Shown piece by piece: positions 1-64,000 of a stretch of DNA of 64,000 nucleotides (position 1 is the stretch's first letter; every line of letters begins with the position of its first letter). The notes under the pieces were generated by a model that ran no database searches, had not been told where the DNA came from, and saw nothing but the letters and a program-made list of their open reading frames with translations. A program made the position numbers and the translations under genes. Source of the stretch: Pseudogymnoascus verrucosus (lineage: Eukaryota); NCBI GenBank assembly GCA_001662655.1, contig KV460233.1. One strand, written 5' to 3'.

Positions 1-495
1 GCCTCGACGCGCCAAGAAGGTCATAGCTCCGCCCCGCCAACGCCACCCACCTTCAACAAACTTTCGAACGTCATCCAAGTTGCTGGCTATGAAGGAAGTC
101 ACCAACACGCTTTTATCTATTATCCTTATATTTTTTGAGAATATGTATAGGAGACACATCGGATTGAATGTAGATACTGATAATTATATCTTGGGATCTC
201 TCTCTCCTATTTACTTTTTCGTGTATTACGCTCCAATGAAGTTAATTTGTATGATAATCACAATCATTGGCTTTCTCAAAGATTCCTCGTCCAATAGGCT
301 TTATATGAGACATTTTTTTAAATTTTACTTTTAGCTAATAATAATCATTGAAGCAGGTTCATCTATCTAACCCAACTCCCAGCCCAGCCTTCACTCGTTG
401 CCGCATGAAAGCTGTCCATTTAGTCTCTCATCTCTCATATTTATATAATTATATAAACTGCACTCCGATACACCCCGTTCCAACCCACAAACTAA

Positions 496-3400
496 CTATA
501 TAGTTTCCCATCCTCCATTGTTGATATCCTGTTCCAGCTTCCGGCTAATTACACTGGGAATTCCGTGCTGAAGCCACGTGTTCCTCAATAATGCATCATA
601 ACGCTTCTGATGGAGGTGAAGCTGTCGTCCATGGCGGAGACCTGGATCAACCTCGCCGAATTTGTCAATGTACGGTGCCACCATCCAGCTGCCAGAGTTA
701 TGATGTAGGTAAAAGACTGTGCACTTCCGAATATTAATGAAGAGGCCAATGTGAATTTGGCACCTAAAGCACGTTACTAATGTTTCACAAAAATGTATGC
801 GGACACTACTTACTTCCTCATGTGCTGTTGTGCACCACCAATCTTGGCAGAAGGTTTGCCTCTCGTCTTGGGTTCTTCTTTCAGGCAGCACATTGCTTGA
901 CCGCAAAAGATTGTACCGCAGAATAAACAAAGCATGGGGTCTGTAAGATCTTTGCCGGTGGTCGGGCAGCGTCCTTTCATTGTCTCCTCCATCAGCGTAT
1001 CGTAGTTCTTGGGCAATCCGATAAGCTCGAAAATGGTAGGATGAGAAACAGAGATGTCTTTGGCCTTTTGGTCGGATTTTCCCTCTTCGGGAGTATTCTT
1101 TGTTTGCCAAGCGAAGTGGGCATGAATCCACCCCCAAATAATGTGTTGCGTGGTGGAGATATCATCGTATGACAAGTTATCGTCATTGTCAATGATATCG
1201 TCTATCTTGGCTGTGCTCTTTTGGCCAATAAGGTCACATATCTCGTCAAACGAAGGCAGTCGTAGGGCCTCAGAAAGACGTCCCAACTCATCATCAGAAT
1301 TATGGGGGAAGAAGCTGTTGAAATCCGTCCCATATCGAATATACAGTAACAGAGATGCTTTGCGGAGGAACACAAGAGCGTACTTCTTCACGAATTCCTT
1401 GCAGTCATCAATGCCGCTGAAGCACTCTTGATCAAATCCTTCCAACTTATCATCGGACTCTTCGAAGGGCTGCGCATTGCCCAAGCCTAGCATAACCCTG
1501 TGCCTCATATCTAGCTTTGTGATATATGAGCAAGCACGTTGGAACGAGTTATCCTCTTGAGCTTCCTGGTCATTGAGAAGGCCAGCCCAAGACAGCCACT
1601 TCGCGGCGGGTGTGTTGCGTGCCATGGCCAAAACCACCTTGACAATCTCCGCAACGTAGCAAAGACGTAAAATATGCATAATATCAAGGTCGAGAACCGG
1701 AGCCAAGCAGAGCGATGTTTCCGTGAGGAAGTTGAAAATGTCACAGTTGAACAACGGATAGTGGTCTCTCTCCTCAGAATGCGACCTCAATGCTTGAGGG
1801 TATCCGCAGAAAAGCTGTTCAAGTTGGCGATCATAGGCATTCGTGAATGCAGCTGCTGTCGGGTTGTTGCCGTCGTTCTTCAACCCTCCAATGGCTACGT
1901 AAGAAGCCGCCGTCTCTGAAAGAATTCGTAAATGAGTCAGGCTCTGTTGTGGAACCTTCTCTATGAAAGTTGAACCGCTCTCTGAATCAACGCCGCGCTG
2001 CAGGATTTCTACGGCGGAAATCGAGAACCCAAGAGCCTGGGCCACAGTGTCCCCTGCGTAAAAGGCGTCTGCGCCTTCTGGACGCGGCTCTGGAATCTCC
2101 CGACTAATCAACTTGTTTCTCACTATGGTGTCGGACAGGCGACGGAATATGCTGACGAGTTCTATCAACCCATGATCGGCAGTGCTGGTTTGTGGCGGGG
2201 TAACGTTTGGTAGCTCAAGAGCGGCATCAGGAGGGAATGCGCCCGGCAGTCTTCGCATTGGCGCTCTGTTTGCCTGCAGTATGTTAAGGGCGTTATCTGG
2301 TAGAGATATTGGAGACGAAGGTACAGCCTCCCACGCTTCGTCTAGATTAGGCATTTTGCTTGACAACGACTGGACTACATTTTCTTGGATGTAGTTAAGA
2401 AACATGTCTCGGTAACGAGACCCAGGAAACTCTCCGTCACCAAGTGGTGCAGCGCTCTTTTCCTGCCTTTTAACGGCAGAGGGCAGAAGGGAATCAAGCC
2501 ACTCGTCATATGGCGCAGAAGTATTTACAAGTCCCGGATACGACTCCTCTTTCCCACGCCAAATGATTGGAAGGAACGCATTGCCTTGGGCTTTGCATAG
2601 TGGGCAGACAAACTCGTTGAGGTCAAGCCTCTCGGGATGGTGTCTAGCGATCTGATGACTCTGTCGTCGGGACGAAGCCTCGTAATATAACTCGAAGCAC
2701 TTGTAATGCATAATGTGTCCGCAGCCAACGGACACTGGGCCAAGCTTCATAGATTTCGAGGGGAAGCCCTTGCCTATCGTCTGTCTCTCACTAAGAACCT
2801 CCTGACCATTGGTAGCAATTTTGTGCACAACATGCCTGTTCTGACCGGAAACGCCAAATGGCCTGATTGCCTCAGCAGAACGGTCAAGGTTAGCAGGCAC
2901 GCTCGCAACTTCTTTGACAAAATCTTGATCCGAGAAGTCTGTTTGACGCAGAATACCACTCTCTTCCATCATAGCGAAAGTACCATATGGCTTATTGTCA
3001 TTCGTATCTTCTTGGCAAAGAATGCAGTTGCCAGACGGATATTGCCAGTTGTTCTTACGCTCTTCAGCTTGCACGTCCATATCCTCGTCGCTTAAATCTT
3101 CTTGGGCCCAGTCGGCGTCACCTTGATTGCTGAGGAAGTTCTTTTGTTGTTGCTGGAACTGAGCCATGACCTTTGCTTGCCTCTCAAGTGCTGCTTTCTT
3201 CTTCTTATCCCGCTCCTCATCTGGATTCGCGATGGCTGGAGATGCTGTGGATACTCTGTCAACAGAAGCTCCAAGTTTTGCAAAGGCACTCTCAAAGCCC
3301 CGAGGCCTCTTTTGCCTCATTCTCTTCAAAACCAGGCTAATTTTAGGATGGCAGGATTTAAATGCCTCTCTGGTTGACATAATTTCCAAGATGGAAACTA

Positions 3401-6400
3401 TAGTCTTCGCATGAGGTGCATCATTCATGAAATTGCTCCTCGCATTCCTTGTCAACGCAATGTAAACGAAGGATTGGAGAGCCTCTTCCGACATGTCGTC
3501 TTCTTCAGTGTTATCTTCTGCAATTGAAACAAGGACCAAGTGCAAAACCACATGGAGGAAAGCCTCTACCCTTGTGGCAGGTACAGTTGGAGTGAGTTCC
3601 TGTGATTTCAAGGGATATAACAACGAGTAATAAATGATCTGAGCAAATATTCCAGTCTTCGTGAAAGCAGCCAAATCCGTGAAGATACCCGACTCGATAG
3701 GGCGAAGCTTCGATTCAAACACGACGTCGGCCGCTGGTCGTCCGGTTTTCTTGGATACCCAGTTGCGATACGCAGTTTCCGACTCTTCTCTTTGGTTTTT
3801 GTTATAGTGCGCAATGTAAGGGTCAATTTCTTTCAGAAATTGTTCTTGTAGTTCAAACGTTCCAACATCAGAGAGTCCCTCGGGCGCTTTGAATATCGTC
3901 ATTTCGTCCAAGAGATCCTGGCATTCTTCTTGTTCTTGGAACTTATCCGGCAATTTGCTACAGATCTCTGAGAACGACAATGGTTTGAAGCAAAGGACAT
4001 GCACAATATCGCGTCTCAGGGCAACCGTATGTGGGTTGGGCTCGGTCTCGATAGGAACCAACGACGTCCTATCGCAGAGCAATACAATGAGAAGGTGTAT
4101 CATATCTTCTGCAACATCGAGTTGCTGTTGATGGTCTAGGACATCGGAGTTCTGTTCATAGATACCCTTCATCCACATTTCCAACCCGTATCTATCAATC
4201 ATTGATGCCAATACACGACTCGGCGAGCAAATGACCATGGCGGTTTGTAGTAGGAATAAGTCTCGATGGTGAGTTACGTCTCGTTGGGTAACCCCTCGGT
4301 ATGTGCCAGCCTGATGGCGAAGGCTCATACCATTGCGAACCCACATACTAGCCTTCATCTGCGCCAACCATGCGCAAACTCGAAGTGGATAGTCGAATGC
4401 TGCCATGAGTAAATCTTCCGAGTTATACTCGTTGGATGGCATAAGTCGCTGGCCCATAAGCTTTGGCTTTTGCATTAAGCCATCTTGAGTAAAAGTAAGT
4501 AGGTTTGAAAGCTCATCGCGAGACATGCTCTTGCCGCACTCAATGAGCCATGATAGCGTGTAATGCAGCGCATGATGGAAACTGATTGGCTGATCTTCGA
4601 CGACGAACTTGATAACACTGTGTTCGCCAGTCTCCGAGGTATCAAACTCATAATCTGCAACTGTTTTGAACTTCACTTCTTCTTTAATCTCAGAGCCTTC
4701 AAACCGTCTACGCTCTAAGCCCAGCGAGTTTATGATGACTGTATTCGCTGAGAAACGAATGGCCCTAGAAATAGCAGACATATCTTCGCCCAGCTTCCAC
4801 TTGAAAGACTCCGAGAACTGACGGCATAGGCGGTTGATCTCTCTAGTCACTAGAGAGGCGCTTATCCAAGCATCAGTCTCGTACTCGAGATGGTCGCCTA
4901 CGGCTCTGACATTGGGACATATTCCTTGATGAAGCTTGACGAGGTCGAGGAATTGCATCATGTATCTCTCATCTGTTCGGAGCCTTTCATGAACATGTGG
5001 CGCATTGAAAAGATAGCGAAGATCCATGAAAAAGTGATACATCCGGCGGTTGGTCACAGAACCAGTCTCAAACTTGAGAACGGCATTCGGATTAATCTCA
5101 ATTGGCGGCGCAACTTGCCTAGCGGTTAGGAACGTAAATAATATAGACATCAGATGTGTCAAGAAGTTCCCTCTCTCGACAATTTCTGACGTGATGGATG
5201 GCGTCGTGAGCATCTGCAACGAGATATTGATTATCGAGTAATCAGGCTCGCGATCAGCAATTAGATACAGCTGCGCCAAGAGAGTATATAACCCAGCAAA
5301 GCGAAGTCCCAGTACACGTTTAAACTCAGGGATTGTGACGACGGTAGAAATGTAAAGGTCACGGAGATCGACCCGAACCTTTTTCCACATCCGTAAGTCG
5401 AAGAGGATCATCCAGTCAAGTCTTACACGCTGCCAAAGATCTTCATGTAGCGGTATAGACTCCCTATCATTGAACGCTTCTGGTGTCTCAAGCCAGTATC
5501 TCGGTGGCCTTCCAACCTTCTCAGGTCTAGCATGCTTCGTACCTGGGGTTTTGGGGATATCCATATTGGCTTTGGCATAGATCGAAGATGTTATTAACGG
5601 CTCTGCCATATCCGAATCCGACGGAGTGGTTTCACGATCCATTAGAACTCTCTGGGTGTCTAAACCTGGAGGTGGCGGTGGTGGAGGAGGAGGCGGCGGC
5701 GGGTATCCAGCCATAGTGGCTTCATCTGCCTCTTGCGCTGATGCATCATCTGTCATCTCGACATCTCCATCTTGATCGCCACCCGCCTGTGCCTCAACTA
5801 GCATGACGTCCATAATTGTTTGAAGTTCTTCTTCGTCCACATCTTCACCCTCACTCAATTCACCTCCATCTCCGTCTTCGTCTTCGTCCTCCGAACTTTC
5901 TACTCCTGCTCGTTCAGCTTCCGCCATAGCGGCCTCCAGACGTATGATCTGTATATTCCGCGGCCCTAATAGCATCATTCTAGTTTCTTTTTCTTTTGCT
6001 TGGTCTTCAATTTCTAGGTCGTCAATACCGCTCTTGCCGATTTCTGCGTTGACAGCCTCACTTCCCGTTCGCCAAGATTTGAGCATTTCCTCGCATACAA
6101 CGTGTCGTAGGATATTGTGGTCTCCACCGACGCTGCAGCCCGATATATCTCCAAGCCACTGTATAATTGTCCCGCACATCTGTTCCCGGAATGTATCCCG
6201 AGCAGAGCGGATGCTAACCGTAACTTTGATGTGCTCGATGACCTCCGCGACGGCAAGTAATTCGTTGATATCGAAACTGTACTTCACAATAGCCCGTCCC
6301 ATGTCGTCAGTTTCGTAGGCTCGTTGCAACCCTTCCGCTACCCTGACTTTGCAGGCCCGAGAGACTTGCAGGCTAACCTCCTCCACCGTATGCTTTTCGT

Positions 6401-7235
6401 CATTCCACAATATCAGGGCGTACTCAATAGGCTCTTCGACTATATCCCCCCGGTAGTAAGGGGATGTGAGGCGGGACATTCGCTCATCGAGTTTGATGCT
6501 ATCAACCGTTTTAGGGAGTCGTAGGTGTTCTGGCGAACAGGATATAACATCGCATACGTAGTCGAAAGCTCGGCCAATGGTCATCCGTATGCTTTCAATA
6601 AGTTCATCAGGCAGTCCAGACGCCTCTTTTGATTTCCCAGACCTTTTTGCTTCATGCTCGCTCTCGCTATGTATCGTGCAGTGAACATTGCGTTTCCATG
6701 CCTCAGGGTCGCCACAATCGCAGCAGCCGCTGTTTCCAGGGGATATGCTAATATACACCATGTGGCCCGTATGATCAGAAGAATCGTAGCATCTACTGCA
6801 AAGAACGCAGGTATCATCTGCGCTGCACGTCTTGCATCTGTATGTTGCCTCGCCACTCTTGAAGATATGACCGCAAGCCTTGCCCCTCGCCGCCTCTGTA
6901 TATTCTGCTCCATCCACGGCGCCTTGAGCTCCCCGAAGCTCCCATTTCTCGTTTGGTGCAGGTTGACGTCCCTCAGGAAAGAAGAGTCGCATATACTTGT
7001 CCTGGCCGCCTGCTAAAGACCAGAAGAGGTTATAAAGAAGGTCGTTGCTTGCGGATTCGTCATAGCGGTTCTTCTTCACCCGCGGCAAGTCTCTAAAAAA
7101 CTCGCAGAGCTGTCGCTCCTGTGTCGACATTCCAATCGCTGCCATCGATGCTATCCCATGTGCTTTATGGGCAGCTGCAGCTTCATTTCTTTGTGGTGTG
7201 GTGATGTTTTGTTTCCTCGTGGTTGCCACCAACAT
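496..7235 (-). CDS. UBR1: N-end rule E3 ubiquitin ligase (UBR box, ClpS-like domain, RING-H2 variant)
   Basis: UBR box CGHIFKSGEATYRCKTC...CCDCGDPEAW; ClpS-like LWNDEKHT; RING CILC...CGHIMHYKC...CPLC. Exons 7235-814 and 763-496 (intron GTAAGT..TAG). A probable 5'UTR intron 7302-7236 abuts the ATG; the true start could be the downstream MAAIGMS. Confidence 0.95.
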
Positions 7236-7709
7236 CTACGATAACGATAAGGAAGGGTTAGTGGGTGTTGGGCTCAAGCTGTTGTGTGCGTCACGACCTA
7301 CGACACTCCTTGGCTTTAAATCACGGTATATTGCAGGAACAGAATGGCAAGTACGGTGTCAGAAAATAAATTCAGATCAGGCCTGTCGTGTATATAATAT
7401 TCTCACTATATAGTCACTTTTCCCCAGGTCACAATAGTAAGAGGCGAAACTATGGCGTTTTGTAATGTTTCAGTCCAAATATTAGGTAAGCTGTCATTGA
7501 ATTGGCCCGCCTGCCATTTGAGCCTCTGAGTGGCCGCATAAGTCCAAAGTCAGTATCACCATTCGGATCCCATGGGAGACGCAGATTTTGAGAAAGTTTG
7601 CCAATAGCGCAATGCAATATTTGTACATTCGATCCCCAGGTCTACTCGCTTCACAGTCTATTGTTCGCTATTATCGATTCCTTCCTTGCTTGTCCCCATT
7701 GGCTCGACT

Positions 7710-8150
7710 TTACTCCTCGTCGCCAGCCTCGACATACTTTGCGCGGATGTCCTTCCATTGTCTCTGTAAATGTTCATTAGTTACTGCCGTAGAATGCCCC
7801 GAGCGGTGTGGTAACATACGCCCTTGTTGATCTTATCCCAGAGCGAGTCGGTAACGGAGTCGAAGGTCCTGTCCATCCATTAGCAGCTGTTGTAATTCCC
7901 CGTCCACGTTCCACGGAGTGCTCACATCTCGAAAGCGAAAGCGCCAGCGAAGACCGTTCCGAGGAAGACATAATTCCTGCGGACGAAGAGGCTAGACGTG
8001 TGTTAGAAGAGGCGGTTCGATTCAATTGCCGGTTCGAGGGCATCGCGAGAGGGGGACTTGCTTGTAGAAGTTCTTTCCGATCTGTGGACAGAGTCATTAG
8101 CTATTGCTCAGTTATAAATCTGCGCGCGGATTAATACTCACAGCCGACAT
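7710..8150 (-). CDS. QCR9: Cytochrome b-c1 complex subunit 9 (65 aa, 5 exons)
   Basis: Exons 8150-8142, 8081-8062, 7991-7926, 7868-7820 and 7763-7710 splice to MSAIGKNFYNLFVRRNYVFLGTVFAGAFAFEMTFDSVTDSLWDKINKGRQWKDIRAKYVEAGDEE, with the Qcr9 W..INKGRQWKDI signature. Intron 2 has a GC donor. Confidence 0.93.
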
Positions 8151-8433
8151 TGTGACGTTTGAAGCGTTGCGTTCAATTGGTTATGTGGACAAGAGAGGCT
8201 GTAGAAGCTGTTGTCGTGAAGATGTTCGGCCATTGACTTCTTTGCTTCCGGGTATTACCGGGCTTGTGATTGGCTGCTGATTAACACCACCACGATCGAA
8301 CAGCGCAGCCTCATGGTCTAAAACTTTAGTTTGAAGATCAGGCACAACTATTCCGGACCAGTAAATATCGCAGCACAACAAAGAATTAAATACAAATTTC
8401 CATTGTATGCGTTCGCGCATGGTATAAGATACC

Positions 8434-9048
8434 ATGCCGTCTGTTCCGACTCCCTCCAAAGCTGGGATTATCGAGGACGCATCTGGAGACCGCCACATTC
8501 CCTCGTCAACACGAGCCGACGGTTCCAAGCGCAAAGAAATCAAGATTAGGCCCGGTTATAAGCCTCCGGAGGATGTTGAAGTTTACAAGAACCAGACGGC
8601 TGCGGGCTTTCGGGCCAGGGGACAGGGTGGAGTACCCGGCGCAGCTGCATTGAAGAAGGAGGAACCGGAGTCCGCAGCTGCGAGCAATAAGAATTCGAAA
8701 CGACGAGAGGCAAGAAGGAAGGCTGCTGCCACTGCGACGTCTTCAACCAATCCTGAGACGGAAGCCCGCACGGAAACAAACTGGAGACAACCCGCAACCA
8801 ACCAACCTGAGGCCGCAGCGGAAGAGACAGTTGACCCAGAAGCTGAGCGAGAAAAGAAGGCACGGAACCTGAAGAAGAAGCTCAAGCAGGCAAAAGATCT
8901 GAAGGAAAAGAAGGAAGGTGGCGCGGCCTTGCTTCCGGAGCAATTTGCGAAGGTGATAAAGATCAACGAGCTTATCCGAGAGCTGGATGCCCTTGGTTTC
9001 GGTCCAGAAGGAGAACCCAAGGAAGTCGAGGCGAAGGCGGAAAAATGA
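8434..9048 (+). CDS. PYM1: Partner of Y14-Mago (PYM/Wibg), exon-junction-complex-binding protein
   Basis: N-terminal Mago-binding motif IPSSTRADGSKRKEIKIRPGYKPPEDV; C-terminal coiled coil KKARNLKKKLKQA...LLPEQFAKV. Confidence 0.85.
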   Translation: MPSVPTPSKAGIIEDASGDRHIPSSTRADGSKRKEIKIRPGYKPPEDVEVYKNQTAAGFRARGQGGVPGAAALKKEEPESAAASNKNSKRREARRKAAATATSSTNPETEARTETNWRQPATNQPEAAAEETVDPEAEREKKARNLKKKLKQAKDLKEKKEGGAALLPEQFAKVIKINELIRELDALGFGPEGEPKEVEAKAEK

Positions 9049-9216
9049 TTACTCTGAGTTTTAAATTACGGATGTTACATTCATGAGGGCGTTGGACATG
9101 TTTTGGCTGGGTTTCGGTGTTATAAACTGGGTTGGCGTCAAATGTTATAGACCACGATGAGCATGCAACCACACGTGGGTGTCAGTCTGGCCTAGATGTA
9201 GCTAATATTTCAATCG

Positions 9217-10797
9217 CTAAAGCAACTCATCCTTCGGCCTAGAAGGAAGTTCTTGCAGGGTATCATCTTCCATATTAACTTCAACATCCATCGATTCTCC
9301 AGCCGTGATCCGCTCCCCTGCATCCACGTCGACAAGCCCGTTTGTACCTCCTCCACCTTCTTTGCTTCCACCTCTGGCAGCACCTTCATCTTGGAAACCT
9401 CCCCTTCCCGTGGGTGAATCTTCCGACCTTGAGCCATGTTGCTTGTCCAATCCATTCAACAAGGAATTGGACGTTTCCTCATCGTCTTCATTGATCCATA
9501 CTTTGATCTTCCTGTCTAGCCCACAGCTGACAATCCTGCCACTTGCTGGGTGCGTGTCGACGCTCAGCACAACTCCGTCGTGCGCATCAAGTTTCTGAAG
9601 AATCTCTTTACTCTTTGCGTCCCAAAAGACTATCTTTCCATCTTCGCTTCCAGACACAATAAAAGCCTCCGAGCCGTAAACACCGAATGCCCCGGAGATA
9701 CTGTATCTTTTGTTCACGTGCCCCTGATAAGTCTTCTTGCAAAGGCCCGTCACGTAGTCCCAAAGCCGTATGCACCCATCGAGTGTCCACGCAAGAACAT
9801 GTTTTCCATTTGGTGAGAACTTCACGCTCACAACACCAGCATTGTCTTCGTGCACTATTGTTCTTAGACATTGGCCAGATGCGGTATCCCATATCCGAAT
9901 AAGTCCATCGCCAGCGCAAGAAACAACCAACGTCCCATCTCGAATGCAATCGACTCCAGCGACAGGGTCGGAGTGTGCTGGCAAGCTTCGCATTTGGCGC
10001 CCTGCGCGGACATCCCACAGAAAGACCGCTTCGTCGAATGACCCACTGACAAGCACATTCCCCTTGGGAGAAAATGCTATCGAATAAACGTAATTGTGGT
10101 GGCCTTTCCAAGGTTTTGGATGTGGTTTCCCGGTGGTCACGTCCCACAGCCGTATCGTCTTATCGTCAGAACCAGATGCAATAGTCTGTGAATCAGGGCT
10201 CCATGAAACCGTTGATATTCCGGCAAGGTGTCCTATCAATTCATGGACAAGATTGCCTGTTGATGCTTCCCATATCTTTATAGTTGCATCGGCAGAGGCA
10301 CTTGCGATCCACTGTCCGTCTGGTGAGAACGCCACCTGCGAGATGCCTCTCTCATGGCCATCCAATTCGTATTTAAGCCTGTATCGAACTTGTGGTAATC
10401 GCTCCTCTCGATTTTTTAGATCTGCTTCTTCATTGTTGTCGTGGATCTCTGTCGAACTTGGTGTTTGAGAAGGCGATACAGATTCGGACTGGCTTTGGTG
10501 GTCATGATTGCTCTCAATATCCTCTTCGTCGGCGTAGAAAGTATGAGCTAACTCATCATGGCTTGGACTCCTATCATGACTGGATTCTGCGGCGGCTTTG
10601 CGCCGGCTTGTATTGCCTTTATTGGTGTTCAACCGCGAGTCCCTCCTTGCGGCTTGGTGATGTTCGTCGACATTTGCGGCAAGCTCATCTGGGGAGCTGT
10701 ATCTCGGCGTAGCAGTACCATCGTTGGAAAGCCGTCGCCTCTTCACAGACCGGTCCGTATCCATAGGCGTGGTGGCGTATGAGTCGTCATCGGACAT
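9217..10797 (-). CDS. SWD3: WD40-repeat protein, WDR5/Swd3 (COMPASS) family
   Basis: Seven WD40 repeats closely resembling WDR5 (SASADATIKIW, SGSFDEAVFLWDV, AHSDPVAGV, CLRTIV). ATG at 10797 (MSDDDS). Confidence 0.85.
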   Translation of the reverse strand: MSDDDSYATTPMDTDRSVKRRRLSNDGTATPRYSSPDELAANVDEHHQAARRDSRLNTNKGNTSRRKAAAESSHDRSPSHDELAHTFYADEEDIESNHDHQSQSESVSPSQTPSSTEIHDNNEEADLKNREERLPQVRYRLKYELDGHERGISQVAFSPDGQWIASASADATIKIWEASTGNLVHELIGHLAGISTVSWSPDSQTIASGSDDKTIRLWDVTTGKPHPKPWKGHHNYVYSIAFSPKGNVLVSGSFDEAVFLWDVRAGRQMRSLPAHSDPVAGVDCIRDGTLVVSCAGDGLIRIWDTASGQCLRTIVHEDNAGVVSVKFSPNGKHVLAWTLDGCIRLWDYVTGLCKKTYQGHVNKRYSISGAFGVYGSEAFIVSGSEDGKIVFWDAKSKEILQKLDAHDGVVLSVDTHPASGRIVSCGLDRKIKVWINEDDEETSNSLLNGLDKQHGSRSEDSPTGRGGFQDEGAARGGSKEGGGGTNGLVDVDAGERITAGESMDVEVNMEDDTLQELPSRPKDELL

Positions 10798-10839
10798 TGT
10801 GGGCGTTGCATTTGTAAATGTCGAGAAGAGGCTCAGCCT

Positions 10840-10902
10840 GATGCGTGCGGCGCGCTTCAAGCGAACGGTACCGCGTCTATGGCGCGACTAAGCGCGTTTA
10901 CG
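10840..10902. promoter_or_regulatory. Cluster of CGCG/MCB-like elements in the 174-bp SWD3-SLD5 divergent promoter
   Basis: GCGCGC, CCGCGT, GGCGCGA and AGCGCGT within about 55 bp upstream of the replication gene SLD5; consistent with MBF-type G1/S control (inference). Confidence 0.45.
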
Positions 10903-10971
10903 GATATGCAGGTGCACCACTCAGCGAAAACAGCAACAATAAACGTGATGCATAATTAAAAAGCATCGGCA

Positions 10972-11754
10972 ATGGATATTGATGATATTCTGAGAGAGGC
11001 GGACCCCGAGTATTACTCTACGCCTGGCGATGATGGGGATTTGGAGGCATTGACCAGGGCATGGGTAGCTGAACGCTCAGCTCCCGAGTTGTTGGAGTAT
11101 GTACCATACATCGTGACTGCGCCCAAGAAATACCAAAACTGGATTCTAATGAATGATTAATAGTTGGCCATCTAACGGCCTGATCGAGAGAGCCAATGAG
11201 AAGATTCAAAGGCAAATCGAGAAGGTCGAAGTCATGACCGGCGATATGGACCCCAAGACAAATTTTGGTCTCATTATCATCCAAACAGAACTGGAGAGGT
11301 GGAAGTACTTGGTGCGGGGATTTTTGAGAGCAAGGCTTGCCAAGGTATATTTTGTTGTGTCTTTATTAACTTTTGATACTAAACCTCTTTGCAGATTGAC
11401 AAGCACACACTTCACTATCTATCTTCGCCCTCTCTTAGATCACGGCTCTCGCCGTCGGAGATCTCATTTGCGACACGCCATCAAGCTCTTCTCCACGAGC
11501 ATTATCTTTCGTCTTTCTTGCAGTCATTTCCTCCCCAATTGAGGAATCTAGATGATACTGCGGGTGGAATCAGTATGGTCGACGCTCCTGAACTTGACAC
11601 AGCAGTCTTTATCAGGGCCCTGAAGGACTGTCTTGTTGGAACCCAAGGGGGAAATGCAGAAGATATGGTGGATGCTTTAGCTGGAGAAGTGCTGATTGCC
11701 AGGTGGGCGGATGTGAAACCTTTGGTGCTGAGCGGGGATGCGGAACTTGTTTGA
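10972..11754 (+). CDS. SLD5: GINS complex subunit Sld5
   Basis: Exons 10972-11096, 11164-11344 and 11395-11754; motifs [43 protein letters not shown]. Confidence 0.93.
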
Positions 11755-12421
11755 CCCAAATGAATTTCGATGCCTCCAAGAAAGGAGCAGCATGCGATTC
11801 CTGCAGTGGTTATGATATATTGTTCTCAGATGCTGCCTATAAGCGGGTTGTTTGATCACGTTTTGAGCAGGAAGGTACTATTCAATGCGGCGGGCCAAGG
11901 AGATTAGACTCTGGTCTCCACGTTGTAGTTTGAGATGGGCTAAATATATCAAAGGATTTGGAGCCCTGGCCTTAATCGGACAGAATAAACTGGCACTGTT
12001 ACGGAACACGTCAAAGGTTGGAATGCCGGCGGGCAATGTGAGCCAGATCACGAGTTTTGAGTTTAAGGCGTTGAGAGAGTTATGGGGGATGACCAGTTAA
12101 CGAGATCAAGATATACGGCTGTTATTGTTTGTCAATGTAGCCAGCTTGTAAAGAGACCTACTTGCGTTATGAGCTGGCAGTATATGGAAAGACTATAGAA
12201 TGAATAAAAGTATATTGGAAAACTACAGAGTGAAAACGTAGCAGTTTTAACTGAGTATTGTTAGACTCTCTTGTTCAACATGCCAGTCGCAATCTCCAAG
12301 AGTCCCATGGTTGATATTCAGTCATCTGTGGGTTTCTATAAGCGCTTATCAAGCGAACTTCTTTGTTCTATGCATAATATTTATATATGAGAGCAGAAGG
12401 TAGGCAATTACTTGCAACCCT

Positions 12422-14105
12422 ATGCCCGTCACAACCATGGCGGAACCAGCGAAGACCTTCACCGCGAGCTTTGGCGTGTTAATTGCGTCCCTTGGGTTAA
12501 AGAAAGGAGAACAAGCATACAATAAATGCAGAGCGAAGTTCTTCATGGACGCGATGAAGGTTGTCAACGACAAAGTTGCCAGTGGAGACCCAACAGCCAA
12601 ACGACTTGAGGCTGAGTATGCAACACTTGTTGAAACCCGTGGATCGCAGAATCGTACTCCGAAAATGGATATCGCAAACAGCAATGGCCAACCCCAGGCG
12701 ACTGAAGACCTGGAATCGAAATTCCAAGTGCTGGCTAATGCTGCAGGCATCCTTCCCGGCCAACCTTGTTACAAACGACTGCTCCGCAAATTTCTCACTG
12801 CAGAGTACGCTACAAACGCACAGGAATATTGTTTCAATGCGAGAAATGTCAAAGATAAGAATAAGACGTTCAAGTTTGAGGCTCTTGCACTTGTCTGTGG
12901 CCTGAAGTACGACAGCCCAAGTTACAACAAATCTTACAACGACTTCTTCCAGAAGAAAGGAATCTTGCTCATCAGAGCCATAAAATCCACAGCTTGGCCC
13001 GAGAGGTCCTCTTCTACCAAGAACATGTCGCAAGAACCTGCATCTTCTCGGCCTGACGATGAAAGTGCAACCATGAAGAGCCTACGAAACAAGCTCGCCG
13101 CAGCCCGACTTGATGGAGTCGTGTCAGAATCTGCTGCCCAAACGCTAGAAGCGGAAGCCAGATTTGAGGAACTCACCCTTTCCCTTGGACTCATCAAAGG
13201 AAGGAATAGCTACACAAACTATCGATGCCGATTTTTCGAATACGAATCCTCGAGAGACCACATTCTTAAATTGGGAGACGACATCGCCATGGAGAAACTG
13301 GAGATATTTGAAGAGAGTTGTGCCGCTCGCGGGTTACAGCAAGGAAGCAAGGAGTTCGGGACATTCAAAAAGCATTTTGATATCGAGAACAAAAATGACA
13401 CCGAAACTTCGACTGATAGTTCGTTCTCCATGTGTGGGTTTACCTCGGCGGATGATGATTCCCAGTATGCTCTTCAATTCAAAGGCAGATCGCAAACGAG
13501 CAATGGAAACAATCTCCACTATGGTCAACCTGAGGGCAGAGTGGTGGGTGATCGACAGGCATCAGATAGAAAGCAGTCCAGACATGGAAATCGTGCTCTA
13601 AAAGATGGCGCTCCAAATAACGGCCCTCCAAAGAACGGTGCTCGGCAAGGTGGACCTCAGAAAGGCAGTGCTACAAAAGATGATGTTCCGAAAGGCGGTC
13701 CGCAAAAAGGCGGTCCTAACAAATCTCGTGCCGAAAAAGCGAAGGAGGAGTTTAATGCTTACTTTCCTGATACCAGCAAACTTGAAAACTGGCAGAAACT
13801 CTGCCGGGACCTTGGTATCAACCCCGTTCCCAACTCCATAAGACAGTGCAAAATGGTAAGCAATTTCTGGAACTTCGTTCGCGCCTTATTTTGGTGTGTT
13901 TTCTAATGCATAATAGGAAACGAAGAAGATTTATGTCAACATCTACCAATTCCTCCATCAGATTAGGACGGGGTTTCCCGCGACTCGGTTCCCCAGCCAG
14001 AAGGCATTGGCCAACTACTGTAATGGAGGGAACAAGAGAAAGTTCCCACGGGAAATTGCAAAGGAGAGAGGCGCACTTGCTGGATTGCTTCACTACCTCT
14101 ATTAG
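12422..14105 (+). CDS. Uncharacterised fungal protein with five N-terminal helical repeats and a conserved C-terminal LENWQKLC...VNIY...FP..AK domain
   Basis: Exons 12422-13855 and 13917-14105 (GTAAGC..CTAAT..TAG). The spliced C-terminus reads KLENWQKLCRDLGINPVPNSIRQCKMETKKIYVNIYQF...KFPREIAKERGALAGLL. Confidence 0.75.
13602..13722 (+). repeat. Degenerate 15-bp (5-aa) coding tandem repeat, GGPQK-like
   Basis: DGAPN NGPPK NGARQ GGPQK GSATK DDVPK GGPQK GGPNK. Confidence 0.65.
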
Positions 14106-14553
14106 AGAATGGTTCTTGGATAGGTCTAATGAAAAGCTGTGATAGGGCCTATCTGTTTTCCATTCGACCAGGCACAAATGGGACGGATGTTCAACAAATC
14201 TGTAGCTCGGTGAATTGCACTTGCAGGAGCACCAGTTGGTCATGTCCAGTCTTGGCTGAATACAATTGCACCAATTCATATCTCAACTTCTCATGAAAAG
14301 AATGATTTGTATGGGATATATATCTGTCTCAAGATTTCTTTCGTAATTATTTGCAGTGACATGCCCCAACCCATGTTTGGCCACCAATTATGCTTCCCAC
14401 CGAATTTAAATCTAGAATGGCACAGGAAGCCTAGATATTCGGGTACCCCTTTTTGAAGTAGTTGATAGTAGGCTTCACTTCGTAGTTAACCAAAAATGCC
14501 GTTAATATGACCTGGACACGTAAGTGGTCATATGGCTTCCATTACTTTGACAT

Positions 14554-16382
14554 TCAATCAGTAAGTTCTGCTTCCACACGAAGTCCACTACCTAGCCCTT
14601 TCCCAAGACCGTCGAAGAGATCAAGCAGTTTCCCAGTTTCTATCCAGAGACGTCCCAGTGGATTTGGTGTTATCCGAAGCTTGATGCCCGATTTCTTACC
14701 TTTCTTTCCGAGAGTGGTAGAATGGGTAGGGTTAAATCTGCAATATTGTTAAAAAAAGATATTCGAACAGAGGAACTTAACATACTTAATCAATTCTTTG
14801 AGTGACAGGGGATCAGTTGGATATGCTGGAGACACAGCAACCAGGAACCTCAAAATAGCACCCACGTAATCACAGAAAAAGGTGCCGTTCTTGCCAACTA
14901 AGAGTCTAAGGTTTTCAAGGATGGCTGAATCCGCTCGGCCAAGATCATTGCCCCATCTAGCACATAAAGTCAAGGCGATAATAGCTTGAACCTCATGTGT
15001 CAGCCCTGGAAGACTAGCGATGGATCCTGATATTGTGGTATGCAATGACCTCGTAGCATTCTGGTCGTCGGAATTGCCCAGATGAGTCCAGGTGTTCCGA
15101 ACGACGTAATCAAGAAGTCCTGACGTAAATATGCTGGGGGTATCCTTGGGGAGGGCGCTCCTCACCAGTTTCACAGCAGCGCTTACAGAGGCATCTGTAA
15201 CAGATTCTGAGCTACCAAGCAATAGAGGGAGAGGGTCCTGCTGCCTGAGAGAGGGCGATAGCTTCATATACAGAACACCATCTCTATTCCCACCACTGCA
15301 AAACGTGACTTGCTTTATCTTTGGCACTGCCTCAACAAGAGCCCCGACAACCATGGCAATGGCAGGGAATTGCTCGCGCCTGCGCTTGGACATTCCGAAG
15401 ATCTTGCCATCTTTATCGTTCTCCTTGAGCATTGCCTCCCAATTTTCGAAGCTGGCGCCGGAAACCGAAAAGCCACCAATTCCTGGAATTGGATATGGCT
15501 GAATTTCGTGCGTGTGGCGAAGCATGCTTCCATAACCTCTAAAGCCCCCGCCGCAAAAGTATATTGAAATTCCCTCTTTGCTTTCAGCCTGCGCTCTAAG
15601 CCCTGCGAACTGTTTCTTCATTCCCTCAAAAGTGTCCCTCATTTGAGTCCTCAGCTGCTTTTGCGTTGTCCCCTCTTCTTCCACTCGCAGAGTAGCCGTT
15701 AATTTTGCAGCGCCGTAGGGCATACTCTTCGCGTTCTGCGCAGCCAGGGTTTCGTACCCATTGCTTTTCGAATCCAGGTATGTCATCTGCACACTCCCTC
15801 CACCAAGGTCCATAAATAGGCCATCTACGTGTTCGAACGCAGAGCGTGCCCCCATGGCACCAAACATGCTCTCCATAGCTGGGCTAAGTATCTGCACACC
15901 CAGCCCGCTTGCAGCATGAATCGCACCAACCATCTCATCCTGGTTCTTTGCAGTGCGCATAGCTTCTGTCGCAAAAACGCTGATCTGATTATCGGGGACT
16001 TTGTATTGTTTGCAGATGTAGGCGAATCTTGCTAGAGTCTTGGAGACCTTGTCGATAATCCCTGGGGAAAACACGAACGGCACAGAGCCGGGTTTGGACT
16101 CGTGGAGCGCATCGTACAGGGAGATTCCGGCGCGCTCGCGGTATATGCAAGGCAAGAGTCGTGAATTTGGCGGCGTGAGGTCTGATATGGAGAATCGAAT
16201 GCCATTGCTATGTGGTTTTAGACATTTGAACCCGTCGAAGAATCCGAAGATGAGAAGGAGCGGGAAGGGCGTTACCTTCCCATGTCTACGAGGCCAAAGA
16301 GACCACAACCATCAGCGCTAAACTTCGCGAGTTTGGACTCGAAGTTGTCAATCGTGACAACCTCATCGCTTGAAAGAGCCAT
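14554..16382 (-). CDS. RTG2: Ppx/GppA-family protein, retrograde regulator Rtg2-like
   Basis: Exons 16382-16276, 16207-14786 and 14737-14554; motifs VDMGSNGIRFSI, VFATEAMR, MDLGGGSVQ, GGGFRGYG. Confidence 0.85.
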
Positions 16383-16966
16383 TATGAAGGGCGTAAAGTG
16401 TAAGGTTGTTGAGAAGAGAATGGTTCACGATGGCATCCCATTCATTTTTGCAAGTTGCCTTGGAACTGGGCACGGTCCGAACCCCGCGTTGGAGGGGTCA
16501 GAGTGGGGGTGGGGTGAGGAGTACCAAAACGATGACCAGCCACGTGCGGAACAGAACAAAAGGCGACTCTAAAAAATGAATTGGAAAGCAACATTTATTT
16601 AATATTGGGTTCGCTGTGACTATCCTCAACCATAGCTCACGTTGTATTGGTTAATGTGATATTCCATATATGCAGCATACTGCTCCCAAATCCACCCAGT
16701 CCCTGAACCTTCATCAAGACGGGCTGCGAACCACCCGCACCAGCAACCAGAACGTTCACCCCCTCACGCCCCAACAACGGTCCCGGCTACGCGCCCTATA
16801 ACCAGAGTGTGCGCCGCTCATCGCTCCCCTTATAGCTCTCCTCGTCGCTATCCTTCCCCATTCCCCTCGCAAGTGAACTCTCCCATGCTGGTCCCCTTAC
16901 GCGTAACAATGTCGATTAAACTAAAGTGGCTCCTATACTCCTATAATTGAGTGCCAGCGGGGGGTA

Positions 16967-18757
16967 TCATTCCTTCTTTGCCTCATCCTCAAGCGTAAAA
17001 TCAAAAATGCGGAACGCCGCCTTAAATGCCTCGACATCGCGTTTCTCTTCATCAACTGTCTGCTCACAATCTCTCCACTGCAGTCTCTTCTCCAGACCGA
17101 GCAACTTTGCAAGCACCTTTCGCCCGAATTGCAGATCGAATCTCATGGTGTCATCGAAGGGCATGGTGATGGTCTTTGATTGTCCTTGAGCGCCGTTTTC
17201 TTCCGATGGCGACCAAATCCACACCCGGAAAAAATCTCCTTCTCCCTCCCCAAGGCCAGGATCTCGATTTTGAAAAGAAGGGTACTTCATGTTTTCCGCT
17301 TCAACTTTAAAGGCTGCTTCAACCAATCCCTTCGAAACAAGCTCGGCCGGAACGGGAATAAACTGCCAGTGGGTATGAACACCATTCCCACGACTAATCT
17401 CAAACGTAACGGAACCAAGTTTGTCATCGCTCCTAGCTGCCACCATTTGCTGAAGTGACTTCTTGTAGTTGTTCATTTCCATGTATGTCTTTTGGCGCCC
17501 CTCTTGATCAATACGTGCCAATGTGGGCTCATGGCTCAATGGGATGATGAGGACATGAGCTGGAAAATCGAGGCCATTCGCCGCATTCGTTGACGACGTA
17601 GTCAGTGGACCCTTGGCGGTTGTGGTGTATGCATCTTCGCCGATAGAAGTTACGAGATGGGTGGCGAGATTCGGGTTCGATAGACAGAAAAAGCACGTAT
17701 CTGGTCCTGGTGGGGGCTGTCTTTCTCTTCGGCCTCTTTTGTGACGATGGTGGTTTCCGTCATCCGTCGAAAATCGGGAGTAGGGTGCGGGGTCCAGCGC
17801 TGCTCGTTTCCTCCCTTCTGGTGCCTTCGTGGAGAAAGGCGAAGCCGTCACGCCAAGTGGAAGAGGGGCTGTGACATCTACTGTTGCTCGCAGATTAAAG
17901 GCAGAGATTGATTTCTGCTTGTTGGGGTTGCCGTGAGCGGCAAGGGATATGAATCTGGTGAGGGGTCGAAAATCAGGGGCGTCCTCGGTTGGCGTGTGGA
18001 AGAATGGCTCCCGCTCGTAGTAAAAGGTGGGCGATGACGAGAAATGGTACCTGGGCTTCAACTCCGCGGAAAGTTGTGAGATGTGGTCGTTGCCCGTTGG
18101 TTCAATCCCTGCCTCGGGAATTGGCACCTTGGAGCCAGTGCGAATAGAAGACGGCCAGGAAGCTGTCAATAATATATCGGCAGTGTTCGCTCCACGGAGA
18201 GCCTTGGCATCATCCACAGTATGGAACGGAAGGTACTGTTCTTTTGATAGGCCTCCAATGATTGTGTCATCCAATTGACCCCCAAGAGCAACGATTCGGA
18301 CTCCTTCGGATGTTTTCGTTGTGCTTCGCTTTCCCAAGTAGTGAAGGTTTTCGCAGAGCTGGGATTCATTAGACATGGCCACATATCACTATTTAATCAG
18401 AATCGACTTACCTCGTCATCTTTTGTGAGTTTATCCACAATTCGCTGGGGAAACTGGCTCAATCCCACAGTGAAATATGTTGGGAGCGGCACGATGATCT
18501 TTCCGTCCAGCAAGTCCGTAACCTCATCATCGTCCTCGGCAAAAAGGTCCCCGGATATTATAGCGAAAGTGAAAGTGTTCTTAGCGTGCAATGTAGCGAT
18601 TTTGGAAAAAGCTGATCGTAATTGCCCTTGGACTGCGCCGACAACAATACTATTCAGAAAAGGTGAGTTTATTGAGCCATGACGTATAAGTGAGGTTGGG
18701 GAGGTTTGCGTTCAACTGGGGGCAAACTTTGATAACAACTTACATTTTTGAAGCCAT
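16967..18757 (-). CDS. DRN1: CwfJ-domain protein (CWF19L1/Drn1, associated with lariat debranching)
   Basis: Exons 18757-18744, 18649-18412 and 18358-16967; pseudo-metallophosphatase N-terminus, CFFCLSNPN, HTHWQFIP, FDLQFGRKVLA. Confidence 0.88.
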
Positions 18758-19013
18758 GTTGACCTGAACAATGGCTATGAAAGGATAACCAGAGTCATTG
18801 GAAGTGGAAAGCGTGTTTCGTGACGAGACCCTTTGGTGGAAGCTTGACATCAATAGCTCCGACGACGCTAGTGGTTTTAAGCCGGCAGAAACGCCAAGTG
18901 TAGCTCACCGCCTCAAAATTATTCAAATCGATAACATGGATATTCTCGATAAGATTTTAAGGTTCCTCTCACATCACCAACCAGAGTGACGACCAACAAA
19001 ACCTACGGCGAAG

Positions 19014-22000
19014 ATGCCGTCCACATCTTCTGGAAGGATTGTGAAGACTTCAAAAGGGAAGAAGGGAACGGCCCACTCAAAAAATCATAGATGGGAATCC
19101 TTCACCGCGAAGGTCTCGAAACTTAACTCTCTCGACCCTCTGCGACGAGTTCGCCGCCATGATCTCGACAGTGAAGATCTCGGGGCAACAACGTCTTATT
19201 TTAAGGCGGGGTTGGAACGATGGCAGGAACTCAATATGTCCGAGCGGTTCATACAGTTTTCATACGATGTAAGCCCGATGTGCGACAGCTTGCCGCAAAT
19301 TCTACATTTCGAGGACAAAATCATGGACCTTCTGGTCAGCTTTTTGGAGGCAAAAGAAAGGGAATCGATTGAACCTTTACTTTCACTGTTGACCGACTTT
19401 GCCCATGACCTCGGTTTGCGCTTCGAAAAGTTCTATGCCCGGGCATTGTCGCTGGTTACAGACATCGCAGGGACCAAGCAGGATGTAGAGGTGATTGAAT
19501 GGAGTTTTACCTGTTTGGCATTCCTGTTCAAATACCTATCAAAGCTGCTTGTGATGGACTTGCGCCCTACATACGACCTTATGGCTCCTCTACTTGGCAA
19601 GGAACGACAACAGCCACATATTGCTCGCTTTGCTGCCGAGGCGATGAGCTTTCTCATAAAAAAAGCAAGTGCGCCAGCTATTCGAGAAAAGGCACTGCCG
19701 GTCATAATATGTCACGCAAAGACTGACCTGGAAAAAACAATTGGAACTCGTGAATACGGGCTTTACTACCATGGTATCATGACCATGTTCGCCGAGTCGA
19801 TGAAAGGCAACGGACTGTCGATCCACTCCTCGGCCCCTGCGACTTTGGACTCGATGTTCGCACAGTACAGTTACTCTGAAGAGACGGAGGAGACATATTG
19901 GGCCTGGGGAGATGTGATATGTGGTGTGTTGACTAGTCTTGTCCACCATACGAGTTCAGATACCTTGGGGGAGATAATCGACACTGTTCTCGCGCACTCC
20001 GAGGGAGTCGTCAAATCGTTCGAGAAATCACGAACTCCAGAGTCGTTTAAGCAGCTGATGCTGTCGTCGAAAGCTATAGGCGTGATTGGAGGTGTCCGAA
20101 AGGGATCGCGAGTTGCGAACTGGAAACCCTTCCTCTCCAGTATATCCGATATTTTACAAGCACTCTCCAGGACCACCGGGGCCTCATTTTACGATGATCA
20201 CGACCGTATAATATGGGAATCCGTTATCTTAACTACATCTATGGCTCTTCAATACTCGCCCATGGATGCTTTAATACCTTACGCACCAAGGTTCTTGGAT
20301 TCACTTGCTAGAGAGCCCATGGCCCGCTGGTTTTTGATGTTTTGTTCATACTTCACTAAGGTTGATGTTGAGCGCTTCCGAAGCATTATTATGCCATATT
20401 TTCAAAAATTCATTGTCACACATTGGTCCGACAAAGAAAATGAGGATACACTGTGTGTTCTCGTTCCCAAGATGGTTTCTTCGGGGGTATTCATTAGTAG
20501 CACCGGTGGTAAAGATGGCTTCAATATCCCGCAATCATGGCAAGATCAAATGGTGAGCAAGTTTGAAAGGCTCGAAGTATCACCATTTCCTGAGCAAGCA
20601 TCTCCAACCTCATACGGCAGTGGCACAAAAACATGGCATGATCGTTGTCTACCAAGATACTACGCCTTATTATCGATAATGGATTGTACGACAGCCCATC
20701 CCTCGACAAATGCGAGAATTGCAGAAATACTCCAAAGAAAACTCAAACTTGCGCTGCGACCATCCTCAGCAATTGAACCCGAAGAATCAAGATTTATTGC
20801 TGGCCGCGGCTTTGAGGCATTTTCTCGCATGACAAAAGCTGCCGGAGAGGTGGATATTTCCTTGGAACCTCTTCTCAGAGCAGCGGCTCCCAGATATGCT
20901 CGCCTACCTGGATTTCTACATGCGCTGCTGTCATATTTGACGAGCTTGAAACAATCACCCTCCTACAAACCTGCTGCAGATACATGGTCTACAAATGGAA
21001 GCGAAGATGCAGACTCACTCATTGAAGCTCTAATACTCAATTTATCGACAAATTCTCACGATCTGCGGCTTCTTTCTCTCCGCCTTCTGGACCACTTATA
21101 TACAGCCTCCACCAATGTTGCCTCCGACGCCATATCCACCATGATTTTGATCGAACAGACGCCGCTGGATTTGCAAACTGCTCGGTCCGCCTCTATGAAT
21201 ATCCGAAGGCTTGCTGCCCTCCACCGTACCCATGTATCTGACCGCATTTTATACCGAGCAATCCCACACTTTTGCTTCGGCATGCTTACTGTCAAATTCG
21301 CGCAACTCTGGGAAGACGCTTGCGCCGCGCTTTCCGAGATTGCCCAAACGGCCAAAGAGGAAGATGTTATTGCCGAAATCGTATTTAGTTGGTTGGAAGC
21401 TCCATCAGCATTGTGGGATGGATCAGCGCGGAATGTCGAACACGCTCAGAATTCTGGACTCACTGATTTCGAGTGTTCAAATTTGATAAATCTGCGGAAG
21501 CTTGCCTCTGAGGTTGAAACCGAGGCCAAGGATGCCCGAGACGTTATGATCCGGCAGTTTGAAGAATCGCAAGAACTTGTTGCTCCACAACCGCCTATGG
21601 CACGTGCTCAGGCACTGCGTGTTCTTGCCAGTGTTACGAGTATCGCTGAGCGCCGTTCACGCCAATTTATTCCCATGTTCCTTTCATGGGCGAATAAGGA
21701 GGGCGAGCCATATCAGTCAGATGAAGATCCTATCAACATAAGCAATTGGACGAGAAAAGATCAGAAATCTCAGCTAGATCTCTTACAGAAGTTCCACAAC
21801 CCTAGAGTTCTGTTCAGGGCAACAGAAGTATTCGACGCTTTACTCGGCCTTCTGACAAATGGAGACCTAGAAATCCAGAAATCTGCCCTCAAAGCTATTC
21901 TAACATGGAAGATTCCTAGTGTTAGGCCTTATGAGGAGAACCTCTTGAATTTACTCGATGAGGCACGTTTTAAAGATGAGCTCACAATTCTTCTCCAGGG

Positions 22001-25000
22001 AGACTCCCGGATACAGTTTGAACATAGGCAGGAACTTATGCCAATCCTCCTACGCATTTTATATGGAAGAGCTATTTCAAAGAAAGGCGCAGCTAGCGGT
22101 CGACAGGGCATGTTAGCCACAAGGCTAACCATATTACGCAATCTGTCAGTGGAGGATATTGGGTCATTTTTGCAGATTGCCCTTGGGGAGCTGAAGGACA
22201 TCGACGTTATAAGCCAGTCTCGAGATGAGCTATTTGACAAGGAGATACTAAGCGCCCGAAAGCAACTTGGTTTCATGAATATGATGGAAGGCACCTTGAA
22301 AGAGCTTGGCACAAAAATGTCGCCTTATACTAGCCAATTACTATCCGCGGTGCTCTACTGCTTGGTGTACTCATCTCGCCAGCTCCAACGCTCACCCGAC
22401 TCTATCGACGACGAAGAAGACTTCACCAGCCAAACATCGTTGTTAAAATCTGTCCGCCAGACCGGATTTAAATGTCTTGTCTTGATGTTTACCAACGACT
22501 CCACTTTTGATTGGTCGCTGTATATGGACCTCATAATGAGCGAACTCATCAGCCCGCGGTTGGCGAAACTACCAATCGAAACTGCACAGAGTATTTCCGG
22601 GGTTTTGCAGCTTTTATATACCTGGTCGCTGTCACCGAAGACTGTTCTCTTCCTTGGTGAAGATGATCAAACCTTGGTCACTGTAGCGGAGTGTTTAGCT
22701 CAGCCAAAGTCCAAGGACCAGGTCCGACTGTTTGCCCTGAGTATTATTGACAACGTGGTCGGTATCGCCAAGAGCGACCTTCCTGAAAACGAAGATCTAA
22801 CTGGCCGCGTTAAAACGTCCTTACTTTCCAAGAATATGGACTCCTTTTTGGTGCCTATTGGGGATGTTCTTAGACGACAGCAGGATATCAGCAAGGGCCT
22901 TCTCGAAGCCTGCGTTGAAACTATTTCTGGGCTTGCGCAATTCGTTACCCAATCTACGCAGGCACACAATCTCGTGGATATCACTACTTTCTTGCTTGAC
23001 CAGCCGACCAGGAGAGTTAATCCCAAAACTAAGAGCGGACTTCTTTTGGTTCTGGAGCACTTTGTGCCACTGTACGATCTTCAAGATGACAGTGAGCTCA
23101 AGGACAGGGTCTATAATACTGTAACTTCGCTCTTTGGATTTTTCCGAGACAGAAGTAGTAGAGAAGTTCTATCCAGAGTTTTAATCGTCTACTCTCGAAA
23201 GGATCCTGTCCTTGAAGAAGTTGCAGAACTTTGCGTATCATTGAATTCGTTTGCTGAAGGACGACTGGACGAGCCGGATTATGATCGCCGACTTAAAGCA
23301 TTCAATCTGATATCGGCGCCGAGGGAAAACCAATTTACTGCTCACCAGTGGCGCCCTCTGCTCTACAACTTCCTTTACTATATCAGACACGACGAAGAGT
23401 TCGGTGTTCTCTCCTCAAATTCGTCTGATGCGATTTGCAACTTCTTGGACAGCGCATCCAAAGCGACGGATGCCACCGAAAGTTCAACATTCTATGATAT
23501 GTTGTCCTCCATTCTAGTGCCCGCCATTTTCACCGGCGCTCGTGAGGCATCTGAGATTATCCGCCGAGAGTATGTCAAGGTTATGGCGCATGTTGTAAAA
23601 ACATACCCTGACTGGACGGAAGTCAATGATATGCATACCCTTCTTCGTGGCGATGATGAGCTTGAAGGTTCCTTCTTCAATAACATTCTGGCTGCTGGTA
23701 AGGGGAGACAATCGAACGCCTTGACTCAACTGTCAACGGCTTCAAAGGATGGACTTATAAGCAGTAAAAATACTGCTCACTTCTTCATCCCACTTCTTGA
23801 GCACTTCATTTTTGATAGAGCCGAAGGAAACGACGCGCACAACCTTGCTGCCGAGGCAACAACCTGCGTCGGCATTCTTGCAGAGTCATTGGACTGGCCT
23901 CAGTATCGTGCTATATTGCGCCGATTCACTGGATATATCGCCACTAAGCCAACCCTGGAGAAGCAAATTATACGCCTTCTCGGTAAGGTTATCGAGTCGC
24001 TGGCAGTCGCCGCAGACTCAAAGCACAGTATCGTCGATGCGGAAGCCAACGATACTGCGATGGAAGTTGACGACGCACCCACCAAGCCATCGCTTTCCAC
24101 CCTTGCCAAGTCACTTCCGAAAGAGCAAAAGTTCTATGACGATTTGACAGGGAACATCTTGCCTCCACTGATCGACTACCTACACCATAAGGACGAAACT
24201 ACCGTCAGTCTCCGTACTCCTGTTGCAGTCATCGCAGTTAGGGTTCTTAAACTACTCCCTCATGATCAAATGGCCGAAAAACTGCCCGCCGTTCTTACCG
24301 ATATATGCCAAATTCTTCGAAGCAAAGCGCAAGAGGCTCGTGATATGACGCGCCAGACATTAACAGACATTTGCGTCTTGCTTGGGCCTTCTTGTTTTGG
24401 ATTTGTGCTGAAAGAACTCAGAGGCGCTCTGGCTCGTGGATCTCAACTCCATGTTCTGTCCTACACAATGCATTCGATTTTGGTAGCTACAATCCCGCTT
24501 TACTCACCCGGCGACTTGGATTACTGCCTTCCTTCGATTGTGGCTATTATCATGGACGATATCTTTGGCATTACTGGTCAAGAGAAGGACGCAGAAGAAT
24601 ATGTCAGTAAGATGAAGGAAGTAAGGAGTAGCAAATCCCAGGATTCGATGGAGTTGATTGCGAAGACAGCAACTTTGAGCCGCCTTACAGATCTTGTCCG
24701 CCCTATCCAGGTCCTCCTGAAGGAAAAGTTGAACCTGAAGATGGTACGAAAAATCGACGAGCTTCTGAACCGAATTAGCTCGGGACTGTTGAAGAACAGC
24801 GCAGCGAAGAGCAGAGACAGCTTAATCTTCTGTTACGAAGTCATTCAGGATGTGTACAACAGCAACAAACCCCAAGCAAAGGTCAAGGAAGACTACCGCT
24901 TGAAGAAGTACTTGATCCAGAAAGGAGCGAAAAGAGGCAGCAACCAAGGTAGCACTACCGTCTACACCTATAAGTTGGTTCGCTTCGCTTTCGACGTATT

Positions 25001-26945
25001 GCGAGCGGTGTTAAAGAAGCATGATAACCTTCGCGTTGCATCGAATTTGACCGGATTCGTGCCAATCATTGGAGACGCCATTGTTCAAGGAGAAGAGGAA
25101 ATCAAGATTTCTGCCTTCCGTTTACTTACAACGATTGTCAAGGTTCAGATGAAGGCGACGCATGATGGCAGCAACCTTTACAAGGTCGCTGCCGCTGAAG
25201 CTCTCAGGAGCATCAGTGCCTCTTCATCAACCACGTCCGACGTTTCTCAAGCTGGCCTGAAGCTTGTCTCTGTCATTCTCCGCGACAGAAACGATATTCC
25301 AATTAAAGATTCGGCCGTCGATGGGTTGCTTTCGAGGCTGAGGGAAGACATGACCGATCCAGAACGCCGCCATGTGACGTTCAATTTCTTGCGCGCCGTT
25401 TTGGATTCGAAGCTTGAAAGCGCCGTTGTTTACGATACAATGGACTATGTTGGGACAGTAATGGTGACGAACGATGATAAGGATACCAGAGACCTAGCTC
25501 GTGGTGCTTATTTCCAGTTCCTCCGCGAGTACCCGCAAAAGAAGAACAGATGGCAGAAGCAATTGGCATTCATTGTTGCCAATCTGAACTACGAGCGAGA
25601 GGGAGGCAGACTGTCTATTCTCGAAGTACTACACCTCTTACTCTCCAAGTCGTCGAACGATTTCATCCAGGAAGTCTCGGCAACTTGCTTCGTGCCCCTT
25701 GTTTTCGTTCTTGCCAACGACGACAGTGAGAAGTGCCGTATGGCAGCTGGCGAAATTATCAAGGAAATCTTCCGCAAAGCCGACAGCGAACACATCACCA
25801 CGTTCTTGAACCTCCTGAGATCCTGGATCAGGCAAGAAGACAATACCGCAGTTCAACGTTTGGCTTTCCAAAGCTACGGCTTTTACTACGAAGCCCAAGA
25901 CTCCCCGCCAGATAACGACGTGAATGAGCTACAAACTTGCATCCAGCACTCGTTAAAGAACTCAAATGGGACAGAGTCCGACTGGGAACTTCTCTACTCC
26001 GCTTTGCAATTAGCGACGACACTGTGTGACAAGTTTCCAGCACGACTTTTGGCTGCAGGTGCCGTTGATATGTGGGCTTCGATACGCACTTGCCTAACAT
26101 ATCCTCACGCATGGGTCAAACTATCTTCGGCAAAGTTGATGGGAGTATACTTCACTGACTTTGCACGCGCCAACATGGAGTCTGGGCTGTCCGAACTGCC
26201 ATTGGTTGGATCTAAGGGCCTTTCTTTGGATGCAGACGACATTAGAGATCTCATCCGCCGAACTGCTAGCATGTTCAAGACTCCCGGGTTGACAGAGTTA
26301 CTCGCCAATGAGATTGTCAAGAACTTGAACTTCCTGGGCCGTATCGCCGCATCCAGTTCCTTGAAATGGAAGAAACCGCAGGCAGACGACGATGTTTCTG
26401 ACGACGAAGAAGAAGGAACCGTCCGCGAAGATGGGAAGAAGCTAACAGCTCTCAACTACATCTTTGGAAGAATATCTTTCATCCTACGACGTGAAAGCTC
26501 TCCGCCACGAGCAGCAGTTCTGGTCCCCAAGACTGCAGCTCTGAAGCTGTCTCAGATGCTTTGCGCCAAACTAGATGCCGAGACTCTGGCCCCTTGCCTT
26601 GCGACCATACTGTTGCCACTCCACAACTTGACCGATCGAAACATTCCAGTGCCATACTCCACAGATGATCTGTTCAAGTCCAACTATGAGAATATCAAGA
26701 CCGAGTGCACGGAACTCATGGAGCAATTAAAAATCAAGTGTGGCACATCTATCTACACGGAGCAGCTACTTAAGGTCCGACAAGGCGTCAGAGAGCGCCG
26801 AGAGCAGCGTTCGAGTAAGCGCAAGATCGAAGCTGTTTCGGCGCCTGAGAAGTTTGGCAAGGATAAGCAGAAGAAGGTTGAGAGGAAGAAGGAGAGGAGG
26901 AAGGAGAAGGGAATGGAGCACAGAGATTTGCGAAGGGGCTTTTAA
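19014..26945 (+). CDS. UTP20: SSU processome HEAT-repeat protein Utp20 (DRIM domain)
   Basis: Single-exon 2643-aa ORF; N-terminus HRWESF...WQELN...LPQILH; DRIM-like region LEIQKSALKAILTW...PYEENLLNLLD. Confidence 0.93.
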   Translation: MPSTSSGRIVKTSKGKKGTAHSKNHRWESFTAKVSKLNSLDPLRRVRRHDLDSEDLGATTSYFKAGLERWQELNMSERFIQFSYDVSPMCDSLPQILHFEDKIMDLLVSFLEAKERESIEPLLSLLTDFAHDLGLRFEKFYARALSLVTDIAGTKQDVEVIEWSFTCLAFLFKYLSKLLVMDLRPTYDLMAPLLGKERQQPHIARFAAEAMSFLIKKASAPAIREKALPVIICHAKTDLEKTIGTREYGLYYHGIMTMFAESMKGNGLSIHSSAPATLDSMFAQYSYSEETEETYWAWGDVICGVLTSLVHHTSSDTLGEIIDTVLAHSEGVVKSFEKSRTPESFKQLMLSSKAIGVIGGVRKGSRVANWKPFLSSISDILQALSRTTGASFYDDHDRIIWESVILTTSMALQYSPMDALIPYAPRFLDSLAREPMARWFLMFCSYFTKVDVERFRSIIMPYFQKFIVTHWSDKENEDTLCVLVPKMVSSGVFISSTGGKDGFNIPQSWQDQMVSKFERLEVSPFPEQASPTSYGSGTKTWHDRCLPRYYALLSIMDCTTAHPSTNARIAEILQRKLKLALRPSSAIEPEESRFIAGRGFEAFSRMTKAAGEVDISLEPLLRAAAPRYARLPGFLHALLSYLTSLKQSPSYKPAADTWSTNGSEDADSLIEALILNLSTNSHDLRLLSLRLLDHLYTASTNVASDAISTMILIEQTPLDLQTARSASMNIRRLAALHRTHVSDRILYRAIPHFCFGMLTVKFAQLWEDACAALSEIAQTAKEEDVIAEIVFSWLEAPSALWDGSARNVEHAQNSGLTDFECSNLINLRKLASEVETEAKDARDVMIRQFEESQELVAPQPPMARAQALRVLASVTSIAERRSRQFIPMFLSWANKEGEPYQSDEDPINISNWTRKDQKSQLDLLQKFHNPRVLFRATEVFDALLGLLTNGDLEIQKSALKAILTWKIPSVRPYEENLLNLLDEARFKDELTILLQGDSRIQFEHRQELMPILLRILYGRAISKKGAASGRQGMLATRLTILRNLSVEDIGSFLQIALGELKDIDVISQSRDELFDKEILSARKQLGFMNMMEGTLKELGTKMSPYTSQLLSAVLYCLVYSSRQLQRSPDSIDDEEDFTSQTSLLKSVRQTGFKCLVLMFTNDSTFDWSLYMDLIMSELISPRLAKLPIETAQSISGVLQLLYTWSLSPKTVLFLGEDDQTLVTVAECLAQPKSKDQVRLFALSIIDNVVGIAKSDLPENEDLTGRVKTSLLSKNMDSFLVPIGDVLRRQQDISKGLLEACVETISGLAQFVTQSTQAHNLVDITTFLLDQPTRRVNPKTKSGLLLVLEHFVPLYDLQDDSELKDRVYNTVTSLFGFFRDRSSREVLSRVLIVYSRKDPVLEEVAELCVSLNSFAEGRLDEPDYDRRLKAFNLISAPRENQFTAHQWRPLLYNFLYYIRHDEEFGVLSSNSSDAICNFLDSASKATDATESSTFYDMLSSILVPAIFTGAREASEIIRREYVKVMAHVVKTYPDWTEVNDMHTLLRGDDELEGSFFNNILAAGKGRQSNALTQLSTASKDGLISSKNTAHFFIPLLEHFIFDRAEGNDAHNLAAEATTCVGILAESLDWPQYRAILRRFTGYIATKPTLEKQIIRLLGKVIESLAVAADSKHSIVDAEANDTAMEVDDAPTKPSLSTLAKSLPKEQKFYDDLTGNILPPLIDYLHHKDETTVSLRTPVAVIAVRVLKLLPHDQMAEKLPAVLTDICQILRSKAQEARDMTRQTLTDICVLLGPSCFGFVLKELRGALARGSQLHVLSYTMHSILVATIPLYSPGDLDYCLPSIVAIIMDDIFGITGQEKDAEEYVSKMKEVRSSKSQDSMELIAKTATLSRLTDLVRPIQVLLKEKLNLKMVRKIDELLNRISSGLLKNSAAKSRDSLIFCYEVIQDVYNSNKPQAKVKEDYRLKKYLIQKGAKRGSNQGSTTVYTYKLVRFAFDVLRAVLKKHDNLRVASNLTGFVPIIGDAIVQGEEEIKISAFRLLTTIVKVQMKATHDGSNLYKVAAAEALRSISASSSTTSDVSQAGLKLVSVILRDRNDIPIKDSAVDGLLSRLREDMTDPERRHVTFNFLRAVLDSKLESAVVYDTMDYVGTVMVTNDDKDTRDLARGAYFQFLREYPQKKNRWQKQLAFIVANLNYEREGGRLSILEVLHLLLSKSSNDFIQEVSATCFVPLVFVLANDDSEKCRMAAGEIIKEIFRKADSEHITTFLNLLRSWIRQEDNTAVQRLAFQSYGFYYEAQDSPPDNDVNELQTCIQHSLKNSNGTESDWELLYSALQLATTLCDKFPARLLAAGAVDMWASIRTCLTYPHAWVKLSSAKLMGVYFTDFARANMESGLSELPLVGSKGLSLDADDIRDLIRRTASMFKTPGLTELLANEIVKNLNFLGRIAASSSLKWKKPQADDDVSDDEEEGTVREDGKKLTALNYIFGRISFILRRESSPPRAAVLVPKTAALKLSQMLCAKLDAETLAPCLATILLPLHNLTDRNIPVPYSTDDLFKSNYENIKTECTELMEQLKIKCGTSIYTEQLLKVRQGVRERREQRSSKRKIEAVSAPEKFGKDKQKKVERKKERRKEKGMEHRDLRRGF

Positions 26946-27251
26946 TCTCTTGTATATAGGATGCTATGCGGTGTATGGAGTTATACATGCCGGGGTTTGG
27001 AGGCATGGCACATGATTGATATAGAGTTCATTATGTGGGTTTGTTAGTTGTTGCGATATATATGTAGTTCTATATCCTGACTATATTGTTGATTTATACA
27101 GCTTCTCGTACAAGTGTTATACAACCTATCTTACAAATCTATGTGTGACAACCTCCAATAATACTACATGCTGGGCATTATATGCCAATCGTGGATATAT
27201 CGTGCCCCTATTCAAACAGTCGCCATCATCACCCGTGAAATTCGTGTCGCC

Positions 27252-27871
27252 TTATAGTTTCTCGGTAGGGGCTGCCACTTCTTGGACCTTTGCCCCCTCG
27301 CCCTCTCCCGTAGGCTTGGGCCTATCGGTTACAGTTCCATCGGCCCATATCTCAAAATCCCCATCCTCGCTCAACGTTCCCTTCTTAACCAGCTGGCCCT
27401 GCTCTCGGATTATATCCTCGATTGTCATTGATTTATCGCCAAAGATCTGCAGTTTCAAGTCAGCGTCGGTCACCATAATCAAATCATCTATAGCACATCC
27501 CCAAGCCGACATAAACAGGTAACATCCGAACTTACATTTAGATGGTCGCTAATAACGTGTCTGTTCTTGCACCCCGGGCAACTTATCAGCACGCTCCCCT
27601 TATGGTACCCCTGCTTCGAGACTCGATGTGTCGAGCGCGTGGAGCACGGCTTGCAGGTAAAGGTCATCTCATATGCAGGCTGATCGGCCGGGGCTTCTGT
27701 GGTTTTGCGAGGGATTTCGAAGGGTTTAATAGCGTTTCGTAGGCTGGGCGTGGCGAAGAAGTGGAGGGGCCGAGAGATGGGTTTCTGGAATACCGCTATC
27801 CTGGGGGCAGACTTAAAGTCTTGTAGGGCTATCCGCCGCAAAAGGCGAAAGGCGGCTTGTCGTGGTAACAT
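27252..27871 (-). CDS. ZIM17: Mitochondrial DNL zinc-finger chaperone Zim17/Tim15/Hep1
   Basis: Exons 27871-27536 and 27446-27252; Arg-rich presequence; FTCKPC...CPGCKNRHVISDHL|NIF. Confidence 0.92.
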
Positions 27872-28290
27872 ATTTGGTTGTGGTGAGGTTGGCTGGCAAC
27901 TTATTGTTGGTGCGGATGTTCGTGAGAAGTGAAATTCAACACCAAACCATTGGGATGACGTTTTGGGGAACAATAAAATGTGAACCTTAAACACTAGCGG
28001 TTCCTTACCCGCCAAGCCGCTAGTCCTTCAACTCCGTCCCTCCGAAAGTTACAGAAGTCGGCCGCATGGCTTCAAACGCTAGGATAAAGTATAATCCGAA
28101 TCTTAGGCTTCTGGGGCCTGTCAAGAGGGAACCATGTTTACCATCTCGATATTAAGATCGATCTGCTTCTGTGGTCTATTGCCACTCTCACCGGGGCAAC
28201 TTCACGACAGACGCACAAAGACCAGCTCCGTTGGCTGGCATTCTATGCTTTGGCTTCTGAATACTTCATCTGTGCAGAATGACCTTTGTG

Positions 28291-28670
28291 TGCCAAATCT
28301 TTGAGGATTCACTACCCCGCCACTAGATCAAGAGACTGTTGCGCAGTGCCCAAGTGACGGGAAATATCAATTTCGGACTTCACGGCCTGATTCGGAAACA
28401 TGATTTCTGGCCGTGGTAGAGGTGGTAAAATCCGCCCACCAAGACGTGTAAGTTCACTTGTTGTTTATCTCACAAATTCATTCCTCAACGACTGCCCAAA
28501 TTGAGGACTCACTGCCCCTCCACTGGAGCACGACACTGTTGCGCAAAGTGCCCAACTGTTGGGAAATATCAATTCCTGTCTTCACGGCCTGATTCAGAAA
28601 CATGGCGTCTGCCCTTGACAAAGCAGTTGCTCAGGCTCTGAAGCTATCCCTAGCTGGATCGAGTGTAATG
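28291..28670 (+). repeat. Tandem duplication (offset about 200 bp) of the CUL3 5'UTR plus first coding exon
   Basis: 28301-28402 versus 28501-28604: about 14 substitutions and one 2-nt indel by eye (about 85% identity). Both copies end in GAAACATG, and codon-level similarity continues past the ATG. Confidence 0.9.
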
Positions 28671-31328
28671 GGCAAAATTCACCTTTCTCGGTTTCCACAC
28701 TTGTTACTTGGCTACACAGAGGCTAACTTTATCACAGCATGCCCTCGGTGGCAGGACCGACCAGGATGATTTTGAGTCAATTTGGAGCGCAATCTGTGTT
28801 GCCCTTCGGGAAATCCACACTCGAAATGCCTCCCAAATCTCATTCGAACAGCTCTATCGCCTAGCATACAAAATCGTCCTACAGAAGAACGGCGATAAGC
28901 TATATGAGCGTGTCAAGGAGTTTGAGGAACAGTGGTTTGCCGAAGAGGTCATGCCGAAGATCAGATCACTAATCACCAGAAACCATACCGGCTTGACCGT
29001 TGGCGGAGGGTCCAGCTCGACAGCAACCGAGAGGAGGATATCCGGTGAGAAGTTCCTGAAGGGGCTTAAGTCGTCGTGGGAAGATCACATTCTCTGCATG
29101 AACATGACAGGCGACGTTCTCATGTATATGGATCGTGTGTACTGTACGGACAATCGGAGGCCATCGATCTTCACCACTTGCATGGGGCTATTCAGAGACC
29201 ATATCCTGCGCTCCAAGCTCGTTGAGTCTGACCTAGACCTCAGCACTTTTGACATCCTGAACTCTGTTCTCCTCGATATGATTCAAATGGAGCGCGAAGG
29301 CGACGTTATCGACAAGAATTTAGTCCGATCCTGCATGTACATGCTTGAGGGACTCTACGAAACCGATGAAGATGACGAGAACGAGAAACTGTATTTGACC
29401 GTCTTCGAGCCGAAGTTCTTGAACTCCAGCAGGGCATTCTATCAAAAAGAATGTATGATGCTATTGCGAGAATCGGATGCCGGCACCTGGCTTCGTCAGA
29501 CTCAGAAACGCTTGATGGAAGAGGCTGACAGATGCAAAACTACGATTTCGCCATTGACTGCGCAGAAAATTGCGGAGGTCATTGATACTGAAATGATCGG
29601 AAGCCATTTGAACGAATTCATTCAATTGGAAAGCAGTGGTGTCAAGTCAATGATCATGAACGATCGATTTGATGAGCTTGCTCTTTTATACCAAAACATC
29701 TCTCGTATTGACCCGAAGAAAGCAGCCTTGCGCGATGCTCTACAGGGACGTGTGATGGAAATGGGCTGTGATATCAACAATACCATCGCCAATACCGATT
29801 TCTCTGAGAAGGCTCCGGTGGCTGAAGATGCCGACAAAGCTGCGAAGGGCAGAGTTCCACCGCCTAACCCGGCTGCTCAACAGACTGCGGCAGCCATCAG
29901 ATGGGTTGACGAGGTGTTGCAGCTCAAGGACAAGTTTGAGAACATGTGGGAGAAGTGCTTCGAGAGCGACCTGATCTTGCAGACTGCGTTGACAAAGAGC
30001 TTCTCTGATTTCATCAACCTATTCGATCGCAGCTCCGAATACATTTCGCTGTTTGTCGATGTGAACCTGAAGAGCGGCATTAAAGGCAGAACCGAAGCTG
30101 AAGTGGACGCCGTCCTCGACAAGGCGACTACGTTGCTTCGTTACGTGCAGGACAAGGATATGTTCGAGCGCTACTACAAGAAACATCTCGCGCGCCGCCT
30201 GTTGCATGGCAAGTCGGAGAGTGCAGAAGTGGAGAAGCAAATGATTTCTCGCATGAAGCAGGAAGTTGGCAATTACTTCACCACTAAACTCGAAGGAATG
30301 TTCAAGGATATGACCATGTCAGAAGAACTGACTTCGAACTACCGAACCCACATTCAGGGTCTCGGCGAAAGGGACAGGAAGCAGATTGACCTTGGCATTA
30401 ACGTCTTGACCACAAACCACTGGCCAATGGAGGTTATGGGTGCTGCGCAGGCACGCTCGGAAGACGGCCGTGTTCAGCAGTGCGTCTGGCCACCTGAAAT
30501 CAAGCATTTGCAAGACAGCTTCACGAAGTTCTACATGAAGAAGCACAATGGACGTCAGCTGACCTGGCTCCCATTCAGCGGATCCGCCGACATCCGTTGC
30601 GTTTTCCCGAAGATCCCAGGCAAGGAAGGCATACTTGGCCGCGAGCGGAAGCATGAACTCACAGTTCCAACTCTCGGCATGATCGTCTTGTTGCTGTTCA
30701 ATGACCTCGAGGAAGGCGAGTCTCTCTCGTTCGAGGAGATCAGAGAGCGTAGTCGCATCGAGTCGAAGGATCTCCAGCGCATTTTGCCTTGTCTTGCGAT
30801 TTTACCAAAAGCCAAGGTCCTGAACAAGGATCCCCCTACGAAGAATCTCAAGCCTACTGATCGCTTTTCGTTCAATGCTGCGTTTACCAGCAAGTCGGTC
30901 AAGATCAAGGCTCCGACCGCTACGGGCATAAACAAGGTGGAGGGAACTGAGGAGCGAAAGCAGACGGAGAGTAAGAACGACGAGATGAGAGGTGGTGTGA
31001 TCGAGGCTGCGATTGTTCGCATTATGAAGTAAGTTTAAAATTCTTTTTACTCCCATCTTTAACCACAGACATTATCCAAGCATTCACTCGCGTCAATCAC
31101 CTACAGAATCCTTCCAAAACTCAGTCTCTACTCTACTAACACACAACTCCCAGGCAACGCAAGCAACTCGAGCACCAACAGCTCCTCACCGAAGTGATTA
31201 CTCAACTCACCAGCCGCTTCCGCCCCGACCTCAACATGGTCAAGAAGCGAATCGAGAGTCTGATCGAGCGCGAATACCTGGAGCGCGTGGAGGATGTCGA
31301 GAGGCCAACATATAGATACCTGGCATGA
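28400..31328 (+). CDS. CUL3: Cullin-3
   Basis: Exons 28400-28447 ([16 protein letters not shown]), 28738-31028 and 31154-31328, giving 837 aa. Motifs [25 protein letters not shown], neddylation site AAIVRIMK, C-terminus YRYLA. Confidence 0.95.
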
Positions 31329-32762
31329 TTTTATGGGGATCAATGATCGGAGTTACGTGGCCATCTGCGCTGAAGGTTTGCGGTGCATTGCTCGGGCGTC
31401 GGCATCTGGGGTTTGGTGTTTGAGAGGTGGGTTGGGTTAGCATGGGGAACCTAGATATGACGGGGGTTGGGAGGAGCTCCTTAGGTTACTCTGTATGAGA
31501 ACAATGAGATATATGACATGGGGAAGCAGATAGAGACCATAGGCCAAATTCTATGTTCCAGACTTCTTCAAACTAGCCTCGGTGGAGGTGCCTATTTCTC
31601 TGCATCTTCTTTTACCGTAGCCAGAAGCCGAACGACGCCGCTTGGTCTCCAATAACAGTACCGCGGCATAAACACGAGCGAGATAAATGCTTCCCCTATC
31701 CCAAACACAAACAAGCGCAGACTTCGTAAGCTTTCTCACGATTCATCCAGCTCGCGTGTCAACGCGACGTGAGAATCCCAGTCGTCATCCTCCCTGGTTC
31801 CGCGATCCCAATTATCAGCGCATGTCATATTCCGCACCTAGCTCACCTAGTTCACCCCAATACGATAATTTGGGAGATTTAACGGCACGGCCGCCTGTGT
31901 GCCGTGCGGGGAACACCAAAATCCACCAGAGGCGTCGCGGTACGTTTCCGCGCGACTCCAATTTTTTGGCATTTTAGGATGGTAGCAAGACTCTTGGAGG
32001 GGGAGCAGCTCCGCACGAGGCGCAGTAGAGCGGCCTAGAATCCGCGATATGAGTACTAGATTATTTATTTTCTGTGGATGGGGTTGGTAATTTGGGGGCT
32101 GAGATAGGAGGAGATGGATGCTGGTGAGGTCGTAAACTCTGGTTGTGGATCCGCTGTGTGGAGAATTTTATGGTTTATGTTGGGGTATGGGGAAGTGTCG
32201 TGCGGGGTATGACAGTGCATATCAAACTTCCCCGGTGGTTCGCCGAATGGATTCGTTATACCAACCAGACTATACCCAAATATGCTTACTACATGCTTCA
32301 AAGCAAGGGGGATTTTATTATGAATAATAATGCAACACACGCGGCAGTGAAGATCAACGCTTTTTAAACTCCAACAAGGCTAGACGCTCCCACGAACCTG
32401 CATAGTCTTATCCCCCCTCCCCCCAATCCACGTTCCCCCACAGTCTCCCCCGCAGTATCACAGCAGCGGGTTGCAGTTGCGGGACATGTCCGTTGTCGAA
32501 ACATGGATTGTCGTCGCGCTACTGTGAGACATCGCCATACTAGTGGCTGGGATATTGGACTAACTACATGAACTACTGTAAGCATTGTGCAGTGTGGGGA
32601 AGTTGAGAGGGGGTAAAAAGGTGGGTGTTACCCCAGAGTCTCGGGTTTTTTTAATATAACTATTCTTCAAGGTCCCTCCTTACTTGGTTAAAGACTTGGG
32701 TGTGAGAAAGCTTCGTCGAAATTTCTATCACAAGTCCATAGCTGTGTGAAAGGTTTGCCGCG

Positions 32763-34411
32763 ATGGCAACCTCGACTTCCCCACGACTAAGCCTATCCGA
32801 TGTTGAAAAACTGCCAGCATCAGTAGCACACCATGAGACCTACGCCGATCTCCCTCCTATGGACCCAGTCGCCCTGAGGAAACTCACGCGCAAATGCGAC
32901 TTACACGTCGTCCCACCGCTCTTCGTCCTCTTCCTCCTCGCCTTCCTCGACCGAACAAACATTGGGAATGCGAAAATCCAAGGCCTGGAAGCTGGTCTCG
33001 GCCTCTCGGGTCCTCAATATAACATCGCGTTGTTCATCTTCTTCGTGCCATACATCCTGTTCGAGGTGCCGAGTAATATCTTGCTGAAGAAGATTGCACC
33101 GAGCACATGGCTCTCGTCGATTATGTTTTTATGGGGTCAGCATATCCGGAGATTTTATACCAGCCCCTTCTGACATTATCAGGGATTGCGACGATGGGAC
33201 AGGGGCTTATTAAGGACTTTGGTGGGATAGTTGGGATGAGGTTCGTGTTGGGGGTTTTCGAGGCTGGCTTGTTTCCAGGTAAGTCAATTGCCATTGCCTC
33301 ATCGCTGAAAGACTTAATATTAATTCAAACAGGGTGCATCTACCTAATCTCGATGTATTACGAACGTTACGAGCTACAATGGCGACTTAGTCTATTTTTC
33401 TCCGCTAGCATCATCGCCGGTGCCTTCGGTGGGCTTCTGGCATATGGCTTGGTCAAGATGGACGGACTCGGCGGATACGAGGGGTTCAGATGGATTTTCA
33501 TAATCGAGGGTCTAGCCACGGCAGTCATTGGCGCTCTCTCGAAGTTCTGGATTGTGGATTGGCCAGAGACTGCCAAGTTCCTCACCGATGAGGAGAGAGC
33601 CATGCTCATCCGCAAGCTTGCGGTTGATGTTGGTGATGCTCGCATGGACAGGTTGGATAGCAAGAGTATCAAGAGGACGTTGTTGGACTGGAAGATCTGG
33701 TGTGGGACCTTGTATGTTCCCCTTCCCCCAGACCGCAAGAGCAAGAGTGAGTGTACTGACTTTACTCCGTTTAGGATGTACATGGGCGCCCTCGTAACAG
33801 GCTACGCAACCTCCTTCTTCATCCCAACAATCATCAAGCAAATGCACTACACCGCTGCTCAATCCCAGCTGCGCGCAATCCCCATTTTCGTCGTCGCAGC
33901 AGCAGCCTGTCTCATGGTCGCCGTCGCCGCCGACCGACTTAAGCATCGCTACAGCTTCATCATCGCCGGCTGCCTCATCGGCATAGTTGGCTACGCCATC
34001 CTCCTCAACCTCGACAATGTGAACGTCGCCACCCGCTACATGGCAGCCTTCTTCATCACTACAGGCGGATTCATGGCACAGCCCGTTACCCTGGCCTGGC
34101 TGGCCAACCAGATGGGTGGGCACTACAAGCGCTCGATCGGGTCAGCGGTGCAGATTGGATTTGGGAATCTGGGTGGGATTGTGGCGTCGAATATCTTTTT
34201 GAAGAAGGAGGAGCCGCATTATCCTGTTGGGTTTGGGACGGCGTTGGGGTTCTTGGGGTTGACGATTATTACTTCGACGGTTTTTTACATTGGGTTGAAG
34301 TTGGAGAATAGGAAGAGGGAGGCGGGCGGGAGGGATTATAGGTATCAGGAGGAGGCGAGTGAGTTGACGAATATGGGAGATGACCACCCAAGCTTTAGGT
34401 TTACTTATTAG
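32763..34411 (+). CDS. MFS transporter, allantoate/nicotinate (Dal5/Tna1-like ACS) family
   Basis: LAFLDRTNIGNA, FEVPSN, RFVLGVFEAG, WIFIIEG, GHYKR; introns about 33136-33182, 33279-33332 and 33712-33774. Confidence 0.9.
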
Positions 34412-35145
34412 GCGGGTAATACCTAGTTTTGTTATCGAATTTTTGTTCCTTCCAAATCACCTGTCATTGTCGAGTTCTGTTCCTGCAGGTATGCTTGCTG
34501 TTGTTGCATCAATTTCTGTTCCTGCAGGAATACATGCTCCTGTATCGAATTTCCGCCTCTTTCGGAATACCTGCTGTCTATAACCGCTTTGACTTTGTTT
34601 CCAGCAGTAAACGGTCGACATTAGAATTCATCCGCCGGGTCATCTCAAGCACATGCGAACATATCCCCTATTATACCAGCTCGACCAACCCATTCGAAAC
34701 ACAGAAAGCGCAATGCATGACACAATTCAATGCGCCCCCCAAGACAATCGGCCTGAGCAAACACAAACTCCAGGCAAACTTTATATTAATGTCAGTGAAA
34801 GCTATGATAGAAAGCCCCGTTTACCGTTATGGATAATCGTCGGCTCGGTAAATTAGAATTCCCCCGCGTATTAAATCATTCCTGCATGGGTTAATCGGTC
34901 AATCGGTCAATGAAATGCCTCGGTTGGCAGCTCCACGTGAAGAAACCCCTCTTAAGTTCGTCCCGAAGTGGTCAGCTACGGTCAGCCGTTGGCGTCCTTA
35001 TTCTAAGGGTCGTCATCCCTTATTTAATTCTGGAATCTTTGGGATTATATACATATACTTCATCTCTGAGATATACATTTCCTGTGAAATACAGGATCTA
35101 TTTCACCTATCCCATTCCTAATTGACATATATACACTCATTCAAC

Positions 35146-36480
35146 ATGCCAGCCCACAAAGGATGGTTACCGCGCGAGGGTAAGTACCCATACCCCAGCC
35201 CAATTCCCGTGGTCGCATCCGCCCCCCGCGTTACCCCAGATTTCAAAATAGTGGCGGCAAACTGACATCTCCACCTCCCCAGGTTTCTCCTCTGAAGTAC
35301 TCGGCTCCCTCATCAAGAAGACCCTCCTCAATCCCGCCCTCACCCTCCCCCTCGTCCTCCTCGCCCGCTACACAAAGCAAGGACAAAACCTGTCCATCCT
35401 CCACGAAACCGCCTTCTCGCGCCTCCAGATCGCCCTCGCCCTCGGCCTCATCCGCTATGCAAACAACTACCTCTCCCAAAAGGCCCTGGACAACTTCAAG
35501 TCAGACAAGTACATCTGGTCGCAGGAAGTCGTCCTCGTCACCGGTGGCGCTGGTGGAATCGGCGGCGCGATCGTCCGCATGCTCGCTGAGAAGGGCATCA
35601 AGGTCGTGGTGCTCGATGTCATTCCCATGACCTACGAAGCCAGTACGTTCCCCCCTGCCGCTTTTCCCGTTTTTCTCCTTCCATCATTTTCCTTTTTGCG
35701 CGCACCGGCCAGGCCTGGCCCCAGGATGAAATCTAGTCTGATCAGCATGTTCCGCGTGTAGAACTGACATTACCCTCAGCCGCCAACGTCCACTACTTCA
35801 AGTGCGACATCACCGACTCCGCGACCGTCGCGTCCGTCGCAGCCGAGATCCGCCGCACCGTCGGCAACCCCACCATTCTCGTGCTGAACGCCGGTGTCGC
35901 GCGCGGAAAGTCCATCTTAGAGGCCACAGAGAAGGACGTCAGGTTCACCTTCGACGTCAACTCCATCGCGCATTACATCCTGGCGAAGGAATTCCTGCCC
36001 AGCCTGATCGCGCGCGATCACGGGATGGTCGTCACGGTCGCGTCGATCGCGGCGTTTATTACGGTGCCGAGGATGGTGGATTACTCGGCCTCCAAGGCGG
36101 CGGCGATGTGCTTCCACGAGGGACTGGGAGCGGAGCTCGCGACGCTGTATAATGCGCCTAAGGTGCGCACGGTGATTGTGAACCAGGGGTACACCAAGAC
36201 GCCTTTGTTCCAGGGCTACACTAACAGCTCGTCGTTCATGGTGCCGTCGCTGGAGGTGGACACTGTTGCTGAGGGCATCGTGAACCAGATCCTGTCGGGA
36301 CACAGTGGGCAGCTTATTATGCCGGGGTTCACGAACATGTTGACTTACTTGAGGGGATTCCCGCATTGGTTCCAGAGGAGGACGAGGCATGACGGTGTGT
36401 CGATCATGGCGAAGTGGCATGGAAGACAGGTCATTGATGTGGAGAAGGAGTATGGTGTGAAGAAGGATATCAGCGCGTAA
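35146..36480 (+). CDS. Short-chain dehydrogenase/reductase (retinol/17-beta-HSD-like, N-terminal hydrophobic anchor)
   Basis: Exons 35146-35179, 35283-35642 and 35780-36480; TGGAGGIG, NAG and catalytic YSASK. Confidence 0.9.
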
Positions 36481-37130
36481 GTTGTGCTACGGGAGAACCG
36501 AGTCGAGGTCGTTGTGAGAACTGACCTGCTGCCCAGGTCGACTGTGTTGGTGGATAAGGAGGATTAATCGCCGTCGCCGTATATGGGATGGGAGGCAGAG
36601 GCACGTATTGAAATGTGATATGGAATGGGAGTTTAGGAACCTGCGGAAACGCATGGCTAACGCTTCGAGGTGGCTTTTCAAGGGTTTTCCTCGTTTATGA
36701 AGAGATGGAGCTTGTATCTATGTAACCTCTTGCTATGTGCAAATGATACCCGCACAATTTTGTATAAAGAAACTTATCTGTAATGAGCTTTCGTCTAGGG
36801 CTTGTGCTTGTGACTCTGTGATACCTCGATACAGTCAATCTTTGGGAAGGAGTTGCTACAGTTGACTGCATCATACTATCGGAATAATGAAGAAGAGAAT
36901 TGCTGCTGTTGATAAGGCTATATACATTGTAAGTTTCCGCTGCGCCACCATCGTCCCAAAGCTAGCCATACCTGCCAAGTTAAAGATATCAGTATCTCCA
37001 CACTCTACCTCCCATCATCATCTAAAAATCCAAATACCCTCTCTCCCCAACCCCCAAGCAGCAACAATCTACGCCCTCTTCCACCCTCACCAATATCTAA
37101 ACAATACTACACCCCGCTCATATCCAACCC

Positions 37131-39048
37131 TCAAAAATAACTGAAGCCAATATCTCCATCCTTGCCAAAAACATCTCTCGTCCCCTCATCGATCTCCTCA
37201 TCGCTACTCATAAACAGGCCACCACTGAAAGATTGAGCTAGTCCCTCAGATGATCCTTTGTGTAGGATCAATCTATTCTCCGTATTCCCTCGCACCTCCC
37301 CCTGTATGCCCATGCTGCTGTCAGGGCGCTCAATTTTCAGCGCCTTAGTGGCTCGGGGAGGAGTCGCGTTGTAAAGCTCTCCATCATCATAAAAAGGGTG
37401 TTTGAGATCCGAGGAATCGGGCCGTCTCCCCCCGATGACCCCCGGGGGGTGCGGCTGAAGATGGAACTCGGATTCGGGAATATACCCCCCACCTCCCCTC
37501 TCAGAAACCGGACCGCGATTCTCCCCCGAGCCAACAGCCCCTCCCCCCCTGCCAACCCCCAACCCTCCCAAAATCCCAACCTCCGATTCCAGGTTACCCT
37601 CCTCTCCTTCCTCATACGACTCCCCCAATCCCTCCCCCATCAGCCCGCTCTCACCCATCCCATCCCTCTCCCGTCCCTGCTCCACTCCAGCCCGAAACCC
37701 GGCTTCATACCCCTCCATCCTCGCTTCCCTCCTCACTCTCATCAGTTCCTGGAGATGACTTCTCAATAACCCGTCCTGCACATCGCCGATCTCCCGAATC
37801 GCTCTCTGCTGGCCCGCTACATCGCCTTCCGTGCGCGCTTGAGCGAGCTCGGCTTCCCTCGCGTCATCCGACTGCGCGGTGGCGATTTGCTGTTTTAGCC
37901 TCGCAACTTCTGAAGAATGATCCGTTGAGCGCTGTGATGCAAGCGCCGTGGAGATGCGGGCGAGAGAGGAGCTGAGGAAAGTGTGGTGCGAAGTTGCCGA
38001 AGCGAGGAGGGTGGTTGTGAGGCTAGTGACGGTTCGATCGTAGGCGCTTGTTAAATCGCGGTTGAGCGCGGCGAGGAGGGCTGGGATCGGGTCTTCAGTT
38101 TGTCCGTCGTCGGGATTTGGGGCCGTGGAAATCAGCGGGGTGGGTTGACTCGGGGTTGGTCTCTGGGCTGTGGTTGTGGCTCGGAGAGGGCGGTTGTTCA
38201 GGGACGGCGTGGGTGAGTCGCTGTCCCTGGTGTCGGGGAGGGGGGTGACCGAGAGCCAGTTTCTGTGGAGGGCTTCTTCGACTAGGCGGCAGTGTGCGGT
38301 TGTCCATTTTGAAGGGGCGTTCTGGGGGAAACGACGGAATTTGTCGGAGAAGTTCCATTTGTAGGCTCCTTTGCCGGAGGGGTTGTCATATAGGAGGTGG
38401 GTGTTTTGTTTTGAGCGGAAGCTGTAGCCGGTGGCGTTTTCTGGGGGGGGTTAGAGACATTCTCAAAAGTATGTATATTTGAGAAGCCTCGGAATAATAC
38501 TTACTGATAAGAGTCCTCAGTCGTTCCATGACCCGTTGATAATGTCTTGACATTATACGGTCCCTATAACCTTTGGCGGGCGACTCTATAGTCTCCACAG
38601 TAGCTGGGGTGTCAGATCTTGGACGATAGTTGGATCTATCATTTTCTGCACCATTGCGAGAGCTAGTTGACGAGGCAGTCTTGTATGCACTTGAAGATGC
38701 GTCCGAATGATGCTCCTTAGCAAGATCAGGCTCCCACGCAACTGCAACCAGGTGCCCCTTTTGAAGTGCTGCAATGCAGTTCTGAGTCGCTAAATCATTC
38801 CAGTACTCGTGAGTCCTCGGTAACATAGACACTTGGTCATAGCTGTCGCCATTCGGGAACTGGGGGTATTTTGCGCTGAATTTCCACTGAAGCTTCAGGT
38901 TCTTGACGGTTGCTTGGGTTGCATCACTGTGGGCGTCCCACCATTTCGATCTTGCAGTTCCTACGAGAAGTTAGTAGCGCATCCTTCGAGGATTATATTC
39001 TGACATACCAGTTGCTGCTGCGATTTCAGCTTGCAACATCGTCAGCAT
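37131..39048 (-). CDS. Orphan protein (about 601 aa) with two copies of an unrecognised domain followed by a coiled-coil region
   Basis: Exons 39048-39009, 38960-38505 and 38440-37131, joined by canonical phase-1 introns (GTATGT..CTAAC..TAG; GTAAGT..CTAAC..CAG), give one open frame of 1806 nt. Confidence 0.65.
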
Positions 39049-40463
39049 ATCGTTGTGGCTTTGCTGCAACTTCTGTGATGTTGAAGCTGTTGTGTGTGAT
39101 ATTGTCTGGCTGGTTCAGAGAGTTGAACAGGCTCATATGCCGGGCAACAAGAAGTATCTCTTTCGGCCAAAGAAATATATTTGGTGGTGAAAGATGAATG
39201 TGGAAAACATTATGGTGGCGTGAAACACATATGCTTGGTTTATGAATAGACTGGAGCCGGTAAAAAATGTGAATTCACTCCAAACCTTTATGCTGGGAAA
39301 GTGCACCAAAGAACATAAAGCAAAATGAAAAATAGTTTTGATGATATGAGCTTTCCCCACACTAAAGAAATGAACTTTCGGGGACAGTAATGGAAATTGG
39401 TGGTAGAATCTTGGAATCTCCATGCTAAATCCATTACACCTTGCCAATTATTTGAATATGGATTTAAATGGTATAACATCTTAACGACAAAGACGTCTAG
39501 AAGTTTCGTATAACTTATCATAAATTTCTCAGACACAAATTATTTTACACCTAATGTTTTATTTTCAACAATCCTTATCATTGCAGAGTTAAATATCTGA
39601 AATAAATAAATAACAAAGGACATATAAAACTGCCTTTATAAAATATAAGATTATTTGGTAAATAATGTTTGCTCGAAGTTCGGAGTGAGTTAGTTGAGTC
39701 GGGAGATACTCGTACTATATCGGGCGCTTAACGTTCAAGTTGAATTAAGGTATACGCTACGGTCATACGTTGTTCCAGTATACCCGCTCAGACCATGGAT
39801 GATCAGGTTTAAGCCTCCAACATCAGGTGCTTAGCCAGCTGCCTGCATACAAATGTCTGGCCATGGAGATTCAAGGCTTTGTTGCTGGATTCCGAATATC
39901 AGCAATAAGGATACAAGACATTTCTGACCTTCAAAAGCTATAATTTGTTTGAGATTTCTTGTTAGAGCTTGTCTACAGGCCAGCTGAGTCCAGCCCATTA
40001 GGTGAACAGAGGTGCTGACGTCAGACTCCACTTTTCCATTTCGCTGAGCGACAATCAACCCGTGAAAGTGAGAGGAAAACATATAAAAATTTGATATATT
40101 GAATACCAGATTCTCGGGCGGTTCATTATGTTTATATTATATTCCCTTCTAGAAGAAATGAGGGCGGGATCTGCGGGGGCATGACTTTCCCATGGCGGTT
40201 TGGCCAGTCAAGGTAGCTCCCCGCTAAGTTAGCGCGCGCGACATTCCCAACCAGGTGCTGGAACCAAGTCACACACCGGCGCCCACTCCACAACTCAGCC
40301 ACAACATATATACTCCGATATTATCTCTAAGTCGAGACTTACTGTGCCCTATATTGCCAATAAGCGACCGCTACTGCGACAAAACGATGTGCTCAGTCTC
40401 CCCTTAAGCTCTGGCGACATCGAAAGGCAAGCTCCGACCACAAATCGCTACGCCCCTTGAGAC

Positions 40464-43241
40464 ATGGAGCAGCCTACAGGCCAAGACGGGCGCGCGACTC
40501 GACCCTCGGCGTTCCAGGCCCCGAGGAAGAAGAGGAACCATAGGGGAGGGAAAAAGAAGCGCTCAACGAAGCAGCCGTTCGCATTGCCCGCCTCTGAAGA
40601 AGAAGATGTGTCTGCCGTCCTCGAGACCTCAGAAGATCGCAAAACTAAGCAAAGCACTGCGAGGTCCCCTTTGCAGAGGTCCACTTTGCACAGACTACAA
40701 GGGCGGAACTCGAGTAATACAAGCTTAGAGAGCGAGGCACTGCTCGATCACAGGTACGTTTATGGCATATTGTTTCCAACTGGAAGTTATGAGTCTAACA
40801 AAGTGAAGAGAGCAGAAGTTTATGCGGCCTCGAAGATCCTCGACATTACAGCATAATGCGTTTGATCAGTCAATCTACGAATCCCCCGGTTCCATCCGGC
40901 CACAATACACAAACCCCTTTGCCTCGCAAGAGAGCGGGCGTAGCCGCCAGTTGAAGCGTGGATACACCATGCCCAATGCCGAAGAGAACATGGACGAAGA
41001 GGCAGACGAGCGGACACCGATGCTTGCTACTTCTATGCCAAGAAGTGGATATGGAGGACAAAGTATGGGATCGGGACCCAAACCGAGCCGATATGGTCGA
41101 AATGGCAGCAGCTCGTCCGATATTAGGAAAGGAGTATCGAAATCGACCAGCCGAGAGGTGCCGGCGCCTCTTCCTTCTCAATCGTCTGGCGCTTACAACG
41201 TCAATTACCCACCTTCTGTTCCAGGAAGCCCTTCGATGAGCCCGGCCCATAAGCCGATGAGCTTTGGGGACATGCTAGGACGAGATGAATTCCCAAGTGA
41301 TAGGGATCATTTTGAGGAAGAAGAAGAGGACGAGTATCATGACAGGGGCGAAACTACGCCCGATCGTCGGTCGGTGCATGGCTCGCTGGCCGAGAGACTA
41401 GAAAGACGCCCAACAGTGGCCGCAAGAGCAGAAGAAGATGTGTGCTTTCCTGCGGAAGCTATGTCGGAAATCACAGAAATTGCAGAGGAAGACGTTGCCG
41501 AACAGGAAGGCAGTATATTCCACCAAAATGTTCGACGCCGGCGTCCAAAGTGGCCAGATCTGGCTGTTCTTGATGAGTGGAGCAGAATTGAGAAGGAAGG
41601 GAGGAGTGAAGAGGCGCGAGCAAAGAGGATGGTTGAACCGCAGCTTATTGGAGGACGTCTGCGTCCCACCCACTCGCGGAATTGGCATCGGGTGGAGGAG
41701 GATGCTCCATACCGATTTACCTACTTCAACGAAGAATTCCCAAGCACCATCCACAGCCAGACGATTTCAGAACTCGAACAGCCTGGTCTAAGTTTCAAGG
41801 AGCTATTTATTCCTGACCGCCCCGAATTATGCGACTCGTCTGACGACGAAGAAGACGATCAGTACCCGGGGCTTCTGCCGTCAGAACAATACCAGATACG
41901 TACTCATTCAAATGGCAATAATAATATGGAATCTAGAGCAACAACTCGCCAAAGCTCGTATATGGATTTGAGCCCATGTTCAACTGTGCCCGACGATAGG
42001 CATTCTGAAAAAGCCTCAACTCCCGCTCAAAGGGGTAAACTAAGCTCTGCAAACACTATGAGCATCCCCGAATTATCGTTACCGCCACCACAAGATCCTC
42101 ATGCAGCAGCAGCAGCCAAAGAAGCCACAACCGAGCAAACATCAGCCGGTACTAAGTCTCCAGAAGCCCCCAGAGAACGACCGAAGCGTTATGGGGACAG
42201 GCCAACGTGGTGGTTAGATGTATTCTCTCCATCCGAAGCGGAAATGAAAATCATAGCCAAGACCTTCGGTATTCATCCGCTTACCGCAGAAGACATTATG
42301 GTTCAAGAAGCGCGAGAGAAAGTGGAACTGTTCCGTAACTACTACTTTGTCAATTACCGGACGTTTGAGCAAGACATGAACAACGAAGACTTCCTCGAGC
42401 CTGTCAACATGTATGTCGTCGTTTTCCGCGAAGGAATCATCAGTTTCCACTTCTCGCTCACGCCGCATCCGGCAAACGTGCGGAGACGAATTCGTCAGTT
42501 GAAAGACTACCTAATCCTCTCCTCGGATTGGATTTCCTATGCCATCATCGACGATATTACCGATGTTTTTGCGCCGTTGATTCAAACTATCGAAGACGAA
42601 GTCGATGATATCGACGACGCGATTCTAATGTTACATTCCCCACCATCTGGCGACTCCACAGACGAGAAACGCTCCGAAGCAGGCGGGAAGACTGTAGAAA
42701 ACGGCGCGGACATGCTTCGGCGTGTTGGAGATTGCAGGAAGAAGGTTATGGGTCTGTATCGGCTCCTCGGAAATAAAGCGGATGTGATTAAGGGCTTTGC
42801 GAAGAGATGTAATGAGCACTGGGATGTTGCACCGAGGAGCGAGATCGGGTTGTATTTGGGAGATATTCAGGATCATATTGTGACTATGACGGGGAACTTG
42901 AGTCACTATGAGAAGTACGCCCTCCTATTTTCTTATCTTGTTGACATGGCGCTAATTATAATAGGATTCTAGCACGCTCGCACGGCAACTACCTCGCGCA
43001 GATTAATATTCGCATGAACGAGCGGCAAGAGCAGACCGCTGACGTCCTTGGCAAATTGACGGTGCTGGGAACGATCGTGTTGCCCATGAATATTATAACT
43101 GGGTTGTGGGGAATGAACGTCTGGGTGCCTGGACAGAATGCAGAGAACAGTCTGACGTGGTTTTGGTGCATTACTGTCGGCTTATTGGTATTTGGGTTGA
43201 GTTGTTTCTTGATGGCGAGGACGCTCTACCGGATTGTATGA
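40464..43241 (+). CDS. CorA-family Mg2+ transporter (Alr1/Mnr2-like)
   Basis: WWLDV, FGIHPLTAEDI, REKVELF, GLWGMNV signature; introns about 40754-40808 and 42915-42965. Confidence 0.92.
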
Positions 43242-43950
43242 GCGGGTACAGCTATCATGGGGGGTTGAACATGCGAGCAGGGGTTCGATAGATACCTTAT
43301 TATCGAGGCTTATTATCGAGGATGGATTTAAGCGTCTAGACGAGTGGGAGGCGGCTGGATATCCGGGTTTGTGCTGTTGGGTGTTGAAGGTTGGAGCATT
43401 TCTTGGATAGGATTGTTCTTGGGGTCCTTGGCGGGATTTAAATTGGTATATCACTATATACATCGATGATAAGATCTTATTTACTGGGATTTGGACTACA
43501 CATGGCGATACGGCGTTTCATATGCCTGTCCATTGGTTAGAGGTGGTAGTATCCGAATATAAGACAAATTATGGAATTTGATAAAGCATGGCAAAAAGCT
43601 GCCCATCTAATATTTTGGTGAACAAGAAGATATACTATGATGACACTAGTGATCTTCATACATTTGAAAGCATAAAGTAGAATTTTAAACCAAAGATTTT
43701 ATGTATTGATATATTTCTACTTTATAACCTCATTTTCAAGGTCGATGAGTTCCTCGCAGTCGATTTAAGGTACCCGCTAGGGACCCTTCTTATCCGTTCC
43801 GAAAGGTTCTACACACACCCCCACCAAACCCCACCATCAAGGCAACACTTCCAGCCCTTCCTCATCGCCATATACCCAGCATACTTTCAAATCCGCCAGC
43901 TTAAGATTCAATTCACTACCTCTACACCACTACACTAGACGACCGTCAAA

Positions 43951-44443
43951 ATGCCACCACCAAGCCCTCTTGCCATTGCAACCTCCTCCCTCCAGCGGTT
44001 GGTGAAGGAAGAAGCGTCCTACTACAAAGAGCTCGAGAAGCAAGAGGCTCGCCTGAAGAAGATTGAGGAGAGCACTGAGGAGGATGAGAATAGGGAGTAC
44101 ACCCTGAAGCAAGAAGTGAGCCTACCCACCCCTCCCATCTATCCACTTGCCCCTCCTTCCCTCTTCCATTCTCAAAATACCATATCCCTGGCAAACCAGG
44201 ACAGCTACACGTGACAGTAGAACAGTATTAACAACATAACAATAGAGAGCAGCTATCGAGGAGACCAAGGCTGTCTTCCCAACCCTCCAGCAGCGGATCG
44301 GGGATAACCTCGAGAAACTACGTGATCAGGTTGAGAAGGCGTTGGAGAACCCGGGGGAGAAAACCGAGGAGGAGGTTGTGAAGGCCAAGAGCGCGATTGA
44401 GAATGCGCAGAAGGCGTTGAAGGATGCTTCTGCGAAGGCATGA
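43951..44443 (+). CDS. RBL2: Tubulin-binding cofactor A
   Basis: Exons 43951-44115 and 44246-44443; LQRLVKEEASYYKE...YTLKQE|RAAIEETKAVFP. Confidence 0.9.
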
Positions 44444-44637
44444 GATGGTCTGAAGATACGTGTGTGGGGTGGGGGATGAATGAAGATGTGGAGGTTGGGT
44501 AATATGTAGGGCGGAGGTTTATCACGAGGGTTTATGGGGGAACTGAGCATATTGGACGACGTGATCGGGTATTGCGCCAGGTAGTATACAACTAGCTACT
44601 ATCTATACAAGCTGAGCGAGTTCTGCACTCCTTGGTA

Positions 44638-45765
44638 TTATGTGGTATCCATCTTATCCTCACCACTACTTGACGAACTAGGCTCATGCACCGTAACCTT
44701 TGGAATCTCCACCTCCACTTCCTCTCCCTCCTCAACAGCACTATCCGCATCCGCCATAGGCGAATCAACACCCGCCTCCGCCATAACCGCATCACCCTCC
44801 TCAGCCATCTGCCTCCTCCTCTCCGACCCAGTAGGCGAAGGCGCACGACTCCCCGGCCTGCTTCCGCCGCGACTACCAGCACGACTACTCGCGCGACTGT
44901 TCGACCTCGAGTAACCATTCGACGCCGGCTTCAGATTCGAGCTCTTATACACATTATCCGCCTCTGTGCTCGCACCTCTCGTCGCTCTAGGCGTTAAAGC
45001 GCCATCCGGTCTCGGTGTAGCTTCTCCGCTGTCGTGTTTGGGTGTTTGTTCGCCTACTTCTCCATCTTCTTCACCAGCATCACCCATCCCCTCTCTGCGC
45101 TCTACTTCCTCTTTCTCGTCTCTGATGAGCCTTCGCAGCCTCACGCCCTCCTCGACGATACGACCGAACTGTTCGCGTCTCTCGGCCCACGTCTCGCCGT
45201 ATTGTTCTCTCTCCTTCTCCAGCTCGCGGCACTCTTCTTCTAGCTTCTGCAGGTTTGCTGCTTGCTCTTCTCGTGTGCGCAGCATGCGGTTACTCGTGAT
45301 TTTCTCTGCCAACTTATCGAACCCCTTCCGCTGATCCAGCGTCGCCCTCGCGCTCTCAAGCTTCACCCTAAGCTCAGCGGTATTATCCTTGACATCCTGC
45401 GCCGCCTCCAAAATCCTCAGTTTCTCCGCCGCATAGCGCTCACGCTCCCGCTCATTCGAGTTACGCAAGAACTGGAAACGGGCGATACTGCTGTCGAAAG
45501 CGGCGAAATCGAGGAGCACGTCTTCGTGGAACTGGCGGCGCTCGTCGAGCTGTTTTTGGTGCGTGGCTTCTTGCTCGGTGGCGGCTTCGGGGGTCGTGAG
45601 GGTGTCGGGGGGTGGGGTGAGAGGGGCGAGGGGAGTGGAGATGAGAGAGCCGGGGGCGAGGAGGCGTTTGGTGATGCGCTTGAAGGGTTTCTCTTCGATG
45701 TTGAGGATGCGGGTCTTGTGGAGTTCGTCTTCTTCGCGTTGGCCGAGGAGTTGGAAGGATGCCAT
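44638..45765 (-). CDS. THOC7: THO complex subunit 7/Mft1-like
   Basis: EDELHKTRILNIEEKPFKRITKRL, DFAAFDSSIARFQFL, long coiled coil; ATG at 45765. Confidence 0.8.
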   Translation of the reverse strand: MASFQLLGQREEDELHKTRILNIEEKPFKRITKRLLAPGSLISTPLAPLTPPPDTLTTPEAATEQEATHQKQLDERRQFHEDVLLDFAAFDSSIARFQFLRNSNERERERYAAEKLRILEAAQDVKDNTAELRVKLESARATLDQRKGFDKLAEKITSNRMLRTREEQAANLQKLEEECRELEKEREQYGETWAERREQFGRIVEEGVRLRRLIRDEKEEVERREGMGDAGEEDGEVGEQTPKHDSGEATPRPDGALTPRATRGASTEADNVYKSSNLKPASNGYSRSNSRASSRAGSRGGSRPGSRAPSPTGSERRRQMAEEGDAVMAEAGVDSPMADADSAVEEGEEVEVEIPKVTVHEPSSSSSGEDKMDTT

Positions 45766-46297
45766 TGTTGGTGTGTTTGACCTTGGTTGGTCTGGACGGT
45801 TGACGATGTTGAGTTCCGAATTGTGAGTTCCCTTCCACACTCGTTGTTGCGACGATTGACTGAAATTCAACTGAAGTTGTGGTTATAATCTGGAAATGCC
45901 ACAGGCCTTCCGCCGCAAGGCTGAGATTGAAGCTTGACGCCAACCAATCCCTGTCGGCTCCACTCTCAACGCTAAACCATTTTCATATGAGCTGGGTCAA
46001 CCTCAGCCTCGACTTTCCTATTGTGGTCCTATTGAACCCACCACGACAATAGAAGCGCTTCCTATTGAGAATATCACCACAATGTATCGCCTATCTTCAG
46101 AGGATAATTTCTTACTTGGCTCGCTGAAATATTACTCGTAACAGACCGTTATTTATTCATTGCTACTTGCACTTCTCGCACTTCTCGAACACTCACACTC
46201 GAAACAATCACTTTTTGACTTCGAACCACCAATATACTAAGGCACACTGCCTCTTCTTTTACACCCGAACCAACATATACCGAACCCAATACGAACC

Positions 46298-47646
46298 ATG
46301 GCTTCCAAGGAAGAGGAAAATAGTGCCCATCGGGACCCGTTCAGCCTCCAGAGAATGTGTGAGAGGGCAGCTATCAGAAATATTAAAGGTATGGTTCAAT
46401 AATGACGGCTATAGGATCTGTCAAGCTAATAAATCTTGAAGATATATACGATGTTGGCGGCATGTCATACAAAACCGTCAAACCAATCCTTGCCAGAATA
46501 AAAATCCCAGAGCAGCTCCGTCAAATCGAGCTTGCCTCTCCCCAAATCATCGGCGAAACAGTCGAACTCTGGGAGCGATTCATCCAGCGCGATGTCGAGA
46601 ACTGGCGTGAGAAAAACTACCGCCCCAGCAATCCTGCAGACTGGCCAGCCGTCTACAGGAAGTACATGGATGAACAGAAGGCCAAAATCGACTACGATAA
46701 AGAGAAGCTCCGCCAGGCATTGGCCGGCATCAAGAAAGAACAGACCAACAACCTCAGCAAGAAGGTCGAAGCTCGATACATGCCAAAAATACCAAGAGAC
46801 TCGCGTATGCGTGCAAATGATGGCGGAGTCCCGATTGTCGGTCGCGGCGGCAGATCTGGGAACCGTATTGGTGTTCCCGGTCGTCGCCTTCCGTCGGTGT
46901 CCGCAATCGGATATGCAGCGACAGGAGTCAAGAAGAGAGTCAACATCGTCGAGAAGGCCAGACGCGAGGCCGCTATGGCTATTGCAGCCCGTCGACAGGG
47001 TCAAGCCCATGTCCCTGACTTTCGGAGCCAAATCAGGAAGGCTCCAGCTGGGATGGTGAACGAGTATCGCAAGGCTGCTGAGGTTGAAAAGAAGAAGCTC
47101 AGCCCGCGCAATTCCCCAGTCGCTACTGGTATCCCCGTCCCAAACGCAGCCATGAAAGACCGCGAGGCACGACTTCGAGCTATCAAAGCGTCTGGTGCGA
47201 GGAAGCCACCAGTTCAAGAGCAAGTGCCTTACCTTGCACCTGCGCAAGTCCTCGACTTCAACACTCCGTCCGAGGACACCCACGCAAGCTCTGCAAACGA
47301 TGACGATGACATCGAGAAGCTCTTTGGCGAATACCATGAGCGCCAGCTCAGCGCGACAGCTAAGCGCAAGCTACACGGAAACGATTACGCCGACCCATTC
47401 ACCTACCGCCCTTCCCCAGTCAAACCACCGACTAAACGCACAACCGATATCCCGCCAGAGGAATGGGAAGCCCGATTGCAAGGGAGAAAGAGCGCCAGTC
47501 CGCCTGCGCGCTCCAGACAGTCATCCCCGAGTGGAGTCACGGAGCAGCCGAAGAATGCGAGTCCGATGAAGGGTCCACCAAAGAAGATTTTCAGGCGCCC
47601 ACCTACGGATCCGTTCATGACGCCGAAGAGACCTCGCCGTGCTTAG
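46298..47646 (+). CDS. ELA1: RNA polymerase II elongation factor SIII subunit A (Elongin A)
   Basis: Exons 46298-46388 and 46442-47646; BC-box-like SLQRMC, then IYDVGGMSY...PEQLRQIE...ELWERFIQRD. Confidence 0.85.
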
Positions 47647-48174
47647 TCTGTCTGTCTTGTCGTGTTTTGTTTTGCATTGTCTAGGGCGTTTGGGAGATTG
47701 GTATCAGGATAGGGGTATATACACATGTGGAAGCATTTGCAAGCATAAATCACGGAGGAGTATGGGGGTGGGGTATGGGTATATATGCATGTGAAAGCAC
47801 TGGCACGTATAAAGGAGTTCAATTACTAGGGCGATAGATACCATACATACGATGCATGTTAATATGAAAGTTGATGAACTATTACCATGAATACTTCTCG
47901 TGCGGCCCCAAAGTATTTGTAGCGATTGAGCTGAAGCAGCCGCCTGCTAAGGTAGTGAGCTTTCTGTATGAAATGAATCGCATGAATAATTCTAGGAGGC
48001 ACAAGCACGAACATTAGCAAAGCAAATCAACAGCTACATAGTGTGCCATATTGTGCTATATTAGATCTAATATCATAAACTTCATCAATCATTTACCGTC
48101 CCTATTTTGCCCATCTGTTCCACGTCTCACTTCCTTCCAACCCATCTCCTCCGCCACAAACCTCCCACCTCTTT

Positions 48175-49465
48175 TTACCATCCAGGAATCAACTCATTCA
48201 ACGCCACCGATCCACCAGTCCCCTCCATTGTTATCCGCGGGGCCTCAGCACCAACAATGGGCAGTCTACTGACACCACCTTGGCCCAATCCCACCGCACC
48301 CAACGTCGCATCCAACAGTCCAGCCTGGACAAGCACGCTCGCCTGATCCCAGTGAAGCCTCTCGGACTCCAACTTCCCGCCAACAATCTTAACCACACTA
48401 ACAAGCACAACTTCGATATACTTCCCAGTAGCTGGGACCCCCGGTAACAACCACGGGATTTCCTGGGTGTGAGTGAACGAGATCAACATCTCGTCGATGA
48501 TCTTGTCGGAGCCAACTGTGCGGGAGAGAAGGGTAGTCCGCATGTTTGCCGGATTTGACGGGATAAAGAATTCATCGTAGAAGCGGTGGAGCTCGCCCTT
48601 GCCCACGCCGCCTGTTAGGGTGGGCATGTGGACTACGGAAGGGTGAGAGGTCATTGTTCCTATCGTCTCAGTGGCGTTGCGGGTGACGAACTCATCTGCG
48701 GATCTAGTGTTAGTGAAGAACAAAAGCGAGTGCTAGAGAGAGGGGGCATCTTACGAGCAAGATGGCGCTCCCATATATCCTCCAAGTCAACATCGATGCC
48801 GAATCCTCGCCTCACACAGTCTAATGCTCTGCTCCAGGCTAGACCGGACGCAATGTGATCGTATGTGTCCCTACCATGCTCGTCGAAGCCAGCGTGGGTT
48901 CCTTGGTACCAGAAGTGAGGGTATTTGGGTGCAAACTTTTGGTTTCCAGCGAGATGGACTTGAACGCGAAGCTCTTCAGGAGGGGTAGAGCCAGGACCTG
49001 GTATCGTGTAGGGGTAGAATGCTACGATGGCACAGAGTTTACCCGGAGCCTGAAACATTTTGGGCAACAGAACAGAAGCAGCTTCGCCGTATGCTATCTA
49101 CTGTACGTTAGCAGATATATGTGGCAGGCAAAATGGTAAAAGGATGCTGAAATAGAGTGTAGAAGGCATAAAGAGAGCGGAGGGTGCCAACGAACGATTG
49201 CATAATTCTCTCCTGGCTCTAAATTGTCACCATGAGCTTCTACTGCGTATGTACTGGAGCGAGTGTCTCCATGTACGTGCTCGTAATGCACGTCAAAGCC
49301 TTCGCGCTTCCAGCGGTGGATGATTGCATGGTCGAAGGTATCGGAGGAGGCTGCAATAACCAGAAGCGGTTTGTTCGTCATGATGCTCTTGTTTATATCT
49401 CGCGGAGCTTGTTCCTCTAGATCTTGCGAGGATCTGCTCAGCCTCCTTGTGACACGCTTGAACAT
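48175..49465 (-). CDS. Dienelactone hydrolase-like / SnoaL (NTF2-like) fusion protein
   Basis: Exons 49465-49196, 49097-48755 and 48695-48175; HAGFDE, AWSRAL, DIWERHLAHEF, HMPTLTGG, ERLHWDQASVLVQ. Confidence 0.85.
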
Positions 49466-50098
49466 TGTTTAGCTGGTGGTGTGTGTTGGTGCAGCGTAAC
49501 TTCGGGTGAGATAGCTATGTGAAAGCTATAGGCTTCAGGATTCACAATTGAATGGGCACGAGATGAACTTGATCCGTGGCTCAAAGGCAGCTACGATGGG
49601 AGAGTTGTTGCGAATGAAATGGGATTTGAGTGCAAGAACACTTGAGAGCCATTTCGAAATCTAGTGTCACATCGAGGAGATGACGTCTGCCACAGTACCC
49701 CGCGTGGAGCTATAATAAACGCTGAGGGAAGGGGGGGTTCTCCATCGAAATTGAACTATCTGGGAGCCTCCGCACTTGCTTTGTTCATAATTGCAAGTAA
49801 AGAGTAACCTAAGATTTTACGCCTTAAAGACATTTCCCCTTCTCATAGTTTTGCATCAAGACGTGCTCAGAAATTGTCTACAAGAATAACCTGGCGACGT
49901 CAAATCGTCATAAGTCGGCGCTTACCATTAACCGCGAGAAAGTACTGAGTACCTCCAGTGGGGTCCCGCACCACCTCTCGGCAGCCTCGCTGTGGATTAT
50001 TGTCAGCCTGCTGCGCTCTCCCACAAGGCATTTTCCAACTCAGTGCGACTCATACAACTACACACTATCTGCCATATCACGCATACCTCTCGCCCAAG

Positions 50099-50564
50099 AT
50101 GTTAATCAAGTAAGCCTCAATATACGAACGCCAGGAGAAAGCGGGAAGCCAAGGACTCAACTGACACACGATGCAGGGTCCGGACACTCACAGGGAAGGA
50201 GATCGAGTTAGATATCGAAAACGATTACAAGGTACTATTACGTGCTCTGCCTCCTTCCCACCGGTATCGTGTTGCGATACTCACGCCGTGATTTGGGCTC
50301 CCACCAAGCTAACGCCGTCTCAAGGTCTCCCAGATTAAGGAAAAGGTTGAGGAGAAGGAGGGGATTCCACCTGCGCAACAACGCCTGATTTACGGAGGCA
50401 AGCAAATGTATGTGTTCGGTCCTATGGATCCTGGGATAGACGGCGCTGCAGACAACATGCTGACAATGTAATGACATAGGGTTGACGACAAGACGGCTAC
50501 TGAATACAACCTAGAAGGCGGCGCAACATTGCATCTGGTCCTTGCTCTTCGTGGTGGTAACTAA
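50099..50564 (+). CDS. NEDD8: Ubiquitin-like protein NEDD8/Rub1 precursor (77 aa, 4 exons)
   Basis: Exons 50099-50109, 50177-50231, 50325-50407 and 50480-50564 give [77 protein letters not shown]. Ala72 (LALRGG) is diagnostic of NEDD8. Confidence 0.96.
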
Positions 50565-50830
50565 GATGCATTGCATGGAGGAGGGATAGCACTCTCTACT
50601 TGGCACAATGGTGAATGGACGTTGGATTGCGGAGAAGGAGGCGGAGTGAGCACGCTGCCAAAGCACGCTTCCACGAACGTAACCCAACGGCCGACCTTCA
50701 GACGAATATGAACAGATAATAGTCGATTATAAATAGAGCGGCTTTTTGACCAACTGACAAGTCTTATACATTTTGATATTTATACAGCAAGCGCTCAGAA
50801 TACAGTGGAGATTTCCCTTCCGCTCTCACA

Positions 50831-51890
50831 TTACTTCTTCGTCTTATCCTCGTAGCTCTCAGTAACATTCAGTCCCAATCCCTCGGAATCCAGGTACACC
50901 TTGTTCTTGCCACCAGCCTCTTGTAGGATCGTAGCGATCGCGCGTGCGTTCTCGATTCTCTTCAGGTCGACGTACGAGCGGCTCTTCTTGATGGCATCAC
51001 CAATCAGCTCTGCGGAACGAGCCTCACCCTGGGCGCGGACAACCATGGCCTGCTTCTCTTGGCGGGCCTTGTCGACAACGAAGGCAGCACGCTGGGCTTC
51101 TTGTTGGGCGACCTGCTTGGCCTCGACGGCGGCAGTGAACTCGGGAGAGAAGGCGAGGTGCTAGGTTTCATCAGTACAAGAACAAGAAGCTAAGGTAGGG
51201 AAGAGTATGACATACAGTGAGGGAGACATCATCAAGCATGATGTTGAACTTGGCGGCTCTGATGGACAAGTTCTCTCTGACGAGACGGGCAACGTTCTCA
51301 CGCTGGGTAATCAGCTGCGACGCGTTGAACTGTGCCACGACACTCTTCAACACCTCGTTGACGATAGATGGGAGAACTCTCTCGTCGTAATCGGTGCCTA
51401 ATGTTCGGTAGATCTGGGGAAGGGCCTCGACTCTTGGCCTGGAAAGCACACGGCAGGTGATGTTGACCATTTGAAGATCCTTGGTGCCCGTAAGAGAGCC
51501 GATATTCCGTGGCTTCGCGCGGACGTCGAAATCTATGGGAGTCTCGAACCATGGGATCTTAATGTGTGTGCCTATGCAGAACCGGAAAGTCAGCGCGTGC
51601 TCGGATACTCAATCCCAATAGCTTCATAGGCATCGCCGGATGGACCACTGACCTTCAGCGTAGATCTCCTGCTTCACACCGCCCATTCTCGTGTACTTGA
51701 TAGCACGATGACCACCGTCGACGTTGAAAAGCGCATTGTTTGCCAGCATAGCTCCACCTCCTAACAGGACCAGAAGTCCGAGTCCAGCTCCTGCACCTTT
51801 GGGGCCGGGGGCTCCGCCCTTCTTTTGCGCATTCTGCGCCATCTTGGTGAGCTGCGACCAAGCATCGCGGGCATTTGGAGGAAGCGACAT
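50831..51890 (-). CDS. PHB2: Prohibitin-2
   Basis: Exons 51890-51653, 51571-51216 and 51160-50831; [44 protein letters not shown]. Confidence 0.93.
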
Positions 51891-52405
51891 AGTTGCGTAT
51901 TGGAGAAGGTGTTGTGGGAAATTGGTGACCGGACACTGGATGTGGTTGAGCGTTGCTGGAGAATTGTTCGAGATGTCGACGGTACTCTCCCGATACGTAC
52001 TAGCGTACTTTTACATCTCGGAATCTAAGCTAACCACCACAAAAGTTACGGCTACAGAGCAACGAAACCAGGTCTTTGTGTATTGTTGTGGAACAACGAA
52101 CGGACATACTCAATCTCTTTACTCTTTTCATCACATTTGAAGCTGGGACTAAGATATTACTTGGGATCTGTAAAGGCGAAAGTCTTCATATAGTGAGAGT
52201 TATTGCAGATATACTCCATCTCGTCCCGTCTCCTCCAACCTTTGCGCATGAGGTGAACGTGAAGATCAACTTCCTCCAAGGCATTGAATTGGCCGTTGTA
52301 TTTGACTAAAGGCTGTGCGATTCCTGTGGCCTCAGTTTTATCAAAAAGTCGCATCCCAGAAACAAACGACAGCACTTGCAGAGGTCCTTTACCTAAACCA
52401 TCACC

Positions 52406-53515
52406 ATGTCAACGAAGCCCCCGTCGAAGTCGGTATTCGTGGGCAACATTCCATACGGTATGGCTACATTTGCGCCTTGTGAATCGCATCTGCTAAGACG
52501 ACAAATAGGCCTCACAGAAGAGCAGATAATAGACATATTCAGTAGCGCGGGCAAAGTTGTTAATTTCAGACTGGTGTATGATCGCGAAACTGGTCGTCCC
52601 AAAGGCTTCGGATTCGCAGAATACCCAGATTCAGGTAGGTCGCATGTTCTCTCAGAAGATGAGCAAGTACTGACGCCCGATCCACCAGACTCTGCAGCCT
52701 CAGCAGTGCGAAACCTCAATGACTACGAAATTATGAACCGCAAGCTCCGAGTCGACTTTTCCAACGATGGCGCCGAAGACGAGACAGTAAGGCTTTATTT
52801 GAATCATATCTGAATCGCATACTGATCGTTATAACAGTCTGCGCCCACTGGCTACCAACACCCACCTCTCCCACTGAACGGAGTGCCTGTTCCCCCTCCT
52901 GGCATGGCTCCTCCGAACGGCGCAAGCACTTTACCTCCTCTGCCACAAGGCATTGACCTTCCTCCGGGACTCACCTGCCCAGACTCGATATCCCGCACGC
53001 TCAATACACTTCCACCGTCGCAACTTCTAGATGTACTTTCCCAGATGAAGTCTCTCGTCACAACAGACCAAGGCAAAGCTATTGAACTCCTCCGCCAGGC
53101 CCCTCAACTCTCCTACGCGATATTCCAGGCCCTGCTTCTCATGGGTCTCGTCAGTACCGATTCTCTTGCCTCTGTAGTGGACGCTGCAGGACCACCTCCA
53201 CAAACAGCCGGCGCGGCTCCAACTCAGGCGCCACCACCTCAGGGGCAGTACCCATCTGCTTCAGGCCCAGGATATGCGCCACCAAGTGGATACCCTGGCC
53301 CAGGGCAAATGGGCACTCCGCCTACTCATGGCATGCCATACCCACCACCACCACAACAAAGCTACCAACCACAAGCACCAGCAGCAGCTGCGCAGCCAGA
53401 TGCTGATGCTTTAATCCAGCAAGTTCTAAGCATGCCGCAGGAGTTGATCGATCAGTTAGCGCCTGCAGAGAGAAACCAGCTGTTGGCATTGAGGGCTCAG
53501 TTCATGCCTAGGTAG
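52406..53515 (+). CDS. RNA15: Cleavage stimulation factor subunit 2 / Rna15 (RRM, hinge, C-terminal domain)
   Basis: [25 protein letters not shown], hinge [19 protein letters not shown]; introns about 52458-52508, 52634-52688 and 52787-52837. Confidence 0.92.
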
Positions 53516-54091
53516 TTTTTATAGTGCAAAGCTGGGTTGAATGAAGGCAAATGTTCATGGCGTTGGGCAATTGGAACAGGGCATGGTCTGGGGCGTTGGA
53601 TGTATGGGTGGGTTGGGAAGATATCAGCGTTGTCTGTTACTCATTGGGGTAAATATTACAGATTTATTACCTCTTCATGTAACTATATGAAAGATATCAT
53701 GGTTCAGCTTCAGTTGGTGTTTTGGCATAATAGCTCGTTCATACTCGTGATTCGCAAACCAACAAAATAATTCACGTAATTAGAATCTACCACTACTTTC
53801 CTTGCCCAATATCATGAACAGCCAGGTAAAATCAACTTCTATAATACCGTGGGAAGGAGACGACGGACACTCAATCCTCTTCCCTTGTGTTTGGACAGTA
53901 ATTTCATGTGACGTAATCAGTCATGTGACTGCGTGTTTCCGGCGCGTCTTCCGAACAACTTCAAGGTGGCGACAGGACTTATCCCACTTAAGAACGTTGT
54001 TCAAATTATCTCACATGCGCAGTGGAATATGAACAGAAACAAAGTAACTCACCCAATAACCAAAGCGATGATCTGAGGATTTCGTAGGCCC

Positions 54092-57000
54092 ATGATGGGT
54101 TCCAGGCTGGAGAAGAACTCCAAGGCGACGCATAAACGCATCGCAGAGCATACCTTCAACACCGAAGAAGGCGAGGAATACACAGGCTCTGATTTCGGTG
54201 GATTTTCCGAGTACTTTCGTCGCAAGAAGATCAAGCTTCAAAATCTTGATGCGGACCTCAGGGCGCAATCTCCAGATAAGCCACCAATCTTCAGAGGCAT
54301 AGTGGCCCATGTCAATGGATATACGCAGCCTTCGCTGAACGATTTGCACAAATTGATCGTCACTCACGGAGGCGGCTTCGTGCAGTATCTTGATGGAAAG
54401 ACGTCAGCGACGCATATTATTGCGGCGAACTTGACGCCGAAGAAGGCGATTGAGTTTCGGAATTACAGGATCGTTAAGCCAGCGTGGATAGTGGATAGTG
54501 TGGCGAATGGCAAGGTGCTACCATGGCAGAGTTATAAAGTCCTGGATGAAGGGGTAGGCCAAAAGACGTTGGGGTTTGAAAAGGGGAGGGTTGTGAATAA
54601 AGTGGAAGCCAGACAGAAGGGTTATATGGACCAAATGAAGACTAGCTGGTATAACAGCCAAGTTCAGAATATTGCGGATGAGATTGACGATGAGGAGGAG
54701 GTATTGGATGTTAAAAGTACGAGGCGGACAAGTGATGGCAAGACGACATATACACATTCACAGGGTTCCCATCATCACTCACAACGTCTTGCTCACACCA
54801 AACCCAACGATGACGAAATCACAGATGAGCCCGATAATGAACTCAAGTTATCAAACACAGAGAGCTTTGATCTTACGTCTTCATTGGAGGATGCTCTAAA
54901 TGCTGCAGATTATAACGTTGTGACTTCAGAATCCACAAAGATGGAATCAGCGAAACAATCTCCCTCCGTCGATGCGATGGAGCAAGTATATGATGAAACC
55001 ACTGAAGTTCGCGAATCCACCACTGCCTTGTCCTCTCCTCAAGGCCGCAAGAGATCACACTCTGTCGAGACTACTTTGGCCAGTAAAGGAGAGAAGCCGG
55101 TCACAGCAGAAGAACACAACGCCCTGCTATTAGCTGACCCGAAAATCAGACAGTCGTCTACCGCAAATCCTGATTTCTTAAAGCAGTTCTACTCGGAATC
55201 AAGGCTTCATCATCTATCAACATGGAAAGCTGAACTCAAATCTAAATTTCAACAGATGGCCTCTGAACAAACACTTTCCCAAAAGAATAGGCTGAAACGG
55301 AAACCCGTTTCTCGACGATATGTGATGCACGTGGATTTCGATAGCTTTTTCTGTGCGGTGTCTCTTCTGGCTGCCCCAGAATATGTCGACAAACCAGCAG
55401 TTGTGGCGCATGGCAGTGGTAGTGGATCTGAAATTGCAAGTTGCAATTACCCTGCGCGAGATTTCGGCGTCAAAAATGGCATGTGGATGAAGCAAGCACA
55501 GAAGTTATGTCCAGATATCAAGGTTTTACCGTACGACTTCCCAGCCTACGAAGATGCGAGTAAGAAATTCTACGACGCTATTCTTAGCATAGGGGGAGTG
55601 GTTCAAAGTGTAAGCATTGATGAGGCTTTAATCGACATTTCGTCCCTGTGCCTTACTGCCGGCGAGTTTGGTGGTCTTGGCGGGAGTGAGGAATCCATAC
55701 GACTGGAGCAGAAGAAGGCGGATGAAATCGGCCAATCGGTACGCAATAAGATCAAAGATGCTACAGGTTGCGCCGTATCTGTCGGTATTGGGTCCAACAT
55801 CCTACTTGCTAAGGTTGCGCTTCGCAAGGCAAAACCAGCGGGTCAGTATCAGATCAAGCCAGAGGAAGTTCTGGATTTTATTGGCGAGCTTACTGTTCAA
55901 AATCTACCTGGTGTGGCTCACAGCATTGGTGGCAAGCTCGAGGAAATCGGTATCAAGTTTGTCAAAGACGTGAGGAATTCTACGAAAGACAGGCTTATGA
56001 CCGTTTTGGGACCCAAGACAGGTGAAAAGATATGGGATTATTCACGCGGAATAGACCACACTGAGGTTGGGGAACTAATTACTCGAAAATCTGTCTCAGC
56101 GGAGGTCAACTGGGGAATTCGGTTCATAAATCAGCCGGAAGCGGAGGAGTTCGTGAAGAACCTCTGTGGAGAATTACATAAACGGCTCATGATTGAGGCA
56201 GTTAAAGGGCGACAACTCACGGTGAAGATTATGAGGAAGTCGGCAGATTCTCCTTTGGATCCTGCAAAGCACCTAGGTCACGGCAAATGCGATGTTTTCA
56301 ACAAGAGTGTCAGTTTAGGTGTTGCCACAAATGCAGTTGAAATACTCGCAAAGGAAGCAATCTCACTTCTCCGTACTTTTGGGTTTTCTCCTGGGGAGCT
56401 GAGAGGACTTGGTGTTCAGATGACGAAGCTAGAACCGATAAAGCATTCAGTGGGTGGTCGACCTGATGGTAGCCAAAAAACGCTCTCATTCCCCAAACCT
56501 CCGGTCCCGAGGCCACCGCGCCATGAGATTTTAGATCCGATAGATGATCCAGAAACACCTCGAAAGTCTAAACCAACACCTAATCGACCTTATGCAGATA
56601 TCGAAGACATCGACCCTGACAGCCCACTTAAGCCAAGAGCAACACCAGTCCATCCAGCTGCAGCAATTACGAGGGCAAATGCTGCCGATCCAAGTGCGGT
56701 GAAGCCTCTTAACTTGACTGGTACCCAGTTTATTCTTCCTACACAGGTTGACCCAGCCGTCTTGGCTGAGTTACCTTTGGATATTCGATCAAGACTACTG
56801 GCTCAGAGTAAGGTTACTACACCCTCGCTGGCTTCTCCGTGGAGCAATTTATCAAGGGCAGCTTCGGAGTCACGATCCAAGGCACCAACACCAGAGCCAA
56901 ACTCTCCGTCGGCCAACTTAGTTCCTCCAGCTGCACCTCTTCCATCTCAGTTAGATCCAGAAGTCTTTGAATCACTACCTGAAGATGTTAAAGCTGAGGT

Positions 57001-57766
57001 TTTAGCTTCATATGGGTCCATTCGTGGCAACCTGCCTCAACAAAGGGTCGCTTCTCTGTCACCACGCAAGACAGGAAAGTCAAATTTACTCAAGAAGCCA
57101 ACGACTCCGACCAAAAAGCATACAAGCTTATCTGTAAAGAGTCGACATAGCAAGAGCAACTCAAACTCATCACTAGTTCAATCCAATTTTTTCACTGGCC
57201 GCAAAGCCGAATCAAGCACACGGCCTGGCGATATCGCCAACGATGCAGATGCCATTGATCCAGATTTTCTGGCTGCGATTCCGGAAGACATGCGCGATGA
57301 GATAATTGCAGAGCACAAGCGAGTTCGCCTTGCCACCCGGTCTGGTCTTGTCGCACCGAGCAAAACCAAGAAGAGACCACCAGAGCTCCCTCAGGGCCAG
57401 CGCAAATTACAACTACCTCCACGGCCTCCGAAGCCAACGTTTACTACTGCAGACATATCAGTACTACCTGATCTACGGCAGACTATCAGTCAGTGGTACA
57501 CTGAGTTCAGAAACGAGGGCCCGCATGAGGACGATGTCAAGGCCATGGAGCGGTACTTGAGACGGGTGGTGCTTGATGAGAAGGACATGGCAAAAGCCGT
57601 GTCTGTCGTAAAGTGGATGGTATGGCTAATCTATGATTCTGGCGGTGATGGGTTCCAGACGGAAATAGGAGAGAAGGGATGGAGGGACGCATTGGATGGG
57701 ATAAAGGAGCACATCCAACAGGCCGTTTCGGAACGTGGAGTTGGGAGCATTGACTTCAACTTTTAG
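54092..57766 (+). CDS. REV1: Y-family translesion deoxycytidyl transferase Rev1
   Basis: BRCT (IFRGIVAHVNGYTQP), SRLHHLSTWK, HVDFDSFF, SIDEA, UBM repeats and C-terminal domain. Confidence 0.95.
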   Translation: MMGSRLEKNSKATHKRIAEHTFNTEEGEEYTGSDFGGFSEYFRRKKIKLQNLDADLRAQSPDKPPIFRGIVAHVNGYTQPSLNDLHKLIVTHGGGFVQYLDGKTSATHIIAANLTPKKAIEFRNYRIVKPAWIVDSVANGKVLPWQSYKVLDEGVGQKTLGFEKGRVVNKVEARQKGYMDQMKTSWYNSQVQNIADEIDDEEEVLDVKSTRRTSDGKTTYTHSQGSHHHSQRLAHTKPNDDEITDEPDNELKLSNTESFDLTSSLEDALNAADYNVVTSESTKMESAKQSPSVDAMEQVYDETTEVRESTTALSSPQGRKRSHSVETTLASKGEKPVTAEEHNALLLADPKIRQSSTANPDFLKQFYSESRLHHLSTWKAELKSKFQQMASEQTLSQKNRLKRKPVSRRYVMHVDFDSFFCAVSLLAAPEYVDKPAVVAHGSGSGSEIASCNYPARDFGVKNGMWMKQAQKLCPDIKVLPYDFPAYEDASKKFYDAILSIGGVVQSVSIDEALIDISSLCLTAGEFGGLGGSEESIRLEQKKADEIGQSVRNKIKDATGCAVSVGIGSNILLAKVALRKAKPAGQYQIKPEEVLDFIGELTVQNLPGVAHSIGGKLEEIGIKFVKDVRNSTKDRLMTVLGPKTGEKIWDYSRGIDHTEVGELITRKSVSAEVNWGIRFINQPEAEEFVKNLCGELHKRLMIEAVKGRQLTVKIMRKSADSPLDPAKHLGHGKCDVFNKSVSLGVATNAVEILAKEAISLLRTFGFSPGELRGLGVQMTKLEPIKHSVGGRPDGSQKTLSFPKPPVPRPPRHEILDPIDDPETPRKSKPTPNRPYADIEDIDPDSPLKPRATPVHPAAAITRANAADPSAVKPLNLTGTQFILPTQVDPAVLAELPLDIRSRLLAQSKVTTPSLASPWSNLSRAASESRSKAPTPEPNSPSANLVPPAAPLPSQLDPEVFESLPEDVKAEVLASYGSIRGNLPQQRVASLSPRKTGKSNLLKKPTTPTKKHTSLSVKSRHSKSNSNSSLVQSNFFTGRKAESSTRPGDIANDADAIDPDFLAAIPEDMRDEIIAEHKRVRLATRSGLVAPSKTKKRPPELPQGQRKLQLPPRPPKPTFTTADISVLPDLRQTISQWYTEFRNEGPHEDDVKAMERYLRRVVLDEKDMAKAVSVVKWMVWLIYDSGGDGFQTEIGEKGWRDALDGIKEHIQQAVSERGVGSIDFNF

Positions 57767-58497
57767 ACTTTAACTTTTGCTACAGATTATGATACCCAGT
57801 TAAAAAAATATTTTCATCCGCATTACCCTAGTGTATATTTTTTCTCCAGTTCTCTGTTATATAAATTTATGCCGAATTAAATATGTGGGTTTCAGCTTCC
57901 ATAGAATTCTATAATTGAGAAAATGTTGTCGTGGCAGGTTACCATGGTGAACACACTTCATTACGCAATTATTTTCATTATACTATTATAAACATTAACG
58001 GACCCGTTTCTCCACGATCTAGCTTGCTTTAAGTCATTTCCATGTTGTCCCCAAGCTCCTACAGACCGTCATCTTATGATCCAATATCACCGTGTCTGAT
58101 ATCGGCTGTGTTCACTTTGGTGGCTTTGTCAATGTTGACGTTAAATAGTGTCTTATAGACGAGAAAATATAGCAAATACGAAGGGAAGATAATTTTCTTT
58201 GATGGCAAAAATGATACTTTCAACTTTGGTTCAAAAATTTACAATCCAGACTCTGCGGGGCAATTGTGGATAATCACATGACCGTTGCCTGGTTACCAGG
58301 CAGATAAGGCTATCTTAGCGCCGGAGCCTCTCAAAAATTGTTTCCAGAAAGTTTTCGAGGCTCGTTAAGACCCTTCCACCTTTCCTCTTCCTTCACTCAC
58401 CTCTACTCTCCCCCGTAACCTCTCAAAGTTCTATTTTTGTGATAGACTTCAATTCTTCAACCACCCACCACCCTACTTCAACTTTCCGTTTCACAAA

Positions 58498-60148
58498 ATG
58501 CCTTCCCTTACTCCAGTGCGTATTCCCCATTGTCTCAAGATCAACATTCCAAGACTTTTGGGGTTGATCTTTGGTTTCGGCGAAGAGAGACTGATTTTTA
58601 CTTCTAGGTTGCCTTCTACGGCCTTGAGGTGCCATGTGGCGATGAGATCATCCCCGCGGTCCCAGACTTCCCAGCAACTGTAAGTTGATATCCAAAAAAC
58701 AAGCTATGCGCCGTTTGCTTGTACTCTGTTCAAGCCACGCCCATAGCTTCCCTATACCTATGGCCGCAAAACTAACTATCCATTCACAGTTCCGCATTAC
58801 CATGGCTGCGATTGACCCAAGCGCACCAATTGACCCAGAGGCACCCAAGGGCAGCGTTGCGCGCGCAACTCTCAAGCTGATCCGCGAGCCGATTGGCCCC
58901 ATGGATGATGAGGATGATTCGGAGGGTGATGACGATGATGAATACATGCGTGCTCTGCTTTCCGGACCGGACTCAGAGGAGGATGAGTCGGAGGAGGATG
59001 AGGAGGCTGGACCCAGCGACCCTGCCAAGTCGAAGAAGGCCCGCAAGCAGGCTGCCCTTGAGGAGCTTTTGGCCTCGATTGACAAGGACGATTCCGATGA
59101 GGATATGGAGGATGAGCCCAAGAAGGTGAAGGGTAAGGCCAAGGCCGCTGCTGAGGATGATGATGAGGAGAATTCCGATGAGGATGATGAGGAGGATATG
59201 GAGATTGAGGAGTTTGTTATCTGCACATTAGACGCAGAGAAGAACTTCCAGCAGGCTATCGACATCACCATTGGAGAGGATGAGCGTGTTTTCTTCAAGG
59301 TCACCGGAACCCACTCCATCCACCTTACCGGAAACTACCTCATTGCTGATGAGGATGAGGGACACAACCACCACCACCGTGTCTACGACTCCGAGGATGA
59401 GGATGACGAGGATGATGAGGACTACGACCTGTCCCCCGATGAGGATGAGCTCCTTGACGATGATGAGGAGAGCGATGAGTTGGACACTCTTGACGACCCC
59501 CGCGTCCTCGAGCTTGAGGACGATGAGGAGGTCCCCGCGCTTGTCACCAAGGCTGACAAGAAAGGAAAGAACAAGCGCGCCGCTGAGGAGCCAGCTGAGA
59601 CTCTCGATGAGATCATGGAGAAGACCAGCACCAACGGCGAGAAGCTGAGCAAGAAGCAGCAAAAGAAGCTCAAGAACAACAAGGGTGAGGCTATCGCTTC
59701 CGAGGCCGCTGCCACCGACAAGGACGCCAAGAAGGTCCAATTCTCAAAGAACCTTGAGCTAGGCCCAACTGGATCCGAGGCCCCAAAGCCTGCTGCCAAG
59801 GGAAAGGCCGAGCTCGGCGTCAGGACCGTCAAGGGTGTCAAGGTTGACGACAAGAAGATTGGTTCCGGACCAGCTGCCAAGAAGGGCGACCGTGTCGGCA
59901 TGCGCTACATCGGAAAGCTCACTGATGGCAAGGTCTTCGATGCCAACAAGAAAGGCAAGCCATTCAGCTTCAAGCTCGGTGCTGGAGAGGTCATCCAGGG
60001 CTGGGACTTCGGTATTGCCGGTATGCAGGTTGGTGGTGAGCGTCGTCTCACCGTCCCCGCAAACTTGGCATACGGATCCAAGTCGCTCCCAGGCATCCCG
60101 GCCAACAGCACTCTCGTCTTTGACGTCAAGATGTTGGAGATCAAGTAG
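58498..60148 (+). CDS. FPR4: Nucleolar FKBP prolyl isomerase with nucleoplasmin-like domain (Fpr3/Fpr4)
   Basis: Exons 58498-58515, 58608-58679 and 58790-60148; AFYGLEV, acidic tracts, FKBP domain MRYIGKL...VIQGWD...IPANSTLVFDV. Confidence 0.92.
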
Positions 60149-60894
60149 ACGACCGCACTTCAAAAGGCGGCCGTGGACAGTTGATCGACCACACGCCGTT
60201 TCAGAGATGATCTCAAGTAATTGGATCTCTTGCCACTAATGTAAAACTCGATAATGGCGCTGGTGCAACGTGTTCCAAGGGCAAATTTTCTTTTTAGTTC
60301 CGACACCTAGTCGGTGTGGTGTATTTTGCATCTGTCCCCGACCTGAGCAGTGGTTATGGCCCAGGTCTTTATAGACTTTGTGGATGTGGGGGATATGCTC
60401 ATGGGATGATGGGGTTTGTGCATAATATGGCGTTTTTATCCAAAAATCATCTTTGCTTTTTTACAGAATTTTGCTCAATTTCCAATACGTAGAGCATCTA
60501 AATTGAATTGAAGTTGTCGTTAACTATGGATGGTACCAGATGATGTTGAGGTGCATGAGTTACTGTTGGTTTCGAGCTGCGTATGTGAGGCTGTGTATTC
60601 CAAGATGTATGTATGTGTAAGCGACTATTATCAACGCCGACTGCTTTTTTGGTATCCACTGTGGTTGTCTAGCTTGCCCGTGGTGGCAAGTGCCTGGCGT
60701 GGTCAAGTTGTCAAGAAGGAAGGCGCATCCGGTGATATGAGCGACAGCAACGTCGACCTCAAGTTTGCGTTCCATGCCTTCGCTTTGAATCAAGATGGGC
60801 GCCATTTTATGGCAGATATCTTAACCAAGACATACATTCTTTATTACATCTGTACTCCAGTGTTCATAGCCTATTGCGTTCTCCAGCTCCAGGC

Positions 60895-63853
60895 ATGAAG
60901 CGAATTCGCAGCCAGGGCGATAGTCCTGGTGACTTCAAGATTTATGAAGACGAAGCCGAAGAACCTCTAGATCGCCGATCGAATACCCTTATATCCCCCA
61001 GCAAGGACAGTACTCCACGACCGTCGAAAATCCGTCGCCATGGTTCGAAAATCCTCTCCGTCCTACGCTCCCTGACAAACAGTGGTAAGAGTCCCACGAG
61101 TCCTTCCGTGAACAGCCCTCTTTCAGGCAAGACTTGCCCACCCCCAAGATTTTTCATCTCAATCTGACGAATATAGCCTCGAGTGCGAGCAATCTTGAAT
61201 CCTCATCTCCTATATCCCCGCAGGTAGGCAATGTGGAACTCGCGAGAGAACTGGTTAAGAAGGTCTCGATGTCATTCAACAATATGCGTCCCTCCGTGCA
61301 ACCACCCACCGTTGTCATTCGCTCGCCCAAGAGCCGGCCTAGTCTCTCACTTGAAAAAGGGGTGTTGGAGCTTACACCGGAAGTCTCGCCTTCGACAAGT
61401 GGAGAGGCAAGCGGAAATAGCGCTGGCAAGCAGTCTGCCCCAGCCAGGACGAATTCTACGGGCATGACGAGTCTAGATTCCAAGTTCTCCGCTGGAAAGA
61501 TGCTATCGGGGCATTCGTCAAATACCGAAAACAAGAAGGCGGCAGTAACAAAACAACAGGTGGCGGAAGAGACGATTGTTAATAACAGCTTGATGCCTAT
61601 TTCAGAGGTGGCGCAAGAGGTTATAATTGCCCCGGTTCCTGTTCCAAGTAAGCCTTATTCCAGTTTAATTTTTGATTCGGCTATGTATGCACTGTGGACT
61701 TTCAGATTGCAGCTTGATTGCACAATATCTCGGATTACTCTAACATAAAATATAGCCGTCATCACCGTCGAAAAGGCTGCTGCGGCAAAGATATTCTTCG
61801 AAACTCATTACAACGGATTACTTGCAAGCGGCCCAAGTCCTCGATCACTACGTCTCAGAGAGTTTGAGGGCGTACTTTACGAGAATTCAGCACATATGAC
61901 CCACGCTGAAATGGTTGAACATCGCCGGGACTGGCTTCGCAGTGAGACTAACTACCTTCGCGAGATCCGTGTAATGAAGTCCAGGAACCACTTTCGCAAG
62001 CAGAAGGGAACGGATCCGATGGTTTCGCAGTATGAAATTGTGAAAGTGCTTGGCAAAGGAAGCTTTGGAGTTGTTCGTCTTGTCCGTGAAAAAGATGATG
62101 TCTTCAGCCCGTTCAGCTTCTTCGAGCCCAAGAAAAAAGAAGTTTACGCCATGAAAGTCATTCGGAAATCTGATATGCTACGGAACAGCCAAGAGGGGCA
62201 TCTTCGTGCCGAGCGGGACTTTCTGGTTGCTTCAGAGGGGTCAAGATGGTGATTTCCCTTCCAGTTTAATAACGTGCACCGATCTAATGGTATACAGGGT
62301 TGTACCGCTCATTGCCAGCTTCCAAGATGCGAATAACCTTTACCTCATTATGGATTACATGCCGGGTGGAGACTTTTTGGGGCTCTTGATCCGTGACAAC
62401 ATTCTTTCTGAGGCAGTAACCAAATGGTATATTGCCGAAATGATACTTTGCATCGAAGAGGCTCATACACTCCGGTGGATTCACCGTGATATCAAGCCAG
62501 ACAACTTCTTGATTTCTGCTTCTGGACACCTGAAAATTTCAGACTTTGGTCTAGCATTCGATGGGCATTGGTCCCATGACCAGTCTTTTTATAATAACCA
62601 TAGGTACTCTTTGCTCACCAAGCTCGGTATCAACGTCGAAGGGGATTCCATCGATAAAAAGGATAGCCGGACAGTTGCAGTCGCCATGCAGCTTGCTCAT
62701 GTTGTTATGGGCGGCAAAGATAAACACGAGAAGAAGTCTTCCGGCTCTGACGAGGGGATTCTTAATTGGCGAAATCGGAATGGTAACCGAACACTTGCCC
62801 GCAGTGTTGTTGGAACAAGCCAATATATGGCACCCGAAGTAGTCCGGGGTGAGCTTTACGATGCCAGATGTGACTGGTGGAGCGTTGCTGTCATTCTTTA
62901 CGAGGTGAGGTGAGCTGTTACGTACAACCACACCGAATCTAACACACACACAGTGTCTCTATGGCCACACTCCGTTTCTTGCCGATGAAGGCGGAAGGGC
63001 TCAAACAAAACTAAATATTCTTGTAAGCCATTCCTCCGCAGGTTGATGACAGAGACCTAATATGAAACAGAGTCATCGGACCACATTTTCATTCCCAAGC
63101 AAACCCGCTGTCAGCAGCCGATGTCAGGATCTGATCAAACGAATGATTCAAGAGAAGGGGGAACGCCTTTGCTCTCGACGATATAAGGCGAGAGACTTGG
63201 TTTCGTCAAACAATCGTGACTATGCTGGCCGCTACGTTTACCCTGATGACGCAGAAGATATTAAGTCACACCGTTGGTTTAAAGATATCCTTTGGGACCG
63301 TATTCACATTATGACCCCGCCCTTTGTGCCAGCTATCAAATCCATTGATGACACCCACTACTTTGATGAAGAAGAGCCTATTTCCGACTTTAGCACCAGC
63401 GTTGACGATGCCGTGAATCTTACTCCACCCACGGACGACGAGCTTGACGCTGCACTTCGATGTTTCAATCGCGAAATTCAAATTTTAGCACGAGGATACG
63501 TGGGTAGTGCTTACGACTCCACCAAACTCCGTCGAATCGAGCGAGAAATCGAAGGATTTGTGATGGGCGAGGAGCAGAAAGAGTATCTTCGAGGCTTCGT
63601 GCGTGCATATGGTCGAAAAGAGAAGAAGAGGCCCAGGGATAGATTGCTCAGAGACGGAGAGTACAGGCAACGAGTTCTGGAATGTAGAAAGAGAGGCGCT
63701 TTCCTGGGATACAGCTGGAGAAGGATTCAGAAGAATAGTCTGAGGGATCTCAGCGAGAAGAAAGGCACTGGTGGCGGAATGGGACGCAACGGATTGGGAG
63801 CCGCAAAGGGGAAGGCCAAGGTATGGATGAGAGGAAGATTGAGCGTCAACTAG
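60895..63853 (+). CDS. NDR/Cbk1-related AGC Ser/Thr kinase (filamentous-fungal paralogue, PUK1/STK-21-like)
   Basis: Exons 60895-61084, 61177-61647, 61756-62248, 62298-62904, 62954-63022 and 63071-63853; NDR N-terminal region TVEKAAAAKIFFETHY, GKGSFG, HLRAERDFL, HRDIKPDN, DFG, GTSQYMAPE, CDWWS. The start codon is uncertain. Confidence 0.88.
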
Positions 63854-64000
63854 AGTCAAAAAGAGGGAAAACTTGTCAAGGTTGGCCTCTGGTGAGAGTC
63901 TGCGGAAGAGGTCTCAATGAAATTGATAGCAAGCCAGTCGGGTTTTGTGTTTTAGGAAAAGTAGTTATAGAATACGATTACCATTGTCTGAAACCCATAG

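What the first reader, a model, noticed from the sequence alone, without database searches (positions are those of the whole stretch)
28291..28737. Duplicated CUL3 first exon: candidate alternative cullin-3 N-terminus hidden in intron 1
Seen: about 100 bp of 5'UTR plus the ATG is tandemly duplicated (about 85% identity by eye). Copy 1 encodes [16 protein letters not shown], followed by GTAAGT at 28448. Copy 2 (ATG 28602) encodes [21 protein letters not shown], followed by GTAATG at 28665. Both donors are phase 0 and share the branch site GCTAAC and the acceptor CAG at 28737. Each therefore splices in frame to HALGGRTDQ..., giving 837 or 842 aa. The copy-2 intron would be a typical 73 nt, while the copy-1 intron is an atypical 290 nt. 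Known: the Cul3 N-terminal region contacts BTB substrate adaptors. Inference: alternative transcription starts could switch Cul3 between two N-termini with different adaptor preference or localisation.
Basis: partly seen in the sequence, partly recalled or inferred. Interest (0 to 1): 0.8.

Follow-up and report, generated by a model that had tools for sequence, protein, structure and literature searches.

The report
Two alternative cullin-3 start exons
This fungal cullin-3 gene has two interchangeable first coding exons, and the second, which lies inside the first intron, is conserved as protein-coding sequence across many related fungi, so this ubiquitin-ligase scaffold probably exists with two different front ends.

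Summary
The window is a Pseudogymnoascus cullin-3 gene. Two ATG-initiated mini-exons, 1a at 28400-28447 and 1b at 28602-28664, each end at a phase-0 GT and share the acceptor at 28737. About 105 nt of leader before each ATG is duplicated at 82-85% identity.

The two spliced products (837 and 842 aa) are letter-for-letter identical to two public annotations. So 1b is not hidden: different pipelines simply picked different exons.

New here: 1b is far older than the duplication. Thirteen unrelated metagenome loci, and annotated proteins from at least seven named Leotiomycete genera, carry both exons in the same layout. The 1b core evolves like coding sequence: codon-position differences are 0.41/0.41/0.66, pairwise dN/dS is 0.17-0.33, and a conserved Ser uses both TCN and AGY codons. 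The leader duplication is seen only in the window's lineage.

Exon 1a encodes the front part of the known BTB-binding N-terminal motif of Cul3, so 1b would swap that part out.

Weak point: every spliced RNA form I could see uses 1a, and no read shows the 1b junction. How 1b is expressed, and its effect on adaptors, are inferred.

Verdict: a real, conserved, apparently undescribed alternative N-terminus. Moderately interesting.

The parts
28293..28399 (+). Leader copy 1: the sequence directly upstream of ATG1a (5' leader of the 1a transcript).
   Evidence: Aligns to 28496-28601 at 82-85%. An RNA contig of a relative covers 28156-28329 and is joined to exon 2.
28400..28447 (+). Exon 1a coding part, [16 protein letters not shown]. 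This is the canonical Cul3 N-terminus and is followed by the strong donor GTAAGT at 28448.
   Evidence: The same motif starts 58 of 175 fetched homologues. The spliced product is identical to P0135.
28448..28737 (+). Intron 1 as seen from the 1a donor (290 nt). It contains leader copy 2 and exon 1b.
   Evidence: The RNA contig in run X19 skips it.
28496..28601 (+). Leader copy 2, directly upstream of ATG1b. The stretch from the 1a donor to ATG1b (28448-28601) contains no ATG.
28602..28664 (+). Exon 1b coding part, [21 protein letters not shown]. It is followed by the weak donor GTAATG at 28665.
   Evidence: The spliced product is identical to P0127. The peptide core is conserved with a coding-type substitution pattern.
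28665..28737 (+). Intron as seen from the 1b donor (73 nt). It holds the branch-site-like GCTAAC at 28723-28728 and the shared acceptor CAG at 28735-28737.
   Evidence: The acceptor position is confirmed by the RNA joint ending at 28738.
28738..31028 (+). Exon 2, the main body of cullin-3.
   Evidence: Pfam Cullin, E 5.3e-205. Best solved relatives are human CUL3, E 2e-135.
31029..31153 (+). Intron 2 (125 nt, GTAAGT..CAG).
   Evidence: Joint 31028^31154 is seen in runs X1 and X19. Sequence checked.
31154..31328 (+). Last coding exon, including the stop codon.
   Evidence: (the product matches P0135 and P0127 to the end).

Best explanation
The gene encodes the CRL3 scaffold cullin-3 with two mutually exclusive first coding exons that splice to one acceptor.

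Exon 1a gives the canonical basic N-terminus (…GKIRPPRR). This is the front part of the N-terminal extension, or 'NA motif', that in human CUL3 lies in the BTB/3-box groove of adaptors.

Exon 1b lies about 200 nt downstream, inside intron 1. It replaces that segment with an Ala/Leu-rich peptide whose consensus core is F-[DN]-x-A-[LV]-x-[YH]-A-x-x-x-S.

Shown: both exons, their frames and the shared acceptor. Also shown: 1b is an old, purifying-selected coding element present across Leotiomycetes, and 1a-to-exon-2 splicing occurs in RNA.

Inferred: 1b is expressed from a transcript that starts downstream of ATG1a, that is, from a start site within intron 1. I infer this because ATG1a has a strong context and would otherwise capture scanning ribosomes. 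Also inferred: 1b is a minor or condition-specific form, and the 1b protein assembles differently with BTB adaptors.

In the window's lineage alone, about 105 nt of leader plus the ATG was copied between the two exons, by duplication or gene conversion. Both start codons therefore now sit behind near-identical leaders. The direction of copying and its consequence are unknown.
For: Anatomy:
- Searches give the exons, frames and acceptor. Both joined products are identical to public proteins P0135 (837 aa) and P0127 (842 aa).

Conserved architecture:
- Of the 55 metagenome loci, 13 non-redundant loci hold both exons (plus near-duplicates L002 and L008). Each has a 1a exon ending in a consensus donor and, 156-214 nt after ATG1a, a 1b ORF.
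- In 13 of 14 cases (the window plus 12 loci) a phase-0 GT at the end of the conserved peptide joins in frame to the same acceptor. L055 could not be confirmed because of a 1-nt indel.
- Intron 1 is 270-326 nt in all 14. In loci without 1b that group with Sordariomycete or Lecanoromycete proteins, the spacing is 71-139 nt.

Coding signature:
- A gapless 13-codon core across the 14 sequences differs at 0.41/0.41/0.66 of codon positions 1/2/3. There are 291 synonymous codon pairs, against 58 and 83 in the other two frames. Flanking sequence differs at 0.69-0.75.
- In four close loci the variable columns by codon position are 6/5/14.
- dN/dS is 0.17, 0.33 and 0.18 for the 3 of 6 pairs where dS was computable.
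- The conserved Ser is coded by both TCN and AGY codons.
- In L006 the old ATG position reads TGG, and a new in-frame ATG lies 27 nt upstream.
- In a 5-locus DNA alignment, 1b is a conservation island: majority fraction 0.81 against 0.68 in both intron flanks.

Start-codon features:
- 13 of 14 ATG1b have a purine at -3, and 14 of 14 have G at +4.
- ATG triplets are depleted between the 1a donor and ATG1b: 9 observed against 19.3 +/- 4.3 in shuffles, with 0.5% of shuffles reaching that low.

Independent annotations:
- 21 of 175 fetched homologues start with a 1b-type peptide (HMM E <= 0.01) and 58 with 1a; none has both.
- Named 1b carriers are Pseudogymnoascus (5 records), Lachnellula suecica, Ciborinia, Venustampulla, Amylocarpus, Tricladium, Monilinia vaccinii-corymbosi, and Botrytis cinerea, B. 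fragariae and B. galanthina.
- B. cinerea is annotated both ways, and both forms share the same exon 2 start (P0170 vs P0168).

Function of the swapped segment (passages read):
- Deleting the human CUL3 N-terminal extension costs 30-fold in KLHL11 affinity (PMC3597819).
- Human aa 1-24, the 'NA motif', is needed for dimeric CRL3 assembly and activity (PMC11074293).
- phmmer aligns the last 1a residue, R16, with human I18.
Against: - No RNA evidence for 1b. The one informative RNA contig (run X19, a relative about 92% identical) joins the leader region to 28738 with 124 letters in between. That fits exon 1a (118 nt in the window) and skips 1b.
- Six of six full-length spliced ORFs on 2.9-5.1 kb Logan contigs carry 1a: P0061, P0071, P0140, P0145, P0147 and P0154. 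That these contigs are RNA is my inference.
- 1b donors are weak. G at +5 occurs in 6 of 14, against 14 of 14 for 1a.
- 1b has decayed in one Leotiomycete-like lineage. In L003 the core is out of frame with its ATG. In L004 there is a stop and no ATG. L010, L012 and L013 have no remnant. L018 also lacks it. So 1b is dispensable in some fungi.
- The existence of an in-frame GT is a weak test, because I searched for compatible sites.
- The loci are related, so pairwise counts and shuffle tests overstate independence.
- AF2 places the 1b peptide with pLDDT about 40, so there is no structural support.
Confidence: 0.7

Rival explanations
1. Same two protein isoforms, but without an internal promoter. 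One pre-mRNA is made, and the choice between the strong 1a donor and the weak 1b donor (alternative 5' splice sites) decides the product. In the 1b-spliced mRNA the 1a ORF becomes a short upstream ORF, and 1b is reached by reinitiation or leaky scanning.
For: Both donors share one acceptor. In 12 of 14 sequences the 1a reading frame, read into the intron, stops before ATG1b (ORF lengths). Weak 1b donors would fit a regulated minor choice.
Against: ATG1a has A at -3 in all 14 sequences, so leaky scanning should be poor. The read-through ORF is 19-73 codons long and overlaps ATG1b in L005 and L015. Such mRNAs would be expected targets of nonsense-mediated decay (established knowledge, not tested here). 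No contig retaining 28448-28601 was seen in the two RNA runs laid.
Confidence: 0.15
2. 1b is a conserved small ORF, a regulatory peptide or conserved-peptide upstream ORF. It would be translated from intron-retaining or intron-initiated transcripts but never joined to Cul3.
For: The peptide is conserved, yet no 1b-to-exon-2 junction was seen. The proposed donors are weak.
Against: Conservation stops at the proposed donor. The unspliced ORFs run on for unrelated tails, giving total lengths of 33-56 codons with no conserved stop. Exon 2 has no conserved in-frame ATG that such an upstream ORF could control; in the window the first in-frame Met is 71 codons in. The donor hexamer and the bases after it are conserved within groups (GTCAGT in 3 loci; the GTAGTT donor and the next 12 bases are identical in L020 and L026).
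Confidence: 0.1
3. 1b has no protein function. It would be a gene-prediction artefact sitting on a conserved non-coding intron element such as an enhancer or splicing element.
For: Predictors often miss 48-nt first exons. Annotations split by pipeline rather than by biology. RNA contigs show only 1a. 1b was lost in some lineages.
Against: Third-position excess, the synonymous-pair excess specific to one frame, Ser coded by two codon families, a compensating upstream ATG in L006, and ATG depletion in the leader are all hard to get from a non-coding element. There is no Rfam match (0 hits at E <= 1 in 28000-28900). No conserved RNA fold was found (0 of 21 predicted pairs compensatory).
Confidence: 0.07
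4. The reading implied by the first reader's title: a recent tandem duplication of the 5'UTR plus first exon created a new, lineage-specific alternative N-terminus.
For: The two leaders are 82-85% identical and the match runs 13-16 nt past the ATG.
Against: 1b, with the same peptide core, sits at the same place in 13 loci whose two leaders are unrelated (SW scores 13-20 against shuffle means of 12-16.4). It also occurs in at least seven named genera. ATG-to-ATG spacing in the window (202 nt) lies inside the range of the others (156-214 nt), so no length was added. The 1a and 1b peptides are unrelated.
Confidence: 0.03

Closest known systems
Human CUL3 N-terminal extension / NA motif (aa 1-24), which binds the BTB 3-box groove
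   Same: Exon 1a encodes a short basic N-terminal segment (…GKIRPPRR) placed just before the first cullin-repeat helix. phmmer aligns its last residue with human I18. In humans this segment adds 30-fold affinity for KLHL11 (PMC3597819, passages). It is also needed for dimeric CRL3 assembly and activity (PMC11074293, passages and section 9).
   Different: In humans the effect was shown by engineered deletions. Here a natural second exon would replace roughly the part equivalent to human aa 1-17. The part equivalent to aa 18-24 (HALGGRT) lies in exon 2 and is shared by both forms. Residue-level homology of KIRPPRR to human K15-P22 is not established.
Alternative first exons or alternative transcription starts giving N-terminal protein isoforms in filamentous fungi
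   Same: One gene gives two N-termini with a common body. Examples surfaced in a search listing: FgTAD3 in Fusarium (PMC11087585) and CotA isoforms (PMC11484838). I saw only the listing and abstract starts.
   Different: Here both first exons are coding mini-exons sharing one acceptor. The second is nested in the intron of the first and is conserved across a fungal class. Expression of the second form is not yet shown.
Conserved-peptide upstream ORFs, such as the fungal arginine attenuator peptide (recalled, from no call)
   Same: A short (about 20 codon) ORF upstream of a main coding body, conserved at the amino-acid level.
   Different: There is no conserved stop and no downstream main-ORF start. 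Conservation ends at an in-frame splice donor.

Membership tests
Cullin-3 (CRL3 scaffold) | Cullin family domain over most of the protein. | tested here: met
   Pfam PF00888, E 5.3e-205, profile positions 1-620 of 620.
Cullin-3 (CRL3 scaffold) | Closest to CUL3 rather than to other cullins. | tested here: met
   Human Cullin-3 chains score E 2e-135 over query residues 16-837. CUL4A scores 7e-96, CUL2 3e-64 and CUL1 5e-64. Sources name the homologues 'cullin 3'.
Cullin-3 (CRL3 scaffold) | N-terminal extension / NA motif ahead of cullin repeat 1. | tested here: inconclusive
   A basic K-I-R-P-P-R-R segment is present in exon 1a and in 58 of 175 homologues. The phmmer alignment to human CUL3 starts only at residue 16, so residue-level homology is not shown.
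Mutually exclusive alternative first coding exons | Two ATG-initiated exons with donors in the same phase and one shared acceptor, both giving an open frame. | tested here: met
   (837 and 842 aa products).
Mutually exclusive alternative first coding exons | Both joined forms present in RNA. | tested here: inconclusive
   The 1a form is seen in the X19 contig and in 6 of 6 spliced Logan ORFs. The 1b form was not seen. Only two RNA runs, both kept as contigs, could be laid, and contigs drop rare variants.
Mutually exclusive alternative first coding exons | A separate transcription start for the second exon. | not testable with these tools
   No 5'-end data were available. This rests on start-codon context and ATG depletion only.
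Tandem or segmental duplication of the leader | Two copies significantly more alike than chance, in direct orientation. | tested here: met
   Contigs from DNA runs X23 and X24 (related strains) run through both copies.
Conserved-peptide upstream ORF | Its own conserved stop codon and a main ORF start downstream in the same mRNA. | tested here: not met
   The ORF tails are unconserved and total lengths range from 33 to 56 codons. There is no conserved ATG at the start of exon 2.

The most novel reading that the evidence does not exclude
Leotiomycete fungi, including Pseudogymnoascus, Botrytis, Monilinia and Lachnellula, keep a class-wide, genetically encoded switch on the Cul3 scaffold. A second promoter inside intron 1 would make a Cul3 whose adaptor-clamping N-terminal motif is replaced by a different conserved peptide. 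This would create a second pool of CRL3 with altered BTB-adaptor assembly, dimerisation or localisation. It would be a natural counterpart of the engineered delta-NA mutants of human CUL3. In Pseudogymnoascus the two start codons have additionally been put behind near-identical leaders, which would couple their translational control.
Probability: 0.4. Interest if true: 0.7.

Novelty: new member of a known kind. Interest (0 to 1): 0.5.

Why it matters
Cul3 is the single scaffold for all BTB-adaptor ubiquitin ligases. Its N-terminal motif has only recently been shown, in human proteins, to govern adaptor affinity and dimeric assembly. A naturally selected isoform that swaps this motif would give a ready-made tool for asking what the motif does in vivo. 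It would also affect how CRL3 is modelled in a fungal class that includes important plant and wildlife pathogens.

Practically, public annotations of the same gene disagree (837 vs 842 aa in Pseudogymnoascus, 843 vs 850 aa in Botrytis cinerea). This work explains why: both exons are real candidates, and RNA supports 1a as the main form.

Four full-text searches returned no paper describing an alternative Cul3 first exon in fungi. That is absence from those searches only.

Tried and rejected
- **Whole genome.** None is held for this window, so I could not look for other copies genome-wide or for BTB partners.
- **RNA runs.** The run search listed 24 rows, only 1 on record as RNA, and 2 holding at least half the words. 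I laid 4 of the 24.
  - X23 and X24 are DNA of related strains.
  - X1 (RNA, shows the intron 2 joint) has no cover over 27924-28667.
  - X19 has no contig over 28420-28667 apart from the one that joins across it.
  - This lack of cover is no evidence about 1b.
- **Origin of the copied leader.** The leaders of 13 other loci were compared with both window copies. All 52 comparisons gave z <= 3.6, so the direction of copying could not be determined.
- **RNA structure in the leaders.** RNAalifold gave -8.6 kcal/mol with 0 of 21 pairs compensatory. Rfam gave 0 matches. An RNA element was rejected.
- **Amphipathic-helix idea for 1b.** The hydrophobic moment exceeds shuffles (fraction <= 0.05) in only 3 of 14 peptides: the window, L001 and L006. 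In L006 the top-scoring stretch is its Pro-rich N-terminal extension, not the conserved core. This is not a general property.
- **AF2 of the 842-aa form with a 52-row alignment.** The body is confident (mean pLDDT 78.9). Residues 1-28 are below 50. Residues 2-17 are drawn as a helix but not placed. No fold search was run on it.
- **1b HMM on the loci**. This is circular for the 13 training loci and their 2 near-duplicates. Only the weak hits L003 (E 0.016) and L052 (E 0.029) are new.
- **Tree**. This is the quick IQ-TREE, not the careful search. It used 23 of 55 loci plus 36 named proteins. L023, L055, near-duplicates and loci without 1a evidence were left out, and 23 of 56 inner forks are unsupported. 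I used it only to place loci near named taxa.
- **Earlier scan notes.** None were relevant.
Full report
**What is there**

The window is ordinary fungal chromosomal DNA. Its ORFs include UBR1, a WDR5-like protein, RTG2, UTP20, a DNL zinc-finger gene, an MFS transporter, THOC7, Elongin A, REV1 and others. No whole genome is held for it.

On the + strand lies a cullin gene. Exon 2 (28738-31028) matches Pfam Cullin at E 5.3e-205. Its best solved relatives are human CUL3 chains at E 2e-135, well ahead of CUL4A, CUL2 and CUL1. A homologue search gave 471 proteins at E <= 0.001 among 1045 candidates, with 120 listed. It is headed by Pseudogymnoascus proteins at 99% identity.

**The observation**

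- ATG1a at 28400, 16 codons, GTAAGT at 28448.
- ATG1b at 28602, 21 codons, GTAATG at 28665.
- GCTAAC at 28723-28728 and CAG at 28735-28737.
- Exon 2 starts in phase 0 at 28738.

The roughly 105-nt leaders, plus the ATG and the next 13-16 nt, are duplicated:
- 84% over 45 nt and 83% over 71 nt, with 200-202 nt spacing.
- 117 nt at 82%, E 1.8e-28, with no third copy in the 64 kb window.
- Smith-Waterman score 129 against 15.6 +/- 2.5 in shuffles.

Joining either exon to exon 2 and to the last exon (31154-31328; intron 2 is 125 nt) gives 837 and 842 aa. These are identical to P0135 (Pseudogymnoascus sp. VKM F-103) and P0127 (P. verrucosus RefSeq 'cullin-3') respectively. So the second N-terminus is not hidden. 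Public annotations of what is, at protein level, the same gene simply disagree.

**Exon 1b is old; the duplication is not**

I fetched 55 metagenome loci encoding relatives of the start of exon 2.

A 1a-type exon (M-I-S-G-R-G-…-K-I-R-P-P-R-R followed by GT) lies upstream in 38 of them by regex. One of these, L042, is doubtful.

Thirteen non-redundant loci also carry an ATG-initiated ORF 156-214 nt after ATG1a: L001, L005, L006, L007, L009, L015, L016, L017, L020, L023, L024, L026 and L055. L002 and L008 are near-duplicates of L001 and L009. The ORF peptide shares a core with the window's 1b: F-[DN]-x-A-[LV]-x-[YH]-A-x-x-x-S.

In the window and 12 of these loci, a phase-0 GT at the end of the conserved peptide joins in frame to the same acceptor that 1a uses. 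L055 has a 1-nt indel just after the acceptor, so its join could not be confirmed.

Intron 1, measured from the 1a donor, is 270-326 nt in all 14. In loci that lack 1b and group with Sordariomycete or Lecanoromycete proteins, the corresponding spacing is 71-139 nt.

None of the 13 loci shows similarity between its two leaders: SW scores are 13-20 against shuffle means of 12-16.4. The ATG-to-ATG spacing in the window (202 nt) is typical of the others.

The leader duplication is therefore a later, lineage-specific event laid over an older two-exon architecture. It is also present in DNA contigs of two related strains, which run through both copies (runs X23 and X24). Its direction could not be determined.

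**Exon 1b evolves as coding sequence**

- Over a gapless 13-codon core in the 14 sequences, pairwise differences are 0.41, 0.41 and 0.66 at codon positions 1, 2 and 3. There are 291 synonymous codon pairs. The other two frames give 58 and 83, and upstream flanks differ at 0.69-0.75 at all positions.
- In four close loci aligned without gaps from the ATG, variable columns by codon position are 6, 5 and 14 of 19 each.
- dN/dS is 0.17, 0.33 and 0.18 for the three pairs with a defined dS. The other three pairs are saturated. Constraint is weaker than on exon 2 (dN 0.10-0.36 against 0.04-0.06).
- The conserved Ser is coded by TCC/TCT in two sequences and by AGC/AGT in the others.
- In L006 the ancestral ATG position reads TGG, and an in-frame ATG 27 nt upstream restores the start.
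- In a DNA alignment of five related loci, 1b stands out from the intron: majority fraction 0.81 against 0.68 on both sides. Exon 1a scores 0.92.
- ATG1b has a purine at -3 in 13 of 14 and G at +4 in 14 of 14.
- The 105-169 nt between the 1a donor and ATG1b hold 9 ATGs in total, against 19.3 +/- 4.3 in mononucleotide shuffles. Nine of the 14 sequences have none.

The loci are related to one another, so these counts overstate independence. All the signals do point the same way.

**Independent annotations**

I fetched 175 homologues and cluster members of 300 aa or more. Of these, 58 begin with the 1a motif and 21 match a 1b profile at E <= 0.01. None has both.

Named 1b carriers are five Pseudogymnoascus records, Lachnellula suecica, Ciborinia camelliae, Venustampulla, Amylocarpus, Tricladium, Monilinia vaccinii-corymbosi, and Botrytis cinerea, B. 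fragariae and B. galanthina.

Botrytis cinerea is annotated both ways. B05.10 uses 1a and BcDW1 and others use 1b, and both join to the identical exon 2 start.

A quick tree places the 1b-bearing loci among named Leotiomycetes. For example, L020 is identical to Lachnellula hyalina over the 272 columns used, and that species is annotated with 1a.

**Evidence against, and limits**

I found no RNA evidence for 1b.
- Of four runs laid, two are DNA. One RNA run does not cover the 5' end.
- The soil metatranscriptome contig, from a relative about 92% identical, joins 28156-28329 through 124 unaligned letters to exactly 28738. That fits exon 1a (118 nt in the window) and removes the whole 290-nt intron, including 1b.
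- Six of six full-length ORFs on 2.9-5.1 kb Logan contigs have 1a fused directly to exon 2, so I infer they come from spliced RNA.
- 1a is therefore the main form. Contigs drop rare variants, so a minor form is not excluded.

The 1b donors are weak: G at +5 in 6 of 14, against 14 of 14 for 1a.

1b has decayed in a Bisporella-like lineage. In L003 it is out of frame with its ATG. In L004 there is a stop and no ATG. L010, L012 and L013 have no remnant. It is also absent from L018.

**Mechanism**

The exon and acceptor anatomy, the coding conservation and the 1a splicing are shown. The rest is inferred.

ATG1a has a strong context in all 14 sequences. A transcript containing it would therefore be translated from 1a. 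I conclude that 1b most likely needs a transcript starting downstream of ATG1a, that is, a start site inside intron 1. Alternative 5' splice-site choice with reinitiation is the less likely route.

Exon 1a encodes the counterpart of roughly human CUL3 aa 1-17; phmmer aligns fungal R16 with human I18. Human aa 17-24 lie in the BTB/3-box groove, and deleting aa 1-22 costs 30-fold in affinity for KLHL11 (PMC3597819, passages). Human aa 1-24, the 'NA motif' with Met16, Arg17, Ile18, Arg19, Phe21 and Met23, is needed for dimeric CRL3 assembly and activity (PMC11074293, passages and section 9).

The 1b isoform would keep the part equivalent to aa 18-24 (HALGGRT, in exon 2) and replace the rest. An altered adaptor assembly is a reasonable expectation, but it is untested.

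AF2 gives no confident placement of the 1b peptide (pLDDT about 40). An amphipathic helix is not a general property of the peptides.

**Rivals**

- A stand-alone conserved small ORF is disfavoured. Conservation ends at the donor, the unspliced tails and stops are not conserved, and exon 2 has no conserved start.
- A non-coding element is disfavoured by the frame-specific synonymous pattern. There is also no Rfam match and no covarying fold.
- A recent duplication as the origin of 1b is contradicted.

**Novelty**

[quoted passage not shown] Both protein models are already in public databases.

Four full-text searches returned no paper that describes an alternative Cul3 first exon in fungi: 'cullin 3' + 'alternative first exon'; 'cullin' + 'Pseudogymnoascus'; 'cullin' / 'alternative N-terminus' / 'fungi'; and 'cullin 3' / Botrytis / Sclerotinia / Leotiomycetes.

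I rate it a new member of a known kind, of moderate interest. The class-wide conservation is the surprising part, and the missing expression evidence is the main gap.

Noticed in passing
window 28279-28326: An upstream ATG opens a 15-codon ORF (MTFVCQIFEDSLPRH, then stop) that overlaps the 5' end of leader copy 1. Copy 2 has no equivalent ATG, and the stop position reads TGG there.
   Followed up: partly
window 28717-28719: A second CAG, 18 nt upstream of the shared acceptor, is also in frame. It would add RLTLSQ and give a 55-nt intron from the 1b donor. The RNA joint seen uses 28738.
   Followed up: partly
L006:3801-3891: The position homologous to ATG1b reads TGG, and a new in-frame ATG 27 nt upstream (again coding MAS…) extends the exon. 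This looks like a compensated start-codon loss.
   Followed up: partly
L003:3840-4000; L004:1535-1690; L010, L012, L013 intron 1: In this Bisporella-like group 1b is decayed. In L003 the core is out of frame with the nearby ATG. In L004 a stop sits two codons upstream and there is no ATG. L010, L012 and L013 have no remnant; their intron instead carries a poly-C tract of variable length. A related Logan/ENA protein (P0043) still starts with M directly at the core.
   Followed up: partly
stored proteins P0129 and P0130 (Pseudogymnoascus VKM strains): These are odd public gene models. P0129 joins 1a to an acceptor just before ATG1b and then reads through 1b and its intron (889 aa). P0130 has a long upstream extension (880 aa).
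   Followed up: no
group of loci L005, L006, L007, L009 (start of exon 2): Exon 2 begins G-M-I-G-G-D, so an in-frame ATG sits at the second codon of exon 2. Several database proteins (P0022, P0028, P0029, P0040) start there, which gives a possible third start in that lineage.
   Followed up: no
window 27491-28027 (-): A DNL zinc-finger (Zim17-like) gene lies head-to-head with cullin-3, with only about 370 nt between the two start codons. The promoter region is therefore shared and short.
   Followed up: no
window 813-7235 (-), 46387-47643 (+): Other ubiquitin-system genes lie in the same 64 kb: a UBR1-type N-recognin and an Elongin A homologue. This is probably coincidence.
   Followed up: no
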